Assembly (NCBI GenBank): GCA_964445095.1
Contig: CAYUJR010000001.1
Span: 48,283-103,695, forward strand
DNA: 55,413 nt
Direction: 5' to 3'
Source of the DNA: an uncultured Gammaproteobacteria bacterium
GTDB taxonomy: Bacteria > Patescibacteriota > Microgenomatia > Levybacterales > JACOYD01
Under the pieces are notes generated by a model. It was not told the DNA's origin. It did not search any database and was given only the letters and a program-made list of their open reading frames with translations. Position 1 is the first letter of the stretch. Each line of letters begins with the position of its first letter. The translations under genes were made by a program, and so were the position numbers. Below, piece by piece: positions 1-55,413 of this stretch.

Positions 1-342
1 GGGAGGAGTAAAGTTAAAAAGATTTTTCTTTCGTTTTTGCCACAGCGGATTTTTTTTGAGCTCTTTTCTTTTAATCTCTTCCCACTCTCCGTAGCAAACC
101 TCCCGAATTCTTTCTTCTATTAATGGTCTTATCTTTAAAGAACGTCCGACAATCTTGGCAGTAGTTAAAGAACGGGTCAAAGGACTGGTATATATTTGGA
201 CAATATTATTTTCCCGACAAAATAAAGCTAGCCTTTTGGCCTGCCTTAAACCAAGCGCTGTTAAAGCCGAATCAACACAACCCTCAAGCCTATCCTCTTT
301 ACCAAAAACTGTCTGGCCGTGACGTGCAAAAATAATCCGCAT
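1..342 (-). CDS. Histidine phosphatase (phosphoglycerate-mutase-like) family protein, C-terminus runs off the window
   Basis: Absent from the ORF track because there is no in-window stop. The reverse complement from ATG 342-340 reads MRIIFARHGQTVFGKEDRLEGCVDSALTALGLRQAKRLA..IYTSPLTRSLTTAKIV..EVCYGEWEE with no stop to position 1. It has the RHGQT catalytic motif and the SPL-R-TA motif of His_Phos_1. Confidence 0.8.
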   Translation of the reverse strand, partial: MRIIFARHGQTVFGKEDRLEGCVDSALTALGLRQAKRLALFCRENNIVQIYTSPLTRSLTTAKIVGRSLKIRPLIEERIREVCYGEWEEIKRKELKKNPLWQKRKKNLFNFTPP

Positions 343-344
343 AT

Positions 345-1205
345 TTATTTTTTATAGAAGCAGTAAAAATCTTGGGTCGGATAATATTGTTGTCTAGTTT
401 GTGGTTTTAGCCTGCCATCTTGATAGGCGTACATTTTATATCCCATTTTCTCCAGAGAATCATAGAGCTCGGTAGGATGAAAGCCAAAAGCCCGGGCAGT
501 TTCACTGGAAAATTCCACAATCAAGATTGGCTTATACTCTGCTAAAATTTCTTTGGAACTAAATAGGATATCTTTTTCTCCTCCCTCCGTATCAATTTTT
601 ATAATATCTATCTTGTTAATGCTATTTTCTCGACAATAATCCGCCAGCCTAACCATCTGGCTTTTAGTTAGTCTAGATTTATCTTGATAAGAGGTTTTCC
701 GGAGACTGCTAACGTCGGAGCTTTCGTCTACATAGAATTTAACTACTTCGGATTTCGCTCCTAGACAAAGATTATTTAGCTTAATATTTTTTATCTTGTT
801 TAATTGAATAGTTTTTTTAAAATTTTTATAGGTTTTTTGGACTGGTTCGAATGCATGAATGAAGCCATTTTTAGCAATTGCTGATGCCAGTAGGGAAAAG
901 TAGCCGCTATTTGCTCCGATATCAAAAAAGATGCTATCTTTAGTTAAATTCTTACTTAAAAACTTATAAAGATTTATTTCTACATTTTCTCCGAAAAGCC
1001 CGCTTAAAAAAATACTTCTATCCATATGTGAATTTAGGTCAAGAACCATTTGATAATCTTTGAGTGTTGATGGTTTATAGATAATGACATTTAGGCCGAT
1101 CAATTTATAAAAAATGTATAAAATCGGCCGGTATAAATTCAAGGGGTTTTTCAGAATGGCTTTGACAAAAGAGAAAGCAAATATTAAAAAATGCTGATAG
1201 CTCAT
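345..1205 (-). CDS. FkbM-family SAM-dependent methyltransferase
   Basis: Track ORF 345..1241. Contains FDIGANSGYFS (glycine-rich SAM site) and IKIDTEGGEKDIL, typical of the FkbM/Methyltransf_21 family. Start set to ATG 1205 (MSYQHF..) because a TTGCCT-17-TACAAT promoter lies inside the 1206-1241 extension. The stop is 2 nt from the next ATG. Confidence 0.8.
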   Translation of the reverse strand: MSYQHFLIFAFSFVKAILKNPLNLYRPILYIFYKLIGLNVIIYKPSTLKDYQMVLDLNSHMDRSIFLSGLFGENVEINLYKFLSKNLTKDSIFFDIGANSGYFSLLASAIAKNGFIHAFEPVQKTYKNFKKTIQLNKIKNIKLNNLCLGAKSEVVKFYVDESSDVSSLRKTSYQDKSRLTKSQMVRLADYCRENSINKIDIIKIDTEGGEKDILFSSKEILAEYKPILIVEFSSETARAFGFHPTELYDSLEKMGYKMYAYQDGRLKPQTRQQYYPTQDFYCFYKK

Positions 1206-1212
1206 AGTCAGC

Positions 1213-1241
1213 ATTGTACTATGAAAACAGAGAACAGGCAA
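1213..1241 (-). promoter_or_regulatory. Sigma70-type promoter, leaderless geometry (FkbM gene)
   Basis: Minus strand: TTGCCT (1241-1236), 17-nt spacer, TACAAT (1218-1213), then 7 nt to ATG 1205. Confidence 0.55.
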
Positions 1242-1269
1242 TTGACATTACTAACAACTAATCTATAAT
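1242..1269 (+). promoter_or_regulatory. Sigma70-type promoter, leaderless geometry (GDPD-like gene)
   Basis: TTGACA 1242-1247, 16-nt spacer, TATAAT 1264-1269, then 11 nt to ATG 1281. Confidence 0.7.
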
Positions 1270-1280
1270 TTAGCTGGGGT

Positions 1281-2177
1281 ATGCTACATCTTAGAAGACA
1301 ACAGATTTTTACCCATCGAGGGCTGGAGCCGACCAAGTCTGACTTTTTCCCTGAAAGCAGCTACGAAGCATTTGCCGACCATTTAAAAAGGGGGTTTGGC
1401 ATTGAATTCGATCCAAATTTTGCCCGTGACGGCATAGTTGTTTGTCATGACTCCTCGCTCAAACGATTGAGCGGAGGAGAGGACACCAGAGACTTCCGCG
1501 AGATGACTCTAGCGGAAATTGCCCAAATTCGCTATTGGAATATTAACCATACCGCACAAGGAAGAATCCCTACTCTTGACCAGGTGTTAGCCCTTATTCG
1601 ACAAAGCACATCCCAAATTAACGCCCTGCACTATAAAGGAAAATATCAAGACGAGGAAGATCTACAAAGACTAGTTACCGCACTCGGACAAAATACTGAC
1701 ATACTGCCGCGATTACTAATTTTTGATGTTAAGCCGGAGACTGCCCTAAAGTTACTAAGAGTTTTTCCGGAAATACAACTGGCTCCTTCCGTAGCCCATC
1801 CCTATGATGTCGAGCGTTATAATAGTTCAATTGCTAACACCCTACTCGCGGTTGATGACGCGGAAGAATTATTAACAAAAGGAGCATATGGAAAGCATCC
1901 CTGGGTGTGGCTTGATGAATGGGATTTAACCGCTAAAGATGGCGGGCAAAAAAAACTTTATACCAGAGAGGTGTTTACCAGAATGAGGAGTGCCGGTGCC
2001 AAAATTTCCCTGGTGACGCCGGAACTACATGGAACATCTCCCGGACTATATGGAGGAGAATCTCATCCTGATGCCCAAACTCAAGAAAAATTGTTTGCCA
2101 GAATTAGGGAAATTATTTCTTTAGAGCCTGACGCCATTTGCACCGACTACCCCGAACAATTTACCAAACCAATTTGA
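1281..2177 (+). CDS. Glycerophosphodiester phosphodiesterase (GDPD)-like protein
   Basis: FTHRG near the N-terminus, then ESSYEAFADHLKRGFGIEFD..DGIVVCHD (the HR / E-x-D / HD pattern of GDPD domains) and C-terminal ICTDYPE. Confidence 0.75.
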   Translation: MLHLRRQQIFTHRGLEPTKSDFFPESSYEAFADHLKRGFGIEFDPNFARDGIVVCHDSSLKRLSGGEDTRDFREMTLAEIAQIRYWNINHTAQGRIPTLDQVLALIRQSTSQINALHYKGKYQDEEDLQRLVTALGQNTDILPRLLIFDVKPETALKLLRVFPEIQLAPSVAHPYDVERYNSSIANTLLAVDDAEELLTKGAYGKHPWVWLDEWDLTAKDGGQKKLYTREVFTRMRSAGAKISLVTPELHGTSPGLYGGESHPDAQTQEKLFARIREIISLEPDAICTDYPEQFTKPI

Positions 2178-2190
2178 ACTTCTTTCTTTT

Positions 2191-3111
2191 TTATAGAAAA
2201 ACACAGAATGTACTTCGCAGCGACTGAAGTTCGTCTAGCACTCGCCTGTGCTCTTCTTCTCCAGACTTTTCCGTTTTACCTCTCAAAAACTCATCTGGGT
2301 CAGAACTTATGCCTGCCCTTATTAACCCGTCCCAACCAACCTCTTCCGCATATTCAATGGTTTTTAGATAATATGTCTTTTCTTCATTGCTATCACTAAA
2401 TGGAAAACTTTTAATCGTAGAGATTGCTGTTTCTAAAGAAACTCCCAATCTCATTTTAATAAGATGAGCAGATATATAAAGCCTATAAATATCAGCATAA
2501 AATTCGTCAAGGAAAGTACCATAATATTTACCAAGGGTAGGGAACATAAAAAGTCTCTTGCCTTCTAAAGTAATAAATCTATTGTTCCCTTGTCTTCGTA
2601 ATCTTAGTTGAGATCGGTCTACGCCATATCCACTTTCTTCTACCACCCGTAACTGCCCTTGTAAATCCTCTACTTCCGGGGCCGAAAGTGTTTCTTCAAT
2701 TTTTCTTGATGCAAGGTGACCGACCTCATGCGCCAAGACCCAAAAAATTACTCCCGGACTAGTGCTTTCAAACCCGGGTAACTTCCTAATAACTACGTGA
2801 GGTTCTTGAAACCCGTCGAAATCCACTCTAGCACGCACTGTTTGGATTTGCTGGGCAAGAGTATTTTCTATATTTGGATCAATTCTCTTTAATTCTTCCC
2901 ATGTAAAAGGGTGCTTATCCCCTTTTAAGAAAGTGACAAATGCTTCATCAAACACTTCTGGCGTTTGTACTTGTATCGCGCTCGCCCAGTTTTCCGGAGG
3001 GACGAATTCACGGGGAAAAGACGACTGATCAAAAACCATTTGAAGCGTAGAAATAGCTACGCGTAAATTACCATCGGGACCAGGCAAGTATTCATGACCT
3101 CTACTCATCAT
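2191..3111 (-). CDS. Hypothetical protein with HExxH zinc-metallopeptidase-type motif
   Basis: Single VLAHEVGHL motif and no signal peptide or TM segment; the rest is unrecognised. Start moved from TTG 3117 to ATG 3111, which lies 8 nt downstream of an extended -10 box. Confidence 0.5.
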   Translation of the reverse strand: MMSRGHEYLPGPDGNLRVAISTLQMVFDQSSFPREFVPPENWASAIQVQTPEVFDEAFVTFLKGDKHPFTWEELKRIDPNIENTLAQQIQTVRARVDFDGFQEPHVVIRKLPGFESTSPGVIFWVLAHEVGHLASRKIEETLSAPEVEDLQGQLRVVEESGYGVDRSQLRLRRQGNNRFITLEGKRLFMFPTLGKYYGTFLDEFYADIYRLYISAHLIKMRLGVSLETAISTIKSFPFSDSNEEKTYYLKTIEYAEEVGWDGLIRAGISSDPDEFLRGKTEKSGEEEHRRVLDELQSLRSTFCVFL

Positions 3112-3119
3112 AGCCAAGC

Positions 3120-3128
3120 ATTATACCA
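3120..3128 (-). promoter_or_regulatory. Extended -10 promoter element (HExxH gene)
   Basis: Minus strand reads TGgTATAAT, then 8 nt to ATG 3111. No convincing -35. Confidence 0.55.
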
Positions 3129-3156
3129 CATAACAAAAGACAACCTATAGGCTCTA

Positions 3157-3185
3157 TTGACAATTTTCTCTACTTGGCCTATAAT
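3157..3185 (+). promoter_or_regulatory. Consensus sigma70-type promoter, leaderless geometry (IMPase-like gene)
   Basis: TTGACA 3157-3162, 17-nt spacer, TATAAT 3180-3185, then 9 nt to ATG 3195. Confidence 0.75.
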
Positions 3186-3194
3186 TCGTCGGTT

Positions 3195-4211
3195 ATGAGA
3201 GAATACCGTCTAGGTGAAATGCGACCAGAGTGGGAACCGGATTTTATCCGTGCACTTATTTCTACAGAAGGACTAAACAGTCGAGAAACTGCTGTTGCTT
3301 TATACGCCGGTCTTCAAGGTGCCAGAATAGCCCTATCTTATTGGGGAAAAAGCCCTGAAGAACTGCAGACCACCTATAAACTTGCAGATGGATATACCCC
3401 TGTAACTCAAGCAGATAGAGAATCCGAGGAAGCAATGGCAAAAGCTTTCGGTACTTATTTTCCGGATTATTCAATCTATGGTGAGGACACGGAGCGTAAA
3501 ACGGGAATAGATCCCGAGAATACAGTGGTTATGGATGGGGTAGATGGAAGTTTAACTTTTGCCAGAGGTGATTATACCTGGGCTGTAGCCCTCGCTATTT
3601 GTCGTCAAGACCCAATCACGCTTGAAAAATTTCCCATATCATCGGTTATTGTTCTGCCTGCTTTAGGAATAGCTGTGGTTGCACAAAAAAACAAAGGAAC
3701 AGTTAGCTTAAGACTAGGCCTAAGAAGGCCAGGAGATCCAAGAACACTAGAAATAATAGGTGGAGATAGAAAATGCCATGTTAGCAAACTCCACCAGGAT
3801 CCAAATAGGGCATTTATGCATGATTTGATAATCAGTCCCGACGGTATCTTTATCGAAAAATCTAACGGTCCAGAAAAGGACGATTTTCTTACCACACTAA
3901 GGAGGTCTGCAGGAAAAATAAATATTCGAGCTGGGGGAAGCAATTCCCATTCTGGAGCATTAGTGGCAATGGGGACGGCTGACGCGACTATTATGGATTG
4001 TATCGGAGGTGTCTTTGATGCCTTACCGTCTGCTCTCGCCGTGGAAGAAGCTGGAGGAAATTATACAGATAAAGATGGCAATAGACTAAGTATAGAAAGA
4101 GCAGAAAAAGTTCATCTTACTATTGGTTCAAACGGGGCCTTTCACGATGAACTACTGGCCATAGCTAGAACAAGTTATCCCAATTATTTAGGTTGGAGAA
4201 CAGAACGATAA
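3195..4211 (+). CDS. Inositol monophosphatase / FBPase-fold (IMPase family) phosphatase-like protein
   Basis: VMDGVDGSLTFARG resembles the DPxDGT metal-binding motif. GGVFDALPSALAVEEAGGNYTDKDG resembles the WDxAAG..EAGG C-terminal motif. Start set to ATG 3195 because the consensus promoter at 3157-3185 covers the track start TTG 3174. Confidence 0.65.
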   Translation: MREYRLGEMRPEWEPDFIRALISTEGLNSRETAVALYAGLQGARIALSYWGKSPEELQTTYKLADGYTPVTQADRESEEAMAKAFGTYFPDYSIYGEDTERKTGIDPENTVVMDGVDGSLTFARGDYTWAVALAICRQDPITLEKFPISSVIVLPALGIAVVAQKNKGTVSLRLGLRRPGDPRTLEIIGGDRKCHVSKLHQDPNRAFMHDLIISPDGIFIEKSNGPEKDDFLTTLRRSAGKINIRAGGSNSHSGALVAMGTADATIMDCIGGVFDALPSALAVEEAGGNYTDKDGNRLSIERAEKVHLTIGSNGAFHDELLAIARTSYPNYLGWRTER

Positions 4212-4216
4212 CTAAC

Positions 4217-5023
4217 TTAGCTTGGGTAATTCCTTTCGAAATATTCTACGTCTTTGGGGGTGCCAAGACCCCAGACTTGAGGAATAATGGCTGCCTTTAC
4301 CTTTATCCCTTTATTAATCAGTCTTTGATACATCGGCGCCACATAAAATTCCTGCTTACCCGCAGCTCCGTACATATCATTTTGAGCTATCATTTCTTCT
4401 GCTTCTTTAACAAACACATTTCCGTGCGTAAAATAATATCCGCCAATATTGGCATAAGCTCCTTTAGCAGCCAGCTCCGGATCTTTTTCTCCCACGGCTA
4501 TTGCAGTTTTATTCTTGTCAAACAGCGTATAGCTCCATTTTACTTCTTCGTCAGGTGGTGGAAATACCGGAATTATTCCTTCTATATCTGACTCTTTTTC
4601 TTGGATAGCTTGATATAAATTTGTGCCATCAAAGTAGTGATCGGAATCAGAAACAATAATATCCTCGTTACTGTTAATATATTCTTTGGCCTGGAGCGTT
4701 GTCTCAACAGCTCCTCGAGTCACTTCCGGAATAAGAATAATGTGAATGCCAGGACCAAACAATTGCTTCAATAAGTCAACAATTTTGTATTCCTCCTGTT
4801 GCTCTTGTAGAGAGATAAAAATTAGATCTCGGGGAGATACTTTTAATTCGGTCTTGGCTGGTCTTTGAGGTAGATCAAGAAATGGTAAAGATTCCATTGC
4901 CCAGATGATCATGGGTTTTCCTTTTACTAAAATTAGAGGTTTGGGTTTTTTATATTCCGGGTTTTGATCGGCTACTGCCTGGAATCTCGAACCTCTTCCG
5001 GCCATTGGTACGATAATTTTCAT
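4217..5023 (-). CDS. Sugar/polyol-phosphate nucleotidyltransferase (NTP_transferase fold), paralog A
   Basis: MKIIVPMAGRGSRF..KPKPLILVKGKPMIIWAMES N-terminal nucleotide-binding signature. Clear paralog of 5020..5736, with a shared C-terminal GTPxDVxYFE. ATGA overlap with the upstream gene. Confidence 0.75.
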   Translation of the reverse strand: MKIIVPMAGRGSRFQAVADQNPEYKKPKPLILVKGKPMIIWAMESLPFLDLPQRPAKTELKVSPRDLIFISLQEQQEEYKIVDLLKQLFGPGIHIILIPEVTRGAVETTLQAKEYINSNEDIIVSDSDHYFDGTNLYQAIQEKESDIEGIIPVFPPPDEEVKWSYTLFDKNKTAIAVGEKDPELAAKGAYANIGGYYFTHGNVFVKEAEEMIAQNDMYGAAGKQEFYVAPMYQRLINKGIKVKAAIIPQVWGLGTPKDVEYFERNYPS

Positions 5024-5736
5024 ACTTTATAATATTTTTCAAAATAAGCTACGTCTTCGGGAGTGCCCATACTCCACATAAAATCTGTCTCCACCGCCTT
5101 AATTTTCTCTCCCCTGCCAATAAGCTCATTATACACCGGACAAACATAAAACTCATTATTGCGGCGAATGTCTTTTCTAATCATCTCCTCGGCCGCCCAA
5201 ACAAAATCCTTCCCCTTTTTAAAATAATAAAGGCCGACTGTGGCGTGATTTGAAATGGGAACTTTCTCTGCTACTTCTGTAACCATTCCTTTTTCATTGA
5301 CTTTGGCAAAACTCCAGCGAGGATGGGTAGCTTCAAATACCGGGATTAGTCCGACATATTTTTTTCTCTTCAACTCTTTCTCAAAATCTTTAGCGCCAAA
5401 ATAGTGATCGGTATTAGAGATTATTAACTCCTCGTCATTGTTAATATAATCCTTGGCCAGTAGGGCAGATATTGCCGCACCCTGGGTCACTCCATCAGTC
5501 AACAAAACGTTAATCTTTTTGCCAAAAAGCTTCTTCAAATTCCCCACTATGGCATGTTTTTCTTCATGATCTCTTAGGCAAATAAAAATAATTCGGGAAT
5601 TTTTAATAAATGAGAGCGAATCTACTGCCCAGGCAATCATTGGCTTGTCTCTCACGACAATAAGCGGCTTTGGAGCAGTAAATCCTGCCTCCTTAAATCT
5701 CGATGCTCGTCCAGCAGAAAGAAATAAAATGTTCAT
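5020..5736 (-). CDS. Sugar/polyol-phosphate nucleotidyltransferase (NTP_transferase fold), paralog B
   Basis: MNILFLSAGRASRF..APKPLIVVRDKPMIAWAVDS, and C-terminal GTPEDVAYFEKYY. ATGA overlaps on both sides. Confidence 0.75.
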   Translation of the reverse strand: MNILFLSAGRASRFKEAGFTAPKPLIVVRDKPMIAWAVDSLSFIKNSRIIFICLRDHEEKHAIVGNLKKLFGKKINVLLTDGVTQGAAISALLAKDYINNDEELIISNTDHYFGAKDFEKELKRKKYVGLIPVFEATHPRWSFAKVNEKGMVTEVAEKVPISNHATVGLYYFKKGKDFVWAAEEMIRKDIRRNNEFYVCPVYNELIGRGEKIKAVETDFMWSMGTPEDVAYFEKYYKV

Positions 5737-7280
5737 AAGTTTTCCAGCGCTCTTTTTTTATAATGCATTATTTCCCTATCCACTTCTTTTTTTAATTTGA
5801 AAATATCTTTATTGGCATTATATAACTCTTTATAAATAATGAAAAGACTGGCATAACAATTATGATGGTGCATATTGGGAATGTAACTGATTCTTATCTT
5901 AATCATCCCGCTGGCTTCCTTCACGCTTTTAATTACTTTTCTGGCTTTTAAGGTAAAAATAAATGCCCCAAAAGCTGTTGTTTCTACTTCCGCAAGCACA
6001 TTGACCGGTAGGCCTAAGAAATCTGCTCTAAGTTTGGCGGCAAAAGGAATTTTAGCTACTCCTCCGGAGAAATTAATAGAAGATATTTTAAAGCCGTTTT
6101 TCTCAAATTCTTCTAACATCATCTTGGCCTGAAAACCCATTGCCTCAAAAATACTTCTAGCAAAATCCTTTCTGCTATGAAAACGCTCTACTCCAAAAAA
6201 CATGCCTCGGACGTCTGAATCAAAGAAGGGTACTCGCTCCCCTAACAAATGAGGTAAAAACATCAGACCATTTGCTCCTAACTCACTTTCTTGGGCTTCT
6301 TTTTCCATTAGGCTATAAAGAAAAATTTCGTCTTTAAGAAAATCACTGTAAAAAGATTCTTTAAACCATTCTAATGCTCCACCCTCTAAATTATTAGAGC
6401 CACCAATAATAGACAATTTTTCACCCGGGAAGTTTTGCGTAATCAGCTTGTTGGAGAGGGAAAGAGTATTAGTTTTTGAAAATAGTCTGTAAGAAGAACA
6501 TGTTCCGCAAACATTATTTAACTCACCCTCTTCATAAGTACTGCTGCCTACCAGCGCACAAATAGCATCATACGTACTAAGGATCACTTTGACCGAATGA
6601 GAAATCCCTAATTGCTTTTTTAACTTATCTTCCATTTCTCCCAACACCGTGCCCGGTCTAGCAACTCCAGGGAGATTATTTGCCGATATACCGATGAATC
6701 TTAAAATTTGCTGAGGATAATTTTTTTTGCCAGGTTCAAAATAAAACTTCTCCGCGTTTAAATTATCTGTCACAAACTTATTGGTGAGTTTATATATCAA
6801 AAAGTCATTGGCAGAGAGGAACTTTTTGGCTTTGTGAAAAACTTTTTGTTTATGTTTTTTAAACCAAAATACTTTAGGTAACATATAGCTAGGGTCTATC
6901 TTGAAAGATTTATATCTTTGGAAAAAATCTGAAAATCTCCCTGCTAATAATTTACTTTCTTGCTCGGCCCTTTTATCGGAAACCATGTATGATTTATCCA
7001 ACACGTTTCCGTCTTTATCAAAAATAACTAAACAAAGGGCTGAAGAAGTCACGGTGATGTAACGGACGCGGGTGGAAAGTTTTTTATTATTGAATACTTT
7101 TTTGAGCAGTTCCTGCAACAATTCCCACCATTCATTAGGATCTTGCTCTATGGTTAAATTATTAATATAAGTTCTAACCGGCAACCAATCCTCATAAACC
7201 TTCTCTCCGCTATCATTAAAAATAATGAGGCGGATGCTTCTTAGGCTAAGATTAACTACCAGAGTCAATATTGATAACAT
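5733..7280 (-). CDS. FGGY-family carbohydrate/polyol kinase (divergent N-terminal ATP motif)
   Basis: 515 aa. EQDPNEWWE after the first beta-hairpin is typical of xylulo/glycerol-kinase relatives. STYDAICALVGS holds the catalytic Asp region, and there is a C-terminal FGGY_C-like GGVAK segment. The N-terminal DxGT motif reads VVNLSLRSIR. Confidence 0.7.
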   Translation of the reverse strand: MLSILTLVVNLSLRSIRLIIFNDSGEKVYEDWLPVRTYINNLTIEQDPNEWWELLQELLKKVFNNKKLSTRVRYITVTSSALCLVIFDKDGNVLDKSYMVSDKRAEQESKLLAGRFSDFFQRYKSFKIDPSYMLPKVFWFKKHKQKVFHKAKKFLSANDFLIYKLTNKFVTDNLNAEKFYFEPGKKNYPQQILRFIGISANNLPGVARPGTVLGEMEDKLKKQLGISHSVKVILSTYDAICALVGSSTYEEGELNNVCGTCSSYRLFSKTNTLSLSNKLITQNFPGEKLSIIGGSNNLEGGALEWFKESFYSDFLKDEIFLYSLMEKEAQESELGANGLMFLPHLLGERVPFFDSDVRGMFFGVERFHSRKDFARSIFEAMGFQAKMMLEEFEKNGFKISSINFSGGVAKIPFAAKLRADFLGLPVNVLAEVETTAFGAFIFTLKARKVIKSVKEASGMIKIRISYIPNMHHHNCYASLFIIYKELYNANKDIFKLKKEVDREIMHYKKRALENL

Positions 7281-7283
7281 AAT

Positions 7284-8459
7284 TTAATGGCGGGTAAGAA
7301 AATTATATATCTTCGTTTTGGTGATCATTGGGAATATCAAACGTAAAATTTTGGCAGTTATTGGTAATCGCGAGCTATAATAATTGGCTAGACGAATTAT
7401 TCTCCGCGCTGGAACATCGCTTAAATTATACCAGAGCTGCCTCTTTCTATTAGAGAACTGACGTCTAGGAAGTCTACCAAACCTCCAGGAAAGAGAAAGA
7501 CAGGAGGAAAATAGATTAAATCTGGGAAGAAAGCCATATTCGGTCAAATGATGGCTGTATTCTATGTCTTCACCTTGCCCCCAGTATAATGTCTCATTCC
7601 AAGGAACTTTTTCCCAAATATATTTTTTGATGATGGTTAGCATCCCCCCAATGTAAACAAATTTATTCCAATCACGATAATCCAACTCATCAATTTTATA
7701 GACTACGTTTGCCGTCTTAAACGACTCATTAATGCTAACCCAATCTCCAGTTCTTGTCCCATCTGCCAGCTTTTGCACACAAGTCAAAACCTCGAAATTG
7801 TTACCATATTTTTTCATTCCCCTATACCAATCTTTATTAAAAACAATTCTGTCATGGAATATGCAAAGATTGACATATCTAGCATTCTCTGCAATGATAT
7901 TCTTTTTTCTGGTAATCCATCCCCTATCATCTCTCTCGATGAACTTGATATATCTAATATCTTTTGCCTTTTTCCCATTATAGAATCCACAAACTATTAT
8001 CTCGTAATGGGGAATTTTAAGATCTCTGATTGATTGGATTGCCTTTTCTATAAAATCGCGCCGCACGCCATTAGTTACCATACCAAATGTCCAATAATCT
8101 ATTCCCTGCTCAGGTCTTACCAAACTGACTGCTTTTCGAATAATAAGCTTATAACTGTTTCGCTTAAGATCGTGCTCGATGATTTTATACTGTCTTTTAA
8201 ATAACCACCATAAAGTCTGCTCTAGATACCCACTACTTAAATCAACAGTTTTGGGAGAATAAAGAATGTTTAATTCTCCGTTTTCTTTCAGGAGAGAAAA
8301 AAATTCCTTCAATAGAATTGGTAGAAATTTACTATTGCCCCTATTTAAGCAGTGCTGCAGGTTGATAACATCGAAACTCTCCAGCCGGAACTGGGTGGTG
8401 GGATGATAAAGATTATTAATTTTTTTTCCATCGGATTTCTTTAACGTTAATACTTTCAT
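7284..8459 (-). CDS. Putative GT-A-fold glycosyltransferase with extra N-terminal domain
   Basis: C-terminal half has YEIIVCG.., CIFHDRIVF (in the DxD position) and GQGEDIEYSHHL (GT2-like ED motif). The N-terminal ~120 aa are unrecognised. Confidence 0.5.
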   Translation of the reverse strand: MKVLTLKKSDGKKINNLYHPTTQFRLESFDVINLQHCLNRGNSKFLPILLKEFFSLLKENGELNILYSPKTVDLSSGYLEQTLWWLFKRQYKIIEHDLKRNSYKLIIRKAVSLVRPEQGIDYWTFGMVTNGVRRDFIEKAIQSIRDLKIPHYEIIVCGFYNGKKAKDIRYIKFIERDDRGWITRKKNIIAENARYVNLCIFHDRIVFNKDWYRGMKKYGNNFEVLTCVQKLADGTRTGDWVSINESFKTANVVYKIDELDYRDWNKFVYIGGMLTIIKKYIWEKVPWNETLYWGQGEDIEYSHHLTEYGFLPRFNLFSSCLSLSWRFGRLPRRQFSNRKRQLWYNLSDVPARRIIRLANYYSSRLPITAKILRLIFPMITKTKIYNFLTRH

Positions 8460-9769
8460 TTCTTTTTAAGAAAGTCAGAAATACTCTCGGCTATATAATC
8501 TATTTCTCTGTTTCCCAATCCTGGATAAATACCCACAAAAAAGTTGCTATATAAAACTCTGTCTGCATTTTCCAGCTTTCCTATCTTTCTGTAATTAACC
8601 CGAGTATAAGCTGGTTGACGAGTAATGTTACCAGCAAATAAAGGTCTAGTTTGAATCATTCTACTTTCCAAAAACATGGTTATTTCGTGTCTGGTAAAAC
8701 CTACGCCGTCTCTGATTGTCAGAGGATAAGAAAACCAGCAGGGTTTGGCCTTTGGCAGTGATTTAGGAAGAATGAAGTATTTTTCCCACTCTCTGGCATA
8801 TTTATCAAAACGCTCAAAGTTCATTTTTCGCTTTTTGATAAAATAAGGCATTCGTTTTAGCTGCTCGACTCCCATGGCCGCTTGTGGCTCAATCGGTTTT
8901 AGATTATAACCAATTTGATTAAAAATATATTTATGATCATATGGCTTACCATTAATACTGTAATTAAAACGAACTCCGCAGGCTCCCAAGGTCCTTTTTT
9001 CATCTCCCCTACACCAACAACCTCGACCCCAATCTCGTAGCGAACGGGTAATCCGCTCAAATCTAAAATCATTATAATGAATAGCTCCACCTTCTCCCAT
9101 AGTCATATGATGCGGTGGATAAAAAGATTGGGTAGCTAAAATACCGAAACTACCAGTCCTTTTACCATCGTATTCCGACCCCAAAGCATCACAATTATCC
9201 TCAACTAATAATAGATTATTTTTGTTGCAAAAACTTACAATCTTTTCCATTTCATTTGGATTACCCAAGGTATGCGCCAACATCACCAAACGGGTTTTTT
9301 TAGACAGAGCTTTTTCTAGATCATTAGCATTTATATTATAAGTTTCTGGATTAACATCTAAAAAAACAGGTTTTAAGCCATATACTACCAGTGGATTAAC
9401 CGTGGTTGGAAAACCGCAGGCAGAAGTAATAACTTCATCGCCTATATTTAGGTGGCCGGTAAACATATAAGACATTAAGGAAGCTACAGCTAGAAAGTTG
9501 GAACTTGAGCCGGAATTAGTAAGAATACTTCCCCGAGCACCAACAAATCTTGCTAGTCCATTTTCCAGCTCTTGGGCTTTTTTCCCTAAACCAAACCAAC
9601 CGTCAATTAGTACGCTTACGCTGGAGTTAATTTCTTTGTCGTCAAAAACCCCGCCTGCATATTGAATCCATGTTTTACCGGGGATAAACTTCTTTTTTTT
9701 CTTACGCAAAGAAAAAATTTTAGTAATCCGCTCTCTAATTTGTTTTCGTAATATTTCTTCGCTGTCCAC
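8456..9769 (-). CDS. rfbH: RfbH/DdhC (E1)-type NDP-4-keto-6-deoxyhexose 3-dehydrase, DegT/DnrJ/EryC1 aminotransferase fold
   Basis: 437 aa. Contains NSGSSSNFLA, GDEVITSACGFPTTVNP, AHTLGN and EDNCDALG. SFYPPHHMTMGEGG has His in place of the Schiff-base Lys. DWGRGCWCRG..GACG is a Cys cluster resembling the E1 [2Fe-2S] site. Also LFAGNITRQPAY and IYPGL. Confidence 0.85.
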   Translation of the reverse strand: MDSEEILRKQIRERITKIFSLRKKKKKFIPGKTWIQYAGGVFDDKEINSSVSVLIDGWFGLGKKAQELENGLARFVGARGSILTNSGSSSNFLAVASLMSYMFTGHLNIGDEVITSACGFPTTVNPLVVYGLKPVFLDVNPETYNINANDLEKALSKKTRLVMLAHTLGNPNEMEKIVSFCNKNNLLLVEDNCDALGSEYDGKRTGSFGILATQSFYPPHHMTMGEGGAIHYNDFRFERITRSLRDWGRGCWCRGDEKRTLGACGVRFNYSINGKPYDHKYIFNQIGYNLKPIEPQAAMGVEQLKRMPYFIKKRKMNFERFDKYAREWEKYFILPKSLPKAKPCWFSYPLTIRDGVGFTRHEITMFLESRMIQTRPLFAGNITRQPAYTRVNYRKIGKLENADRVLYSNFFVGIYPGLGNREIDYIAESISDFLKKK

Positions 9770-10678
9770 TTATGAGACCTCTTTTCTAAAATAACTCACC
9801 ATTTTCTTTAATCCCTCTTCCAGGGTAGTTTTAGGCTGCCAGCCCAAAACTGATCGAGCTTTGGCATTATCAAGTAACCATGTATCTGCCTCAAGACTCC
9901 TATCTGGTAATACTCCCGCCATGATTTTTGACTTGCTTTTAGTTATTCTAATGATTTTTTTAACAAGATCCAGGAGGCGATAAGATTTGCCACCTCCCAA
10001 ATTTACAATAGTTACTAAATCTTTAAATTTTTTCTCTTTTGCTACTGTCAACGCCTCTACTACATCATCCACATAGATATAGTCTCTTTTTTTTGTTCCA
10101 GAATTAATATTAATATTTTCATTTCTCAAAGCCTTTATTGTAACTTGAGATATGAATCGCGATAGGGAATTTTGTGGACCATACATAGTCCCCACTCTTA
10201 AAATAAGAGCGGGAAATCCTACTTCTTGAGCATAGATAGCAACTAAATGTTCTCCGGCGACTTTTGATACTGCATAAGCAGAGGGTGGATTGATTAATTG
10301 ATTTTCCCGATAAGGGACGATTCCTTCTCCATAAACTTCTTCTGTGCTTAAAAACACAAACAGTTTTGGAGGATAGTTTCTACATGCTTCCAGCAGATTA
10401 AGTGTTCCTTTAATGTTAATTTCTATACACTTTCGGGCAATTTCAAAATCCCGAGATAAATCTACCAGTGCTCCCAAATGATAAATAACTGTGGGCCCAA
10501 ACTCCCTAATTGTTTTTTGAAGTTCGTCTAGATTAGCTAGGTCTATCTTGTGAATATATAAATTCTTAAGCTCGTGGCCACCGGAAAGATAAACTGTTTC
10601 TTGCTCGGCAAGTAATCTCTTAGTTAATCGTCTTCCCAAGAAACCGCTGGCGCCCGTAACTAAAATTTTATTTTTCAT
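9770..10678 (-). CDS. NAD(P)-dependent epimerase/dehydratase/reductase (extended SDR)
   Basis: ILVTGASGFLG Rossmann motif and YAVSK (YxxxK) catalytic motif. Directly abuts the rfbH-like gene. Confidence 0.8.
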   Translation of the reverse strand: MKNKILVTGASGFLGRRLTKRLLAEQETVYLSGGHELKNLYIHKIDLANLDELQKTIREFGPTVIYHLGALVDLSRDFEIARKCIEINIKGTLNLLEACRNYPPKLFVFLSTEEVYGEGIVPYRENQLINPPSAYAVSKVAGEHLVAIYAQEVGFPALILRVGTMYGPQNSLSRFISQVTIKALRNENININSGTKKRDYIYVDDVVEALTVAKEKKFKDLVTIVNLGGGKSYRLLDLVKKIIRITKSKSKIMAGVLPDRSLEADTWLLDNAKARSVLGWQPKTTLEEGLKKMVSYFRKEVS

Positions 10679-11697
10679 AACTTTCTTGCTAAATTCTTTG
10701 AGATATGTTTAATTGTTGCTACAGAATAAGCATAGAAAAAAATCCAACAAACCAGGGGATGTAAAAACCATGCTAAGTCCCGTTTTTTAATAAATCCTCG
10801 TAAACTATCCCATAATGGCTTAATCAGGGTAATCGTATAGATAATAAAGAGAACCAGCCTAACATTGTCTTTTATCTTTCTAGGATTATAGACAAAATAT
10901 CTTCTGGCGATAATTCTTTTTTGGTCAAAGTAATAATTCAAAAGAAAAGCTGTTCTTTTTTTAATTAACATGCTAAGATTTGCTGCAGTATCATGGACTA
11001 TGTCATTCTTCGTAATTGCAAATCTGTTATACCCCTTTTCCACTAAATCTGCAAATATATCTATATGTAAAAATTCTTGAGGACTACTTTTGGCATGTCG
11101 TAGTAAGAGATCTTTTTTGTAAACTACACCGTTACATCCTACTGTTGGTAGGGTTTCCTGGTTAAATTCAACGACATAATAATTTTTAGTTTCTTTAATT
11201 ATATTACCCAGGCTCCATTTTTCTTCTATCCAGGAAAGTCTATCCGGCTTACCTATATAATATACGATTGGATCGTTAATCCCAAATAAGGCAAAATATC
11301 TGTTGGAAAAATTATCATTTGGTCTATATGTGTAATGCATAGTATAAGCATGAACGATTTTATCGTCAGCTAAAAATGGCTCTATCATTTCTCTCAACCA
11401 ATTGTTTTTGGGCAAATAATTATCAGCATCAAGAGATACTATTAGATTATGTTTCGCTTCGCGCAATCCAATTGCTCGTTGAGCTTCTGCATTTTTTTTA
11501 ATTGGGCTATTGATAATTCGGAAATGATATTTTTTAAAAATATCTTTAGTGGAATCAGTTGATCCTCCATCGATTCCCACATAATCAATCAGTCGCTTTG
11601 GATAATCTTGCTCTATCACTTTCCTTAGGCATTCTGACAAAGTCCTCTCATTATTTAAGGTAATTATAACAATACTAATTTTGGGTAAGTTTTTCAT
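10675..11697 (-). CDS. Glycosyltransferase family 2 with C-terminal membrane segment
   Basis: ISIVIITLNNERTL, IDGGSTDST and SLDADN (DxD). Hydrophobic C-terminal tail. Confidence 0.8.
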   Translation of the reverse strand: MKNLPKISIVIITLNNERTLSECLRKVIEQDYPKRLIDYVGIDGGSTDSTKDIFKKYHFRIINSPIKKNAEAQRAIGLREAKHNLIVSLDADNYLPKNNWLREMIEPFLADDKIVHAYTMHYTYRPNDNFSNRYFALFGINDPIVYYIGKPDRLSWIEEKWSLGNIIKETKNYYVVEFNQETLPTVGCNGVVYKKDLLLRHAKSSPQEFLHIDIFADLVEKGYNRFAITKNDIVHDTAANLSMLIKKRTAFLLNYYFDQKRIIARRYFVYNPRKIKDNVRLVLFIIYTITLIKPLWDSLRGFIKKRDLAWFLHPLVCWIFFYAYSVATIKHISKNLARKL

Positions 11698-12787
11698 AAA
11701 ATGATTTAAAACTTTTCTCCCAAGAAAATTTTTTGCTCCAGAAAATTGCTTCCCGCGATAGTTTTTTCCTTAATATCTGATTTGTAATAAGTCTAGTTAT
11801 AGCTAGAGCTAACTCTGGTGGTTTTGGATTTTTACTAAGAATAAGACCAGTTTTATTGGCAACTACCGAATCTTTTAGTCCTGTCACGTTAGAAACAATT
11901 GCCGGCGTACCGCAAGCAGCTGCTTCTGTCACCACCATTCCCCACCCTTCTTTGACTGATGGTAACAATAATGCCCAAGCCCCCTGCATTAATCTTACCT
12001 TCATATCTTTAAGGTTTTTTTCCAAAAATAAATTATTTTTGTTTATTATAAAAACATTTTTACTCAACCTTAACCTATTAATTAAATCTTTTAAATTATT
12101 TTCTTCTTCACCATAACCGACAAGATAAAGACAAGCTTTGTGATTTTTTTTAACAACTGCTTTCATGGCATAGATACAGATATCTGCTCTTTTGTAATTA
12201 ACAAAACGCGAAACAAAGATAAATGTGGGATTAGAAAACTTTTTCCCAGGCTGATATCTTTGGTGATCAATGCCTAGGGGAAAAACACCGATATTATTTC
12301 TGGGAATCCCAAAAGAAACTAAATCGTCTTTGATACTCTGACTATAACAAATCGTCTTAGTATTTTTGTAGGTCAAAAATTGAAGCGGTTCAAGTAGATA
12401 TGTAATCAAAGATATAGGCAAGGGATACTTATAGAAAAAAACTTCTCTAGCTGACTGATTGGCATATAAAATTCTTCTTCTTTGATCAACATAAAGTGGG
12501 GTTTGCCAGCATATGGTATTGACGCAATCTAAAACCAGATCGGGTTTCGTTTTCAATGATTGGTAGTACAAAAAAGCACGAAAAAATACCGAGTATTTAC
12601 TACCGCGACGAATTATCTTTATCCCATTTAAAACCTCTTCGCTCGAGGCACCAGCAAACATTTGAGAAAACCAGTCGACAGTATGACCATTTTCTACCAA
12701 TCTTTTCGCCAGTTCATAAAGAATAATTTCTGCACCACCCTTTTGGGGGTTTTTGATATCACGCCAGTTAAATATTAGAATTCTCAT
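11675..12787 (-). CDS. Glycosyltransferase family 4 (GT-B, Glycos_transf_1)
   Basis: MRILIFNWRD.. start and EGWGMVVTEAAACGTPAIVSN motif. Confidence 0.8.
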   Translation of the reverse strand: MRILIFNWRDIKNPQKGGAEIILYELAKRLVENGHTVDWFSQMFAGASSEEVLNGIKIIRRGSKYSVFFRAFLYYQSLKTKPDLVLDCVNTICWQTPLYVDQRRRILYANQSAREVFFYKYPLPISLITYLLEPLQFLTYKNTKTICYSQSIKDDLVSFGIPRNNIGVFPLGIDHQRYQPGKKFSNPTFIFVSRFVNYKRADICIYAMKAVVKKNHKACLYLVGYGEEENNLKDLINRLRLSKNVFIINKNNLFLEKNLKDMKVRLMQGAWALLLPSVKEGWGMVVTEAAACGTPAIVSNVTGLKDSVVANKTGLILSKNPKPPELALAITRLITNQILRKKLSREAIFWSKKFSWEKSFKSFYEKLTQN

Positions 12788-13662
12788 TTAAGTAAATCAA
12801 CCACTTCTCTCAGATTTCCTACTATGAATAGATTATGATCAATTTTTTTGGGCTTTTTATGCTCTTCCACCAGAATACCTGCTCCAAAAGAAAGCTCTCT
12901 TAGAGGAACATCAAGATCGTCTTGGTAGGAATTACCAATCATTACCAGATCGTTAAAATTAACTTTTACCTTAAGACTTTTCCTTATATGCGCAACTCCT
13001 TTTTCAAAGAAGGCTTTTGTTGGTTTGTCTTCGGGATCTCCAATTATCAGATCTTTAAAGCGTAAACCATCTTCCCGTAGTCGCTGCAATCTTTTTCTTT
13101 TAGTTTTTTCTGAAAAAACTGGATCATAAATAAATTGTCTATTAACCAACTTCAACCTGCCATCGCTACTGGTAAGAATGAAAACAGAAATCCCTTGTTT
13201 TCGTAATTCTCTAAAAAGAATTTTTGCCTCCACAAATGGCTTGACGCAGCTAATAGCTTCCCAATATGCATCCACTATTTGTCTTATAATATTATTTGTC
13301 AGTTTTACTCCTATATCTTTGGCGGCTTTTTGCAAAAACACTTCACGGCTCCATTTTTTAATAAAGCCCCATTTCTGCAAAACTCCTCTTTGATAATATT
13401 CAATATCTTGTAGTAACTCTTTGTATGCCTCCTTACCACCAGGGACATAGTCCCATTCCCGATCATTAGTTATTAGAAAACCGGCTATCATGAGACTTGT
13501 TGAGTAATGGACCCCTTTTATAATATCCTTAATTTGTTGTTTTTTAAAACCTAATTTCTGCATTACTTTTGCCATTTCTTTCATGGCTTTTCCATGGGCA
13601 AGAGCCGTATTAACTAGAGTATGATTATAGTCAAAGACGAATATCTTGTTCTTGAAATTCAT
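12784..13662 (-). CDS. HAD-superfamily hydrolase-like protein
   Basis: IFVFDYNHTLV is a motif I variant (DxNxT). ILTSSDG fits motif II and GNSYQDDL fits motif IV. Confidence 0.5.
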   Translation of the reverse strand: MNFKNKIFVFDYNHTLVNTALAHGKAMKEMAKVMQKLGFKKQQIKDIIKGVHYSTSLMIAGFLITNDREWDYVPGGKEAYKELLQDIEYYQRGVLQKWGFIKKWSREVFLQKAAKDIGVKLTNNIIRQIVDAYWEAISCVKPFVEAKILFRELRKQGISVFILTSSDGRLKLVNRQFIYDPVFSEKTKRKRLQRLREDGLRFKDLIIGDPEDKPTKAFFEKGVAHIRKSLKVKVNFNDLVMIGNSYQDDLDVPLRELSFGAGILVEEHKKPKKIDHNLFIVGNLREVVDLLK

Positions 13663-14411
13663 GAAGACTTTTTAAATTTATTGTTTTTGTAGTAGTTAAG
13701 GATTTTAAGGCGATAGAAAACTGCCATCGTGTCCCATAACATCAGAAAAATTATTTTAATAAAATTTTCCCACGTAATATTACTACCTTTCTGAAAATTT
13801 ATTTCTATCGGAGCTTCATAAATTCTCTTGAAGCCCAAACTATAAGCAACTGCCAAGATTTCTACATCAAAGGCATACTTTTTAACTAATAGTCTAGGTA
13901 ATACATTTTTTATCACTTTCCTTTTAAAAAATTTAAGACCGACTTGAGTATCCCGAACTTTAAAGCCAAAAAGAATTCTAGTCAAAAGCCTATATCCCCA
14001 AGATAGAACTATCCTATACCAAGGGTAGTTAATTTTGGAAACAGGGTGTAATTTTGAACCTATAATTATATCCGCATTATACCAATCCAAATGATTAAGT
14101 AACATGGAAAAACCACTAGGATTAATATCCATACCACTGTCTATAAAACCAACGATATCTCCCTTTGCTCTCATCATCCCTACTCTTACAGCATGTCCTT
14201 TACCTTGATTTTTTTTATAGCCGATTATTTTTACATTATCCGAGGCTAGTTTTTGGGCGTTTTTAAAGGTTTTATCTACCATCCCGTCAACAACAACAAT
14301 TACTTCAAAAGTATATTGAAGACTTTCTAGGATAGATTTTATTCTGGTCAAATCCCTAGCAATAGTTCTCTCTTGCTTAAAAGCCGGAATGATGACTGAT
14401 ATTTTTGGCAT
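13659..14411 (-). CDS. DPM1/GtrB-like GT2, predicted polyprenyl-phosphate sugar synthase
   Basis: ISVIIPAFKQERTI, VVVDGMVD, KNQGKGHAV, FIDSGMD and FDVEILAVAYSLGFKRIYEAPI, which is the DPM1-like C-terminal region. Confidence 0.7.
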   Translation of the reverse strand: MPKISVIIPAFKQERTIARDLTRIKSILESLQYTFEVIVVVDGMVDKTFKNAQKLASDNVKIIGYKKNQGKGHAVRVGMMRAKGDIVGFIDSGMDINPSGFSMLLNHLDWYNADIIIGSKLHPVSKINYPWYRIVLSWGYRLLTRILFGFKVRDTQVGLKFFKRKVIKNVLPRLLVKKYAFDVEILAVAYSLGFKRIYEAPIEINFQKGSNITWENFIKIIFLMLWDTMAVFYRLKILNYYKNNKFKKSS

Positions 14412-15684
14412 ATAGCTTCCAGTAATATAGCAGAAGTAAAAAAAGAAGTAAACTTGTGATTGTAAGGGAAATAACGATGATTTGGAGAAATGAATCGTGA
14501 TAGAACCAAATTAGTACTGCTTGCGTGAGGGCGGCGATTGTCATTGGTATAAAAATTTCTGTTCTTTTGATGGAAAGATAAAAATAAGTAAATATTGAAA
14601 CCAGCGAGTAAAAAGCAATAAAAATTCCAAAAGGGCCTAGTAGCGATGTGACTGCCAAGTATTCTTCATTTTTAATAAAAAATTTAATTGTAAATTCTGG
14701 AAAAAGAAAATAAAAAACGGTGAGGGCAATTGAGGTAACTGCGACTAATAACAAAGCTAAACCAAAGATGTGATGATAATTCTCCGCTCTTGCGTACTTC
14801 TGAGTGACTAGGGGAAACATGACAGTACCCAGTGGCGCAGAAAAAAAGAATATCACTCTACCCACTACTGAAAGGCCGGCGTAAATACCTGCTTCGGTTG
14901 GATTAAAAAAATGCTTGACTAAAATTATATCTGTGTTGACCAAAGACATAAGACTAAAAGTAGCTAGCGCTGCTGGAATACCATAGCTAAATAGTTTCTT
15001 TGAACTAACTTTAGGTAGACTAATTCCCTTCTGAAAAATAAACTTCAAGGGGAAAAAATTAAGCAGATATTGGATTAGAGAAGAGAAAAAAACCGCCCAT
15101 AATACGCCGCCCACGGTAAAACCCAAGAAAACTGTTAAAATTCCCCCAGTCAACTTTAAAAAACCAGAAAGTAGATTCGTAAAGGTAATATAATTAAAAG
15201 CGAGTTTTGCTTGAAGTAATGGTATATTTAGAGCCGCTACAAAACCAAGAAAGACATTCAGTCCGACTAAAATAATTAGGGCGTCATTTGAGATATTAAA
15301 AAATTGCCCAATGATTTGGGTAAAAAGTATGAAAATAATAAAAACCGTAAATCCCAACAAAACAGTCAGCCTGTTAATTTTAAAAAAAAGTCCCCGCACC
15401 ATATCGAGTTCATTCTTGGCAAAATAAGAAGCAGCAAAAGCGACTACCATCGGAATTACTGCATTAACCGGCAATGTAGAAAGAGTAACTAGAGATATTA
15501 AAGATATTAAAACTCCATAATCAGAAACTGCGAGGTTTCTAGCCATAAAAAGATTAAAAAGAAAGTTAAGCAAACTGATTAATAACGAGCCAATAAAAAT
15601 TAGACTTGCCCCGTTAATCAACTCATGGCTCAAAAATTTTTTAGCTAAATTTACTATCATAACTTTAAAAATTATGCCACCCAA
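14377..15684 (-). CDS. MOP-superfamily (Wzx-like) polysaccharide/oligosaccharide flippase
   Basis: 435 aa, roughly 12 hydrophobic helices, with the typical Polysacc_synt layout. The start may be the internal MIVNLAKKF. Confidence 0.7.
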   Translation of the reverse strand: MGGIIFKVMIVNLAKKFLSHELINGASLIFIGSLLISLLNFLFNLFMARNLAVSDYGVLISLISLVTLSTLPVNAVIPMVVAFAASYFAKNELDMVRGLFFKINRLTVLLGFTVFIIFILFTQIIGQFFNISNDALIILVGLNVFLGFVAALNIPLLQAKLAFNYITFTNLLSGFLKLTGGILTVFLGFTVGGVLWAVFFSSLIQYLLNFFPLKFIFQKGISLPKVSSKKLFSYGIPAALATFSLMSLVNTDIILVKHFFNPTEAGIYAGLSVVGRVIFFFSAPLGTVMFPLVTQKYARAENYHHIFGLALLLVAVTSIALTVFYFLFPEFTIKFFIKNEEYLAVTSLLGPFGIFIAFYSLVSIFTYFYLSIKRTEIFIPMTIAALTQAVLIWFYHDSFLQIIVISLTITSLLLFLLLLYYWKLYAKNISHHSGF

Positions 15685-16757
15685 TAACCCCTGGTAAAAA
15701 GAGCTGTCAGAATTAGCAGTAATATAGCATATAATATTAATAATGTAGCTTTTAATAGTTGATTTTTAATTAAACTCAAGGCTAAAAATATGGGAAAAAC
15801 AGTCAGTGTGTATCTGGGCATAGAAGACAAGGTGCCGCTAAAAGTCGGGCTAATAATTGATAAAAAAGAAAAAAGAAGATACGACAGTCTTATTCTTCTC
15901 CAAAATATCACTAGCAAAGCTACGGCCGAGAAAAACATCGATAACTCAAGTACGGCAATCCATAATTGATAGGTAGTAATTGGTACCGTCAAAAATATTT
16001 TAATATAGCGAAAGATGACTTGAGGGAGTAGTATTATTTCTCCTCCGCTGCGCTCGGCTCCGAAAGCCGGCTGAACATGAATAAAAGCCAATAAATCATT
16101 AATAGTAACCTTGAGATAAATTATATAACTCGCAAGACCAGTTATCGGAAACAGGAGTAACCATAGCCATTTCGTCAAAATGGTTTTTAGGTTAAAATTT
16201 AGATATTTGAACCCTTCCAATACAAGTGCGGGCAATAAAAATATCCCTGCTAAACGGGTAGCACTGGCTAGTCCCCCTAATACTCCTGCCATTAGCCACT
16301 TCTTCTTTCTGGCGGCTAAGAAACTTCCCAGAAGAAAAGCTAGAAACAAGCTTTCTGTATAAAAAGAGCCCAAAAAAAATGAGGTAGGAGAGAGAAGTAA
16401 AAATATCACTGCCCAACGGGCTACCCGAGGTTCAAAATCTAGATTGATAAGTTTCCATAACAACAATAAGGCCACCAATAGGGATATATGGATAATCACC
16501 ATACCAGTGATAAGATAATTACCTCCAAAGACGGGCGTTGATATCTTAACTAACAAAGGAAATAAAGGGAAAAATGCCTGTTGAGATTCTCCATACCCAT
16601 TTGTTGCAATAGCTAAATAATGTATTCCATCAAAATTTGCCCAGGAAATAGGACCTAAAAAGGTAGTTATGCGAGGCAAAATTAGCGTTGCTAACAATGC
16701 AACTACGATAAGAGCCAATCTCCAACCGATAATAGATAAAAGAATAAAACTCCACAT
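15672..16757 (-). CDS. PIG-V/GT76-like GT-C membrane mannosyltransferase-like protein
   Basis: WANFDGIHYLAIATNGYGESQQAFFPLFPLL matches the W-D-x-x-Y..IA..GY..AFFPL signature of Mannosyl_trans2. Polytopic. Confidence 0.6.
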   Translation of the reverse strand: MWSFILLSIIGWRLALIVVALLATLILPRITTFLGPISWANFDGIHYLAIATNGYGESQQAFFPLFPLLVKISTPVFGGNYLITGMVIIHISLLVALLLLWKLINLDFEPRVARWAVIFLLLSPTSFFLGSFYTESLFLAFLLGSFLAARKKKWLMAGVLGGLASATRLAGIFLLPALVLEGFKYLNFNLKTILTKWLWLLLFPITGLASYIIYLKVTINDLLAFIHVQPAFGAERSGGEIILLPQVIFRYIKIFLTVPITTYQLWIAVLELSMFFSAVALLVIFWRRIRLSYLLFSFLSIISPTFSGTLSSMPRYTLTVFPIFLALSLIKNQLLKATLLILYAILLLILTALFTRGYWVA

Positions 16758-16761
16758 AAAA

Positions 16762-17826
16762 TTATTTAATGGCTAATATTTTTTTATATACATTACTTGT
16801 TTCCTCAGCGGTTTTTCCCCACGTAAATTTTTTCGCTTGCGCTAAACCTTTTTTAATAAGTTCTTGTTGTAGTTTTTTATTGAAATATACTTCCCCTATG
16901 CCATTGGCAATATTGTTAATATCATACGGATCAACTAAAAAAGCTCCTTCGCCAGCGACTTCCGCTAAGCTACCTTTTTTACTTGTTACCACGGGAGTCC
17001 CGCAAGCCATTGCCTCAAGTATTGGTAATCCAAAACCTTCGTAAAGAGACGGCATGGTAAAAACTGTAGCTAGATTATAAAGAGCCACCAAATCTTCATT
17101 AGGAATAAAACCAAGCGGTATAAATCGCTTATCATTTGCCATCAATCGCTTTACTTTTATCCGGTCTTGATTCCATGAATTATTTTTATCAAACTCTTCT
17201 TCTATAATTGCTTTTCCTGCTAAAACCAAGCTAAGGTTAATTTTTTGTACTGCCTCTATTAGTCGCGGCAGATTTTTATTCCAAGTAACATCACCAACAT
17301 AAAGAATAAATTTTTCCGGCAGATCATATTTAATCCTGATCTTTTCTAAGAATTTGCTATTTTTGATAACTCTAAATTTATCTGAAGACGCTAAATATAT
17401 ACTGTTGATAGCGCTATCGCGAATATTAGCAAACCGCACTATATCTTTTTTTGATGAGTTTGAGTCGGTGATAACAGCCTTGACGCGACTTAAGGCAAAT
17501 TTTTGTATCTGCCATTTAATCGTTCCTCTAATTCCTATTGGAAAATGTTCGGGGAAAACCAGCGGCGTGAGATCATGTATTGTAACTATCGTAGGAAAAT
17601 GATTCCAAACTGGCAGAGTGAGGAAAAAAGGTTCAAAATACGGATAGTGCACTAAATCAATATTTTTGGGTAATTTTTCACCTCGAATAAAAAAATTGTA
17701 CGTATTCTCTGGAAAGCTCTGCAATAAAGCCTTTTTTAGGTTTTCTATGTAAAACCCTGTTCCTCGAACTCTATGCTGCAAGAGTGAAGGCATTTTAAGC
17801 GGAGACACGTCAATGGCAATATTCAT
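16762..17826 (-). CDS. Glycosyltransferase family 4 (GT-B)
   Basis: YEGFGLPILEAMACGTPVVTSKKGSLAEV motif. Confidence 0.85.
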   Translation of the reverse strand: MNIAIDVSPLKMPSLLQHRVRGTGFYIENLKKALLQSFPENTYNFFIRGEKLPKNIDLVHYPYFEPFFLTLPVWNHFPTIVTIHDLTPLVFPEHFPIGIRGTIKWQIQKFALSRVKAVITDSNSSKKDIVRFANIRDSAINSIYLASSDKFRVIKNSKFLEKIRIKYDLPEKFILYVGDVTWNKNLPRLIEAVQKINLSLVLAGKAIIEEEFDKNNSWNQDRIKVKRLMANDKRFIPLGFIPNEDLVALYNLATVFTMPSLYEGFGLPILEAMACGTPVVTSKKGSLAEVAGEGAFLVDPYDINNIANGIGEVYFNKKLQQELIKKGLAQAKKFTWGKTAEETSNVYKKILAIK

Positions 17827-19409
17827 ACTGGCTTCATCATTCTATCATGCCATCTCCTGTAGAACAAAATTAATATAAGTAAAAAGGAGAGCATGCTGAT
17901 AACTGTAGCTATATTCCTTGTTTTAGTATTTTTTAATTTAATTTCTATTTTGCCGTAAGAAGAAGGCTTGACAAATTCGATTAAGCCATTCTTATTGATC
18001 TTTGTTTCTGTTTCTATACCATCTACAAAAACTTTCCAACCGGGAAAATAGGCAATGTTTACCTCTAAGGTAGTTTCTTTTTCTTTAATTTTGGCGGTAG
18101 CTTTTTCCAGACTGTCGTTAAACCAGACAGTATTAAAAGTGTTACCTGGACTATTGGTACCATCAATAAAATTTGAACGGCTAGTATAATAGTTATCATC
18201 TCTTAAATGGTAGTAAGCCGGCTTGGAGTATCCCCACCCTAGAAAAACTATTATCAATATGAATATCGGCAATAATAGTTTGAATTTCCAAAAATAAACT
18301 ACGCTTCCTCCTAAAAACGAACTAAGTAAAATTACCAGGCTTAAGAATCTCCAGGGAAATTGGAAATATTGCATTAAAGGTATTCTTTCCCAGATAAAAG
18401 AAGAGGCTGGTAACATCAAAAATATTTCTAAAATAACCCAGCCCAACATAAAAATGACCATGCTCGCGTATTTCAATCTGGCTCGTTTAATAACAAGGAG
18501 AGTAATACAAATTGCGAGAGCGATAAGATTAGCAATACCTATTTGAAAAGAAAGCCCCTCGGTGGTTAAGTCAGCTGAAAAACCCGATCCCCAACTGGGA
18601 AAAATTAGCTGATAAACTTCTACAAAATGCCGGGTAAAGTCGTATACTTCTAGACCACGAACATATTGACGCTCAAGGAGTGCTGGCAACCAAAATATGG
18701 CAGAGATACCAAGACCTAAAAGTATTAGATTAAAAGCATTAAGTACTAAGCATTTTTTGTCCTTAGTTTTATATATAAGAAAACCTATGTAAGAAATAGC
18801 AAATGGAATAAACATCAATGCCAGTATGTTGTGGGAAAAAATTACTAGCGAGAAAAATAATGATGATATTGGTAAAAAGACCAGTTTTTTTTCTTTAATT
18901 AACTTAGTTACTGACCATAAAAATCCTGGAAATAATCCCAGCGCCCAAACTTCACCCACCGAGCCTCTAATATAGATATCTAGAAAATGATAGGGTGAGT
19001 ATGTATAAAATATACTAGACGTCACTCCCGCCCAATTGCCCCAAAATTGCCTTGACCATAAATATATAAACATGGCACCCAGAATTGTGGCAATAAACAT
19101 TTCTAGTTTAAAAGCGTCAATAAAACTTACGCCCAAAAAATGTAGTAATGAGGCAACGTAGTTAGGTAGCGGGTAAACATAGTTAAAAAGCGGCACTCCA
19201 TAACCTTTGTTGAGATCAGGTGCCCAACGAGGATACCATTCTCCATTTTGCAGGGCTTGATTAAATTCGTAAAATCTTATCACATGGTACTCTCCATCGT
19301 GGGTTGGCGGAAGCCCTGGACGAAGAAGATTTCCTGCGGCAATAATTGTCAAAAAGAGAACGAGAATTATCCGAAAAATTTCCGCTGAATGAATTTTTGC
19401 CATAACCAT
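17823..19409 (-). CDS. PTPS-related/COG5617-like polytopic membrane protein (putative GT-C), paralog A
   Basis: PPTHDGEYHVIRFYEFNQALQNGEWYPRWAPDLNKGYGVPLFNYVYPLPNY N-terminal loop. C-terminal AYFPGWKVFVDG module. Paralog of 23202..24851. Confidence 0.6.
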   Translation of the reverse strand: MVMAKIHSAEIFRIILVLFLTIIAAGNLLRPGLPPTHDGEYHVIRFYEFNQALQNGEWYPRWAPDLNKGYGVPLFNYVYPLPNYVASLLHFLGVSFIDAFKLEMFIATILGAMFIYLWSRQFWGNWAGVTSSIFYTYSPYHFLDIYIRGSVGEVWALGLFPGFLWSVTKLIKEKKLVFLPISSLFFSLVIFSHNILALMFIPFAISYIGFLIYKTKDKKCLVLNAFNLILLGLGISAIFWLPALLERQYVRGLEVYDFTRHFVEVYQLIFPSWGSGFSADLTTEGLSFQIGIANLIALAICITLLVIKRARLKYASMVIFMLGWVILEIFLMLPASSFIWERIPLMQYFQFPWRFLSLVILLSSFLGGSVVYFWKFKLLLPIFILIIVFLGWGYSKPAYYHLRDDNYYTSRSNFIDGTNSPGNTFNTVWFNDSLEKATAKIKEKETTLEVNIAYFPGWKVFVDGIETETKINKNGLIEFVKPSSYGKIEIKLKNTKTRNIATVISMLSFLLILILFYRRWHDRMMKPV

Positions 19410-20518
19410 GCAAATACTATTAGGATAAGTGGGATAAAAGTAGTTGTTTCTCTGATAATTGGCGTTAAGCCGAAATAACTGCCGGTATAAAGAACCGGTA
19501 TGTATCTAGTTAAACTTGTCAATGATAATGCTAGAACTAAAATAAAAATTAAGGACTTCTTGGTAGTCAAAACTATAAACACCATCGCCCAAATAATATA
19601 CCATGGGTAAATTTCCTCTCTTAGGGGTGCTACTAAAATTACCAATATCATAAAAAGCGTGGAGATTGTGTATATTTTTTCCCAATTAATACTTTTTTTT
19701 AAAAAAGTCAGATAAATAATATAAGCAAAAACCGGCAGTAAAATGATGGTGGAATATTTGACGAGAATTGAGAGTGTTAACGCGATAAGGGATAGCATCG
19801 TTTTATTTTGCCCAATAAGATAGAAGGCAAGAAGGGCAAAAAACATCATTACAATATCATTATGAGCGCCAATTAATGTTTCAATTATAACTAGAGGGTT
19901 TAATGCAAATAGCAAAACAGGAAAAATATTCTTTGAAAATTTGTAGATTAGTACTAACGTACCAAGATAAAATGGGACAATTAATAATTTGAACATCAAA
20001 ATTGCCAAAACTACGTTATCAAAACTCAAGGTATAAGGAATTGAAGTCAACCCAATCCAAGAAGGACCATAAAGGGCTAGCTTATTGGCCGCTCGAGTAA
20101 AAGCTAAATTTGCCTCGCCTAAAAATTCTATCGGCATGACAACATAAGGGTTCTCATGATAAAAATAGGCTACCTTGGCCGTCAAAATGTAATTAAAAAT
20201 ATCATAAGAAAAAGCAGGATAGGATAACAGGAGAATTCCCACGGTTAATCCTATCAGCCATCTTAAATCTCTCATTTTTAATTTTTTATTTATTCCCCGC
20301 CATATAAAAAGACCATAAAAAATAGAAAATAAAGAAATTATGGAAATAAAAATTAATGTTGAAAATAGACGACTATGGAAAACTAGATCGGTAAGCGCAT
20401 TGTGAAAGTTTTGAAAAAGTGGATGCACCAAGAGAACCAGATTAGGGTCGACAAAACCGTAGGAGTAGATTGCAGCGACTACTAATAAGAAAGTGTAAAA
20501 ACTTATTAATAATTTCAT
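19367..20518 (-). CDS. DUF2029/GT87-like polytopic membrane protein (putative GT-C)
   Basis: 383 aa and about 10 TM helices. First loop is YDIFNYILTAKVAYFYHENPY, fitting the D..Y...NPY pattern. Confidence 0.45.
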   Translation of the reverse strand: MKLLISFYTFLLVVAAIYSYGFVDPNLVLLVHPLFQNFHNALTDLVFHSRLFSTLIFISIISLFSIFYGLFIWRGINKKLKMRDLRWLIGLTVGILLLSYPAFSYDIFNYILTAKVAYFYHENPYVVMPIEFLGEANLAFTRAANKLALYGPSWIGLTSIPYTLSFDNVVLAILMFKLLIVPFYLGTLVLIYKFSKNIFPVLLFALNPLVIIETLIGAHNDIVMMFFALLAFYLIGQNKTMLSLIALTLSILVKYSTIILLPVFAYIIYLTFLKKSINWEKIYTISTLFMILVILVAPLREEIYPWYIIWAMVFIVLTTKKSLIFILVLALSLTSLTRYIPVLYTGSYFGLTPIIRETTTFIPLILIVFAWLWQKFIQRKFFG

Positions 20519-21036
20519 TCTATATCCAATTCTTTCCCAAATTTAATTGCCTTATTGATGATTTCTCTAATTTCTATTTTCTTTGATTCACTTTTTTCCG
20601 GTTGCCAAAGAAAACTTGCCGGCAAATCCTGACTTAAACGTTCAAGTATCTCCTTATGTCTACTAATTGCGTTCCGGAAGAGTCTTTTTTTCTCTGTTAC
20701 ATTTTTATTTTCCTCTGCCGCTCGATTTAAATAAAAACTGGCTTTTGTTAAATACTTTTCATAGCTAGATAATGCTTGGCTAGCAAGTAAATATTGTTTA
20801 TATTCAAAAAGTGTTTTAGCTTCAACTAATTTTTTATCGGCTAGGCCGAGCTGGTATTTAAATTGAGCAAAGCTCCCAAAACTCCACCACTCTTGCATAT
20901 TGTCAATAAGTTCAGAAACTTTATATAGGGGGTGACCAGGCATAAATCCCGGATAGGGTAGCACATATTCCTGCGCAAAGGATTTTTGCGGTAAAAAAAA
21001 TAATAACATCAGAAAAACAAATATGTAACGCTTCAT
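20515..21036 (-). CDS. Secreted alpha-helical protein, DUF5667-like
   Basis: Start set to MKRYIFVFLMLLFFLPQKSFA-QE (signal peptide). PGHPLYKVSELIDNMQEWW resembles the DUF5667 N-terminal motif. The rest is coiled-coil-like. Confidence 0.45.
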   Translation of the reverse strand: MKRYIFVFLMLLFFLPQKSFAQEYVLPYPGFMPGHPLYKVSELIDNMQEWWSFGSFAQFKYQLGLADKKLVEAKTLFEYKQYLLASQALSSYEKYLTKASFYLNRAAEENKNVTEKKRLFRNAISRHKEILERLSQDLPASFLWQPEKSESKKIEIREIINKAIKFGKELDIE

Positions 21037-21044
21037 AAAACTCT

Positions 21045-21800
21045 TTACTGATATTGATTCTTGAGGTATCTCATGCATGCTGCTGGAAAACGAAGGGAAG
21101 AAAAAAAAGAAAAAATTAATCCCTGCCAGGAGTCCATAAAGCCTTTATGCTTCACGTAAGTTAATAAAAACCACCAAATTGGTTTAATAAATAGATAATC
21201 CAACAACATCAGAGGCCCGGGTTTATCTACCCGCAGTTCATCTCTAATAAGATTTACATAACGATTCCAGCGTAATAAATATCTGCTGAAAGTTATATCA
21301 GCCATATGAATTAGCGGGTTTTTAAGATAACCAACTTCACCCTCAACAACTGCCTGTTCATGAACGCTTTTTTGTGGCAATCTTCCTTTACCTCGCTTGT
21401 ATAGTCGGAGAGTATAATCGGGATAAACTCCACCCTTCATCAAAAATCTTCCTAAAAACCAATTTTTTCGTGGAATCCAATAACCAACGACTAATGACTG
21501 GTGACTAATGGCTGACTTAATCTCTCTGACAAGAGCTGGAGAAACTCTTTCGTCTGCGTCTAATTGTAAAATCCAATCCTTTGTCGCCATATCTATGGCT
21601 ATTTGTTTGTTAATATGAAAAATTGGCTTATTACTAACTACCCTTATTCTTGCTCCATATTTTTTGGCAATTTTAACGGTTTTATCAGTTGACTCCCCAT
21701 CAACAATAATAATCTCATTTGCTAAACTCTTAACGGAGGAAAGACAATCCGATAGATTCTTCTCCTCGTTATAAGTCGCCAAAACCACTGACAAGCTCAT
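21045..21800 (-). CDS. Glycosyltransferase family 2 (paralog group with 50396..51175 and 52724..53632)
   Basis: LSVVLATYNEEKNL, IIVDGESTDKT, QLDADE and GYWIPRKNWFLGRFL..GVYPDY. Confidence 0.8.
   Translation of the reverse strand: MSLSVVLATYNEEKNLSDCLSSVKSLANEIIIVDGESTDKTVKIAKKYGARIRVVSNKPIFHINKQIAIDMATKDWILQLDADERVSPALVREIKSAISHQSLVVGYWIPRKNWFLGRFLMKGGVYPDYTLRLYKRGKGRLPQKSVHEQAVVEGEVGYLKNPLIHMADITFSRYLLRWNRYVNLIRDELRVDKPGPLMLLDYLFIKPIWWFLLTYVKHKGFMDSWQGLIFSFFSSLRFPAACMRYLKNQYQ
21489..21516. repeat. Decayed heptanucleotide repeat homologous to the 53313 tract
   Basis: gactaat gactggt gactaat ggctgac. In coding sense, GCCATTA GTCACCA GTCATTA GTCGTTG aligns unit-for-unit with GCCATCA x4 of the paralog. 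Confidence 0.7.
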
Positions 21801-21809
21801 ATAATTGGT

Positions 21810-21815
21810 ATTATA
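21810..21815 (-). promoter_or_regulatory. Candidate -10 box inside the cluster (GT2 21045..21800)
   Basis: Minus strand TATAAT, then 9 nt to ATG 21800. A-rich upstream with no clear -35. Confidence 0.35.
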
Positions 21816-23235
21816 CCTTTTTTAATAACATTTTTTCTCCCGATTGATAAAGCACTTCAAACTTATATTGGGAAAAATATCCTCGTAGACTCTCCAGTTC
21901 TTCTCTAGTAGTAATAATAAATACTCTATCTTTCTGCAAAATTTTTATCCAATCGTCTTTTGGTTTAATCCACCAGGCAGTATTATGCTGATTTTCGCTA
22001 TAAACAGCATGAGTTTGACGTTGACTATAATAAACAATAGTGGGGTAATAATAATTGGTTAAATATAAAACATCATCTGCTGTTGTTAGGTCTCGTGCCG
22101 CCAGGGCCACTTTAGCCTCATCGCCTGCTATATCGGGTACAATATAATTATCACGATAAAAGAAAAGTTGTAGACTGCTAATGAAAAACGATATCATGAT
22201 AATGATAACCGTTCCCTTCTTTCCAATTTTTTTTCCCAAAACATTCAGGGAGTAGGCAATCGCCAGAGCGGTAATTGGATAAAGTGGCATAAGAAACCAA
22301 TTACTTTTATTTTCAGAGAAAGATAAGACGATAAATAAAGACACAAAATAAATAATGAGTATTATCTTATGACTATTTCTCCATTTAAGGAAAACGTAAA
22401 TAAACCCTGCAATAAATGGGATAAACCACAGTTTTAAGCCGCTCTTGAGATGCCAAATATATTCTAAGGAAAAGTTTTTCCAGAATAATGAAGATGTAGA
22501 AATTTTACCTAATTGATTAGCCAAAAAACTTTCAATAAATGGATAGCCATTATTCAAAAAAGTAAACAATACCCATGTTAAAGAAATAGCGATGCCGATA
22601 AAAATACTTCCTGTTAAAAATGGTAAATTGAGCAATCTATGTCTCCTCCTTGGAATAATATAGAGAAGAGAAAGAAGAGGAAATAAAAAAATAAGAGCTC
22701 CCTTCGTTAAAAAACCTAATCCCAATATAACTCCCATAGCTATAGACCATTTCACCAACTTCTGCTGATAAAATTTATAAAATGAAAGAATGGAAGCCAG
22801 AATAAAAAACGTGAAGAGCGCATCAAGATTACCAGTTCTTGCTCTAAATAAAAAGCCGATCGTAGAAGTAAAAACTATGAAAGCTAATATGGCAGTTGAT
22901 TTATTAAATAGGACTATTGCTAAAAAATAAAGGACAACGCCGGTCCCTAATCCTGCCATCACTGATGGTAGTCTGGCAGCAAACTCTCCCACTCCAAAAA
23001 CCTTCATCGTGGCTCCCGATAACCAAAAATAAAGAGGCGGCTTATCAAAAAATGGCTCCTTGTTCCAAATAAGAGTTGCTATTTCTCCATAAGCAACGTT
23101 GCGGGATATATCGGCATGCCAAGCTTCATCCCAATGAGTTAAATAATTGCTATCAAACCTATAGAAAAGAACGAATCCTAAAACAATAAAGAGAAAAAGG
23201 ATTAAGCCATTGGTTTTGCTAATAATTTTTTCCAT
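21811..23235 (-). CDS. ArnT/PMT_2-like GT-C glycosyltransferase
   Basis: HWDEAWHADISRN..PFFDKPPLYFWLSG..FGVGEFAARLPS is the typical ArnT/GT83-GT39 first-loop signature. Polytopic. Confidence 0.8.
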   Translation of the reverse strand: MEKIISKTNGLILFLFIVLGFVLFYRFDSNYLTHWDEAWHADISRNVAYGEIATLIWNKEPFFDKPPLYFWLSGATMKVFGVGEFAARLPSVMAGLGTGVVLYFLAIVLFNKSTAILAFIVFTSTIGFLFRARTGNLDALFTFFILASILSFYKFYQQKLVKWSIAMGVILGLGFLTKGALIFLFPLLSLLYIIPRRRHRLLNLPFLTGSIFIGIAISLTWVLFTFLNNGYPFIESFLANQLGKISTSSLFWKNFSLEYIWHLKSGLKLWFIPFIAGFIYVFLKWRNSHKIILIIYFVSLFIVLSFSENKSNWFLMPLYPITALAIAYSLNVLGKKIGKKGTVIIIMISFFISSLQLFFYRDNYIVPDIAGDEAKVALAARDLTTADDVLYLTNYYYPTIVYYSQRQTHAVYSENQHNTAWWIKPKDDWIKILQKDRVFIITTREELESLRGYFSQYKFEVLYQSGEKMLLKKV

Positions 23236-24851
23236 AAAGTGGGAATCCCCAAGAGTAATAAGATGTTCGCTAAGCTGATTAAATTAGCAACCAGTCTTAG
23301 TCTAGTTTCGCCAAAGATTATTTCAACCGAATGTTTTCCTCCGTCGACGAAAAATGTCACAAGTCCCCTATTGGCCGGATCTTGAAATTCAACAGCTACT
23401 TTTTTACCGTCAACTAAGACCTCCCATCCCGGAAAATAAAGAGTATTTTCTCTAATCCTAGCCCTAGTGATTACTCCTATTTCATATTGGTGATATGTTG
23501 AAGTTCTCTTCCCTTGTCTAATTAAAGCGTTTCCGCTGATAACCTCCATAGGCATCTCTGACTCTTTCTCCATAAAACGCACTGACCAAATGGGACTACT
23601 CTCTCCAGTATCAGTGGTACTAGAGTAAATACCCTTAAAGAAACTCTCGGGTTTTTTAAGATGGTCTTTCGCATGCCAATAATCTTTATTTACCAGCAGC
23701 AAAACAACAAGCAACAGGAAACAGGCAGCGAATTGAGCTTTCTTAGGAATTGCTGAAATTACCAGGCCTCCAAGAACAGCCGTAGTAAAAACGGTTACTG
23801 ATAGTAATCTCCAGGGAAATTGGAATTTTTGCAAAGTAGTCAAAGTTTCCCAGATGAATTGCGAGCTGGGAATCATTAGAAAAAGTGTTATTCCAAATAT
23901 CAAAAATAAGGCGGCTCCAAATATCCAATTTTTATCTCTTTTCTTATATAGAAGTAGCGTTATGGGTAAACTTAATAAAATCATTGACCATTGAACAATC
24001 CCCACCTGAACAGAAAACTGTCCGCTGATACCATAATTCCACGGACTAAAAATAAAATTTCTAAAATCAGCAAAACGTGAAGCATACTCTCCGGCTGTAA
24101 CAATATCCCGCAATGTATATTTACCTTCCAAAAAAGCCGGCACCCAGAAAAATGCGGATAATCCAAACCCTAAGACAGCCACTAACCCATAGCCCATAAT
24201 TAATAACCATTTTCGTTTTGATTGCCAGAGGAGAAATAGTGCATAAAGAAAAATTATAGGTAAAAACATCAGGCTGATGGCATTATGGGACAGGATTAAT
24301 CCGGCGAGTGAAAGTGCTCCGCCAACTATATGCCAGTAACTGTATTTTTTTGTTAGCTGCAAAAGAAAATAACAGACTAATGGAGGGAATATAAAAGCTA
24401 CATGCTCCCCTAGCGCACCACGAACATAAAGATCGATAAAACGATAGGGGGCAATTAGATAGAGCAAAGCGGATATAAAAGCTGCTCGTTTTCCTAAGAA
24501 TTCATTAATCCAAAGATACATTGTTAAACCGCTGAACATATATGTTATTCCAAAGACTAATTTTGTACTGTCAATTAAGGAAAAACCCAAAAAATGAAAA
24601 AGCGAAGCAATATAGGACGGTAACGGGTAGAGAAACATCAAGATGGGATGACCGTATCTCCAATTTAAATTGGCTGCCCATCGGGGAACGATATTCCCCT
24701 CGGTAAGATTTTGGTAAAAATTGGCAATGCGAGCCACATGATCCTGACCATCATGTGTTATCGGAAGGCCGGGATGTAAAAGATCAAAAAGCGGAATAAA
24801 GGAGAGAAAAATTAAAAAAACAAATAAGAGATAGCCATTCTGTTTCTTCAT
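23202..24851 (-). CDS. PTPS-related/COG5617-like polytopic membrane protein (putative GT-C), paralog B
   Basis: PITHDGQDHVARIANFYQNLTEGNIVPRWAANLNWRYGHPILMFLYPLPSY. C-terminal LYFPGWEVLVDGKK module. Confidence 0.6.
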   Translation of the reverse strand: MKKQNGYLLFVFLIFLSFIPLFDLLHPGLPITHDGQDHVARIANFYQNLTEGNIVPRWAANLNWRYGHPILMFLYPLPSYIASLFHFLGFSLIDSTKLVFGITYMFSGLTMYLWINEFLGKRAAFISALLYLIAPYRFIDLYVRGALGEHVAFIFPPLVCYFLLQLTKKYSYWHIVGGALSLAGLILSHNAISLMFLPIIFLYALFLLWQSKRKWLLIMGYGLVAVLGFGLSAFFWVPAFLEGKYTLRDIVTAGEYASRFADFRNFIFSPWNYGISGQFSVQVGIVQWSMILLSLPITLLLYKKRDKNWIFGAALFLIFGITLFLMIPSSQFIWETLTTLQKFQFPWRLLSVTVFTTAVLGGLVISAIPKKAQFAACFLLLVVLLLVNKDYWHAKDHLKKPESFFKGIYSSTTDTGESSPIWSVRFMEKESEMPMEVISGNALIRQGKRTSTYHQYEIGVITRARIRENTLYFPGWEVLVDGKKVAVEFQDPANRGLVTFFVDGGKHSVEIIFGETRLRLVANLISLANILLLLGIPTLWKKLLAKPMA

Positions 24852-26494
24852 AGACTTAAAATTTTAATGGCCTCTACTCCATCAAGATTATTAAAAGTTT
24901 TTAAGATAATCTGATTATTCGTAACCTCTTTAGCATTGACTACATATAAAACTTCCCTCTCCATGCTTTCTTTTTGTAGATCAACCGATCTAAACTCATA
25001 TTTTCCAAATTGATGACTTTCCGCAAACCCACCGGACTTAGTTCCTCCCTGCTTTTGATAAAGCAATGGATCGTAGTGACTATAGTATAAAAAAAGCATA
25101 TACGATTGGTAGAGATTATCTTTATTTGAGAAAACTATTTTCTGATAATTCTCCTCTCGGGAAAGAACATAAGGAATAGCTTTTGATAGTACATAATGAA
25201 ATGAATTGGATTGCTCTCTGGGAAAAACAATAAAATAATTTTTATAAAAAGTGACTAGGCTAATTAAGACAAGTAGCCCGAAGATAGTCAAGGTTATAAA
25301 TTGAAACTTTTTTAGCTTGGTCAAGATGTATACCAAGCCAAATGCAGCAAAAATTTGCCAAACGACAACGAGACTATAAGAACGCATGGCATGTGGAGTT
25401 TGGGTAGCAATAGCCGCTGGCAGAGGCGCCAAAAAAAGCCAAAGAAAAATCAATTTTTTTATCCTGCTATCCAAAAGGCGACTAAAAATAATAGCTAAAA
25501 ACCCTATAATTATTAGTGGAAGCTCCCATAAATAAAGCAAGCCCATATTGGGTACTTTGTGCGGCTGGGCTCCAGAATTAGCAAATAGCCATTCGGGTTT
25601 AAAGTGAGAAAGATATCCCTCCGCCAATACCTGGAATTGAAAAAAATATTTGTTATAAACTAGGGTGCCAATAATATCATTGTTATTAATGGCATTACTC
25701 CAAAGCGCTAAACGCTGGTTAAACCTTTCCAGGTGTGCTTCCGGTCTAAAAACGCTGGTACCTTGAAAGCGGATTAAAGCCTCGGGAGAAAATATCTCTT
25801 TAAAAATAGGAATAAGTAAAATCGCTAAAACAAGAAAACTAATTATTATCTTTTTATCCGATAAAACAAACGCTAGTAGTTTTTCCCTGAAGATAAAGAA
25901 TAAACCTATTACAAACAACGGTATGAAAGCTTGCCCCGAATAATAGCTAATCAGGGAGAGAGTAAAGAAGATTATTGAAAACAAAAGTCGTAACTTATCC
26001 TTTTGACCTTGCAAGAAAAACAGAATTCCAAAAACCAGGAAGGCCAAGCTTGCATTAGATTCATGCCCAAGACGAGAAATATAGATATGCCAGGGACTAA
26101 TTGCCAATAAAAATGAGGTAAGAAGTGCGAAATTTGAAGAGAAGACTGAACGTTTCGAGAATAAAGATAGCGCAATGTGGTAGGTTGCTAGAATAGTTAG
26201 AATCGACAGAACGACCGCTGGCAGACGAACTGATATCACATTTAAATCAAATAAGGCTACGAATGGAACGACTAAATAAAGATATGTTGCTCTTCTCCAG
26301 TCATCATAAGCGCGGTGAGACAGAATAGGCAACTCTTTATATTCATCACCGCCAGTTTTTAAGAGAGAATAGGCATTGTAACCAATTGAGGCTTCATCCA
26401 TGGAAGTGCTGGGAGGAACACTCCCCAAGCTCCACAGCCGTAGAATTGCCGCTAATACCAGTATGGCAATTAAAATAATTAGTTTTCCCTTCAT
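24848..26494 (-). CDS. GT39/PMT_2-like GT-C glycosyltransferase, paralog A of 5
   Basis: LRLWSLGSVPPSTSMDEASIGYNAYSLLKTGGDEY..VRLPAV first-loop DE motif. Polytopic, with a C-terminal soluble domain (GGFAESHQFGKYEF). Confidence 0.75.
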   Translation of the reverse strand: MKGKLIILIAILVLAAILRLWSLGSVPPSTSMDEASIGYNAYSLLKTGGDEYKELPILSHRAYDDWRRATYLYLVVPFVALFDLNVISVRLPAVVLSILTILATYHIALSLFSKRSVFSSNFALLTSFLLAISPWHIYISRLGHESNASLAFLVFGILFFLQGQKDKLRLLFSIIFFTLSLISYYSGQAFIPLFVIGLFFIFREKLLAFVLSDKKIIISFLVLAILLIPIFKEIFSPEALIRFQGTSVFRPEAHLERFNQRLALWSNAINNNDIIGTLVYNKYFFQFQVLAEGYLSHFKPEWLFANSGAQPHKVPNMGLLYLWELPLIIIGFLAIIFSRLLDSRIKKLIFLWLFLAPLPAAIATQTPHAMRSYSLVVVWQIFAAFGLVYILTKLKKFQFITLTIFGLLVLISLVTFYKNYFIVFPREQSNSFHYVLSKAIPYVLSREENYQKIVFSNKDNLYQSYMLFLYYSHYDPLLYQKQGGTKSGGFAESHQFGKYEFRSVDLQKESMEREVLYVVNAKEVTNNQIILKTFNNLDGVEAIKILSL

Positions 26495-26497
26495 TGA

Positions 26498-27571
26498 TTA
26501 AGAAAACAGCTTTACCAGTTTAAGAATTCCCATTTTAGGTAAGCTTCTATTTTCGGAAACACTGCTTGAGCCAATTACCGTAAATTTCCCTTTATTTTCT
26601 TTATACCATTGGTAATTTTCTAAAAATGTCTCCACATTGGTCTTTTTAGGCTTCCAACCGAACTTCTTTTTTATTTTATTGGTATCCATGTAGAGGGAGC
26701 GACCTAGCATGGTATATTGATAGACTCCCAGAGGCGAAGTATTCAACTTATCAAGAAGGGATAATAGAAAAAGTAAAGGAGCTTTGGGTAATGAGATTAT
26801 TTTTGATGTGCTTGTGGCAAAATTAATTACTTTTTGATAAATCTCGCGCAGTGTGAGAATCTGATCGGCACCAATATTATAGATATCAAAACCGTTTATG
26901 TAGCTTGCTTTTTCTAGTGCCGTAGCTACATCCATCGCATCAACAAATTGATACTTATTTTCTCCATCTCCCAAAAGATAGATGTTCTTATTTTCACTGA
27001 TAAACTCGAAAAGAATTGCTTGAAGTCCTAATCTACCAACTCCAGTAATGACCGGACAGCGAAAAATCTGGATATTGATGTCTTTTTTAAATCTAGCTAA
27101 CTCCTTTTCCGCCTGCGCCTTACTCCTGCCATAAATCTCGAGGGGTTCTAGTGGAGTTTTTTCTGTAACGGGAAGAATAGACGCAATACCATAGGCTACA
27201 TTGCTGGAGGTAAAAATAAAGGATTTAGCTTTATTTTTTACTGACTCTTTTATAATGTTTCTGGTGCCAAGGACATTAGTTTTCCAAAGAATATCATCTG
27301 AAACTGCTTTATTGGGCATAGCTGATGCTAAATGATAAACTGTTAGAAAAGGGCCGTACATCTTAAAAACTCCTCGCACATCTTTTTGGGAAATAATATC
27401 GCCCTTGACATAGGTAACACTACTTTTAAAGTTTTTTGGCTTGTGATATTCAAGTTTATCAAAAACGACTATTTTATAATCACCCTTACGTAATAAATAC
27501 TCGACCAGGTGCGACCCGACAAAACCTGCCCCCCCCGTAATAAGGATTTTTTGCTTTTTTATACTACTCAT
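26498..27571 (-). CDS. NAD-dependent epimerase/dehydratase (extended SDR)
   Basis: ILITGGAGFVGSHLV and YGRSKAQAE (YxxxK). Confidence 0.8.
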   Translation of the reverse strand: MSSIKKQKILITGGAGFVGSHLVEYLLRKGDYKIVVFDKLEYHKPKNFKSSVTYVKGDIISQKDVRGVFKMYGPFLTVYHLASAMPNKAVSDDILWKTNVLGTRNIIKESVKNKAKSFIFTSSNVAYGIASILPVTEKTPLEPLEIYGRSKAQAEKELARFKKDINIQIFRCPVITGVGRLGLQAILFEFISENKNIYLLGDGENKYQFVDAMDVATALEKASYINGFDIYNIGADQILTLREIYQKVINFATSTSKIISLPKAPLLFLLSLLDKLNTSPLGVYQYTMLGRSLYMDTNKIKKKFGWKPKKTNVETFLENYQWYKENKGKFTVIGSSSVSENRSLPKMGILKLVKLFS

Positions 27572-28820
27572 TGTTTATTGCTTTATTTTTATAAATATAG
27601 TAGTAATAGATATACGATTCGGGAACTCCTTGCCGAAACTCTACTACTCTCTTTTCCCTAATGACTCTTTCAACCTCTTTTCTATGATAGTCTAGCCCCT
27701 GAATGCTTTTGGAAAAAAATTGTTGCGCATTGAATATAGCATAGTAGAGCAAAAAACCAGCTATGCCAACTTTAGGGAAAAAATGTTTTCGGCCGACTAT
27801 CCAAACAATAAGACAGGCAATAATTATTACGGCTATTGGCCGCGAAAGAGCAAAATAGTAATTGGTAATTTCTCCGCTATAAGTCGTGAAACCTACCCAT
27901 GGTACCAGTAGCCATAAAACAATCAGATAGCATACAAGTAATCTCTCCCTTCCATAACCTCTAGCTAGATACGTAATTAAAAATAAAGGCAGGAAAATAT
28001 ATCTAAGAGATGACAATACTGGAATCGGCAGGACTGTACTAAATTCTATAAATGCATCACTGGCTATTTGTAGCATCCTGGTAAGATGAAATCCATGAAA
28101 GTAAGCGCTGATGTATAAAGCTATACTTTTTGTAGACGATGCTTGACTTCCAACTTCGGCAATAATATTTGGGACTAACCAGATAGCAAAGATTAGTAAG
28201 GAAATTAATCCGTACTTGATCGTTTCTCTTGTTTTTGGTAAAAAGGGCAACGATAAAAGAGCTATTATGGGGAAAAAAATCGAAGTAAAATTAAGACTAA
28301 AAGAAAAGCCTAAGGCCATCCCTAACAAAAGTAAGTATTTTACTTTCCCCAATAAACTATTGTAAAGAGCATAAAAAATTACCAATGAGGTTGCGGGGAT
28401 AAGATTTATTGGCCATTGATATCGATCGGCAAATATCACTTCAAATGAAAAAGTGTAGAGAAAGATTGCAATAATAGCAATGGGTAATGAAAATAGCTTT
28501 TTTGTAATGTAAAAAATGGTAAAAAAGGTCATTATGCTTGATATACCGGCGATAACTGTGGCGGCGATGGGATCAAGATTAAAAAAAGCGTAAAAAGGGG
28601 TAATAAGATAATAGTAGGCCGGACCGATAAAGAAACCGGAGTTTTGCTTGGCCTGCATACCAACAAGAGGTAGTTTATGATCAACCAAGATATCTTTGAC
28701 TGCCCAAGCATTATCAACCTGATCCCAGCGAAATTCGGTCCGAGCCTCCAGCTGGTAAAAGCGGAAAAATACTAAAGCAAAAAAAATAAGTAGTACGATA
28801 ATCCAAGCTTTACGTTTCAT
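27564..28820 (-). CDS. Polytopic membrane protein, ArnT/PMT_2-like GT-C candidate
   Basis: 418 aa. FYQLEARTEFRWDQVDNAWAVKDIL has DQ in the DE position. At least 10 hydrophobic helices and no large soluble domain. Confidence 0.5.
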   Translation of the reverse strand: MKRKAWIIVLLIFFALVFFRFYQLEARTEFRWDQVDNAWAVKDILVDHKLPLVGMQAKQNSGFFIGPAYYYLITPFYAFFNLDPIAATVIAGISSIMTFFTIFYITKKLFSLPIAIIAIFLYTFSFEVIFADRYQWPINLIPATSLVIFYALYNSLLGKVKYLLLLGMALGFSFSLNFTSIFFPIIALLSLPFLPKTRETIKYGLISLLIFAIWLVPNIIAEVGSQASSTKSIALYISAYFHGFHLTRMLQIASDAFIEFSTVLPIPVLSSLRYIFLPLFLITYLARGYGRERLLVCYLIVLWLLVPWVGFTTYSGEITNYYFALSRPIAVIIIACLIVWIVGRKHFFPKVGIAGFLLYYAIFNAQQFFSKSIQGLDYHRKEVERVIREKRVVEFRQGVPESYIYYYYIYKNKAINNE

Positions 28821-30445
28821 CCTTCAACAATTTTTATAGCAGGTTTACCATTTAAAAAGTTTATAATTTTAATAACTTTAGCACTATCCGGAAAGTCTCC
28901 TGGTCTGCCGATATAAAGAATTTTAGAGTTTTTTTCTTCTTTTTCCCAACTTATTGGTCGAAATGTATACTTAGCAAATCCGCGATGAGGTTCGGCAAAA
29001 CCGCCTGATGCCGTTCCCCCTTCTACTTGATATTTCCGGGGGTCATATTGCGTGTAGAAAAGAAAAAACATATATGATTGATCCAAATGCGGCTTGTTGG
29101 TCACAATAATTTTATCATATTTGCTATAAATGTCCTGATTATTCACAAAATCAACAGCTTGTTTATAGCCGTACTGCCAATCTTGCGAATTAAAATAGTT
29201 TTGCTGAATAAAATATTGATTTAAGTAATATAAGAAATTAAAAATAGAAAATGAGAAAATGAGAATATATATCGGATATCTAATTTGTATATTTGATATT
29301 TTTTGCATAGCAAAAATGATACCTATTGCAGTAAAAACTTGAAATGTCGGCAGAAAGTTCAAAGTCCGTACCGCGTGAGGGACTCCAGTTGTAATCATAG
29401 CCGGAATCGGGGTAATTAAAAACCAACCCAATAACACCAATTTAGTCTTTTTATCAAACTTACCAAAGACTAACTGGTAAACTCCCAGTAGTAAAAATGG
29501 CAACTCCCACAGATATAATAGGCCCATGTTAGGTGCATGATGTCTTGCCTCGTCTCCGGTAATAAATAACCAGTTTAAGTCAAAATGAGAAATATAGCCG
29601 CTCACAATTGCCACAAAGTAGGTAATTCTTCTGTTATCTAAAACCAAGCCCATTACATCTTTAGCGGCATTATCAGCTTTTAATCTTTCGACCGTCCGAG
29701 CAAGAAATGGTGTTTGATCAGAAAAAACACTCACTCCGCGAGCGCGAAGAAAAACTTGTTTTTCTGTCAATAAATATAACAATAATGGCAAAATTAATAC
29801 GAAACTCACAATAATCGCTGTTGCTAAATATTTTTTAGGAATCCTTAGTAAGTCTTTTCTCAAAATAATTGCTAGCAATAATGTCACTATTGGTACAAAG
29901 ACCTTTTCCCCTTGATACATATGGATATTCAGTCCGGCAAACACGGCAGCAAAAAGTAGATACCAAGGCTGGCGTAATCCTTTTAGGAAAAACACGATAA
30001 TAAAAACATTAAATGCCATACCAACATTTGCCTCAAAAGCAATTCTAGAAAATTGAATATGCCAGGGAGAGATAGCCAAGAGAAGGGAAGCAACAAGTGC
30101 AATGCTAGACTTCTTAAATAGCTCTTTAACTAAGAAGTAGGTGGCGATAACTGTTAGTATTCCAAAAATAGCAGATGGTAGACGCACTGCAAAAACTTCA
30201 AGGCCAAAAAGTTTGATAAAAGGTATCATGAGATACGTATAAAGTCCTGGTTTATAGTCATCAAACGAACGAAGGATTAAGGGGAAAGATTGTCTGTATT
30301 CATCTTTCCCTGTCTGCATTATTGAATAAGCATTATATCCTAATGATGCCTCATCCCAGTCGGGCGAAGGAGGGATATTACCCAGCTGCCAAAGTCTTAA
30401 TACCGAAGCTAATACAATAATGAAAAAAAGAATTTTATACTTCAT
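28817..30445 (-). CDS. GT39/PMT_2-like GT-C glycosyltransferase, paralog B of 5
   Basis: LRLWQLGNIPPSPDWDEASLGYNAYSIMQTGKDEY..VRLPSA. C-terminal GGFAEPHRGFAKYTF. Confidence 0.75.
   Translation of the reverse strand: MKYKILFFIIVLASVLRLWQLGNIPPSPDWDEASLGYNAYSIMQTGKDEYRQSFPLILRSFDDYKPGLYTYLMIPFIKLFGLEVFAVRLPSAIFGILTVIATYFLVKELFKKSSIALVASLLLAISPWHIQFSRIAFEANVGMAFNVFIIVFFLKGLRQPWYLLFAAVFAGLNIHMYQGEKVFVPIVTLLLAIILRKDLLRIPKKYLATAIIVSFVLILPLLLYLLTEKQVFLRARGVSVFSDQTPFLARTVERLKADNAAKDVMGLVLDNRRITYFVAIVSGYISHFDLNWLFITGDEARHHAPNMGLLYLWELPFLLLGVYQLVFGKFDKKTKLVLLGWFLITPIPAMITTGVPHAVRTLNFLPTFQVFTAIGIIFAMQKISNIQIRYPIYILIFSFSIFNFLYYLNQYFIQQNYFNSQDWQYGYKQAVDFVNNQDIYSKYDKIIVTNKPHLDQSYMFFLFYTQYDPRKYQVEGGTASGGFAEPHRGFAKYTFRPISWEKEEKNSKILYIGRPGDFPDSAKVIKIINFLNGKPAIKIVEG
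29283..29304. repeat. Imperfect ATTTGAT-family heptamer array in GT39-like paralog B
   Basis: atttgta t atttgat atttttt. Encodes KISNIQI. The flanking DNA (atatatcggatatct) is homologous to the paralog D tract. Confidence 0.65.
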
Positions 30446-32067
30446 ATGGAGTAAGCCGACAGGACGGGCTCACCATTTAATAAATAGAATGTTTTCAAAA
30501 CTGTAGCACCGCCTGGAACATTTTCTGGCGTATCAATAAAAAGTGTTTTTTTGCTATTGAGATGCTCCTTGGGGTTCTTGGTAAAAAGATATTTTTTATA
30601 TCCCTCAACATGGACAAATCCATAAGCCTCTCTATAGATTTTAGCCGTCTCTCGAAAAACTTTGGGATCTTCTTTTTTGTAAAAAAGGACGTAAATATAA
30701 GGGCGGCCCAAGCTTTCTGTAGCAACTATTTTGTCGTATTGAGATTCGACTCTTTGCGTATAGGAAATTATCTCACTATACCCATATTGCCACTCTCCGG
30801 AAAACTCTCTGGGATAATGAGTATAGTAACCATGATAATAATAAAGAAAATTAGCAGCTAGCAACAAGCAACTAGCAATTAAAAATAACTTCCTAATTCC
30901 TGATTCATAATTTCTAATTCCTGAAATGAATTGATAAAACCCGTATGCAATAAGTATCTGAAATGTAGGAAGAGTTGTTTCGATTCTCAAGGCATGAGGA
31001 GTTTCCCGGGCTGTCCCTGCTGGAATAATTCCCACCAATAACCATAAAGGAACTATCCACCAATTGCCTTCACGCCTTCTTAAAAGTAAGAATATTCCGA
31101 ACACTAAGAACGGCAAATCCCATAAATAAAGTTGGCCAACATCTTGCGTGGAAAATTTGGGATTACCGTCGCCCTTAATAAACAGAAAGTTTGGGTTAAG
31201 ATTGTCAAAATAATGTTTTAGATATTCTACTCCATAGGCTAAGCGGCGATTGTGAACTATTTTTGACCACCAAGCATTACTATCGTTCGCTATTAGCTGA
31301 TTAGTTCTCTCTATAACTCCCACATCGGAAAAAATATTTACCTCTTGAAATCTTAATTTTGCTTGAGGACTAGTTAGAAATTGTGCCAAGGGCGTAATTA
31401 GAATAACCCCTATTATTATCGCTATCAAGACATGCGTTCTTATCTTTAACAGTTGTTCCCGAAAACCTACCCCTAATAATATAAGCAAAAGAGGGGCTAC
31501 AATTCTGGCTGTATTAAATGCATACATCGAGAGAATAAAAGAACCGGCTGATAATAATAGATACCATTTCTTATCCTGTACTGCGGCTAAAAATAACCAA
31601 ACTCCGGAAATAATAAAAAATGTTGCAATATTTGCTTCAAAAGCCGCTCTGGATAAATTAATATGCCAAGGAGAAATAGCCAAGAAAAAACCACTCATTA
31701 AAGCCAAGGCTTCTACACGGAATAAACGTCTCACTAAGAAATATGTAACAAGCACAGTTAATACTCCAAAAAATGCAGAAGGGAATCTTACGGCAAACTC
31801 ATTCAACCCCAAAATCTTCACTGGTAAGATATCAAGATATGCATACACCGGCGGTTTAAAATCACCAAACGATTCCAGATATTGAATTGGTAAAAATTTA
31901 CCAAATTCATCCCGTCCATCGATACCGAGAGAATACGCGTTATATCCCCACGCCGCCTCATCCCAAGTCAAGGATGGCGGATTAGCTCCCAATTGATAAA
32001 AGCGTAGAAAAACGGCCAGTAAAATAACTATCCCTAATATAATTTTGTTATTTATTATCTTTTTCAT
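30442..32067 (-). CDS. GT39/PMT_2-like GT-C glycosyltransferase, paralog C of 5
   Basis: LRFYQLGANPPSLTWDEAAWGYNAYSLGIDGRDEF..VRFPSA. Start set to MKKIINNK (ATG 32067), which gives an ATGA overlap with the upstream stop. The track ORF extends to 32094. Confidence 0.75.
   Translation of the reverse strand: MKKIINNKIILGIVILLAVFLRFYQLGANPPSLTWDEAAWGYNAYSLGIDGRDEFGKFLPIQYLESFGDFKPPVYAYLDILPVKILGLNEFAVRFPSAFFGVLTVLVTYFLVRRLFRVEALALMSGFFLAISPWHINLSRAAFEANIATFFIISGVWLFLAAVQDKKWYLLLSAGSFILSMYAFNTARIVAPLLLILLGVGFREQLLKIRTHVLIAIIIGVILITPLAQFLTSPQAKLRFQEVNIFSDVGVIERTNQLIANDSNAWWSKIVHNRRLAYGVEYLKHYFDNLNPNFLFIKGDGNPKFSTQDVGQLYLWDLPFLVFGIFLLLRRREGNWWIVPLWLLVGIIPAGTARETPHALRIETTLPTFQILIAYGFYQFISGIRNYESGIRKLFLIASCLLLAANFLYYYHGYYTHYPREFSGEWQYGYSEIISYTQRVESQYDKIVATESLGRPYIYVLFYKKEDPKVFRETAKIYREAYGFVHVEGYKKYLFTKNPKEHLNSKKTLFIDTPENVPGGATVLKTFYLLNGEPVLSAYSI
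30853..30927. repeat. Two adjacent imperfect heptamer arrays (AGCAAYT-type then CTAATTC-type) in GT39-like paralog C
   Basis: agcagct agcaaca agcaact agcaatt (30853-30880). ctaattc ctgattc ataattt ctaattc ctgaaat (30893-30927), including an 11-nt exact direct repeat ctaattcctga at a 21-nt spacing. Confidence 0.7.
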
Positions 32068-34505
32068 ATATTTATTATCTTTCTTTTTGTACAAAAAAAT
32101 GCAGCACCCATAGATGCACCTAATATCATTATCGCAACAATAAACCCGTATACTACGCTAGTATTATTATAATACATCCGAACCGTGTGTTTACCAGCCG
32201 GAACTGCCATCGCTCTAAAGCTGTAGTTAGCCCTTAAAAGAGTTGACTCTTTACCATCAATTAGTACTTTAAAATTGGGTGAATAGTTATCGGATAAATA
32301 TAAAAGTCCGTCCCCAATTGAATCTGTTTTAAATTCTATGCTATTTGGCGTATAACTTATAAGCTCAACGTTACCTTTTGGGTTGGAATTATAAACTAAT
32401 CCCGGATATTGTTCCAAAACTAGAGTTGTCGGATCGGAATTAGGAGTAAAAAGCGTTTCCAGTATTTTATCTTCTTCTTTTATCACCTGGTATTTATTGG
32501 TCCAAAAAAAACGAGGTAACGCGTTTCTATATCTAAATATTTGCCAAGTATCGTTCTCCCACGCTAGAGAAAAAGTATCAGATTCTAAAGTATTGATATC
32601 TAGTGTTCCTTTTTCTTTTTTTAGCCTTACCACATATTTTATCCCATCTATCTGCATAAATCTTAACAAATAAGGGTTTTTCTCGATAAAAAGTGCTTTT
32701 GATGAAGGTGAAATTTTTGCCTCAACCCGAGACGCTTCTCCCCTTACTCCTCTATCCTGAATATATCTTAGAATCTTGGCGTATCTCCTTGGGTACATGG
32801 ATCCTTCTCCATCCGGAGAAAAGAGTCTAAACATTAGGGGAAAATTGGCTGCGATATAACTTTCTTCTGTACTGATAAATCTATCTAAATCTACTTTTTT
32901 AAAGTAAGAAAAGACCGGGTGTTGTGGATAAACAAAAGAAGGATTAGAAAAGGCCAAGGCCTTATTGGCAAAATAAGCTTGACCAAAAAAGGTTAAGACA
33001 ACTATCAGTAGAAAAAATGTTTTTCCTTCCAATTTCTGTCTAGCTAAAAAAATTAAAGCCGTGAGAAGAAATAGGAAGCTAGGTAATATAATATTCCTAG
33101 CTTGGATTATTAATTGACATTTTTTATTTGCCGTACTAAGTAAAGCACAAATCTCTAAAGAATGACGTAACTCCCCAAGCGTAATGGACTGCCGCCAAGC
33201 AGATAGAAGAACATATAAATCTGTTATTAGTATTGCAGAACCTACAAAAGCCAGCGCTAAAACTATTTTCTTAGTTGCTAATATTTTATAATTATTTAGC
33301 AACCATTCCATCCCAAATGCCGATAAAACTGCTAGTCCAAATGAGTTAAGTAAAAATATTCTATTGGGCAAAAAGGAGGAAACAATCGGTATAGGCAAAC
33401 GAGCTACTAAACGCGAAAGAGGCGTATCCAAGCCCATAAGCAACGCCACGATTGAAGCGATCAGAAAAAATCTAGCTACGCTACTTTTCCTAAACCGCCA
33501 CAGAGAAAATAGAAAAACAATAAAAGGAACCAGTCCTATGTAAAGAGTTGTTCCGTACATGCTTTTACCAAAAAAATTATATGAACCCGGATTCCCCCAC
33601 AAATCAGGGAAAAGGTAGGTTAGTAAATGCGTCAGGGGCATCAGATGAAGATCTGCTAAGACGCTCTGTTCTACTTGTGTACCTCGCAGCGAATCAAAAA
33701 GAGAAACGAGCGCTGGCAATAAGTGGTAGAGTGTTACCAAGGGAAGTAAAAGATAAGGAATAAAAACTAGTAGCCTTTTTCCCAGATAAAGATTTTTCCT
33801 AATTCTAAAAATTATATAAATTAGGGAAAAAATTAGAATATAAAAGGTGAACTGAAACCAACCAGCAAGTAGAGAACTAACCAGAGAAAATAGGAGTAAA
33901 AAAAGATATCGCAATTTATATTTTTGCAGATAACCCTCAATTCCATAAAAGATGAATGGTAGCCATAAAAGCGCATGTCCGGCGCTCAAACCTTCTTCTA
34001 ATCTTGTTATGACAACTCCCGAAAAGGCAAAAGTTATCGCGCCAAAAAATATGGCCCTTTTATCCTTTAGAATTAAGCCTAAATAGAGATACATCCCCAG
34101 AGCAACTAAAATTGGTTCCACTATTATGAGAATTGTCCAAGCAGTCAGTTGAGGCAAAAAAGAAAAAAGCAAAGAGAAAGGATAAAAAACTGCAGTTTCA
34201 GAAAGTCCGATGTGATAATTACCGGAAGCACTATATGGATTCCACAAGGGAAACTGTCCTTGACGCAATATTTCTAGGGTAAAATTACGTTGAGGATAAA
34301 AAATTCTCAAATCGTCAATTCCCACTGGCTTATTGGGAATACCCACTTCCCATCCGGGGAATTTTTCTTGAGCCCAGGGATTAAATGCCGAAACAAGCAG
34401 GTTGGCAGAAAAAGGAACAAGGCCAGTAAAAATTGGCCGAAAAATAAAAATTGTCAAAAAGATAAATACTAGAAAAACCAAAATCCCCTTAAAATTTTTC
34501 TTCAT
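32064..34505 (-). CDS. YfhO-family GT-C membrane glycosyltransferase, paralog A of 4
   Basis: 813 aa. NPWAQEKF..RIFYPQRNF..QGQFPLWNPYSASGNYH N-terminal signature. C-terminal LSDNYSPNFKVLIDGKES..RANYSFRAMAVPAGKHTV module. Confidence 0.8.
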   Translation of the reverse strand: MKKNFKGILVFLVFIFLTIFIFRPIFTGLVPFSANLLVSAFNPWAQEKFPGWEVGIPNKPVGIDDLRIFYPQRNFTLEILRQGQFPLWNPYSASGNYHIGLSETAVFYPFSLLFSFLPQLTAWTILIIVEPILVALGMYLYLGLILKDKRAIFFGAITFAFSGVVITRLEEGLSAGHALLWLPFIFYGIEGYLQKYKLRYLFLLLFSLVSSLLAGWFQFTFYILIFSLIYIIFRIRKNLYLGKRLLVFIPYLLLPLVTLYHLLPALVSLFDSLRGTQVEQSVLADLHLMPLTHLLTYLFPDLWGNPGSYNFFGKSMYGTTLYIGLVPFIVFLFSLWRFRKSSVARFFLIASIVALLMGLDTPLSRLVARLPIPIVSSFLPNRIFLLNSFGLAVLSAFGMEWLLNNYKILATKKIVLALAFVGSAILITDLYVLLSAWRQSITLGELRHSLEICALLSTANKKCQLIIQARNIILPSFLFLLTALIFLARQKLEGKTFFLLIVVLTFFGQAYFANKALAFSNPSFVYPQHPVFSYFKKVDLDRFISTEESYIAANFPLMFRLFSPDGEGSMYPRRYAKILRYIQDRGVRGEASRVEAKISPSSKALFIEKNPYLLRFMQIDGIKYVVRLKKEKGTLDINTLESDTFSLAWENDTWQIFRYRNALPRFFWTNKYQVIKEEDKILETLFTPNSDPTTLVLEQYPGLVYNSNPKGNVELISYTPNSIEFKTDSIGDGLLYLSDNYSPNFKVLIDGKESTLLRANYSFRAMAVPAGKHTVRMYYNNTSVVYGFIVAIMILGASMGAAFFCTKRKIINI

Positions 34506-36192
34506 AAGATTTTTTAGATTCTAGTATCTTGAAGACTGCCGTTCCATCGCTTCTTTTAATTTCTTCCAGTTTTTGGCTATTTTGGGGAACCGCACACGCA
34601 CTATAATTCACATAAAGCACGTTCTCTTTCCTAGTAGTTCCTTTCTCTTTACCTGTTTGATCTTTCAGTTCTCTTAAGGGACACTCTTCTTGGGAAAAAT
34701 CATACTTTCCAAACCCAATCCTATCGAAATCTTGTATCGCACTTCCTCTTGTTTCTTCTTGAAAAAGATGTGGATTGTATTTACCAAAAAAGAGGAAGAA
34801 GATGGCTGGGGCTGACTCGTGATCGGTAATAACTATCTTGTCGTAATTTACCAGATATTCCTTTGTTTTAGCAATAAGCTCTTTGTACCCATCGTGTCTG
34901 TACCATGGTCTGTAGCGCGGACCATGAACATAATATTGGTGTAAGTAATATGAAAAATTAAAAATAAAAAATAAAAAAGCAAAAAGATATATTGGATATT
35001 TTATTTGTATATTTGATATTTGATGTTTAATATTTGATAATGCAATTAATCCAACCCCTTCAATTATTGATAGTGCCGGAAAAACAAGTAAAGTTCGCTG
35101 TAAATTTGGAACATCATCAAATGTCAATGCGCTTCCAAACGGAGCTAATAATAACCATCCAATGAGAAATGCTCCGGCGCTATTTCTCATTCGTAATAAA
35201 CTCCATATGCCAAACGTAAGTAAAGGCAGTTCAAAGATTAATAATAATCCTGTAAGAGGTATTCTATATCTATCCGGAAGACCTTTATCTGTAAAAAGAA
35301 AATCATAGGAGAAGTGCTTAAAGTAATTCTGTAGTACTTGAAAGGAATAGCCCAGTGGCTTATTATGAAATGTTCTTGTAAGAAATCTTTGCACATTTGA
35401 TACCCCATCCTCACGGAGTTGTTCATCGATGATAAGTTGTGACTCTGCAGTTGCAAAAATACTAACAGTTCGTAATCGTAAAGTTAGTTCTTTTGAAAGA
35501 AAAATTATCGAAAGCGGTATGAGTATTACAAGAATAAATAGGATTAGGATAGATGTAAGTTTTTTTCTGTCGAACTTTACTTTGGGTAAGATAAATACCA
35601 TGAAGGGAATAAATATCGGAAGAAAAGCGCGGGATGCTTGGTAAATAAAGAGAGTCGCTCCAAACGATAAAAAGGAAAAAAGAAGCAGATACCATTTCTG
35701 TTTTTCTCGCCAAATAAGAAAAAGTAGAACTCCAAGACTTATAAAGAAAACTACAAGTACATTTTCATTAGCAGTCCTGGAAAGATTAATATGCCAAGGA
35801 CTAATCGTAAGTAGTATCGCAGCTATTAGCGAATAGCCAATAGCTAACGGAGACCTGCGAAATAATTCTTTAGTTAAAAAATAGGTAACTAAAATCGTTA
35901 AACTACCAAAAAATGCCGAGGCGAAACGAACTGAAAAAGCATTTAGATCAAAAATCTTTATAAAAGGTATTGAAAAATACGAATATCCGGCGGGACTGTA
36001 GAGAAATGACTCTAGATGCAAAGGCAAAAAATTGCCGCTCATGTCACGTCCTGTCTTTAAAATGGAATAGGCATTATAGCCAAGGAAGGCTTCATCTCGA
36101 TGAAAGCCAACAGGAACATCGCCCAGCTGATAGAATCGTAAAAATAATCCCAGAATAAAAATTATCCCCAGAATAAAGACTGTTCTCTTCAT
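34489..36192 (-). CDS. GT39/PMT_2-like GT-C glycosyltransferase, paralog D of 5
   Basis: LRFYQLGDVPVGFHRDEAFLGYNAYSILKTGRDMSG..VRFASA. Confidence 0.75.
   Translation of the reverse strand: MKRTVFILGIIFILGLFLRFYQLGDVPVGFHRDEAFLGYNAYSILKTGRDMSGNFLPLHLESFLYSPAGYSYFSIPFIKIFDLNAFSVRFASAFFGSLTILVTYFLTKELFRRSPLAIGYSLIAAILLTISPWHINLSRTANENVLVVFFISLGVLLFLIWREKQKWYLLLFSFLSFGATLFIYQASRAFLPIFIPFMVFILPKVKFDRKKLTSILILFILVILIPLSIIFLSKELTLRLRTVSIFATAESQLIIDEQLREDGVSNVQRFLTRTFHNKPLGYSFQVLQNYFKHFSYDFLFTDKGLPDRYRIPLTGLLLIFELPLLTFGIWSLLRMRNSAGAFLIGWLLLAPFGSALTFDDVPNLQRTLLVFPALSIIEGVGLIALSNIKHQISNIQIKYPIYLFAFLFFIFNFSYYLHQYYVHGPRYRPWYRHDGYKELIAKTKEYLVNYDKIVITDHESAPAIFFLFFGKYNPHLFQEETRGSAIQDFDRIGFGKYDFSQEECPLRELKDQTGKEKGTTRKENVLYVNYSACAVPQNSQKLEEIKRSDGTAVFKILESKKSYEEKF
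35003..35038. repeat. Imperfect ATTTGAT-family heptamer array in GT39-like paralog D
   Basis: atttgta t atttgat atttgat gtttaat atttgat. Encodes NIKHQISNIQIKY. Confidence 0.8.
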
Positions 36193-36193
36193 T

Positions 36194-37810
36194 TTATTCT
36201 CTTAAATATTCATTAACTGTATAAGCGGGTGTTTTATCTCTTCTTTCTATTGTGGTAATAAATTTAAGTTCTTTAGGGTTATCTCGGCAACGAGGATCCT
36301 GCACTATCAGTACTCGGCTCCCAACATTTAACGGCCTTGACTCAAATACTTTTACCGGGCAGGAATAGGGTACAAAAGTATATCTACCAATGTTTATTTC
36401 GTTATTGTATTGAGATTTATCAACTAGCAAAAAACTGGTTGAGCTTTTTTTAAAAAAGAGGTAATACAAGGGTAAATCTTCATATATGGGAAGATAAATA
36501 GCGGTAAATTCATTCTCGCGACTGACAATGTAGGAAAAAAGAGCTTGATTGCCTTCATGTCGGGCAAATGAAACATTGGTTGCTTTGTGAACAAAATACT
36601 GGTGAAGAAAATATATAATAGAAATAATAAAAATAAGACTAATTCCTATAATAAAAAATCTTCTAATTTTTACTGATAAAGCGCTCAACAAAAAGTATAA
36701 ACCGGCAGCTCCAATAATCTGCAGAGCCGGCAACATAAACAACGCGCGCTGAATATTAGGAGTGTCCTCTAGGGTTAGCGAGGCGGCAATCGGCCCAGTT
36801 AAAAGCCAAACTAACGGTAAAAAGGACAAAGCTCTCTTAGTGCGAAAAATATAAACAATCCCCAACAAAAGAAGAGGAAATTCCAAATAATATAAGAGCC
36901 CTACGTCATTTACGACATAACGATCCGGAAGTCCACCTTTTTGAAAAAGAAATCCGGTAGAAAAATAGTTTAAATATTGATCAAGTATGGCTTTTGTAAA
37001 AACGATCGGTTTATTGTGAAAAATTCGCGCTAGAAAAATATTCCCCTGGTCGCCATCTTCTAAATCTTTTATTTTTGTGAATATTTCGTGACTTGTAAAA
37101 ATTGAAGTCTGTCCAAAACGCCCTTTCCCAAAGTTTGTAAAACCGATCACTACAGTAATTATCACAATAGTTAAAGTCAATAATATGAGATATTTCCCCC
37201 GTAACAAGCGCAGGATTGGCAATGAGAATAAAAGAAAAACCGGTATAAATAGTCGCGGAGTGTGATAAAAAAAATAGCTACCCATAAAAAGAGCAAAAGA
37301 CATAATAAGCAAAATAGGCTTCTTCTTAAGAGCGAGTATAAGAAAAATTGCTCCATACGCAGTCAAAAACAGAGCAATAATAGATTCAGATGTAGCTCGG
37401 CTCGCCACGATATGCCAAGGGGATAAGGCTATTAGTAGTGAAGAAAAGATGGCTAATTCCCTTTTTTGAAAAATTAATAAAGAAAGCGTAAAAGTAGGAA
37501 AGACCATCAAGGCGCCTACTAAAGCTGCCGGAAAACGAATAAAGAAAGTCTCCAGTCCAAATAAAGATGTGGCTAGTCCTGAAAGATAGAAGATGCCGGC
37601 CGGTCTAAAATCCCCAAATCTATCAATATAAAGCGGTAAGGTGTTACCGAAAATGTCGCTACCGGTTTTGATAATTTTGTAACCTTGATATCCGGCATTT
37701 AATTCATCTATATGTAGCCCATTAGGAATATTACCTAAATCGTATGTTCTCAAAGACAGCGCCAATATAAAAACTAAGATTAATCCAAATTTAAACATCT
37801 TATTCTTCAT
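36194..37810 (-). CDS. GT39/PMT_2-like GT-C glycosyltransferase, paralog E of 5 (most divergent)
   Basis: LRTYDLGNIPNGLHIDELNAGYQGYKIIKTGSDIFG..IRFPAA. Confidence 0.7.
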   Translation of the reverse strand: MKNKMFKFGLILVFILALSLRTYDLGNIPNGLHIDELNAGYQGYKIIKTGSDIFGNTLPLYIDRFGDFRPAGIFYLSGLATSLFGLETFFIRFPAALVGALMVFPTFTLSLLIFQKRELAIFSSLLIALSPWHIVASRATSESIIALFLTAYGAIFLILALKKKPILLIMSFALFMGSYFFYHTPRLFIPVFLLFSLPILRLLRGKYLILLTLTIVIITVVIGFTNFGKGRFGQTSIFTSHEIFTKIKDLEDGDQGNIFLARIFHNKPIVFTKAILDQYLNYFSTGFLFQKGGLPDRYVVNDVGLLYYLEFPLLLLGIVYIFRTKRALSFLPLVWLLTGPIAASLTLEDTPNIQRALFMLPALQIIGAAGLYFLLSALSVKIRRFFIIGISLIFIISIIYFLHQYFVHKATNVSFARHEGNQALFSYIVSRENEFTAIYLPIYEDLPLYYLFFKKSSTSFLLVDKSQYNNEINIGRYTFVPYSCPVKVFESRPLNVGSRVLIVQDPRCRDNPKELKFITTIERRDKTPAYTVNEYLRE

Positions 37811-39023
37811 CCTTTGGCCAGAAATATGCTGTGATAAAAACTGTTGATAGATATCCCAAGTGACTATTATTTAAATATCGGGAAAAATACCAAAAGACGA
37901 AAAGGAAAACTCCATAAAAAAGAATTAATCGAGAAACCGTTGGTATTTTGCGAAGATATATCAGTAGCCATACTAATACTGGGGCGCCGATTCCTATTTG
38001 CCAAATAAGAAATGGGTAATAATTATGTATATCTTTAATAATGCCTAAACTAACAAGTATCATGCCAAAACCATACCCCGAGACCGGATAGCTATTAGGC
38101 GCATTTCCAGAAAGATAAAAGACAGTGCTATCTAGTAAGGCTTTCGTATCCCACAGCAAAAACGGAACAAAAATAGCCGACAAAACTATAATAGATAAAC
38201 CAAGCTGCTTAATGGTCCAAGCAATATTTCTATTTTTAAAATATAAAAAGGCTATATATAGGGGGAAGATTGGCCAAACCGATTGTTTGACAGCAAAAGC
38301 CATAGCCATGGGAATACCGGCTAATAAATATCGTTTTTTATGTAAAAACAGAAAAGCAAAGAAAAGAAAACTAAACATAAAGAAATCCGATCTGCCCTCC
38401 AGCATATAAAGTAATGTGGCGGGATTAAAGGCCAATAAAATTAAAAACAATAAACGCTGTCTCTCGTCTTTTACTAGCTTAGCTACCCCCATCAGTAGCG
38501 CCAGGAATAAAAAGAGCAAGGGCATTCGCGCGTCAAAAAAACCAAAAATAGGAATACTAAGAAAATAAAAAGGTAAAGCAAATAGGATGTATAATGGCGG
38601 TAATACAAAATGGTAAAGCGCCGGATTGACTTCTTTTTCTGAATAGTGCCACTGTTCTAGAAATGTGCCAAAATAAGTAGTGGCGTAAGGATTTTTACCA
38701 TCGAGCAAAAATCTCATGGCTATTTCTTGCTGCAACGGCATGTCATGAATTTGATAGGTCGGATGGGCTTGACGGCGAACTATCATGGCCGAGGCAAAAG
38801 CGCTCCCAATCACCAAAATTATTAGCGACCATAGCAAAATGTGTTTATACTTAAAATATTGTTTCTCGCTAATTTTGATGATATCTAGAAGTAAGTAAAT
38901 AAATAACCCCAGAAAAATTATCCCAAAAAGCCAGTAGGGGGTTTTGTCCGGACTTAAACTAACAGTCATAATAAAGGGAATAATTAAGGTAAATAACAAG
39001 ATTGAATCTAGTTTAATAGTCAT
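37800..39023 (-). CDS. Polytopic membrane protein, DUF2029/GT87-like GT-C candidate
   Basis: 407 aa. The loop IHDMPLQQEIAMRFLLDGKNPYATTY fits the D...G.NPY pattern. At least 9 hydrophobic helices. Confidence 0.4.
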   Translation of the reverse strand: MTIKLDSILLFTLIIPFIMTVSLSPDKTPYWLFGIIFLGLFIYLLLDIIKISEKQYFKYKHILLWSLIILVIGSAFASAMIVRRQAHPTYQIHDMPLQQEIAMRFLLDGKNPYATTYFGTFLEQWHYSEKEVNPALYHFVLPPLYILFALPFYFLSIPIFGFFDARMPLLFLFLALLMGVAKLVKDERQRLLFLILLAFNPATLLYMLEGRSDFFMFSFLFFAFLFLHKKRYLLAGIPMAMAFAVKQSVWPIFPLYIAFLYFKNRNIAWTIKQLGLSIIVLSAIFVPFLLWDTKALLDSTVFYLSGNAPNSYPVSGYGFGMILVSLGIIKDIHNYYPFLIWQIGIGAPVLVWLLIYLRKIPTVSRLILFYGVFLFVFWYFSRYLNNSHLGYLSTVFITAYFWPKDEE

Positions 39024-41392
39024 CTTTTTTCTTTCCTTCTAATGAAAATAATAGCCACCACGAAGAGAAGGCTTATTCCACTAACTAGACTACCATAAGT
39101 AAAGCTTTTTGGTCTATAAGTAAATACTACCTCGCTTTCTCCGGCTGGCGCCAAAACTGCCCGCAGCGCATAGTCGGCACGATAAATTTTAGTCGGTACA
39201 CCATTTATCGTCGCTTGCCAACCAGGATAGTATGCATCAGAAAGAACCAAGAATTGAGGAGCGTCGGTTGAGGTTCTGATCGCTACCCTACTGGGTTGGT
39301 ATTCTGTAATTTTGACTGCGCCTTGAGAAGAATAATCTGGTATTAATCTCTCTGTTTTTTCCTGAAGAATAATTTTTTTGGATAGATCTGTCTGCGGATC
39401 ATAGATTAAACTAATTGCCTCCTGATCAGAAGTCGTAGAAATTACCTCTGACACAAGGAATGCCCTCGCAAATGCTTTTTTATTTTCAAAGATCATAAAA
39501 CCGTTGTCTTGCCAAAGCAAGGAAAATCTGTCGTTGTTTTTATCTTCTTTTTGTTCTTGATTATAATAGCCAATAAATTTTACCCCCAGTAGGTCAAGTA
39601 ATCTTAGACGCTTTTGGTTAGTATCCTCCAGCGGATAAATTTCGCTTGTTGGAATAACAGCATCAGATCTCGAGGCAATACCGCGTAGATCGCCGGTATT
39701 TACCGAAGAAATAAGTTCGTTGTAGTTCTTGATGTTAACCGGATCATACCCTTCGGGAGAATAAATCTCGTAGACTGTGGCAAAATTATTTGTCAGACTA
39801 GCCCTGCCATAATAACTCCAGTATCGATATAAACCTTGATGTGCTTGCAGGTAGGCAAGCAATGGATGCTGTGGGTAAATAAATTTGATCTCTGTAAATG
39901 CGGCATATTTCTGAAAAAATATTAAAGAATGAAATAATAAAATTACCGTTAAAGCAACAAAGGCTGGTTTTTTATACCGGGGGAATTTTATCGCCCCTAG
40001 AATAACAACCGTAGTTACCAAAAATATAATTAAGGGCAGTATCAAATTTCGCAGGGAAATAATATACCAATTAGGCGGGAAGGACAGTAATGAGCTTTTT
40101 TGCATAAAAGACCACATGAGCCAGACGGCAATAGCTAGATAAAGAGCTAACAGCGGTAGTAACAAAAAAAATGCTTTTTTAATTCTGATGCCACCCTTGA
40201 GTAAAACTTCCATGCCCAGGGCAGAAAGGACAGATAGAGAAAACGCCGTAACAAGAATTATCCTGATGGGAATGGCTGTCGATAAAAATGGCACGTGAAG
40301 TTGATAAATTAACCGCGAGGTTGGTAGATCAAATATGCTGCTTAAAGTCGCGATTGCCGCAATAAGAAAAAAAATTACATACGAACGTAGCTTAGCGTTA
40401 AACAATGCCAATAAAGATAACACTAGTGGCACTATTCCAACATAAGTCATATTTTCATAGTACTGACCGGGCCTTTGTAAAAACCAGTTCTGTGTTGCTA
40501 TGTGGCCAAAAATATCAGGAATAAAAATTGTTAGCAATTGAATTGGAGACAATAGAAAATCTAGATTGACATCAGATAAGCTAATCTCTTTTCTGGGAGA
40601 CAATAGGAAGGCCTCCGCCCCAGGTATTATCTGTATAGCTGACAAGCCAAGACCTAAAATTAATCCTCCTGCAAATAGGGCTAGCGTCTTTTTAGTTATG
40701 GCTTTAGCCCGAAAGATTAGATAGGATAAAATAAATATAAAAAGGTAAATAGTTGGCTGGATATATCCAGCCGTAATTGAAGCAGCGATACTGAATGCCA
40801 ATAGCACAACGTAGAATAGTTTTTTGGTATTAATTAATTTTTCGATACTAAAAAGGGCAAGCGGTAACCAAAGCATGCTATGAACCGCCTGCCAAATTTC
40901 CGCCCCCCAAATAAGCATGGGAGCAGATAAGGCAAACGCCGTTCCTCCAAAAAAAGCGGATAATTTACCAAGCGTAAGACTGCGAAGGTAAAGATAGGTA
41001 AAAAACCCAGACAGGATAATAGCGCTTAATTTTAAAAATATCAAAATTTGAATTTTACTTAATAATAAAAATGTCATGCTTAAGGGATAAAATATGGCGC
41101 TGGCCCAGTTGGCAAAATGCGGATAGCCAGAAAAATTATAAGGGTTCCATAATGGAACAGAACCAGTCCGCATTAAATCATAGGTAAAATCAAGCAGAGG
41201 ATAGAATTCTCGTATTTCATCAACTCCTATGAGCTTAAAGGGTGTTAGCTGTCGCCATGGATTAAAAAATGCCACCAATAAATTACCATTTAGGGGAATT
41301 TTCCCAAGAAAAATTGGAAAATAAAAAACTAAAGCGGTAACTATAAACAGTAGGAAGACAACTGCCAACCCTACAACAGTTTTTCTACCCAT
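39020..41392 (-). CDS. YfhO-family GT-C membrane glycosyltransferase, paralog B of 4
   Basis: FNPWRQ..EFYPLLDF..TGSVPLWNPYNFSGYPH. C-terminal LSDAYYPGWQATINGVPTKIYRADYALRAVLAPAGE. Confidence 0.8.
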   Translation of the reverse strand: MGRKTVVGLAVVFLLFIVTALVFYFPIFLGKIPLNGNLLVAFFNPWRQLTPFKLIGVDEIREFYPLLDFTYDLMRTGSVPLWNPYNFSGYPHFANWASAIFYPLSMTFLLLSKIQILIFLKLSAIILSGFFTYLYLRSLTLGKLSAFFGGTAFALSAPMLIWGAEIWQAVHSMLWLPLALFSIEKLINTKKLFYVVLLAFSIAASITAGYIQPTIYLFIFILSYLIFRAKAITKKTLALFAGGLILGLGLSAIQIIPGAEAFLLSPRKEISLSDVNLDFLLSPIQLLTIFIPDIFGHIATQNWFLQRPGQYYENMTYVGIVPLVLSLLALFNAKLRSYVIFFLIAAIATLSSIFDLPTSRLIYQLHVPFLSTAIPIRIILVTAFSLSVLSALGMEVLLKGGIRIKKAFFLLLPLLALYLAIAVWLMWSFMQKSSLLSFPPNWYIISLRNLILPLIIFLVTTVVILGAIKFPRYKKPAFVALTVILLFHSLIFFQKYAAFTEIKFIYPQHPLLAYLQAHQGLYRYWSYYGRASLTNNFATVYEIYSPEGYDPVNIKNYNELISSVNTGDLRGIASRSDAVIPTSEIYPLEDTNQKRLRLLDLLGVKFIGYYNQEQKEDKNNDRFSLLWQDNGFMIFENKKAFARAFLVSEVISTTSDQEAISLIYDPQTDLSKKIILQEKTERLIPDYSSQGAVKITEYQPSRVAIRTSTDAPQFLVLSDAYYPGWQATINGVPTKIYRADYALRAVLAPAGESEVVFTYRPKSFTYGSLVSGISLLFVVAIIFIRRKEKR

Positions 41393-42405
41393 GTGATAGG
41401 TGTATACTTGTTAACAATCTCTAAATCTTCTAGATAATGGAATTTTTGTGGCCCTTTCTTTTTTGCCCACTCTATCATTTTTTTTACTCCGTCCTGTAGT
41501 GATACTGTAGTTTGATAACCCAGCACTCTCTTTGCTTTATCTACCGAACACCAAGCTTCCATTACTTCCATTGGGCGATGAGGGAGGTATTTTGGTTGTA
41601 AATTAGCGGGGACATTGCCATTTGGGAAAAATCTATCCAAAACAATTTTTGCTAACTCATTAATCGTGTACTCCTCTGTAGGACCAATATTAAAAATTTC
41701 TCCTTCTGCTTCTTTACCAAACGCTGCCTTAATAATGTAGGGGGTAAAATCATCAATATAAGAAAAGGCTCGCTTTTGCTTTCCCTCTCCATAGATATAA
41801 AAGTTTTTATTATTGAGAAGGCAATTAATGAAAATTGCCACTACGTTTCTATAGGGATCTGATAAATTCTGTCCTGGGCCGTAAACGTTGTGCGGACGGA
41901 TGATCACATATTTAAATCCGTGAACTTTACTCATGACTTCTGTAGCTCTTTCCATAGCGGCTTTGGAAATACCATATATATCATCAGGCAAATGAGGCAT
42001 CTCTTCTTTAAAAGGAGGTTTTTGAGAACCATAAACACTCATTGAGCTGGTCAAAATCATTTTTTTAAGACCGTTTTTGATGGCCGCTGTTAGTAAATAA
42101 ATATAGGCTAGAAAATTGCGCTCCGTACAACCAATGGGAGTAAACTGACTTCTTCCTTCTGTGGCATCTGCTGCTAGATGAAAAATGATTTCTGGTTTTA
42201 TTTCCGCAACATATTTTGCTACTTTTTCCCTTTCTCGCAGATCAAGCTGAGTAAAATGGCTTTTAGGATTAACATTATCAAGATATCCTCCCGACAAGTC
42301 ATCTACGCTAAAAACTTCGCTGTGGGCCATCTCAATAAGTTTATTAACTAGATGGCTACCCATGAATCCTGCCGCTCCGGTAACCAAAATTCTTTGTTTA
42401 AGCAT
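41371..42405 (-). CDS. NAD-dependent epimerase/dehydratase (extended SDR, UDP-sugar epimerase/4,6-dehydratase class)
   Basis: ILVTGAAGFMGSHLV and YGISKAAME (YxxxK). 344 aa. Confidence 0.85.
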   Translation of the reverse strand: MLKQRILVTGAAGFMGSHLVNKLIEMAHSEVFSVDDLSGGYLDNVNPKSHFTQLDLREREKVAKYVAEIKPEIIFHLAADATEGRSQFTPIGCTERNFLAYIYLLTAAIKNGLKKMILTSSMSVYGSQKPPFKEEMPHLPDDIYGISKAAMERATEVMSKVHGFKYVIIRPHNVYGPGQNLSDPYRNVVAIFINCLLNNKNFYIYGEGKQKRAFSYIDDFTPYIIKAAFGKEAEGEIFNIGPTEEYTINELAKIVLDRFFPNGNVPANLQPKYLPHRPMEVMEAWCSVDKAKRVLGYQTTVSLQDGVKKMIEWAKKKGPQKFHYLEDLEIVNKYTPITWVEKLL

Positions 42406-42459
42406 ATCTTCTTTATTATCTTAAAGTATTATGATAAATATTGCAACAGCAATATATTG

Positions 42460-42465
42460 TATAAT
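42460..42465 (+). promoter_or_regulatory. Candidate -10 box (plus-strand DPM1-like GT2)
   Basis: TATAAT 42460-42465, then 11 nt to ATG 42477. TTGCAA at 42441 is only 13 nt away, so the -35 is unclear. Confidence 0.45.
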
Positions 42466-42476
42466 AGTTTCAATTT

Positions 42477-43187
42477 ATGTTAAATCAGAAGAAAATTTCT
42501 TTGGTTTTTCCTGCTTTTAATGAAGCCGGTAATATCACCCAAGCTATTGATAATTTTAAAGCTCTAAAACTTATCGATGAGATTATTGTTGTTGATAATA
42601 ATTCAACTGATAGGACTGCTGAGATCGCAAAAACTAAAGGGGTAAAAATCATTAAAGAGGTACGTCAGGGATATGGTTTTGCCCTAATACGTGGTCTTAA
42701 ACAAGCAACGGGTGATTATATTGTCCTTACAGAACCCGATGGAACATTTATGGCAAAGGACTTACTGCGACTTTTAAAATACTCCAGCAGTTACGATATG
42801 GTTACGGGAACTCGGACAAATCCTCAATATTTTACCCGAGATGCCAATATGGGATATTTCCTGCGATTTGGAAATATTTTTGTTGCTAAACTGATACAAA
42901 TTCTTTATAATACCTCTTCGTTATCAGATTGCGGTTGTACCTTCCGAATCATCAAAAAATCATTAATTACCAAATTACTTCCTAAATTTACCGTTGGAGG
43001 GCAACACTTTTTAGCAGAACTGGTTGTACTTACTGCACTTACTGGCGGCAGTATTTATGAAATACCAGTGCGTTATAAAAAAAGAGTGGGTAGATCAAAA
43101 ATAACCGGCTCGCTTAAAACTTCAATTTCCGTAGGACTTCATATGATAGGGACATTAATCAAGTATAAATTTAATTTAAAAATCTAA
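42477..43187 (+). CDS. DPM1-like GT2, predicted polyprenyl-phosphate sugar synthase (only plus-strand gene in the cluster)
   Basis: ISLVFPAFNEAGNI, VVDNNSTDRTAEIAK, TEPDGTF and FLAELVVLTALTGGSIYEIPVRYKKRVGRSKI, the DPM1-type C-terminal motif. Confidence 0.8.
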   Translation: MLNQKKISLVFPAFNEAGNITQAIDNFKALKLIDEIIVVDNNSTDRTAEIAKTKGVKIIKEVRQGYGFALIRGLKQATGDYIVLTEPDGTFMAKDLLRLLKYSSSYDMVTGTRTNPQYFTRDANMGYFLRFGNIFVAKLIQILYNTSSLSDCGCTFRIIKKSLITKLLPKFTVGGQHFLAELVVLTALTGGSIYEIPVRYKKRVGRSKITGSLKTSISVGLHMIGTLIKYKFNLKI

Positions 43188-43917
43188 ATTTAATCAGCGT
43201 CCAAAGAGCAATCACGCCATCCCTAATAGTATTTAGTTTTTTACCTTCAGCATATCCTCTGGGGTTGGTGCTGATAGGAACTTCCATAATTTTATATCCC
43301 TTTTTTAGTAATTTGGCAGTAATTTCAGGCTCAAAGTCAAAACTTTTTGCCCGAAGGGTAATGCCGGCGAGGGCACTTTTGGGAAAAAGCTTGTAACCGG
43401 TCTCCATGTCAGTCAACCATTGACCGTAAAGAAGACTTGTCAATAGACTCAATAATCTGTTGCCAAAATAATGTAACAAGAAGCGAAATGTTTTTTCATC
43501 TCGACTAAGATCTGGCCATCTTCTTAACCTAGTGCCATAAATTACTTGAGTCTGGCCGTCAAGAATTGGCCGAATTAACTTTTCTATATCGCTAGGGTGA
43601 TATTCCAGATCGGCGTCCTGAATAATAATATACTCTCCAGACGCATTATTAATGCCGGTTCTGACCGCAGCTCCCTTCCCCTGATTATTTTTATGCTTAA
43701 CGCTTTTAAGATTTGAGATTTGAGATTTTCCGCCAGAGGCGGATCCGCCTTTGGAGGAGATATTTGATATTACCGACGCGGTAGCATCGGTCGATCCATC
43801 ATCAACTACAATTATTTCTATAGTAATCTTTGCTATTTTGAGACTAGCTATAGCCCGCAAAACTTGCCCGATAGTTTTTTCCTCGTTATACACTGGAATA
43901 ACAATAGATAATTTCAT
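43171..43917 (-). CDS. DPM1-like GT2, predicted polyprenyl-phosphate sugar synthase, with low-complexity insert
   Basis: LSIVIPVYNEEKTI, VVDDGSTDAT, NNQGKGAAVRTG, IQDADLEY and FEPEITAKLLKKGYKIMEVPIS. The insert ISNISSKGGSASGGKSQISNLKS lies between the DGSTD and GKG motifs. Confidence 0.8.
   Translation of the reverse strand: MKLSIVIPVYNEEKTIGQVLRAIASLKIAKITIEIIVVDDGSTDATASVISNISSKGGSASGGKSQISNLKSVKHKNNQGKGAAVRTGINNASGEYIIIQDADLEYHPSDIEKLIRPILDGQTQVIYGTRLRRWPDLSRDEKTFRFLLHYFGNRLLSLLTSLLYGQWLTDMETGYKLFPKSALAGITLRAKSFDFEPEITAKLLKKGYKIMEVPISTNPRGYAEGKKLNTIRDGVIALWTLIKFRFLN
43704..43771. repeat. Composite: ATTTGAG-type heptamers, GC-rich palindrome, ATTTGAT heptamer
   Basis: ttttaag atttgag atttgag attt (43704-43728). 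ccgccagaggcggatccgcc, with the perfect 14-nt palindrome aggcggatccgcct at 43737-43750. atttgat att (43762-43771). Confidence 0.8.
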
Positions 43918-44828
43918 GATAATACTTCGTTATCAGATTTTATAAACAATTTTCGTACCCTTAGGCCTTCTTTAATAATAGCAGGTAATCTAATCAGAGC
44001 TAGAAAAAATCCTATTAAAAAATAAAGATCGCCCCGCATAAAAGCTCTTACAACATGATATGGCAACCACAAAAGATGCCATAACCGCTTATTAAGATCA
44101 GTTATATTCTTCCAGACAAATATAAACTGATTTCGATAGGCGATAATTTTGATTTTGAAATCCGGTTGATAATGTTTAATGGCACCATATGCATGCTCAT
44201 GGACAACAACTGCTTTTGGTTCAAAGAAAATTTTATGTCCCGATTTCAACGCTCGATAAGAAAGGTCTATGTCTTCCCAATAAAATGGGTTATAAAGAGA
44301 ATCAAAACCGCCCAGCTTCTCCCAGGTTTTTTTTCTAAAGGCACCTGATCCTCCAGAAACCCACAACGTATCTGTCTTATCAACCTCACCTCTTCTGTGG
44401 ATAAGGAAACCCCGCTGAAATTTACCAATTCCCCGACCTCTCAATACAATTTTTCTACCCTCAATGCTTTTGTCAAGACAACCCACGGCAAAAATATTGC
44501 TATCGTCAAAGTGGGAAATCAGCGGGTTTAAAAAATCTTTTTGGGGAGCCACATCCGTATTAAGTAAAACAACAATTTCTCCCTTTGCTTCTTCTACTCC
44601 CCTATTAATCGTCGAGGAAAAACCTAAGTTTTTCTCGTTACGAATAATTTTTAATTTAGGGTATGTATTTTTGATATATTCTACCGACCCATCCTGCGAG
44701 GCATCATCTACAATGATTATTTCAGCTATACTGTCTTTATATGCCGTAGTTGCGTCTAGAACTTTTGATAAATTTTTTCTTAGAAGTTCTTGACCATTGT
44801 AATTTGGAATAATAATACTTATATTCAT
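43914..44828 (-). CDS. Glycosyltransferase family 2
   Basis: ISIIIPNYNGQELL, VDDASQDGS, LLNTDV and YWEDIDLSYR. Confidence 0.8.
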   Translation of the reverse strand: MNISIIIPNYNGQELLRKNLSKVLDATTAYKDSIAEIIIVDDASQDGSVEYIKNTYPKLKIIRNEKNLGFSSTINRGVEEAKGEIVVLLNTDVAPQKDFLNPLISHFDDSNIFAVGCLDKSIEGRKIVLRGRGIGKFQRGFLIHRRGEVDKTDTLWVSGGSGAFRKKTWEKLGGFDSLYNPFYWEDIDLSYRALKSGHKIFFEPKAVVVHEHAYGAIKHYQPDFKIKIIAYRNQFIFVWKNITDLNKRLWHLLWLPYHVVRAFMRGDLYFLIGFFLALIRLPAIIKEGLRVRKLFIKSDNEVLS

Positions 44829-47071
44829 AATAATGTTGAGTAAAATATTACCGTATGCCTACCTTTTGGTACAACGACCCCTCTAAAATTATAGTCTGTT
44901 CTATAAATTTCGGTGGCGGCTCCATCAATTGTTGCTTGCCAGGTGGGATAAAAACTATCAGTTAAGACCAGAAATCCCTCGCTCCCATTTTTTGTCTCTA
45001 TAATTACCATGCTTTCACTATAAGTAGCAATCTCCGCTTCGCATTTTATACACTTCCAGGGTGTACTAGATAGGACACCTCGATAATTCTCGACAACGGC
45101 AGTCTTTCTTGGGTTAAAATTCTGCTCAAAAAGCTTCCTTATTGCCTCATTCTTACTTGCTACAGAATGTATTTCTTCAACAAAAAATGCTCGCGGTAAT
45201 ATCTTCTCGTTCTCATAAACTCTAGTCTCCCCTTCTTGGAAAACTTTTACTAGCTTGGGTGATTGTAAATCAGCAAGACTTAATACATATTTTACCCCCA
45301 GCAAATCAATTATTTTTGATTCGTAATTTTTGGGCGTAATGATTCTATTAAAACCAAAGGGAGAACTGATATTGGGTTCTCCCCGTTCTGATGCGGCAAT
45401 AAGTTCTCCGTAACGTTTTAGATATAAAGGATCGTAACCATCAACACTTTGCAACCGATACATCACCGAAAAGTTGGGCGGCAAAATTCTGTCGTCTGTT
45501 GTCATAATCCGAAAAATTCCCTGCTGCTTTTGTAAAAAGTTCAGCACTTCTGTTTGGGGAAAAAGATACTCCCGATTTGTAAAGGGCAGGAACTTCCAGC
45601 CAAAACGAATCAAATCAAAAGTAACCACTCCCGCCATAATGATGTATATTATTAAAGTAAATACTCCTTTTTTTAGGCGGGATAAGACGAGAAATATAAC
45701 TATCGATATGGCAAATAGACTTGTTGGCAGAATGAGATTATTTTTGGCTACTGAAATATCATCTTTAAAAGCAAATAGCCAAAGCACCGCCAGAATAAGT
45801 CCCACAATAATAACTGGATAGAAAATTTGCTTTTTTCGACGCATAAAATAGTCAAATCCCAGAGCGGCCAAAATAGCTAGTAAAAAATCTGCTAAAAAAA
45901 TTAGTCTGGTTGGTTGAGCTGTTGAAAGAAAAGGGATATTTAAAATATAAGGAACTTTCGCAATGGGAGTAGGCAGAGCTAAAAGCAATACTACAAAGAG
46001 AAATAGTCCAAAAAACATGGTCTTTTTATCGCGTCTTGTGATAATAGCAAAAAGGGCAAGTATTAATGGCAGGATACCAATGTAACCGATAAACTCTCCA
46101 TAATTCCAAACTCCGAGGTAATTAAGCGTGGTGGGATTACCAAAAAAATCAGGGGCGACAAATTGGGCTAAATGCTGCCAGGGAATAAACCAACCATCAC
46201 GTTGCCAATCTACCTGATCAATACTTCTTGCGCTCTCTTCAATTAACTGCAATGTCGGCAGCCACTGAATTGCGGTAATTACCATAAATAATAAATAGCA
46301 AACAGCAAATAATCCTAGAGTTGTTTTGTCTTTACCGTACTGCCACCAACGAACTATTAAATAAACTAAGGATATTACAAAAACATAAAAAAAGGTCTGT
46401 AAATGTCCGGCAAAGAACGAGGAAATAAGTGAAAATAAGAAAACAAAAAACCAAACAGTATATTTTTTGCCAAGATTAAGAAAAATTTTATCTATCGACA
46501 GGAGTATTAAGGGTAACCATAATGCCGCGTGTAGTATCGTTCCCCACTCCATCCAGGCAACGAAAAACCCAGAAAAAGCAAATGCTATCGCCCCTAATAA
46601 ACCGGCTAATTTCTCTAAATTTAGACTTCTTAAATAAAAATACATTAATATACCTGCCAGTAGCGGTTGTGCAATAATTAAAAACGACCAGGCGACGAGA
46701 AAAGGTAATAAAAAGAATAAAATATTAAAAGGATAAAAAGCGGCCGTTTGAAAGTTAGCCAGTAAGGGTATTCCAGCCATATTATAGGAATTCCATAACG
46801 GGATTTCTCCTTTTTTAAGCATGTCTATCGCTAAATCCTTCCATGGCAGCAACTGCCGGACGGGATCGGTAATTAAGAAGTTTTTAAAAGGAATGCCAAC
46901 TGGGTATTGCTCGGCATAAAGGTCACGGAAAGGGTGATAGAGTGCGACAATAGTATCAGCCGGTATAGGTAAAAGGTTGGAAAATAGGACAGCCCGGAAA
47001 AATATTACAATAACTAAAAAAATAGTTAGTATTGGCCAGCTAGCTTTTAATAATGTCATCAATTTTTTCAT
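44825..47071 (-). CDS. YfhO-family GT-C membrane glycosyltransferase, paralog C of 4
   Basis: LYHPFRDL..KGEIPLWNSYNMAGIPL. C-terminal LTDSFYPTWQATIDGAATEIYRTDYNFRGVVVPKGRHTV. Confidence 0.8.
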   Translation of the reverse strand: MKKLMTLLKASWPILTIFLVIVIFFRAVLFSNLLPIPADTIVALYHPFRDLYAEQYPVGIPFKNFLITDPVRQLLPWKDLAIDMLKKGEIPLWNSYNMAGIPLLANFQTAAFYPFNILFFLLPFLVAWSFLIIAQPLLAGILMYFYLRSLNLEKLAGLLGAIAFAFSGFFVAWMEWGTILHAALWLPLILLSIDKIFLNLGKKYTVWFFVFLFSLISSFFAGHLQTFFYVFVISLVYLIVRWWQYGKDKTTLGLFAVCYLLFMVITAIQWLPTLQLIEESARSIDQVDWQRDGWFIPWQHLAQFVAPDFFGNPTTLNYLGVWNYGEFIGYIGILPLILALFAIITRRDKKTMFFGLFLFVVLLLALPTPIAKVPYILNIPFLSTAQPTRLIFLADFLLAILAALGFDYFMRRKKQIFYPVIIVGLILAVLWLFAFKDDISVAKNNLILPTSLFAISIVIFLVLSRLKKGVFTLIIYIIMAGVVTFDLIRFGWKFLPFTNREYLFPQTEVLNFLQKQQGIFRIMTTDDRILPPNFSVMYRLQSVDGYDPLYLKRYGELIAASERGEPNISSPFGFNRIITPKNYESKIIDLLGVKYVLSLADLQSPKLVKVFQEGETRVYENEKILPRAFFVEEIHSVASKNEAIRKLFEQNFNPRKTAVVENYRGVLSSTPWKCIKCEAEIATYSESMVIIETKNGSEGFLVLTDSFYPTWQATIDGAATEIYRTDYNFRGVVVPKGRHTVIFYSTLL

Positions 47072-48125
47072 AGAAATTTTCTTTACTATAGGTTAGCGAT
47101 GAAGTTTTAGCGCTTACGGACAATCTCTGCCAAACACGCTCCTCTCTAATAACCCATAGTGTTTTATCCTGTAGTTCAGGGAGGGTGTTCCAGAGTAATC
47201 CGTTCTTTTTATCTTTGACAATTTCTCTTTGACCTCCAGCGTTAATCACGATTGGCACAGTACCTGCTCCCATAGCTTCAACTGTAGAAATGCCAAAATG
47301 CTCCGCATATTCCGGATGTTTTATCAAATCTTCGCCGAAACCGCTGGCATGCCAATAAATTTTAGCCAGATTATAATAATTCCACAATTGTCTGTTATTC
47401 TGGTTAACTACAAACTGAATCGGTAATCCCTCTGTCCCTTTTTTCATCTCTTCTAACACATTTTTATCTTGGTCTTTTACGCTTACTGCTAACACCAGCT
47501 TCCAACCGCGTAATCCTTTTTTGAGCAGTTGCTTAAATGCTTTTACCAATACTGTTTGTTTTTTATAATCGCTAATAGGCCGACCCTCAATAGTAACATC
47601 TTTAACTCGCAGCCTGCCTACATTTAGGATAATATTTTCTTTTTGTATTTTCTTGGCATGTGTATCAACTGGAGGATATATTACCTTGGTATTTTTGCCA
47701 AACTTTTTGTCAACAAACGATTTAGTAAAATAGGAATTGCAAAATATATCAGCAATTCGAGTCAGTTTTAATTTTTCCCATAAAGAGAGTTTACTCAAAT
47801 GCTCCATTGGCTGCTGAAAATGGAGGAAAAGCTTGTGACATAGGAGAAAAGGAATACTCCCATCGCTTAAGATAATAATTATGTCAAATCTTCTGGATAT
47901 TAGAAGTCTTTTCCAGATGGTTACATCTTTAGAAAAAATGTTTTTGACAAATTTAACTCGAGATAGATCAATGGAAAAACGCTCTAGAAATTCTTTAATG
48001 TCTTTTTTACTATCCCAAAAAACACTCACTTCATGCTCTTTTGATAAGTACTCCGCTATAGACATCATGTATTTCTCGCCACCGCCTAAATCATCCATGT
48101 AGGGATTATAAATACCAATTTTCAT
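47040..48125 (-). CDS. Glycosyltransferase family 4 (GT-B)
   Basis: MKIGIYNPYMDDLGGGEKY start and EHFGISTVEAMGAGTVPIVINAGGQREIV motif. Confidence 0.8.
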   Translation of the reverse strand: MKIGIYNPYMDDLGGGEKYMMSIAEYLSKEHEVSVFWDSKKDIKEFLERFSIDLSRVKFVKNIFSKDVTIWKRLLISRRFDIIIILSDGSIPFLLCHKLFLHFQQPMEHLSKLSLWEKLKLTRIADIFCNSYFTKSFVDKKFGKNTKVIYPPVDTHAKKIQKENIILNVGRLRVKDVTIEGRPISDYKKQTVLVKAFKQLLKKGLRGWKLVLAVSVKDQDKNVLEEMKKGTEGLPIQFVVNQNNRQLWNYYNLAKIYWHASGFGEDLIKHPEYAEHFGISTVEAMGAGTVPIVINAGGQREIVKDKKNGLLWNTLPELQDKTLWVIREERVWQRLSVSAKTSSLTYSKENFYEKIDDIIKS

Positions 48126-50415
48126 AGATAAATTCTATCTGGCTTTCTCCGGCTGGAATAACAACTGCCCGAAAGGTGTAATCTGCTCTATAAATTTTAA
48201 CATCTTCTCCGCTTAATTTTGCTTTCCAACCGGGGTAAAAATTATCCGAGAGAAATAAAAATGCTGGACTGTCGGTCTTGACGGCAATAATAATTTTATT
48301 CGGGGTATATGAAATAATTTGGGCGCTTCCGCTGCCTTCTTTGCTTGGCGCAAAAAAAGGCTTATCTTCTACAATCAATGTCTTTCTAAAATCAAAGCTA
48401 TCGCTGTAAAATCTTTTGATTATTTCCCGATCGCTTTTTATCACCTCAAAATTATAAAAGAGTAAAGCTCTGGGTAATGCTAGATTATTTTTAAATAGCT
48501 GATGCTTGCTGTCTTGATAAGCCAATGTATATCTTTTTGGGTCCTGCCAAACCGGATAAGCCCAGCCGGCATTAGTATCGCTGATAGGATTAAAAATTAA
48601 AGAAACTCCTAATAGGTCTAACGCTCGGTCGGTAAATCTTCCCCGCCTATCAAGGTTTACCACCGACCGTTCTCCCTGTAAAAATTCTCCTGTACCCGCG
48701 CTTCTTATAAATTCGCCATAGCGGTTGACGTATAAAGGATCATAGCCTTCAATAATAGGAAAACCGTAATAAGAAGAAACCCCTGCTCCAATATTGCCAA
48801 AGATTCGCCCGCCCCCAATATTTTTTTTAATCGCCTCAATAACAGGAACCGGCGGATAAACTAATCCTTTTGGATCAAACGGCATCCATTTTTGGGCGAA
48901 GCGAAGGCTGTCGAAAGAAGCAACAAGTAACAGGTAACAAGTAATAAGTAATATAAATTTTTTATTAATTTTTAAAAGACCAACAAAAAATACTACGCCT
49001 ATAAATAATACTGTCGGCAAGACTAAATTTCTTTTTGCCACAATCAGCCATTCCTGTGGATATACTTTTCCAAAAAACAGCAGAAGCCAAATGGAAGCAA
49101 AAAAAACTGCCACCAAGGTAAATAATGCTATCATCTTTTTATTTTCCCTAACATCTCTAATTCCCCTAATTTCCCCAATGAGCCGGTCAAAACCAAATCC
49201 CGCCAGAACCGCCAGCGAAAAACTAAACAAAACAATAATTCTTGATTGAGCGCTTGTTGATAAAACAGGAATTTTTAAGGAGACTATAATATTAGAAATA
49301 TTAAGATTAATAGGAATATTATAAATATAAAAAACTGGGATGTATACAGCAAGAAGAAGTGATACTACTGCTAAAATTACAAAAAATGATATTTTCTTTA
49401 TCTGTATTCTCAAAATTGCATAAATGGCAAGCATTAATGGGATGATGCCGATAAACGACGCCCATTCGGCATAATGCCCAAACCAGTCATTTCGAGTAAC
49501 AGGATTACCAAAAAAATCCGGCGAAAAAACAGTAACAAGATATTGAAAAGGTATCGCCTCGCCTACTTGAAAAAGCTCACTGCGAACCGATTGACCATAA
49601 AGTCTTATCGATGGTAAGAGCTGTGGCAGTGAAAGAACTAAACCTAATAAAATAGCAACTAGCAATTGGTAATTAGCAATTAGTTTTTTAACCGATAGTG
49701 CATTAAAAAAAGTATAAGCAATAATTGCTACTAGAAAATATAAACCTATTTGAAAATGACCGGAGAAAAACGACAGAGGAATTGTCAGAGCAAGTAGTGC
49801 CAAAAAACGTATTTGTCTTTGCTGATAATATTTTTCAATAGCAAAAAGAGCAAGCGGCAAATATAAAATTGCAAAAGCCAATGTTCCATAAGCCATCCAT
49901 ACCACGATGAAGCCACAGAACATAAAACTAATACTACCAATCAGTAATCCCGTAGCGCTTATCTTAAGCGTTTTTAAAAACATCGACATGAAAATTCCTG
50001 CTAATAATGGTTGTAGAAGAATTAAAATGCTCCAGGCATCGATAAAGGGAAGTAAGGAAAAAAGAGCATTTCCAGGGGAAAGTACCGCCGATTGAAAATT
50101 GGCTAAATGAGGATTGCCGGAAAAACTATATGGGTTCCATAAGGGTATCTGACCGTTTTTCCACGTTTCGATAGTAAATTTCTTCCAGGGGTATATTTGG
50201 GTATGAACATCAGGCATGGCATTATTTTTGACCGGTCCCCAAAATTGTTCATAATGACTCCAGGGGGCAAAAAAATTTACCTGATAAGTCGAGGCATAGG
50301 GAACTTTTTCCTTAATAAAATAAGGACTGGCAAAAATAAACCAAAGCCCGAAGATAAAAATAATCGGCCAGAATCTTAATAAAAAGTTTTTAGTTTTAAG
50401 TTGTAGTTTTGACAT
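48106..50415 (-). CDS. YfhO-family GT-C membrane glycosyltransferase, paralog D of 4
   Basis: FFAPWSHY..IYPWKKF..NGQIPLWNPYSFSGNPH. C-terminal LSDNFYPGWKAKLSGEDVKIYRADYTFRAVVIPAGE. Start set to MSKLQLKTKN (ATG 50415). The track extension to 50502 would overlap the upstream GT2 by 107 nt. Confidence 0.8.
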   Translation of the reverse strand: MSKLQLKTKNFLLRFWPIIFIFGLWFIFASPYFIKEKVPYASTYQVNFFAPWSHYEQFWGPVKNNAMPDVHTQIYPWKKFTIETWKNGQIPLWNPYSFSGNPHLANFQSAVLSPGNALFSLLPFIDAWSILILLQPLLAGIFMSMFLKTLKISATGLLIGSISFMFCGFIVVWMAYGTLAFAILYLPLALFAIEKYYQQRQIRFLALLALTIPLSFFSGHFQIGLYFLVAIIAYTFFNALSVKKLIANYQLLVAILLGLVLSLPQLLPSIRLYGQSVRSELFQVGEAIPFQYLVTVFSPDFFGNPVTRNDWFGHYAEWASFIGIIPLMLAIYAILRIQIKKISFFVILAVVSLLLAVYIPVFYIYNIPINLNISNIIVSLKIPVLSTSAQSRIIVLFSFSLAVLAGFGFDRLIGEIRGIRDVRENKKMIALFTLVAVFFASIWLLLFFGKVYPQEWLIVAKRNLVLPTVLFIGVVFFVGLLKINKKFILLITCYLLLVASFDSLRFAQKWMPFDPKGLVYPPVPVIEAIKKNIGGGRIFGNIGAGVSSYYGFPIIEGYDPLYVNRYGEFIRSAGTGEFLQGERSVVNLDRRGRFTDRALDLLGVSLIFNPISDTNAGWAYPVWQDPKRYTLAYQDSKHQLFKNNLALPRALLFYNFEVIKSDREIIKRFYSDSFDFRKTLIVEDKPFFAPSKEGSGSAQIISYTPNKIIIAVKTDSPAFLFLSDNFYPGWKAKLSGEDVKIYRADYTFRAVVIPAGESQIEFIYENWYL
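48920..48954. repeat. Imperfect GTAACAA-type heptamer array in YfhO-like paralog D
   Basis: gcaacaa gtaacag gtaacaa gtaataa gtaatat. Encodes a TM segment, LLITCYLLLVA. Confidence 0.7.
49654..49688. repeat. Imperfect AGCAAYT-type heptamer array in YfhO-like paralog D
   Basis: agcaact agcaatt ggtaatt agcaatt agttttt. Encodes LIANYQLLVAI. Confidence 0.7.
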
Positions 50416-51175
50416 TTGAGTTTTGCGATTTGAGATTATTCTGTAACTCCCAAAGTCTGGCATAAGTAATAAACATACTAAAAGCTTGATATATACTCTC
50501 AATTAGTCCTACCGTCCCCGCCTTCCAACCGCTCTGTCTTATATACGAATCAAAAAATGCGGTAAGCATTACACGCGGAAACCGCCACCATGTCATTTGA
50601 GGATGTCCCGCTTTTAGCCGTAGCTCTGCCTCAATTTTAGACCACTCGATAGTTTTCTCAACCATTGAAGTAAAGTCTTTGTGCGTATAATGCAGTAGGA
50701 ATCCATCAAGCTCCCCTATTTTTCCATCAATAACCGGACTTTCGTGAAGCTGCCCTCGCCATTCTTTTAATGCATCTTTTCTAAAAAGCCGCTCTATTTT
50801 CTCAATATACGGCCACTCGTGCTTTCCGAAGTAGAAATTTTTCCTGCTAATCCTAAAAACAGCATAATTTTGATATTTGATATTTGATATTTGATATTTG
50901 ATATTGTCGCGAAGCGACGTTGTTATCCGTTCATCCGTATCCACATACAAAACCCATTCCCCTTTTGCCTCTTGTAATCCCTTATTTCTCAACTGGGCAA
51001 AACTGTCTGTATTAATAGTCAAGACTTTAGCCTTAAGATATTTAGCAACTTCTGCCGTCCTATCTGTCGACGAGTTATCAACTACAATTACCTCATCGGC
51101 AAAATCAACAGAGGTGATGGCATCAGCAATCTCACCCTCCGCATTTTTAGCAATAATAATAATTGACAGCTTCAT
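50396..51175 (-). CDS. Glycosyltransferase family 2 carrying a perfect heptanucleotide tract
   Basis: LSIIIIAKNAEGEI, VVDNSSTDRTAEVAK, VDTDE and RISRKNFYFGKHEWPY. Paralog of 21045..21800 and 52724..53632. Confidence 0.8.
   Translation of the reverse strand: MKLSIIIIAKNAEGEIADAITSVDFADEVIVVDNSSTDRTAEVAKYLKAKVLTINTDSFAQLRNKGLQEAKGEWVLYVDTDERITTSLRDNIKYQISNIKYQNYAVFRISRKNFYFGKHEWPYIEKIERLFRKDALKEWRGQLHESPVIDGKIGELDGFLLHYTHKDFTSMVEKTIEWSKIEAELRLKAGHPQMTWWRFPRVMLTAFFDSYIRQSGWKAGTVGLIESIYQAFSMFITYARLWELQNNLKSQNSNVKTTT
50414..50437. repeat. Imperfect ATTTGAG-family heptamers at the GT2 stop / YfhO start overlap
   Basis: atttgag ttttgcg atttgag att. Covers the C-terminal tail of 50396..51175 and lies immediately upstream of, and overlaps, the YfhO-like D start codon (ATG 50415). 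Confidence 0.6.
50869..50906. repeat. Perfect heptanucleotide tandem repeat (TTTGATA) about 5.4 copies, in-frame in a GT2 gene
   Basis: Five exact units at 50869-50903 plus a partial ttg. The coding-sense unit ATATCAA encodes NIKYQISNIKYQ. Confidence 0.95.
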
Positions 51176-52080
51176 AACTCGTAGCTTCCTCTACCAAATT
51201 TTCCCAGGTAAAAATCCAGCGCTCCTCTTTTTTGCCATAATCTACCATTGATTAATAACCCGAAACTTTCTCGCAAAAGTGCTAGTTTTGACCGAAGCGG
51301 TGCATATCTTATGCCAAAAAGCAACCGGTTTCTGGTAATGTAATAATCTTGAAGTGAGGAACCAGAACCGCCTGCTGAACCGGCGTTTTTGTGCCAGAGC
51401 ACTGCTCTTGGATTAAATACTATTTTAAAACCGGCTTTTTTTGCTCGAAGAGAAAAATCACTGTCTTCATAATACAAAAAATATTTATTGTCTAACATCC
51501 CAATTCTTTCAAAAACGCTTCTTTTAATCATCATGCAACACCCACTGGCGAAATCCGTTTCTTCTTCTTTTTCATATTGACCACCGTCAACATCGTCAAC
51601 GCCCCGGTGTCTACCAACGACATTTTCCCAATCAACTATTCCTCCCGCATACCAAATAACTTTCCCCAAATCTTCCTTTTTATATCTGTCTTTATGAAAT
51701 TCAAAACTAGGGGCAAAGTAAATTTTGGGGGCCACCATTCCGATCTTTTTGTCCGATTCTGCAACTTTAACAAGTTCGTTAACCAAATTTTTATCAACAA
51801 CAGTATCATTATTCAGAATAATAACGTACTCTGCCCCATTTCTTAGTGCATAATTAATGCCAACATTATTCCCTCCCGCAAATCCTAAATTCTCTTTATT
51901 TCTAATAATCTCTACCCTTTCCCCTTTACCCTCTACCCTAAACTCTTCTTTTGATCCGTTATCAACAACAATAGTTTGTAGTTTGTAGTTTGTAGTTTGT
52001 AGTTGACTAAGGCTCTCTAGGCACTCCAGTGTATCTCTAGTCCCATTCCAATGGAGGATGATTATAAAAACAGTTTTCAT
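51172..52080 (-). CDS. Glycosyltransferase family 2 (WbbL/rhamnosyltransferase-like class) carrying a perfect heptanucleotide tract
   Basis: VFIIILHWNGTRDTLECLESL, VVDNGS, NLGFAGGNNVG, ILNNDT and FLYYEDSDFSLR. Confidence 0.85.
   Translation of the reverse strand: MKTVFIIILHWNGTRDTLECLESLSQLQTTNYKLQTIVVDNGSKEEFRVEGKGERVEIIRNKENLGFAGGNNVGINYALRNGAEYVIILNNDTVVDKNLVNELVKVAESDKKIGMVAPKIYFAPSFEFHKDRYKKEDLGKVIWYAGGIVDWENVVGRHRGVDDVDGGQYEKEEETDFASGCCMMIKRSVFERIGMLDNKYFLYYEDSDFSLRAKKAGFKIVFNPRAVLWHKNAGSAGGSGSSLQDYYITRNRLLFGIRYAPLRSKLALLRESFGLLINGRLWQKRGALDFYLGKFGRGSYEL
51972..52004. repeat. Perfect heptanucleotide tandem repeat (TAGTTTG) about 4.7 copies, in-frame in a GT2 gene
   Basis: Four exact units at 51972-51999 plus a partial tagtt. 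The coding-sense unit CAAACTA encodes QLQTTNYKLQT. Confidence 0.95.
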
Positions 52081-52727
52081 TCCGTAGTAATTTTTACTCT
52101 GGCTTGAATAAGTTGAGTGCGGGCTCCTAATTGAGTTTTCATTTGCACCCGATAAAGCTTGTTGCCACTACCTAATCCCAAGGCAGTAGAAATCAATAGC
52201 TTTGGCTCTCCTCCTTCTATAGAAAGCTCCGAGGGCCATACCATATTTTTATCGCTCACATTATATAGTCTGACATAAGTTGTCTGATTACCGGTGGGAG
52301 TATAAAGCGAGGCTTCAAAAACTGCACTTTTTATCCGACCGTATTTAGTATTATCTATGTAGGTCTCAACTCCTGGAACATCTGTCCAATCCTTGGCTGT
52401 ACTCTCGCCTGAACCTAGCGATATCAAAAATTCCCGAGCCGGCCCAGCTACTTGACTGCCAATCGCACTAGTATTTTGCGCAGGAACAATATTAATAGAT
52501 GCTGTAGCTATTTTTACTATCTCTTCTACTTCCTGCCGAGTAATACCTATAGCATCAGCAGAAGCTGTCGCTACCGACTGCGATCCTCGTTCCACAAAAA
52601 CAACTTGCTTTTCCGGTAGATTTTTTTCCTGAACAAAAAATTTATAATCTAATAATATTAGATTACCTAAAGCGAGCAGTAAAATTATTCCCGCTAAAGC
52701 CAGTAGAACCCTTCGTAGTTTAGTCAT
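52077..52727 (-). CDS. Membrane-anchored extracytoplasmic protein of unknown function
   Basis: Start set to MTKLRRVLLALAGIILLLALGNLILL (ATGA overlap with the upstream stop at 52724). It has a single N-terminal TM anchor followed by a beta-rich soluble domain. No recognisable motif. Confidence 0.5.
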   Translation of the reverse strand: MTKLRRVLLALAGIILLLALGNLILLDYKFFVQEKNLPEKQVVFVERGSQSVATASADAIGITRQEVEEIVKIATASINIVPAQNTSAIGSQVAGPAREFLISLGSGESTAKDWTDVPGVETYIDNTKYGRIKSAVFEASLYTPTGNQTTYVRLYNVSDKNMVWPSELSIEGGEPKLLISTALGLGSGNKLYRVQMKTQLGARTQLIQARVKITTE

Positions 52728-53632
52728 AAAAACTTCCTTTGCAGTTTTAATAATAATTTTTCCCAAATATTTTTACTGTCATTTAAGCGTGCTGTGATTA
52801 GCCAAAAATTTAACTCTCCTCTTAGCTTTTTTGACTCATTCTGGAGCGAATTGAGGGAAATTTTGTCCGTCGGCGCAAAATTTTTCTTCTCCCAAACAGT
52901 CACAAAAACAATCAAATGATAAAAGGCCATTAGTAGGCTTAAAACTAGTCCATGAAGTCCATCTTTATAACCTTGTTGGGCAAAAAAACGATTAATGAAC
53001 TCTTTGGCCGGCATCCTAATGCTATCCAAGTAGTTGAATTGATAATTATTTCTTAGCAGGTTTTGAGCTTCGTTGGGAGTATAAATATAGGTAAGTTTAT
53101 TTAAAAATTGACTGACATTATCGTAGTTTAAGTGCTCGAGATGGTTAGTCAATTTTTCTGTGAGGCCGGCAACTTCTACCATTTCATGAACATGCCGTTC
53201 GGGAAACTTACCCTTGCCTTTCTTGAATAACCTTAATTGATAGTCCGGATACCAACCGGTGTGACGCATCCATTTGCCAAAAATGATATTTTTTCTGGGA
53301 ATCCAGTAGCCACTGATGGCTGATGGCTGATGGCTGATGGCTAAGAGTATTTCTTTTTTAAGCTCTGGTGTAACTCGTTCATCCGCATCCAAACTAAGAA
53401 TCCAATCTCCCGTGGCTTTAGTAAATCCGAAGTTCTTATTGACATTAAGCATTGGGTTGTTGGACCGGGCATAGATTCTTGAGGTGTATTCTTTGGCAAT
53501 TTGGGCGGTTTTATCGGTTGAGGAGTTATCAATAAATATTATCTCATCCGCCAGCTGGCAGATTGACCCTAGACAATCGCGAATCTTGTCTTCCTCATTA
53601 AAAGCAGAGATAACTACCGACAGTCCTATCAC
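52724..53632 (-). CDS. Glycosyltransferase family 2 carrying a perfect heptanucleotide tract
   Basis: GTG start. LSVVISAFNEEDKI, FIDNSSTDKTAQIAK, SLDADE and GYWIPRKNIIFGKWMRHTGWYPDY. Confidence 0.8.
   Translation of the reverse strand: MIGLSVVISAFNEEDKIRDCLGSICQLADEIIFIDNSSTDKTAQIAKEYTSRIYARSNNPMLNVNKNFGFTKATGDWILSLDADERVTPELKKEILLAISHQPSAISGYWIPRKNIIFGKWMRHTGWYPDYQLRLFKKGKGKFPERHVHEMVEVAGLTEKLTNHLEHLNYDNVSQFLNKLTYIYTPNEAQNLLRNNYQFNYLDSIRMPAKEFINRFFAQQGYKDGLHGLVLSLLMAFYHLIVFVTVWEKKNFAPTDKISLNSLQNESKKLRGELNFWLITARLNDSKNIWEKLLLKLQRKFL
53313..53342. repeat. Perfect heptanucleotide tandem repeat (CTGATGG) about 4.3 copies, in-frame in a GT2 gene
   Basis: Four exact units at 53313-53340 plus a partial ct. 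The coding-sense unit CCATCAG encodes ISHQPSAIS. Confidence 0.95.
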
Positions 53633-53639
53633 ATCTACA

Positions 53640-53667
53640 ATTGTATCAATTTGAGGGATTTTTTCAA
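53640..53667 (-). promoter_or_regulatory. Sigma70-type promoter with extended -10 (GT2 52724..53632)
   Basis: Minus strand: TTGAAA (53667-53662), 16-nt spacer, TGaTACAAT (-10 at 53645-53640), then 7 nt to GTG 53632. Confidence 0.6.
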
Positions 53668-54353
53668 AATGCGGGATTTAAACTCTTAAGTGGGGGAAGA
53701 AGTTTTCTAGCAATCAGAAAGGATAATATATGTTTAACCACAAAATAGGATGCAGAGATACCAAGAGCAAAAAGCAACCGTTCCTGTATGACAATTGGGA
53801 TAAGATTATTCCAGACCGAGGCCGGCAGATTAAACGCCCAAATCCAGGCGGCTCCCCCGACTGCGTGGGCGGTAAATGTGGCACCCAAGCTTTGGATAAG
53901 AAGCTTATCTCGTTTAAGATACGCGAGAAGTGGAATGGTCCAAAAGAGAGAGTAATACCAAACCGTTCTGCCTATGGGATGAGCAACAAATGCAATTATA
54001 GCAATAAGCGGTACGAGCAAAATCCACCGATTTTTTCCTCCCCAATTTTTCCTACTTCCCTTACCACTCACTACCCCGAAATACCACACCGCAAAAAGCA
54101 TGGGGAAAAGACGGATAATCGCGCCTGTTGTAAAAGGGACTTGTTTAACAGTGTAATTGACAACCTCAACCACCAATACCGAAATAACTCCAAACAACGG
54201 TCCCAAGAAAGTACCGGCTATGGGGCCGAAGAAGTCAAACAGAGTAAAAGAAACATTGCTACCCGCGAGTCTTGTAAATGGCACTTGAAAAGTAATAAAA
54301 CCAATAACCGAGAAGAGAACAAAAAAAATCAACCGAGCATTTTTCTTTATCAT
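53664..54353 (-). CDS. Integral membrane protein of unknown function (about 6 TM)
   Basis: 229 aa and hydrophobic throughout. Preceded by a TTGACA-17-TAATAT promoter. No recognisable catalytic motif. The antisense ORF 53730..54377 is judged spurious. Confidence 0.55.
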   Translation of the reverse strand: MIKKNARLIFFVLFSVIGFITFQVPFTRLAGSNVSFTLFDFFGPIAGTFLGPLFGVISVLVVEVVNYTVKQVPFTTGAIIRLFPMLFAVWYFGVVSGKGSRKNWGGKNRWILLVPLIAIIAFVAHPIGRTVWYYSLFWTIPLLAYLKRDKLLIQSLGATFTAHAVGGAAWIWAFNLPASVWNNLIPIVIQERLLFALGISASYFVVKHILSFLIARKLLPPLKSLNPAF

Positions 54354-54362
54354 AACTTCTTG

Positions 54363-54391
54363 ATATTAGTACAGTAATCTAACCTTGTCAA
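54363..54391 (-). promoter_or_regulatory. Sigma70-type promoter, leaderless geometry (membrane protein 53664..54353)
   Basis: Minus strand: TTGACA (54391-54386, overlapping the upstream stop), 17-nt spacer, TAATAT (54368-54363), then 9 nt to ATG 54353. Confidence 0.65.
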
Positions 54392-54918
54392 GAATTTTTT
54401 AACACCTTATATTTGACAAGTAATGTCCCATTACTATTAAGCTTTTTAATGCTTAATAGTTTTAAACTGATATTCAAAGGGCTTTCAGAAACCAGAGGTT
54501 TACCGCTGCCAAAAATTCTTGGTTCAATAGTCAACCATAATTGATTGACAAGCCCTTTTTCAAGAAATGTCCCAGCAAGAATTGCTCCGCCTATAAACAA
54601 CATCTTTTTAAATCCCTTTCTTGTCAATCGCTCTAATAACTGCCTTGGGGTCTCATTTACAAACTCAAGCTGACCGGCTACAAAAATCTTGCTATACTTT
54701 TTAGGGTTTTTAGTAACTACAACTCGCAGTTTCCCTTTTTGAGGAGCGGGTTTGCGAGCCTCATAAGTATGTCGTCCCATCACTATTAGATTATTCTGCT
54801 CTATAAGCGAAAAGAAATATTGTGAATCTTCTGGCGAGGTCCACTCGTAAATATTATTCGAATCCCATTTTGTAGTTTTCCCATCTATTGATGATGCCAT
54901 CACTAAAATTATCCTCAT
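54388..54918 (-). CDS. RibD C-terminal domain / dihydrofolate-reductase-like reductase
   Basis: MRIILVMASSIDGKTT.., VMGRHTYE and LFIGGAILAGTFLEKGLVNQLWLTIEPRIFGSG, typical of RibD_C. Confidence 0.75.
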   Translation of the reverse strand: MRIILVMASSIDGKTTKWDSNNIYEWTSPEDSQYFFSLIEQNNLIVMGRHTYEARKPAPQKGKLRVVVTKNPKKYSKIFVAGQLEFVNETPRQLLERLTRKGFKKMLFIGGAILAGTFLEKGLVNQLWLTIEPRIFGSGKPLVSESPLNISLKLLSIKKLNSNGTLLVKYKVLKNS

Positions 54919-54925
54919 AGGTAGT

Positions 54926-55413
54926 TTAATTTTTAAGATGGGTCAAAATCGTTTTTATATCGGAGGACATTTCTTGCTTGGCAATAAGAAATAACAGGCT
55001 GAAGTAAATTATTCCGCTTCCCAAAATTGCCAGCAGGAGAGTTGGGATATTAGCTACAAAAAGCGGAGCGCTAATGTATAAAACTGCCGCCATTAGAAAT
55101 GAGGAGATGAGAGGCTTAATGATTATTTGCAATATTTTAAATTCTATATGTTGTCTTACTATATAAATTACCACTATAACTGATAAAGCAATCGTGGCCG
55201 AAGCAATAGCCACGCCAATAAAGCCAAAAAACTTAATAAAAACAAATGTTAATATCCAAGTACTTACAGTCCAAAACACCATTAGCCTAAGCGTTATCTT
55301 AATCTTTCCCAAGGCATTAAGGATGTTTGTCAGAGGTGTGGAAACAGATGAAAAAATTGCATTGATGCCAAAAAAAGTCAGCGATAAAAGAGCCGGCTCC
55401 CATTTATTGTATT
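54926..55413 (-). CDS. MOP/Wzx-type flippase, C-terminal part (N-terminus off the window)
   Basis: The frame stays open upstream of the track start to the window edge (..YNKWEPALLSLTFFGINAIFSSVSTPLTNILNALGKIKITLRLMVFW..). Hydrophobic helices resemble Polysacc_synt_C. Confidence 0.6.
   Translation of the reverse strand, partial: YNKWEPALLSLTFFGINAIFSSVSTPLTNILNALGKIKITLRLMVFWTVSTWILTFVFIKFFGFIGVAIASATIALSVIVVIYIVRQHIEFKILQIIIKPLISSFLMAAVLYISAPLFVANIPTLLLAILGSGIIYFSLLFLIAKQEMSSDIKTILTHLKN

Follow-up and report, generated by a model that had tools for sequence, protein, structure and literature searches.

Reading-frame-shifting repeats in glycosyltransferase genes are a classic route by which pathogens vary their surface. 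A perfect heptanucleotide tract of this kind lies in a glycosyltransferase family 2 (GT2) gene, here called GT2a, in the DNA analysed in this study (the window, a stretch of 55,413 nucleotides). This raises the question of whether the tract is a site at which GT2a can be switched off and on by the loss and gain of repeat units, or whether it has some other origin. The sections below consider the gene and the predicted effect of a unit change, the occurrence of similar tracts in relatives, the way in which the units have evolved, and the broken alleles that exist in nature.

Source organism and genomic setting

The organism is a Levybacteria-like (Microgenomates, CPR) Patescibacterium. Its closest relatives, as judged by GT2a, are Levybacteria, Gottesmanbacteria and Woesebacteria MAGs from groundwater, and the sequencing runs in which the locus was found are groundwater metagenomes. 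The nearest GTDB species representative shares 59% identity with the GT2a protein.

The window consists almost wholly of one minus-strand surface-glycan supercluster. Its gene content includes eight GT2, one GT4, four or five YfhO-type genes and two epimerases. Besides the YfhO-type proteins, the GT-C membrane transferases comprise six of the PMT_2 type and two of the PF10131 type. The features relevant to the tract are listed in Table 1.

Table 1. Features of the GT2a operon and of a GT2a paralog, in window coordinates.
Feature	Position	Strand	Details
Promoter-like site TTGAAA-16-(TG)TACAAT	53640..53667	minus	10/12 consensus matches; ends 7 nt before the GTG
GT2a, GT2 glycosyltransferase	52724..53632	minus	302 aa, GTG start; Pfam PF00535
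GT2a heptanucleotide tract	53313..53342	minus	plus strand (CTGATGG)x4 + CT, coding sense (CCATCAG); encodes A98-S107 (AISHQPSAIS)
Membrane-anchored protein	52077..52727	minus	216 aa from ATG 52727; no family match
GT2b, rhamnosyltransferase-like GT2	51172..52080	minus	302 aa; PF00535 at 2e-17
GT2b perfect tract	51972..52004	minus	plus strand (TAGTTTG)x4.7, coding CAAACTA; encodes LQTTNYKLQT
GT2c, GT2a paralog	50396..51175	minus	259 aa; PF00535 at 3.7e-16; ~30% identity to GT2a
GT2c perfect tract	50869..50905	minus	plus strand (TTTGATA)x5.3, coding TATCAAA; encodes NIKYQISNIKYQ
YfhO-type GT-C membrane glycosyltransferase	48106..50415	minus	Pfam PF09586; probable ATG 50415
Decayed heptamer tract in the same loop of GT2a paralog 21045-21800	21484..21515	minus	TCAGCCA/TTAGTCA/CCAGTCA/TTAGTCG, giving SAISHQSLVV

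The tract and the consequences of a unit change

The GT2a tract has a period of 7, 4.3 copies and 100% matches (TRF). In its reading context, the coding-sense (G)CCATCA(G) gives L-A-I-S-H-Q-P-S-A-I-S-G. Such repeats are rare in this DNA. A census of perfect repeats in the 55-kb window (unit 2-12, at least 3 copies, at least 18 nt) recovered only three, namely the tracts of GT2a, GT2b and GT2c. Among 200 second-order Markov simulations of the window, none produced a perfect repeat of at least 28 nt (unit 4-12), and 7-mer repeats of at least 21 nt arose at a frequency of 0.005 per simulated window.

A unit of 7 nt is not a multiple of three, so the GT2a frame shifts whenever one or two units are added or removed. 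When the alleles were rebuilt in silico, removal of one unit led to a TAA at codon 131, giving 130 aa instead of 302, and addition of one unit led to a TAA at codon 144, giving 143 aa instead of 302. The tract shares two properties with SSR contingency loci: it is a perfect in-frame SSR, and its unit is not a multiple of three, so that a one-unit change would abolish the product. An earlier note on this DNA, made from the sequence alone, had described a perfect, in-frame (CTGATGG)x4.3 tract within this GT2 gene, and the sequence, TRF and Pfam all agree with that description. It had also claimed that both shifted frames end at a TAA after about 25 and 33 codons, truncating the enzyme soon after residue 105; the rebuilt alleles confirm the truncation, with the stops lying 27 and 35 codons past the tract. 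Two other roles for the sequence were considered and rejected: programmed ribosomal frameshifting, as the sequence lacks an X XXY YYZ slippery site, and coding on the plus strand, which is interrupted by a TGA inside the tract.

The enzyme and the position of the tract

GT2a is a glycosyltransferase of family 2 with a GT-A fold, as established by its profile, its DxD motif and its fold. The protein matches PF00535 (Glycos_transf_2) at 1e-27 and scores 97.6 bits, where the cut-off is 23.3. A GT-A fold with a helical C-terminal half is seen in the AlphaFold2 model, for which 60 homologs were used (mean pLDDT 93.8). Within it, the DAD motif at residues 82-84 (D-A-D-E) lies at strand 77-82, and D82 and D84 are invariant in the 60 homologs. 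The best sequence match in the PDB is GmaR at 8e-24, and the best Foldseek matches are SunS/ThuS, with WrtF, TarS and SpsA also recovered (E-values down to 5e-12). Matches to GtrB, DPMS and ArnC are weak and limited to the N-terminal part (E 1e-4 to 1e-7). As for a possible pairing of the CsbB/GtrB plus YfhO type, in which a neighbouring GT2 makes a polyprenyl-phosphate sugar, a YfhO gene (PF09586) is present in the operon and many GT-C genes in the cluster, and GT2a finds its best matches in GmaR and in protein/peptide glycosyltransferases of the SunS type.

In the model, tract residues 98-107 begin near the end of helix 89-100, pass through the loop 101-105 and run into the start of strand 106-117. 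Confidence is locally lowest in this stretch, with a pLDDT of 87 against 96-97 in its neighbours. The GT2c tract (NIKYQISNIKYQ) occupies the same post-DxD loop as that of GT2a, and the peptide encoded by the GT2b tract directly precedes the IVVDNGS strand.

The operon and its putative promoter

Downstream of GT2a, the gene content is as the earlier note described it: an anchored protein, two further GT2 genes, each with its own perfect tract, and a YfhO gene. The order GT2a, anchored protein, GT2b, GT2c, YfhO is kept across relatives. GT2b also matches NCBIfam TIGR01556 at 3.5e-26, which is under the curated cut-off of that model. The 5' end of the YfhO gene shows a degenerate heptamer periodicity at 50385-50437. 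The same note had these genes joined by 4-nt overlaps. This holds for GT2a and the anchored protein, where the start of the latter shares 4 nt (ATGA) with the GT2a stop, and for the ATGA-type junctions between the anchored protein and GT2b and between GT2b and GT2c, but the overlap of GT2c with YfhO is 20 nt if the latter begins at ATG 50415.

The note had further placed a promoter directly upstream of GT2a. A promoter-like site is indeed present there, but such sites are not more frequent in the region than expected by chance (three found against 2.2 +/- 1.4 expected). The 40-nt spacer containing the site is near-identical in the two closest relatives, L081 and L083, despite their diverged upstream flank, and for this reason the site is plausibly functional. 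The GT2a start has no Shine-Dalgarno sequence, and a promoter at this position would give a leaderless or near-leaderless message.

Heptamer tracts across related lineages

Similar tracts recur in related loci. In 880 kb of sequence from 80 such loci, heptamers account for 23 of the 24 perfect tandem repeats of at least 20 nt, with 3.0-5.0 copies each, and this set contains no repeats with units of 3, 6 or 9 nt. When 81 GT2a orthologs were aligned, perfect tracts of at least 29 nt were found at the GT2a loop in five other species (L004, L033, L044, L046 and L058). Their units, AGACCAA, AAATTGG, AAATCCA, AGAACTC and AATCATC, are unrelated, and their loops measure 37-39 aa against a mean of 33.3. 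Overall, the lengths of the loop have a pronounced mode at 34 aa, and an xISxQxS pattern is widespread. Seven more orthologs retain remnants of 15-20 nt in the loop, compared with a background run of 10-12 nt. In a protein collection, 40 of 107 further orthologs encode a 7-residue periodic peptide at the same site, with runs of at least 3 in 17.

The tracts of the neighbouring genes, all of them in frame, likewise each lie at a position that recurs. The GT2b position before the IVVDN strand also bears a tract in five other species, and the post-DxD loop of GT2c does so in orthologs L007, L050 and L067. PF10131/YfhO-like membrane proteins hold eight tracts at about residue 190-256. Further tracts were found in one GT4 gene and, in three cases, at the 5' end of the YfhO gene. 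In total, 24-25 of 26 related-locus tracts fall in glycan genes, which make up ~70% of the sampled DNA; this enrichment was not significant as first computed (raw p = 0.17), the sampled loci being mostly glycan genes.

The ~30 heptamer tracts seen in related loci have only 3-5 copies, and every one of them is in the ON frame. Tract copy number is near-invariant across relatives (4.1-5.1), tract length stays within 29-36 nt across many genes and species, and in-frame alleles of 7-8 copies were absent from the relatives' tracts. This invariance fits either a slow process or a constraint on length.

Concerted evolution of the repeat units

The strongest indication of past instability comes from a comparison of the units themselves. 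Three loci in which the GT2a loop has the same, modal length of 34 residues carry tracts there: the window with (CCATCAG)x4.3, L204 with (CAATCAG)x5 and L205 with (CAATCAA)x5. The units of each neighbouring pair are one base apart, and the base is substituted in every copy. The L204 and L205 proteins are only 59-65% identical to that of the window. Degenerate versions of the CCATCAG unit family occur in L082, L206 and L083 and in the paralogous tract at 21484-21515, and in the closest relatives (88% and 78% identity) the repeat has been lost or scrambled. The units of GT2b form a similar single-step chain: AAACTAC, AAATTAC, AAATTTC, AAATCTC.

Selection on the peptide cannot explain identical units, since every unit is translated in three different registers. 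Perfect unit identity at such divergence instead implies that variant units have repeatedly been replaced by copies of their neighbours, and hence that units have been lost and gained. As single-unit events shift the frame, the lineages must have passed either through OFF intermediates or through rarer three-unit events. The apparent concerted evolution of the units thus implies repeated unit loss and gain at the GT2a site, and it is the main argument for slippage. The same pattern could come about if tracts were re-amplified independently at a hot spot, a process that would likewise need unit gains.

Broken alleles and the search for length variants

If OFF alleles arise, some may be preserved in sequence collections. 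A search with the predicted 130-aa OFF product recovered seven short homologs that enter a shifted frame of the conserved downstream sequence, and in five of the seven (P0128, P0129, P0131, P0165 and P0175) the frame switch is at the loop. The DNA of three loop-broken alleles, L207, L208 and L209, was inspected. L207 has an out-of-frame, imperfect five-unit tract (CCATCAG/TCATCAG/CAATCAG). In L208 and L209, the D-to-N distance is 74 nt, which is 28 nt (four units) below the modal 102 nt; for L209, the shortfall is 22 nt against its nearest relatives (32-aa, 96-nt loops), so a four-unit loss is insecure. A clean change of +/-1 unit in a perfect tract was absent among the broken alleles with inspected DNA.

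Two split alleles within 90%-identity clusters were considered as products of slippage and rejected: L210 is interrupted by a 119-nt insertion, which is bordered by a duplicated 27-nt piece of the tract region, and an in-frame TAG inside the degenerate tract breaks L211.

The perfect tracts at the GT2a loop are all ON (n=8: the window, L004, L033, L044, L046, L058, L204 and L205), as are about 20 others found in neighbouring genes. ON and OFF states were not found together among tract-bearing relatives, as OFF occurred only with imperfect or collapsed tracts (L207-L209) or with other lesions (L210 and L211). Judging from these alleles, the GT2a gene is sometimes lost in nature, with breakage at the loop. 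As orthologs are found naturally inactivated, GT2a would be dispensable at least sometimes.

Length variants were also sought at the locus itself. Variants differing by 7 nt were absent from seven public runs (X1-X4 and X6-X8), as represented by k=31 contigs at 4-20x from which rare variants are dropped; with k=31, a 30-nt tract cannot be bridged together with both flanks, and longer alleles are invisible in those contigs, so that the comparison has low power. Run X1 holds pure-repeat 31-mers, but these are unassignable to the locus, since in the assembly graph of that run the tract is also joined to a second left flank, and the repeat cycle has one break too many, which points to a further flank with the same unit. 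The second left flank had no match in the window or in the retrieved related loci. A similar flank ambiguity of pure-repeat sequence occurs at the L004 ortholog.

At the protein level, the products of GT2a alleles changed by +/-1, 2 or 3 units, and of GT2c alleles changed by +/-1, were absent from a 15-billion-protein collection in which the strain is present once, on one contig, giving the search low power. A metagenome scan for (CTGATGG)x3 returned at least 120 loci, with no allele of the GT2a locus among the matches listed. The (CTGATGG)n repeats in those matches listed are mostly in unrelated higher-GC contigs and are 21-103 nt long.

Explanations for the tract

We favour the reading, to which we give an even chance of being right, that the tract is a slippage-prone coding heptanucleotide microsatellite in a tolerant helix-end/loop segment, able to give rise to null alleles. 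Replication slippage would gain or lose one or two units and shift the frame, leaving a null allele of 130-143 aa that would probably also disturb the translationally coupled downstream genes; regaining the frame would restore the enzyme. The site would be old, being common to orthologs and a paralog, and its perfection would have been kept by repeated cycles of unit loss and gain. The working frame would be the state normally found, with the low copy number making this probably a low-rate mutational on/off site, and the tract would be one instance of a lineage-wide bias towards 7-nt repeats. The data establish the anatomy of the tract, the effects of unit changes on the frame, its non-random nature, its recurrence at homologous sites, the concerted changes of the units and the existence of natural alleles broken in the loop. 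We infer that slippage is ongoing in this strain, and likewise its reversibility and its rate, and we do not consider selection for instability of the tract to be shown.

That step is taken by a second reading, in which the tracts of GT2a, GT2b, GT2c and the GT-C genes form a dedicated contingency locus kept by selection for mutability. A population would then always contain mixed ON/OFF combinations of the enzymes, with up to eight states of the operon, a number that the earlier note had also proposed, which could serve, for example, in escape from phages or from recognition by a host or partner. The architecture matches that of pglE of N. meningitidis, where phase variation is driven by a heptanucleotide (PMC7157529). 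Selection is also supported by the fixed positions that tracts occupy in three GT2 families, one GT4 and GT-C genes of the PF10131/YfhO type, by the natural inactivation of orthologs, which makes the gene at least sometimes dispensable, and by the absence of the 3, 6 or 9-nt units that a purely neutral process in coding DNA should favour. The location of 24-25 of the 26 tracts in glycan genes points the same way, but against a ~70% share of the DNA and with loci sampled mostly for such genes, the test is weak (raw p = 0.17). OFF alleles are common in classical loci, however, and none of the ~30 tracts in assembled relatives is OFF; the tracts also have only 4-5 copies within a narrow range of lengths, and the k=31 contigs held no variant at the locus. 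The comparative data thus support unit gain and loss at the site but do not establish a dedicated switch, and we regard selection for mutability as somewhat doubtful.

The uniformity of the tracts could instead reflect a specific, lineage-restricted heptamer-amplifying activity (for example reiterative synthesis by a polymerase, a primase or a reverse-transcriptase-like step) that writes tracts of ~30 nt at permissive sites, with any coding effect being incidental. Units that are almost exclusively 7 nt long, in tracts of narrowly 29-36 nt across genes and species, would be expected from such an activity. It would also account for the foreign flanks on (CTGATGG)n and (AGACCAA)n at other loci of the same communities, and for the loops of the five perfect-tract orthologs with unrelated units, which are 3-7 aa longer than usual. 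The window tract, in contrast, lies within a modal-length loop and has the look of an inherited and homogenised sequence, not of a recently written one, and unrelated metagenome contigs of higher GC widely carry (CTGATGG)n at 21-103 nt. No candidate enzyme or template was found, and ordinary slippage with a polymerase-footprint bias and an in-frame constraint (21-nt steps) explains both unit size and length range. We consider a dedicated activity improbable. The least probable account, and one that we consider very unlikely, is that of a static inherited peptide repeat, conserved for the protein and without special instability. The modal 34-aa loop, the widespread xISxQxS pattern and the in-frame state of every tract are in line with it. 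Yet selection at the peptide level cannot account for four DNA units that agree at every position although each is translated in three registers. Flanking genes have diverged to 59-65% protein identity, but the tracts are perfect and differ from one another by a change found in all copies, and in the closest relatives (88% and 78% identity) the repeat is gone or scrambled.

Comparison with known phase-variable systems

Frameshifting of glycosyltransferases by repeats is already known. A heptanucleotide is also involved in the case of neuO, an O-acetyltransferase gene of the E. coli K1 prophage CUS-3, which carries an (AAGACTC)n tract in its 5' coding region. Both neuO and GT2a give a full-length enzyme only at one class of copy number modulo 3, and both encode a heptad-periodic peptide. 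They differ in that the neuO tract is long, varies greatly between strains and is at the 5' end, whereas that of GT2a is short, internal (after the DxD motif) and constant in length.

The closest parallel in function is pglE, a protein-glycosylation glycosyltransferase of N. meningitidis and N. gonorrhoeae that is phase-varied by an intragenic heptanucleotide repeat; with four phase-variable pgl genes, meningococci can have 16 phasotypes (PMC7157529). In both pglE and GT2a, a 7-nt coding repeat lies within a glycosyltransferase, a unit change shifts the frame, and several variable enzymes could combine into different glycoforms. However, switching of pglE has been demonstrated in isolates, in which OFF is common, whereas for GT2a no variant was seen and the relatives with perfect tracts are all ON. 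GT2a also differs in its 4-5 near-invariant copies and in its host, a free-living or episymbiotic groundwater CPR bacterium rather than a host-adapted pathogen. Further differences are a tract position that has been kept throughout a phylum-level clade and units that evolve in concert.

Other comparisons can be made by repeat type. The lic2A and lgtC genes of Haemophilus influenzae resemble GT2a in having an SSR within a surface-glycan glycosyltransferase, with on/off control by frameshift, but their tracts have 4-nt units, many more copies, measured high switching and frequent OFF states, in contrast to the 7-nt unit of GT2a (PMC2651432). Heptamers have been described as over-represented among bacterial SSRs, with slippage related to the polymerase footprint offered as an explanation (PMC4692102, citing Mrazek, Guo and Shah 2007). 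The cases described in that source, from Xanthomonas and Nostoc, are mostly intergenic and G-rich, whereas the tracts described here occupy coding loops, have an A/T-rich or mixed composition and 4-5 copies, and come mostly from glycan genes in the loci sampled.

What is new here is the combination of tracts made only of 4-5-copy heptamers, positions conserved across a clade, units evolving in concert, and a CPR host. A full-text literature search found no reports linking CPR/Patescibacteria to SSRs or phase variation. If the tracts slip at useful rates, ultra-small groundwater bacteria would possess a built-in means of varying their extensive surface-glycan machinery, which takes up a large part of their tiny genomes, and slippage, if it occurs, would bear on escape from phages and on attachment to host cells. 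Taken further, and as a speculative proposal that we think rather unlikely to be right, Microgenomates (CPR) may keep a lineage-wide 'glycan phasome' made up solely of 4-5-copy heptamer tracts at fixed helix-loop junctions in many GT2, GT4 and GT-C enzymes, in which OFF/ON cycles would homogenise the units and supply combinatorial surface-glycan variants in aquifer populations. Such a phasome would extend the biology of contingency loci to free-living or episymbiotic ultra-small bacteria, outside the known host-pathogen setting. On a more sober reading, the locus is still a clear example from nature of a coding microsatellite whose units have evolved in concert across deep divergence. The strict bias towards 7-nt slippage is also relevant to annotators, as such sites generate apparent pseudogenes.

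Apparent decay of heptamer tracts within the cluster

Many imperfect period-7 arrays, with 71-94% matches, were identified by TRF within the window's YfhO, PMT_2 and GT2 genes. These arrays look like decayed heptamer tracts, the tandem 7-nt repeats found inside coding sequence, which suggests that such tracts are born and decay across the whole cluster. Nearly the whole window is occupied by a single glycan supercluster, with tight overlaps at most gene junctions.

Coordinates of the features compared
Feature	Position	Strand	Detail
GT2a 40-nt spacer	window 53633-53672; L081 769-810; L083 776-806		sequence comparison
Imperfect period-7 arrays	48918-48951, 49653-49683, 50385-50437, 51913-51939		TRF
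Imperfect period-7 arrays	43705-43728, 30890-30922, 34989-35039		TRF
(AAAAATG) GT2c/YfhO junction tracts	L002 8695-8721; L016 6262-6281; L023 8624-8655		
AATATCA tracts	L018 GT4 6779-6808; window GT2c 50869-50905		perfect
GT2a ortholog, insertion	L210 686-804		119 nt
GT2a ortholog, in-frame TAG	L211 1191-2126		
Supercluster gene content	17823-53632	-	8 GT2, 1 GT4, 2 epimerases
Supercluster GT-C genes	17823-53632	-	4-5 YfhO-type, 6 PMT_2-type, 2 PF10131-type

Two related loci carry broken orthologs of GT2a, the GT2 gene bearing the window's (CTGATGG) tract. In one (L210), a hairpin-rich insertion splits the gene, and the tract region is imperfectly duplicated, as a 27-nt direct repeat, on either side of it; with the insertion set aside, six copies that are intact (L212-L217) match this ortholog at 99.7-100% identity, and no second copy of the insert was found among the loci fetched for comparison. 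The other (L211) is split by an in-frame TAG within a degenerate heptamer tract, and is the same length as the intact L212 ortholog (85% identical).

Recurrence of tracts in relatives and metagenomes

Judged by sequence, heptamer units reappear in unrelated genes of different species, since the unit AATATCA (encoding NIKYQIS) forms perfect tracts in both a GT4 gene of L018 and the window's GT2c, a further GT2 gene. Where the end of GT2c meets the start of the YfhO gene, three species carry (AAAAATG)x2.9-4.6 tracts, and the window has a degenerate period-7/14 pattern only, at 50385-50437. Upstream of GT2a, seven relatives (L008, L016, L033, L037, L039, L046 and L069) have 500-600 aa PF10131/YfhO-like membrane proteins with perfect heptamer tracts at about residues 150-256, encoding hydrophobic-aromatic heptads such as ILYTLYF; that of L016 has two.

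A search of metagenome contigs for (CTGATGG)n of at least three units returned more than 120 contigs among the matches listed (L084-L203), most with GC above 45% and with perfect lengths of 21-103 nt. One of them (L085) has a weak GT2-like match that stops at the tract. In three groundwater metagenome runs holding the locus (X1, X6 and X7), a contig whose left flank (...CCTCATATAATCTTCCGTAATCTCCACCCA) is unrelated and spans at least 1.9 kb terminates in this (CTGATGG)n tract at window position 53312. In X7, a 362-nt contig links this flank to the window's right flank, and may represent another gene sharing the unit, a recombinant, or an artefact of the k=31 graph.

The spacer upstream of GT2a

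The spacer 5' of GT2a, TTGAAA-16-TG(A/G)TACAAT-TGTAGAT-GTG, is near-identical in the window and its closest relatives (L081 and L083), whose GT2a proteins are 88% and 78% identical to the window's. No Shine-Dalgarno sequence is present; from this layout, the GT2a message would start with GUG and be leaderless or nearly so. Unlike the spacer, the flank upstream of it diverges.
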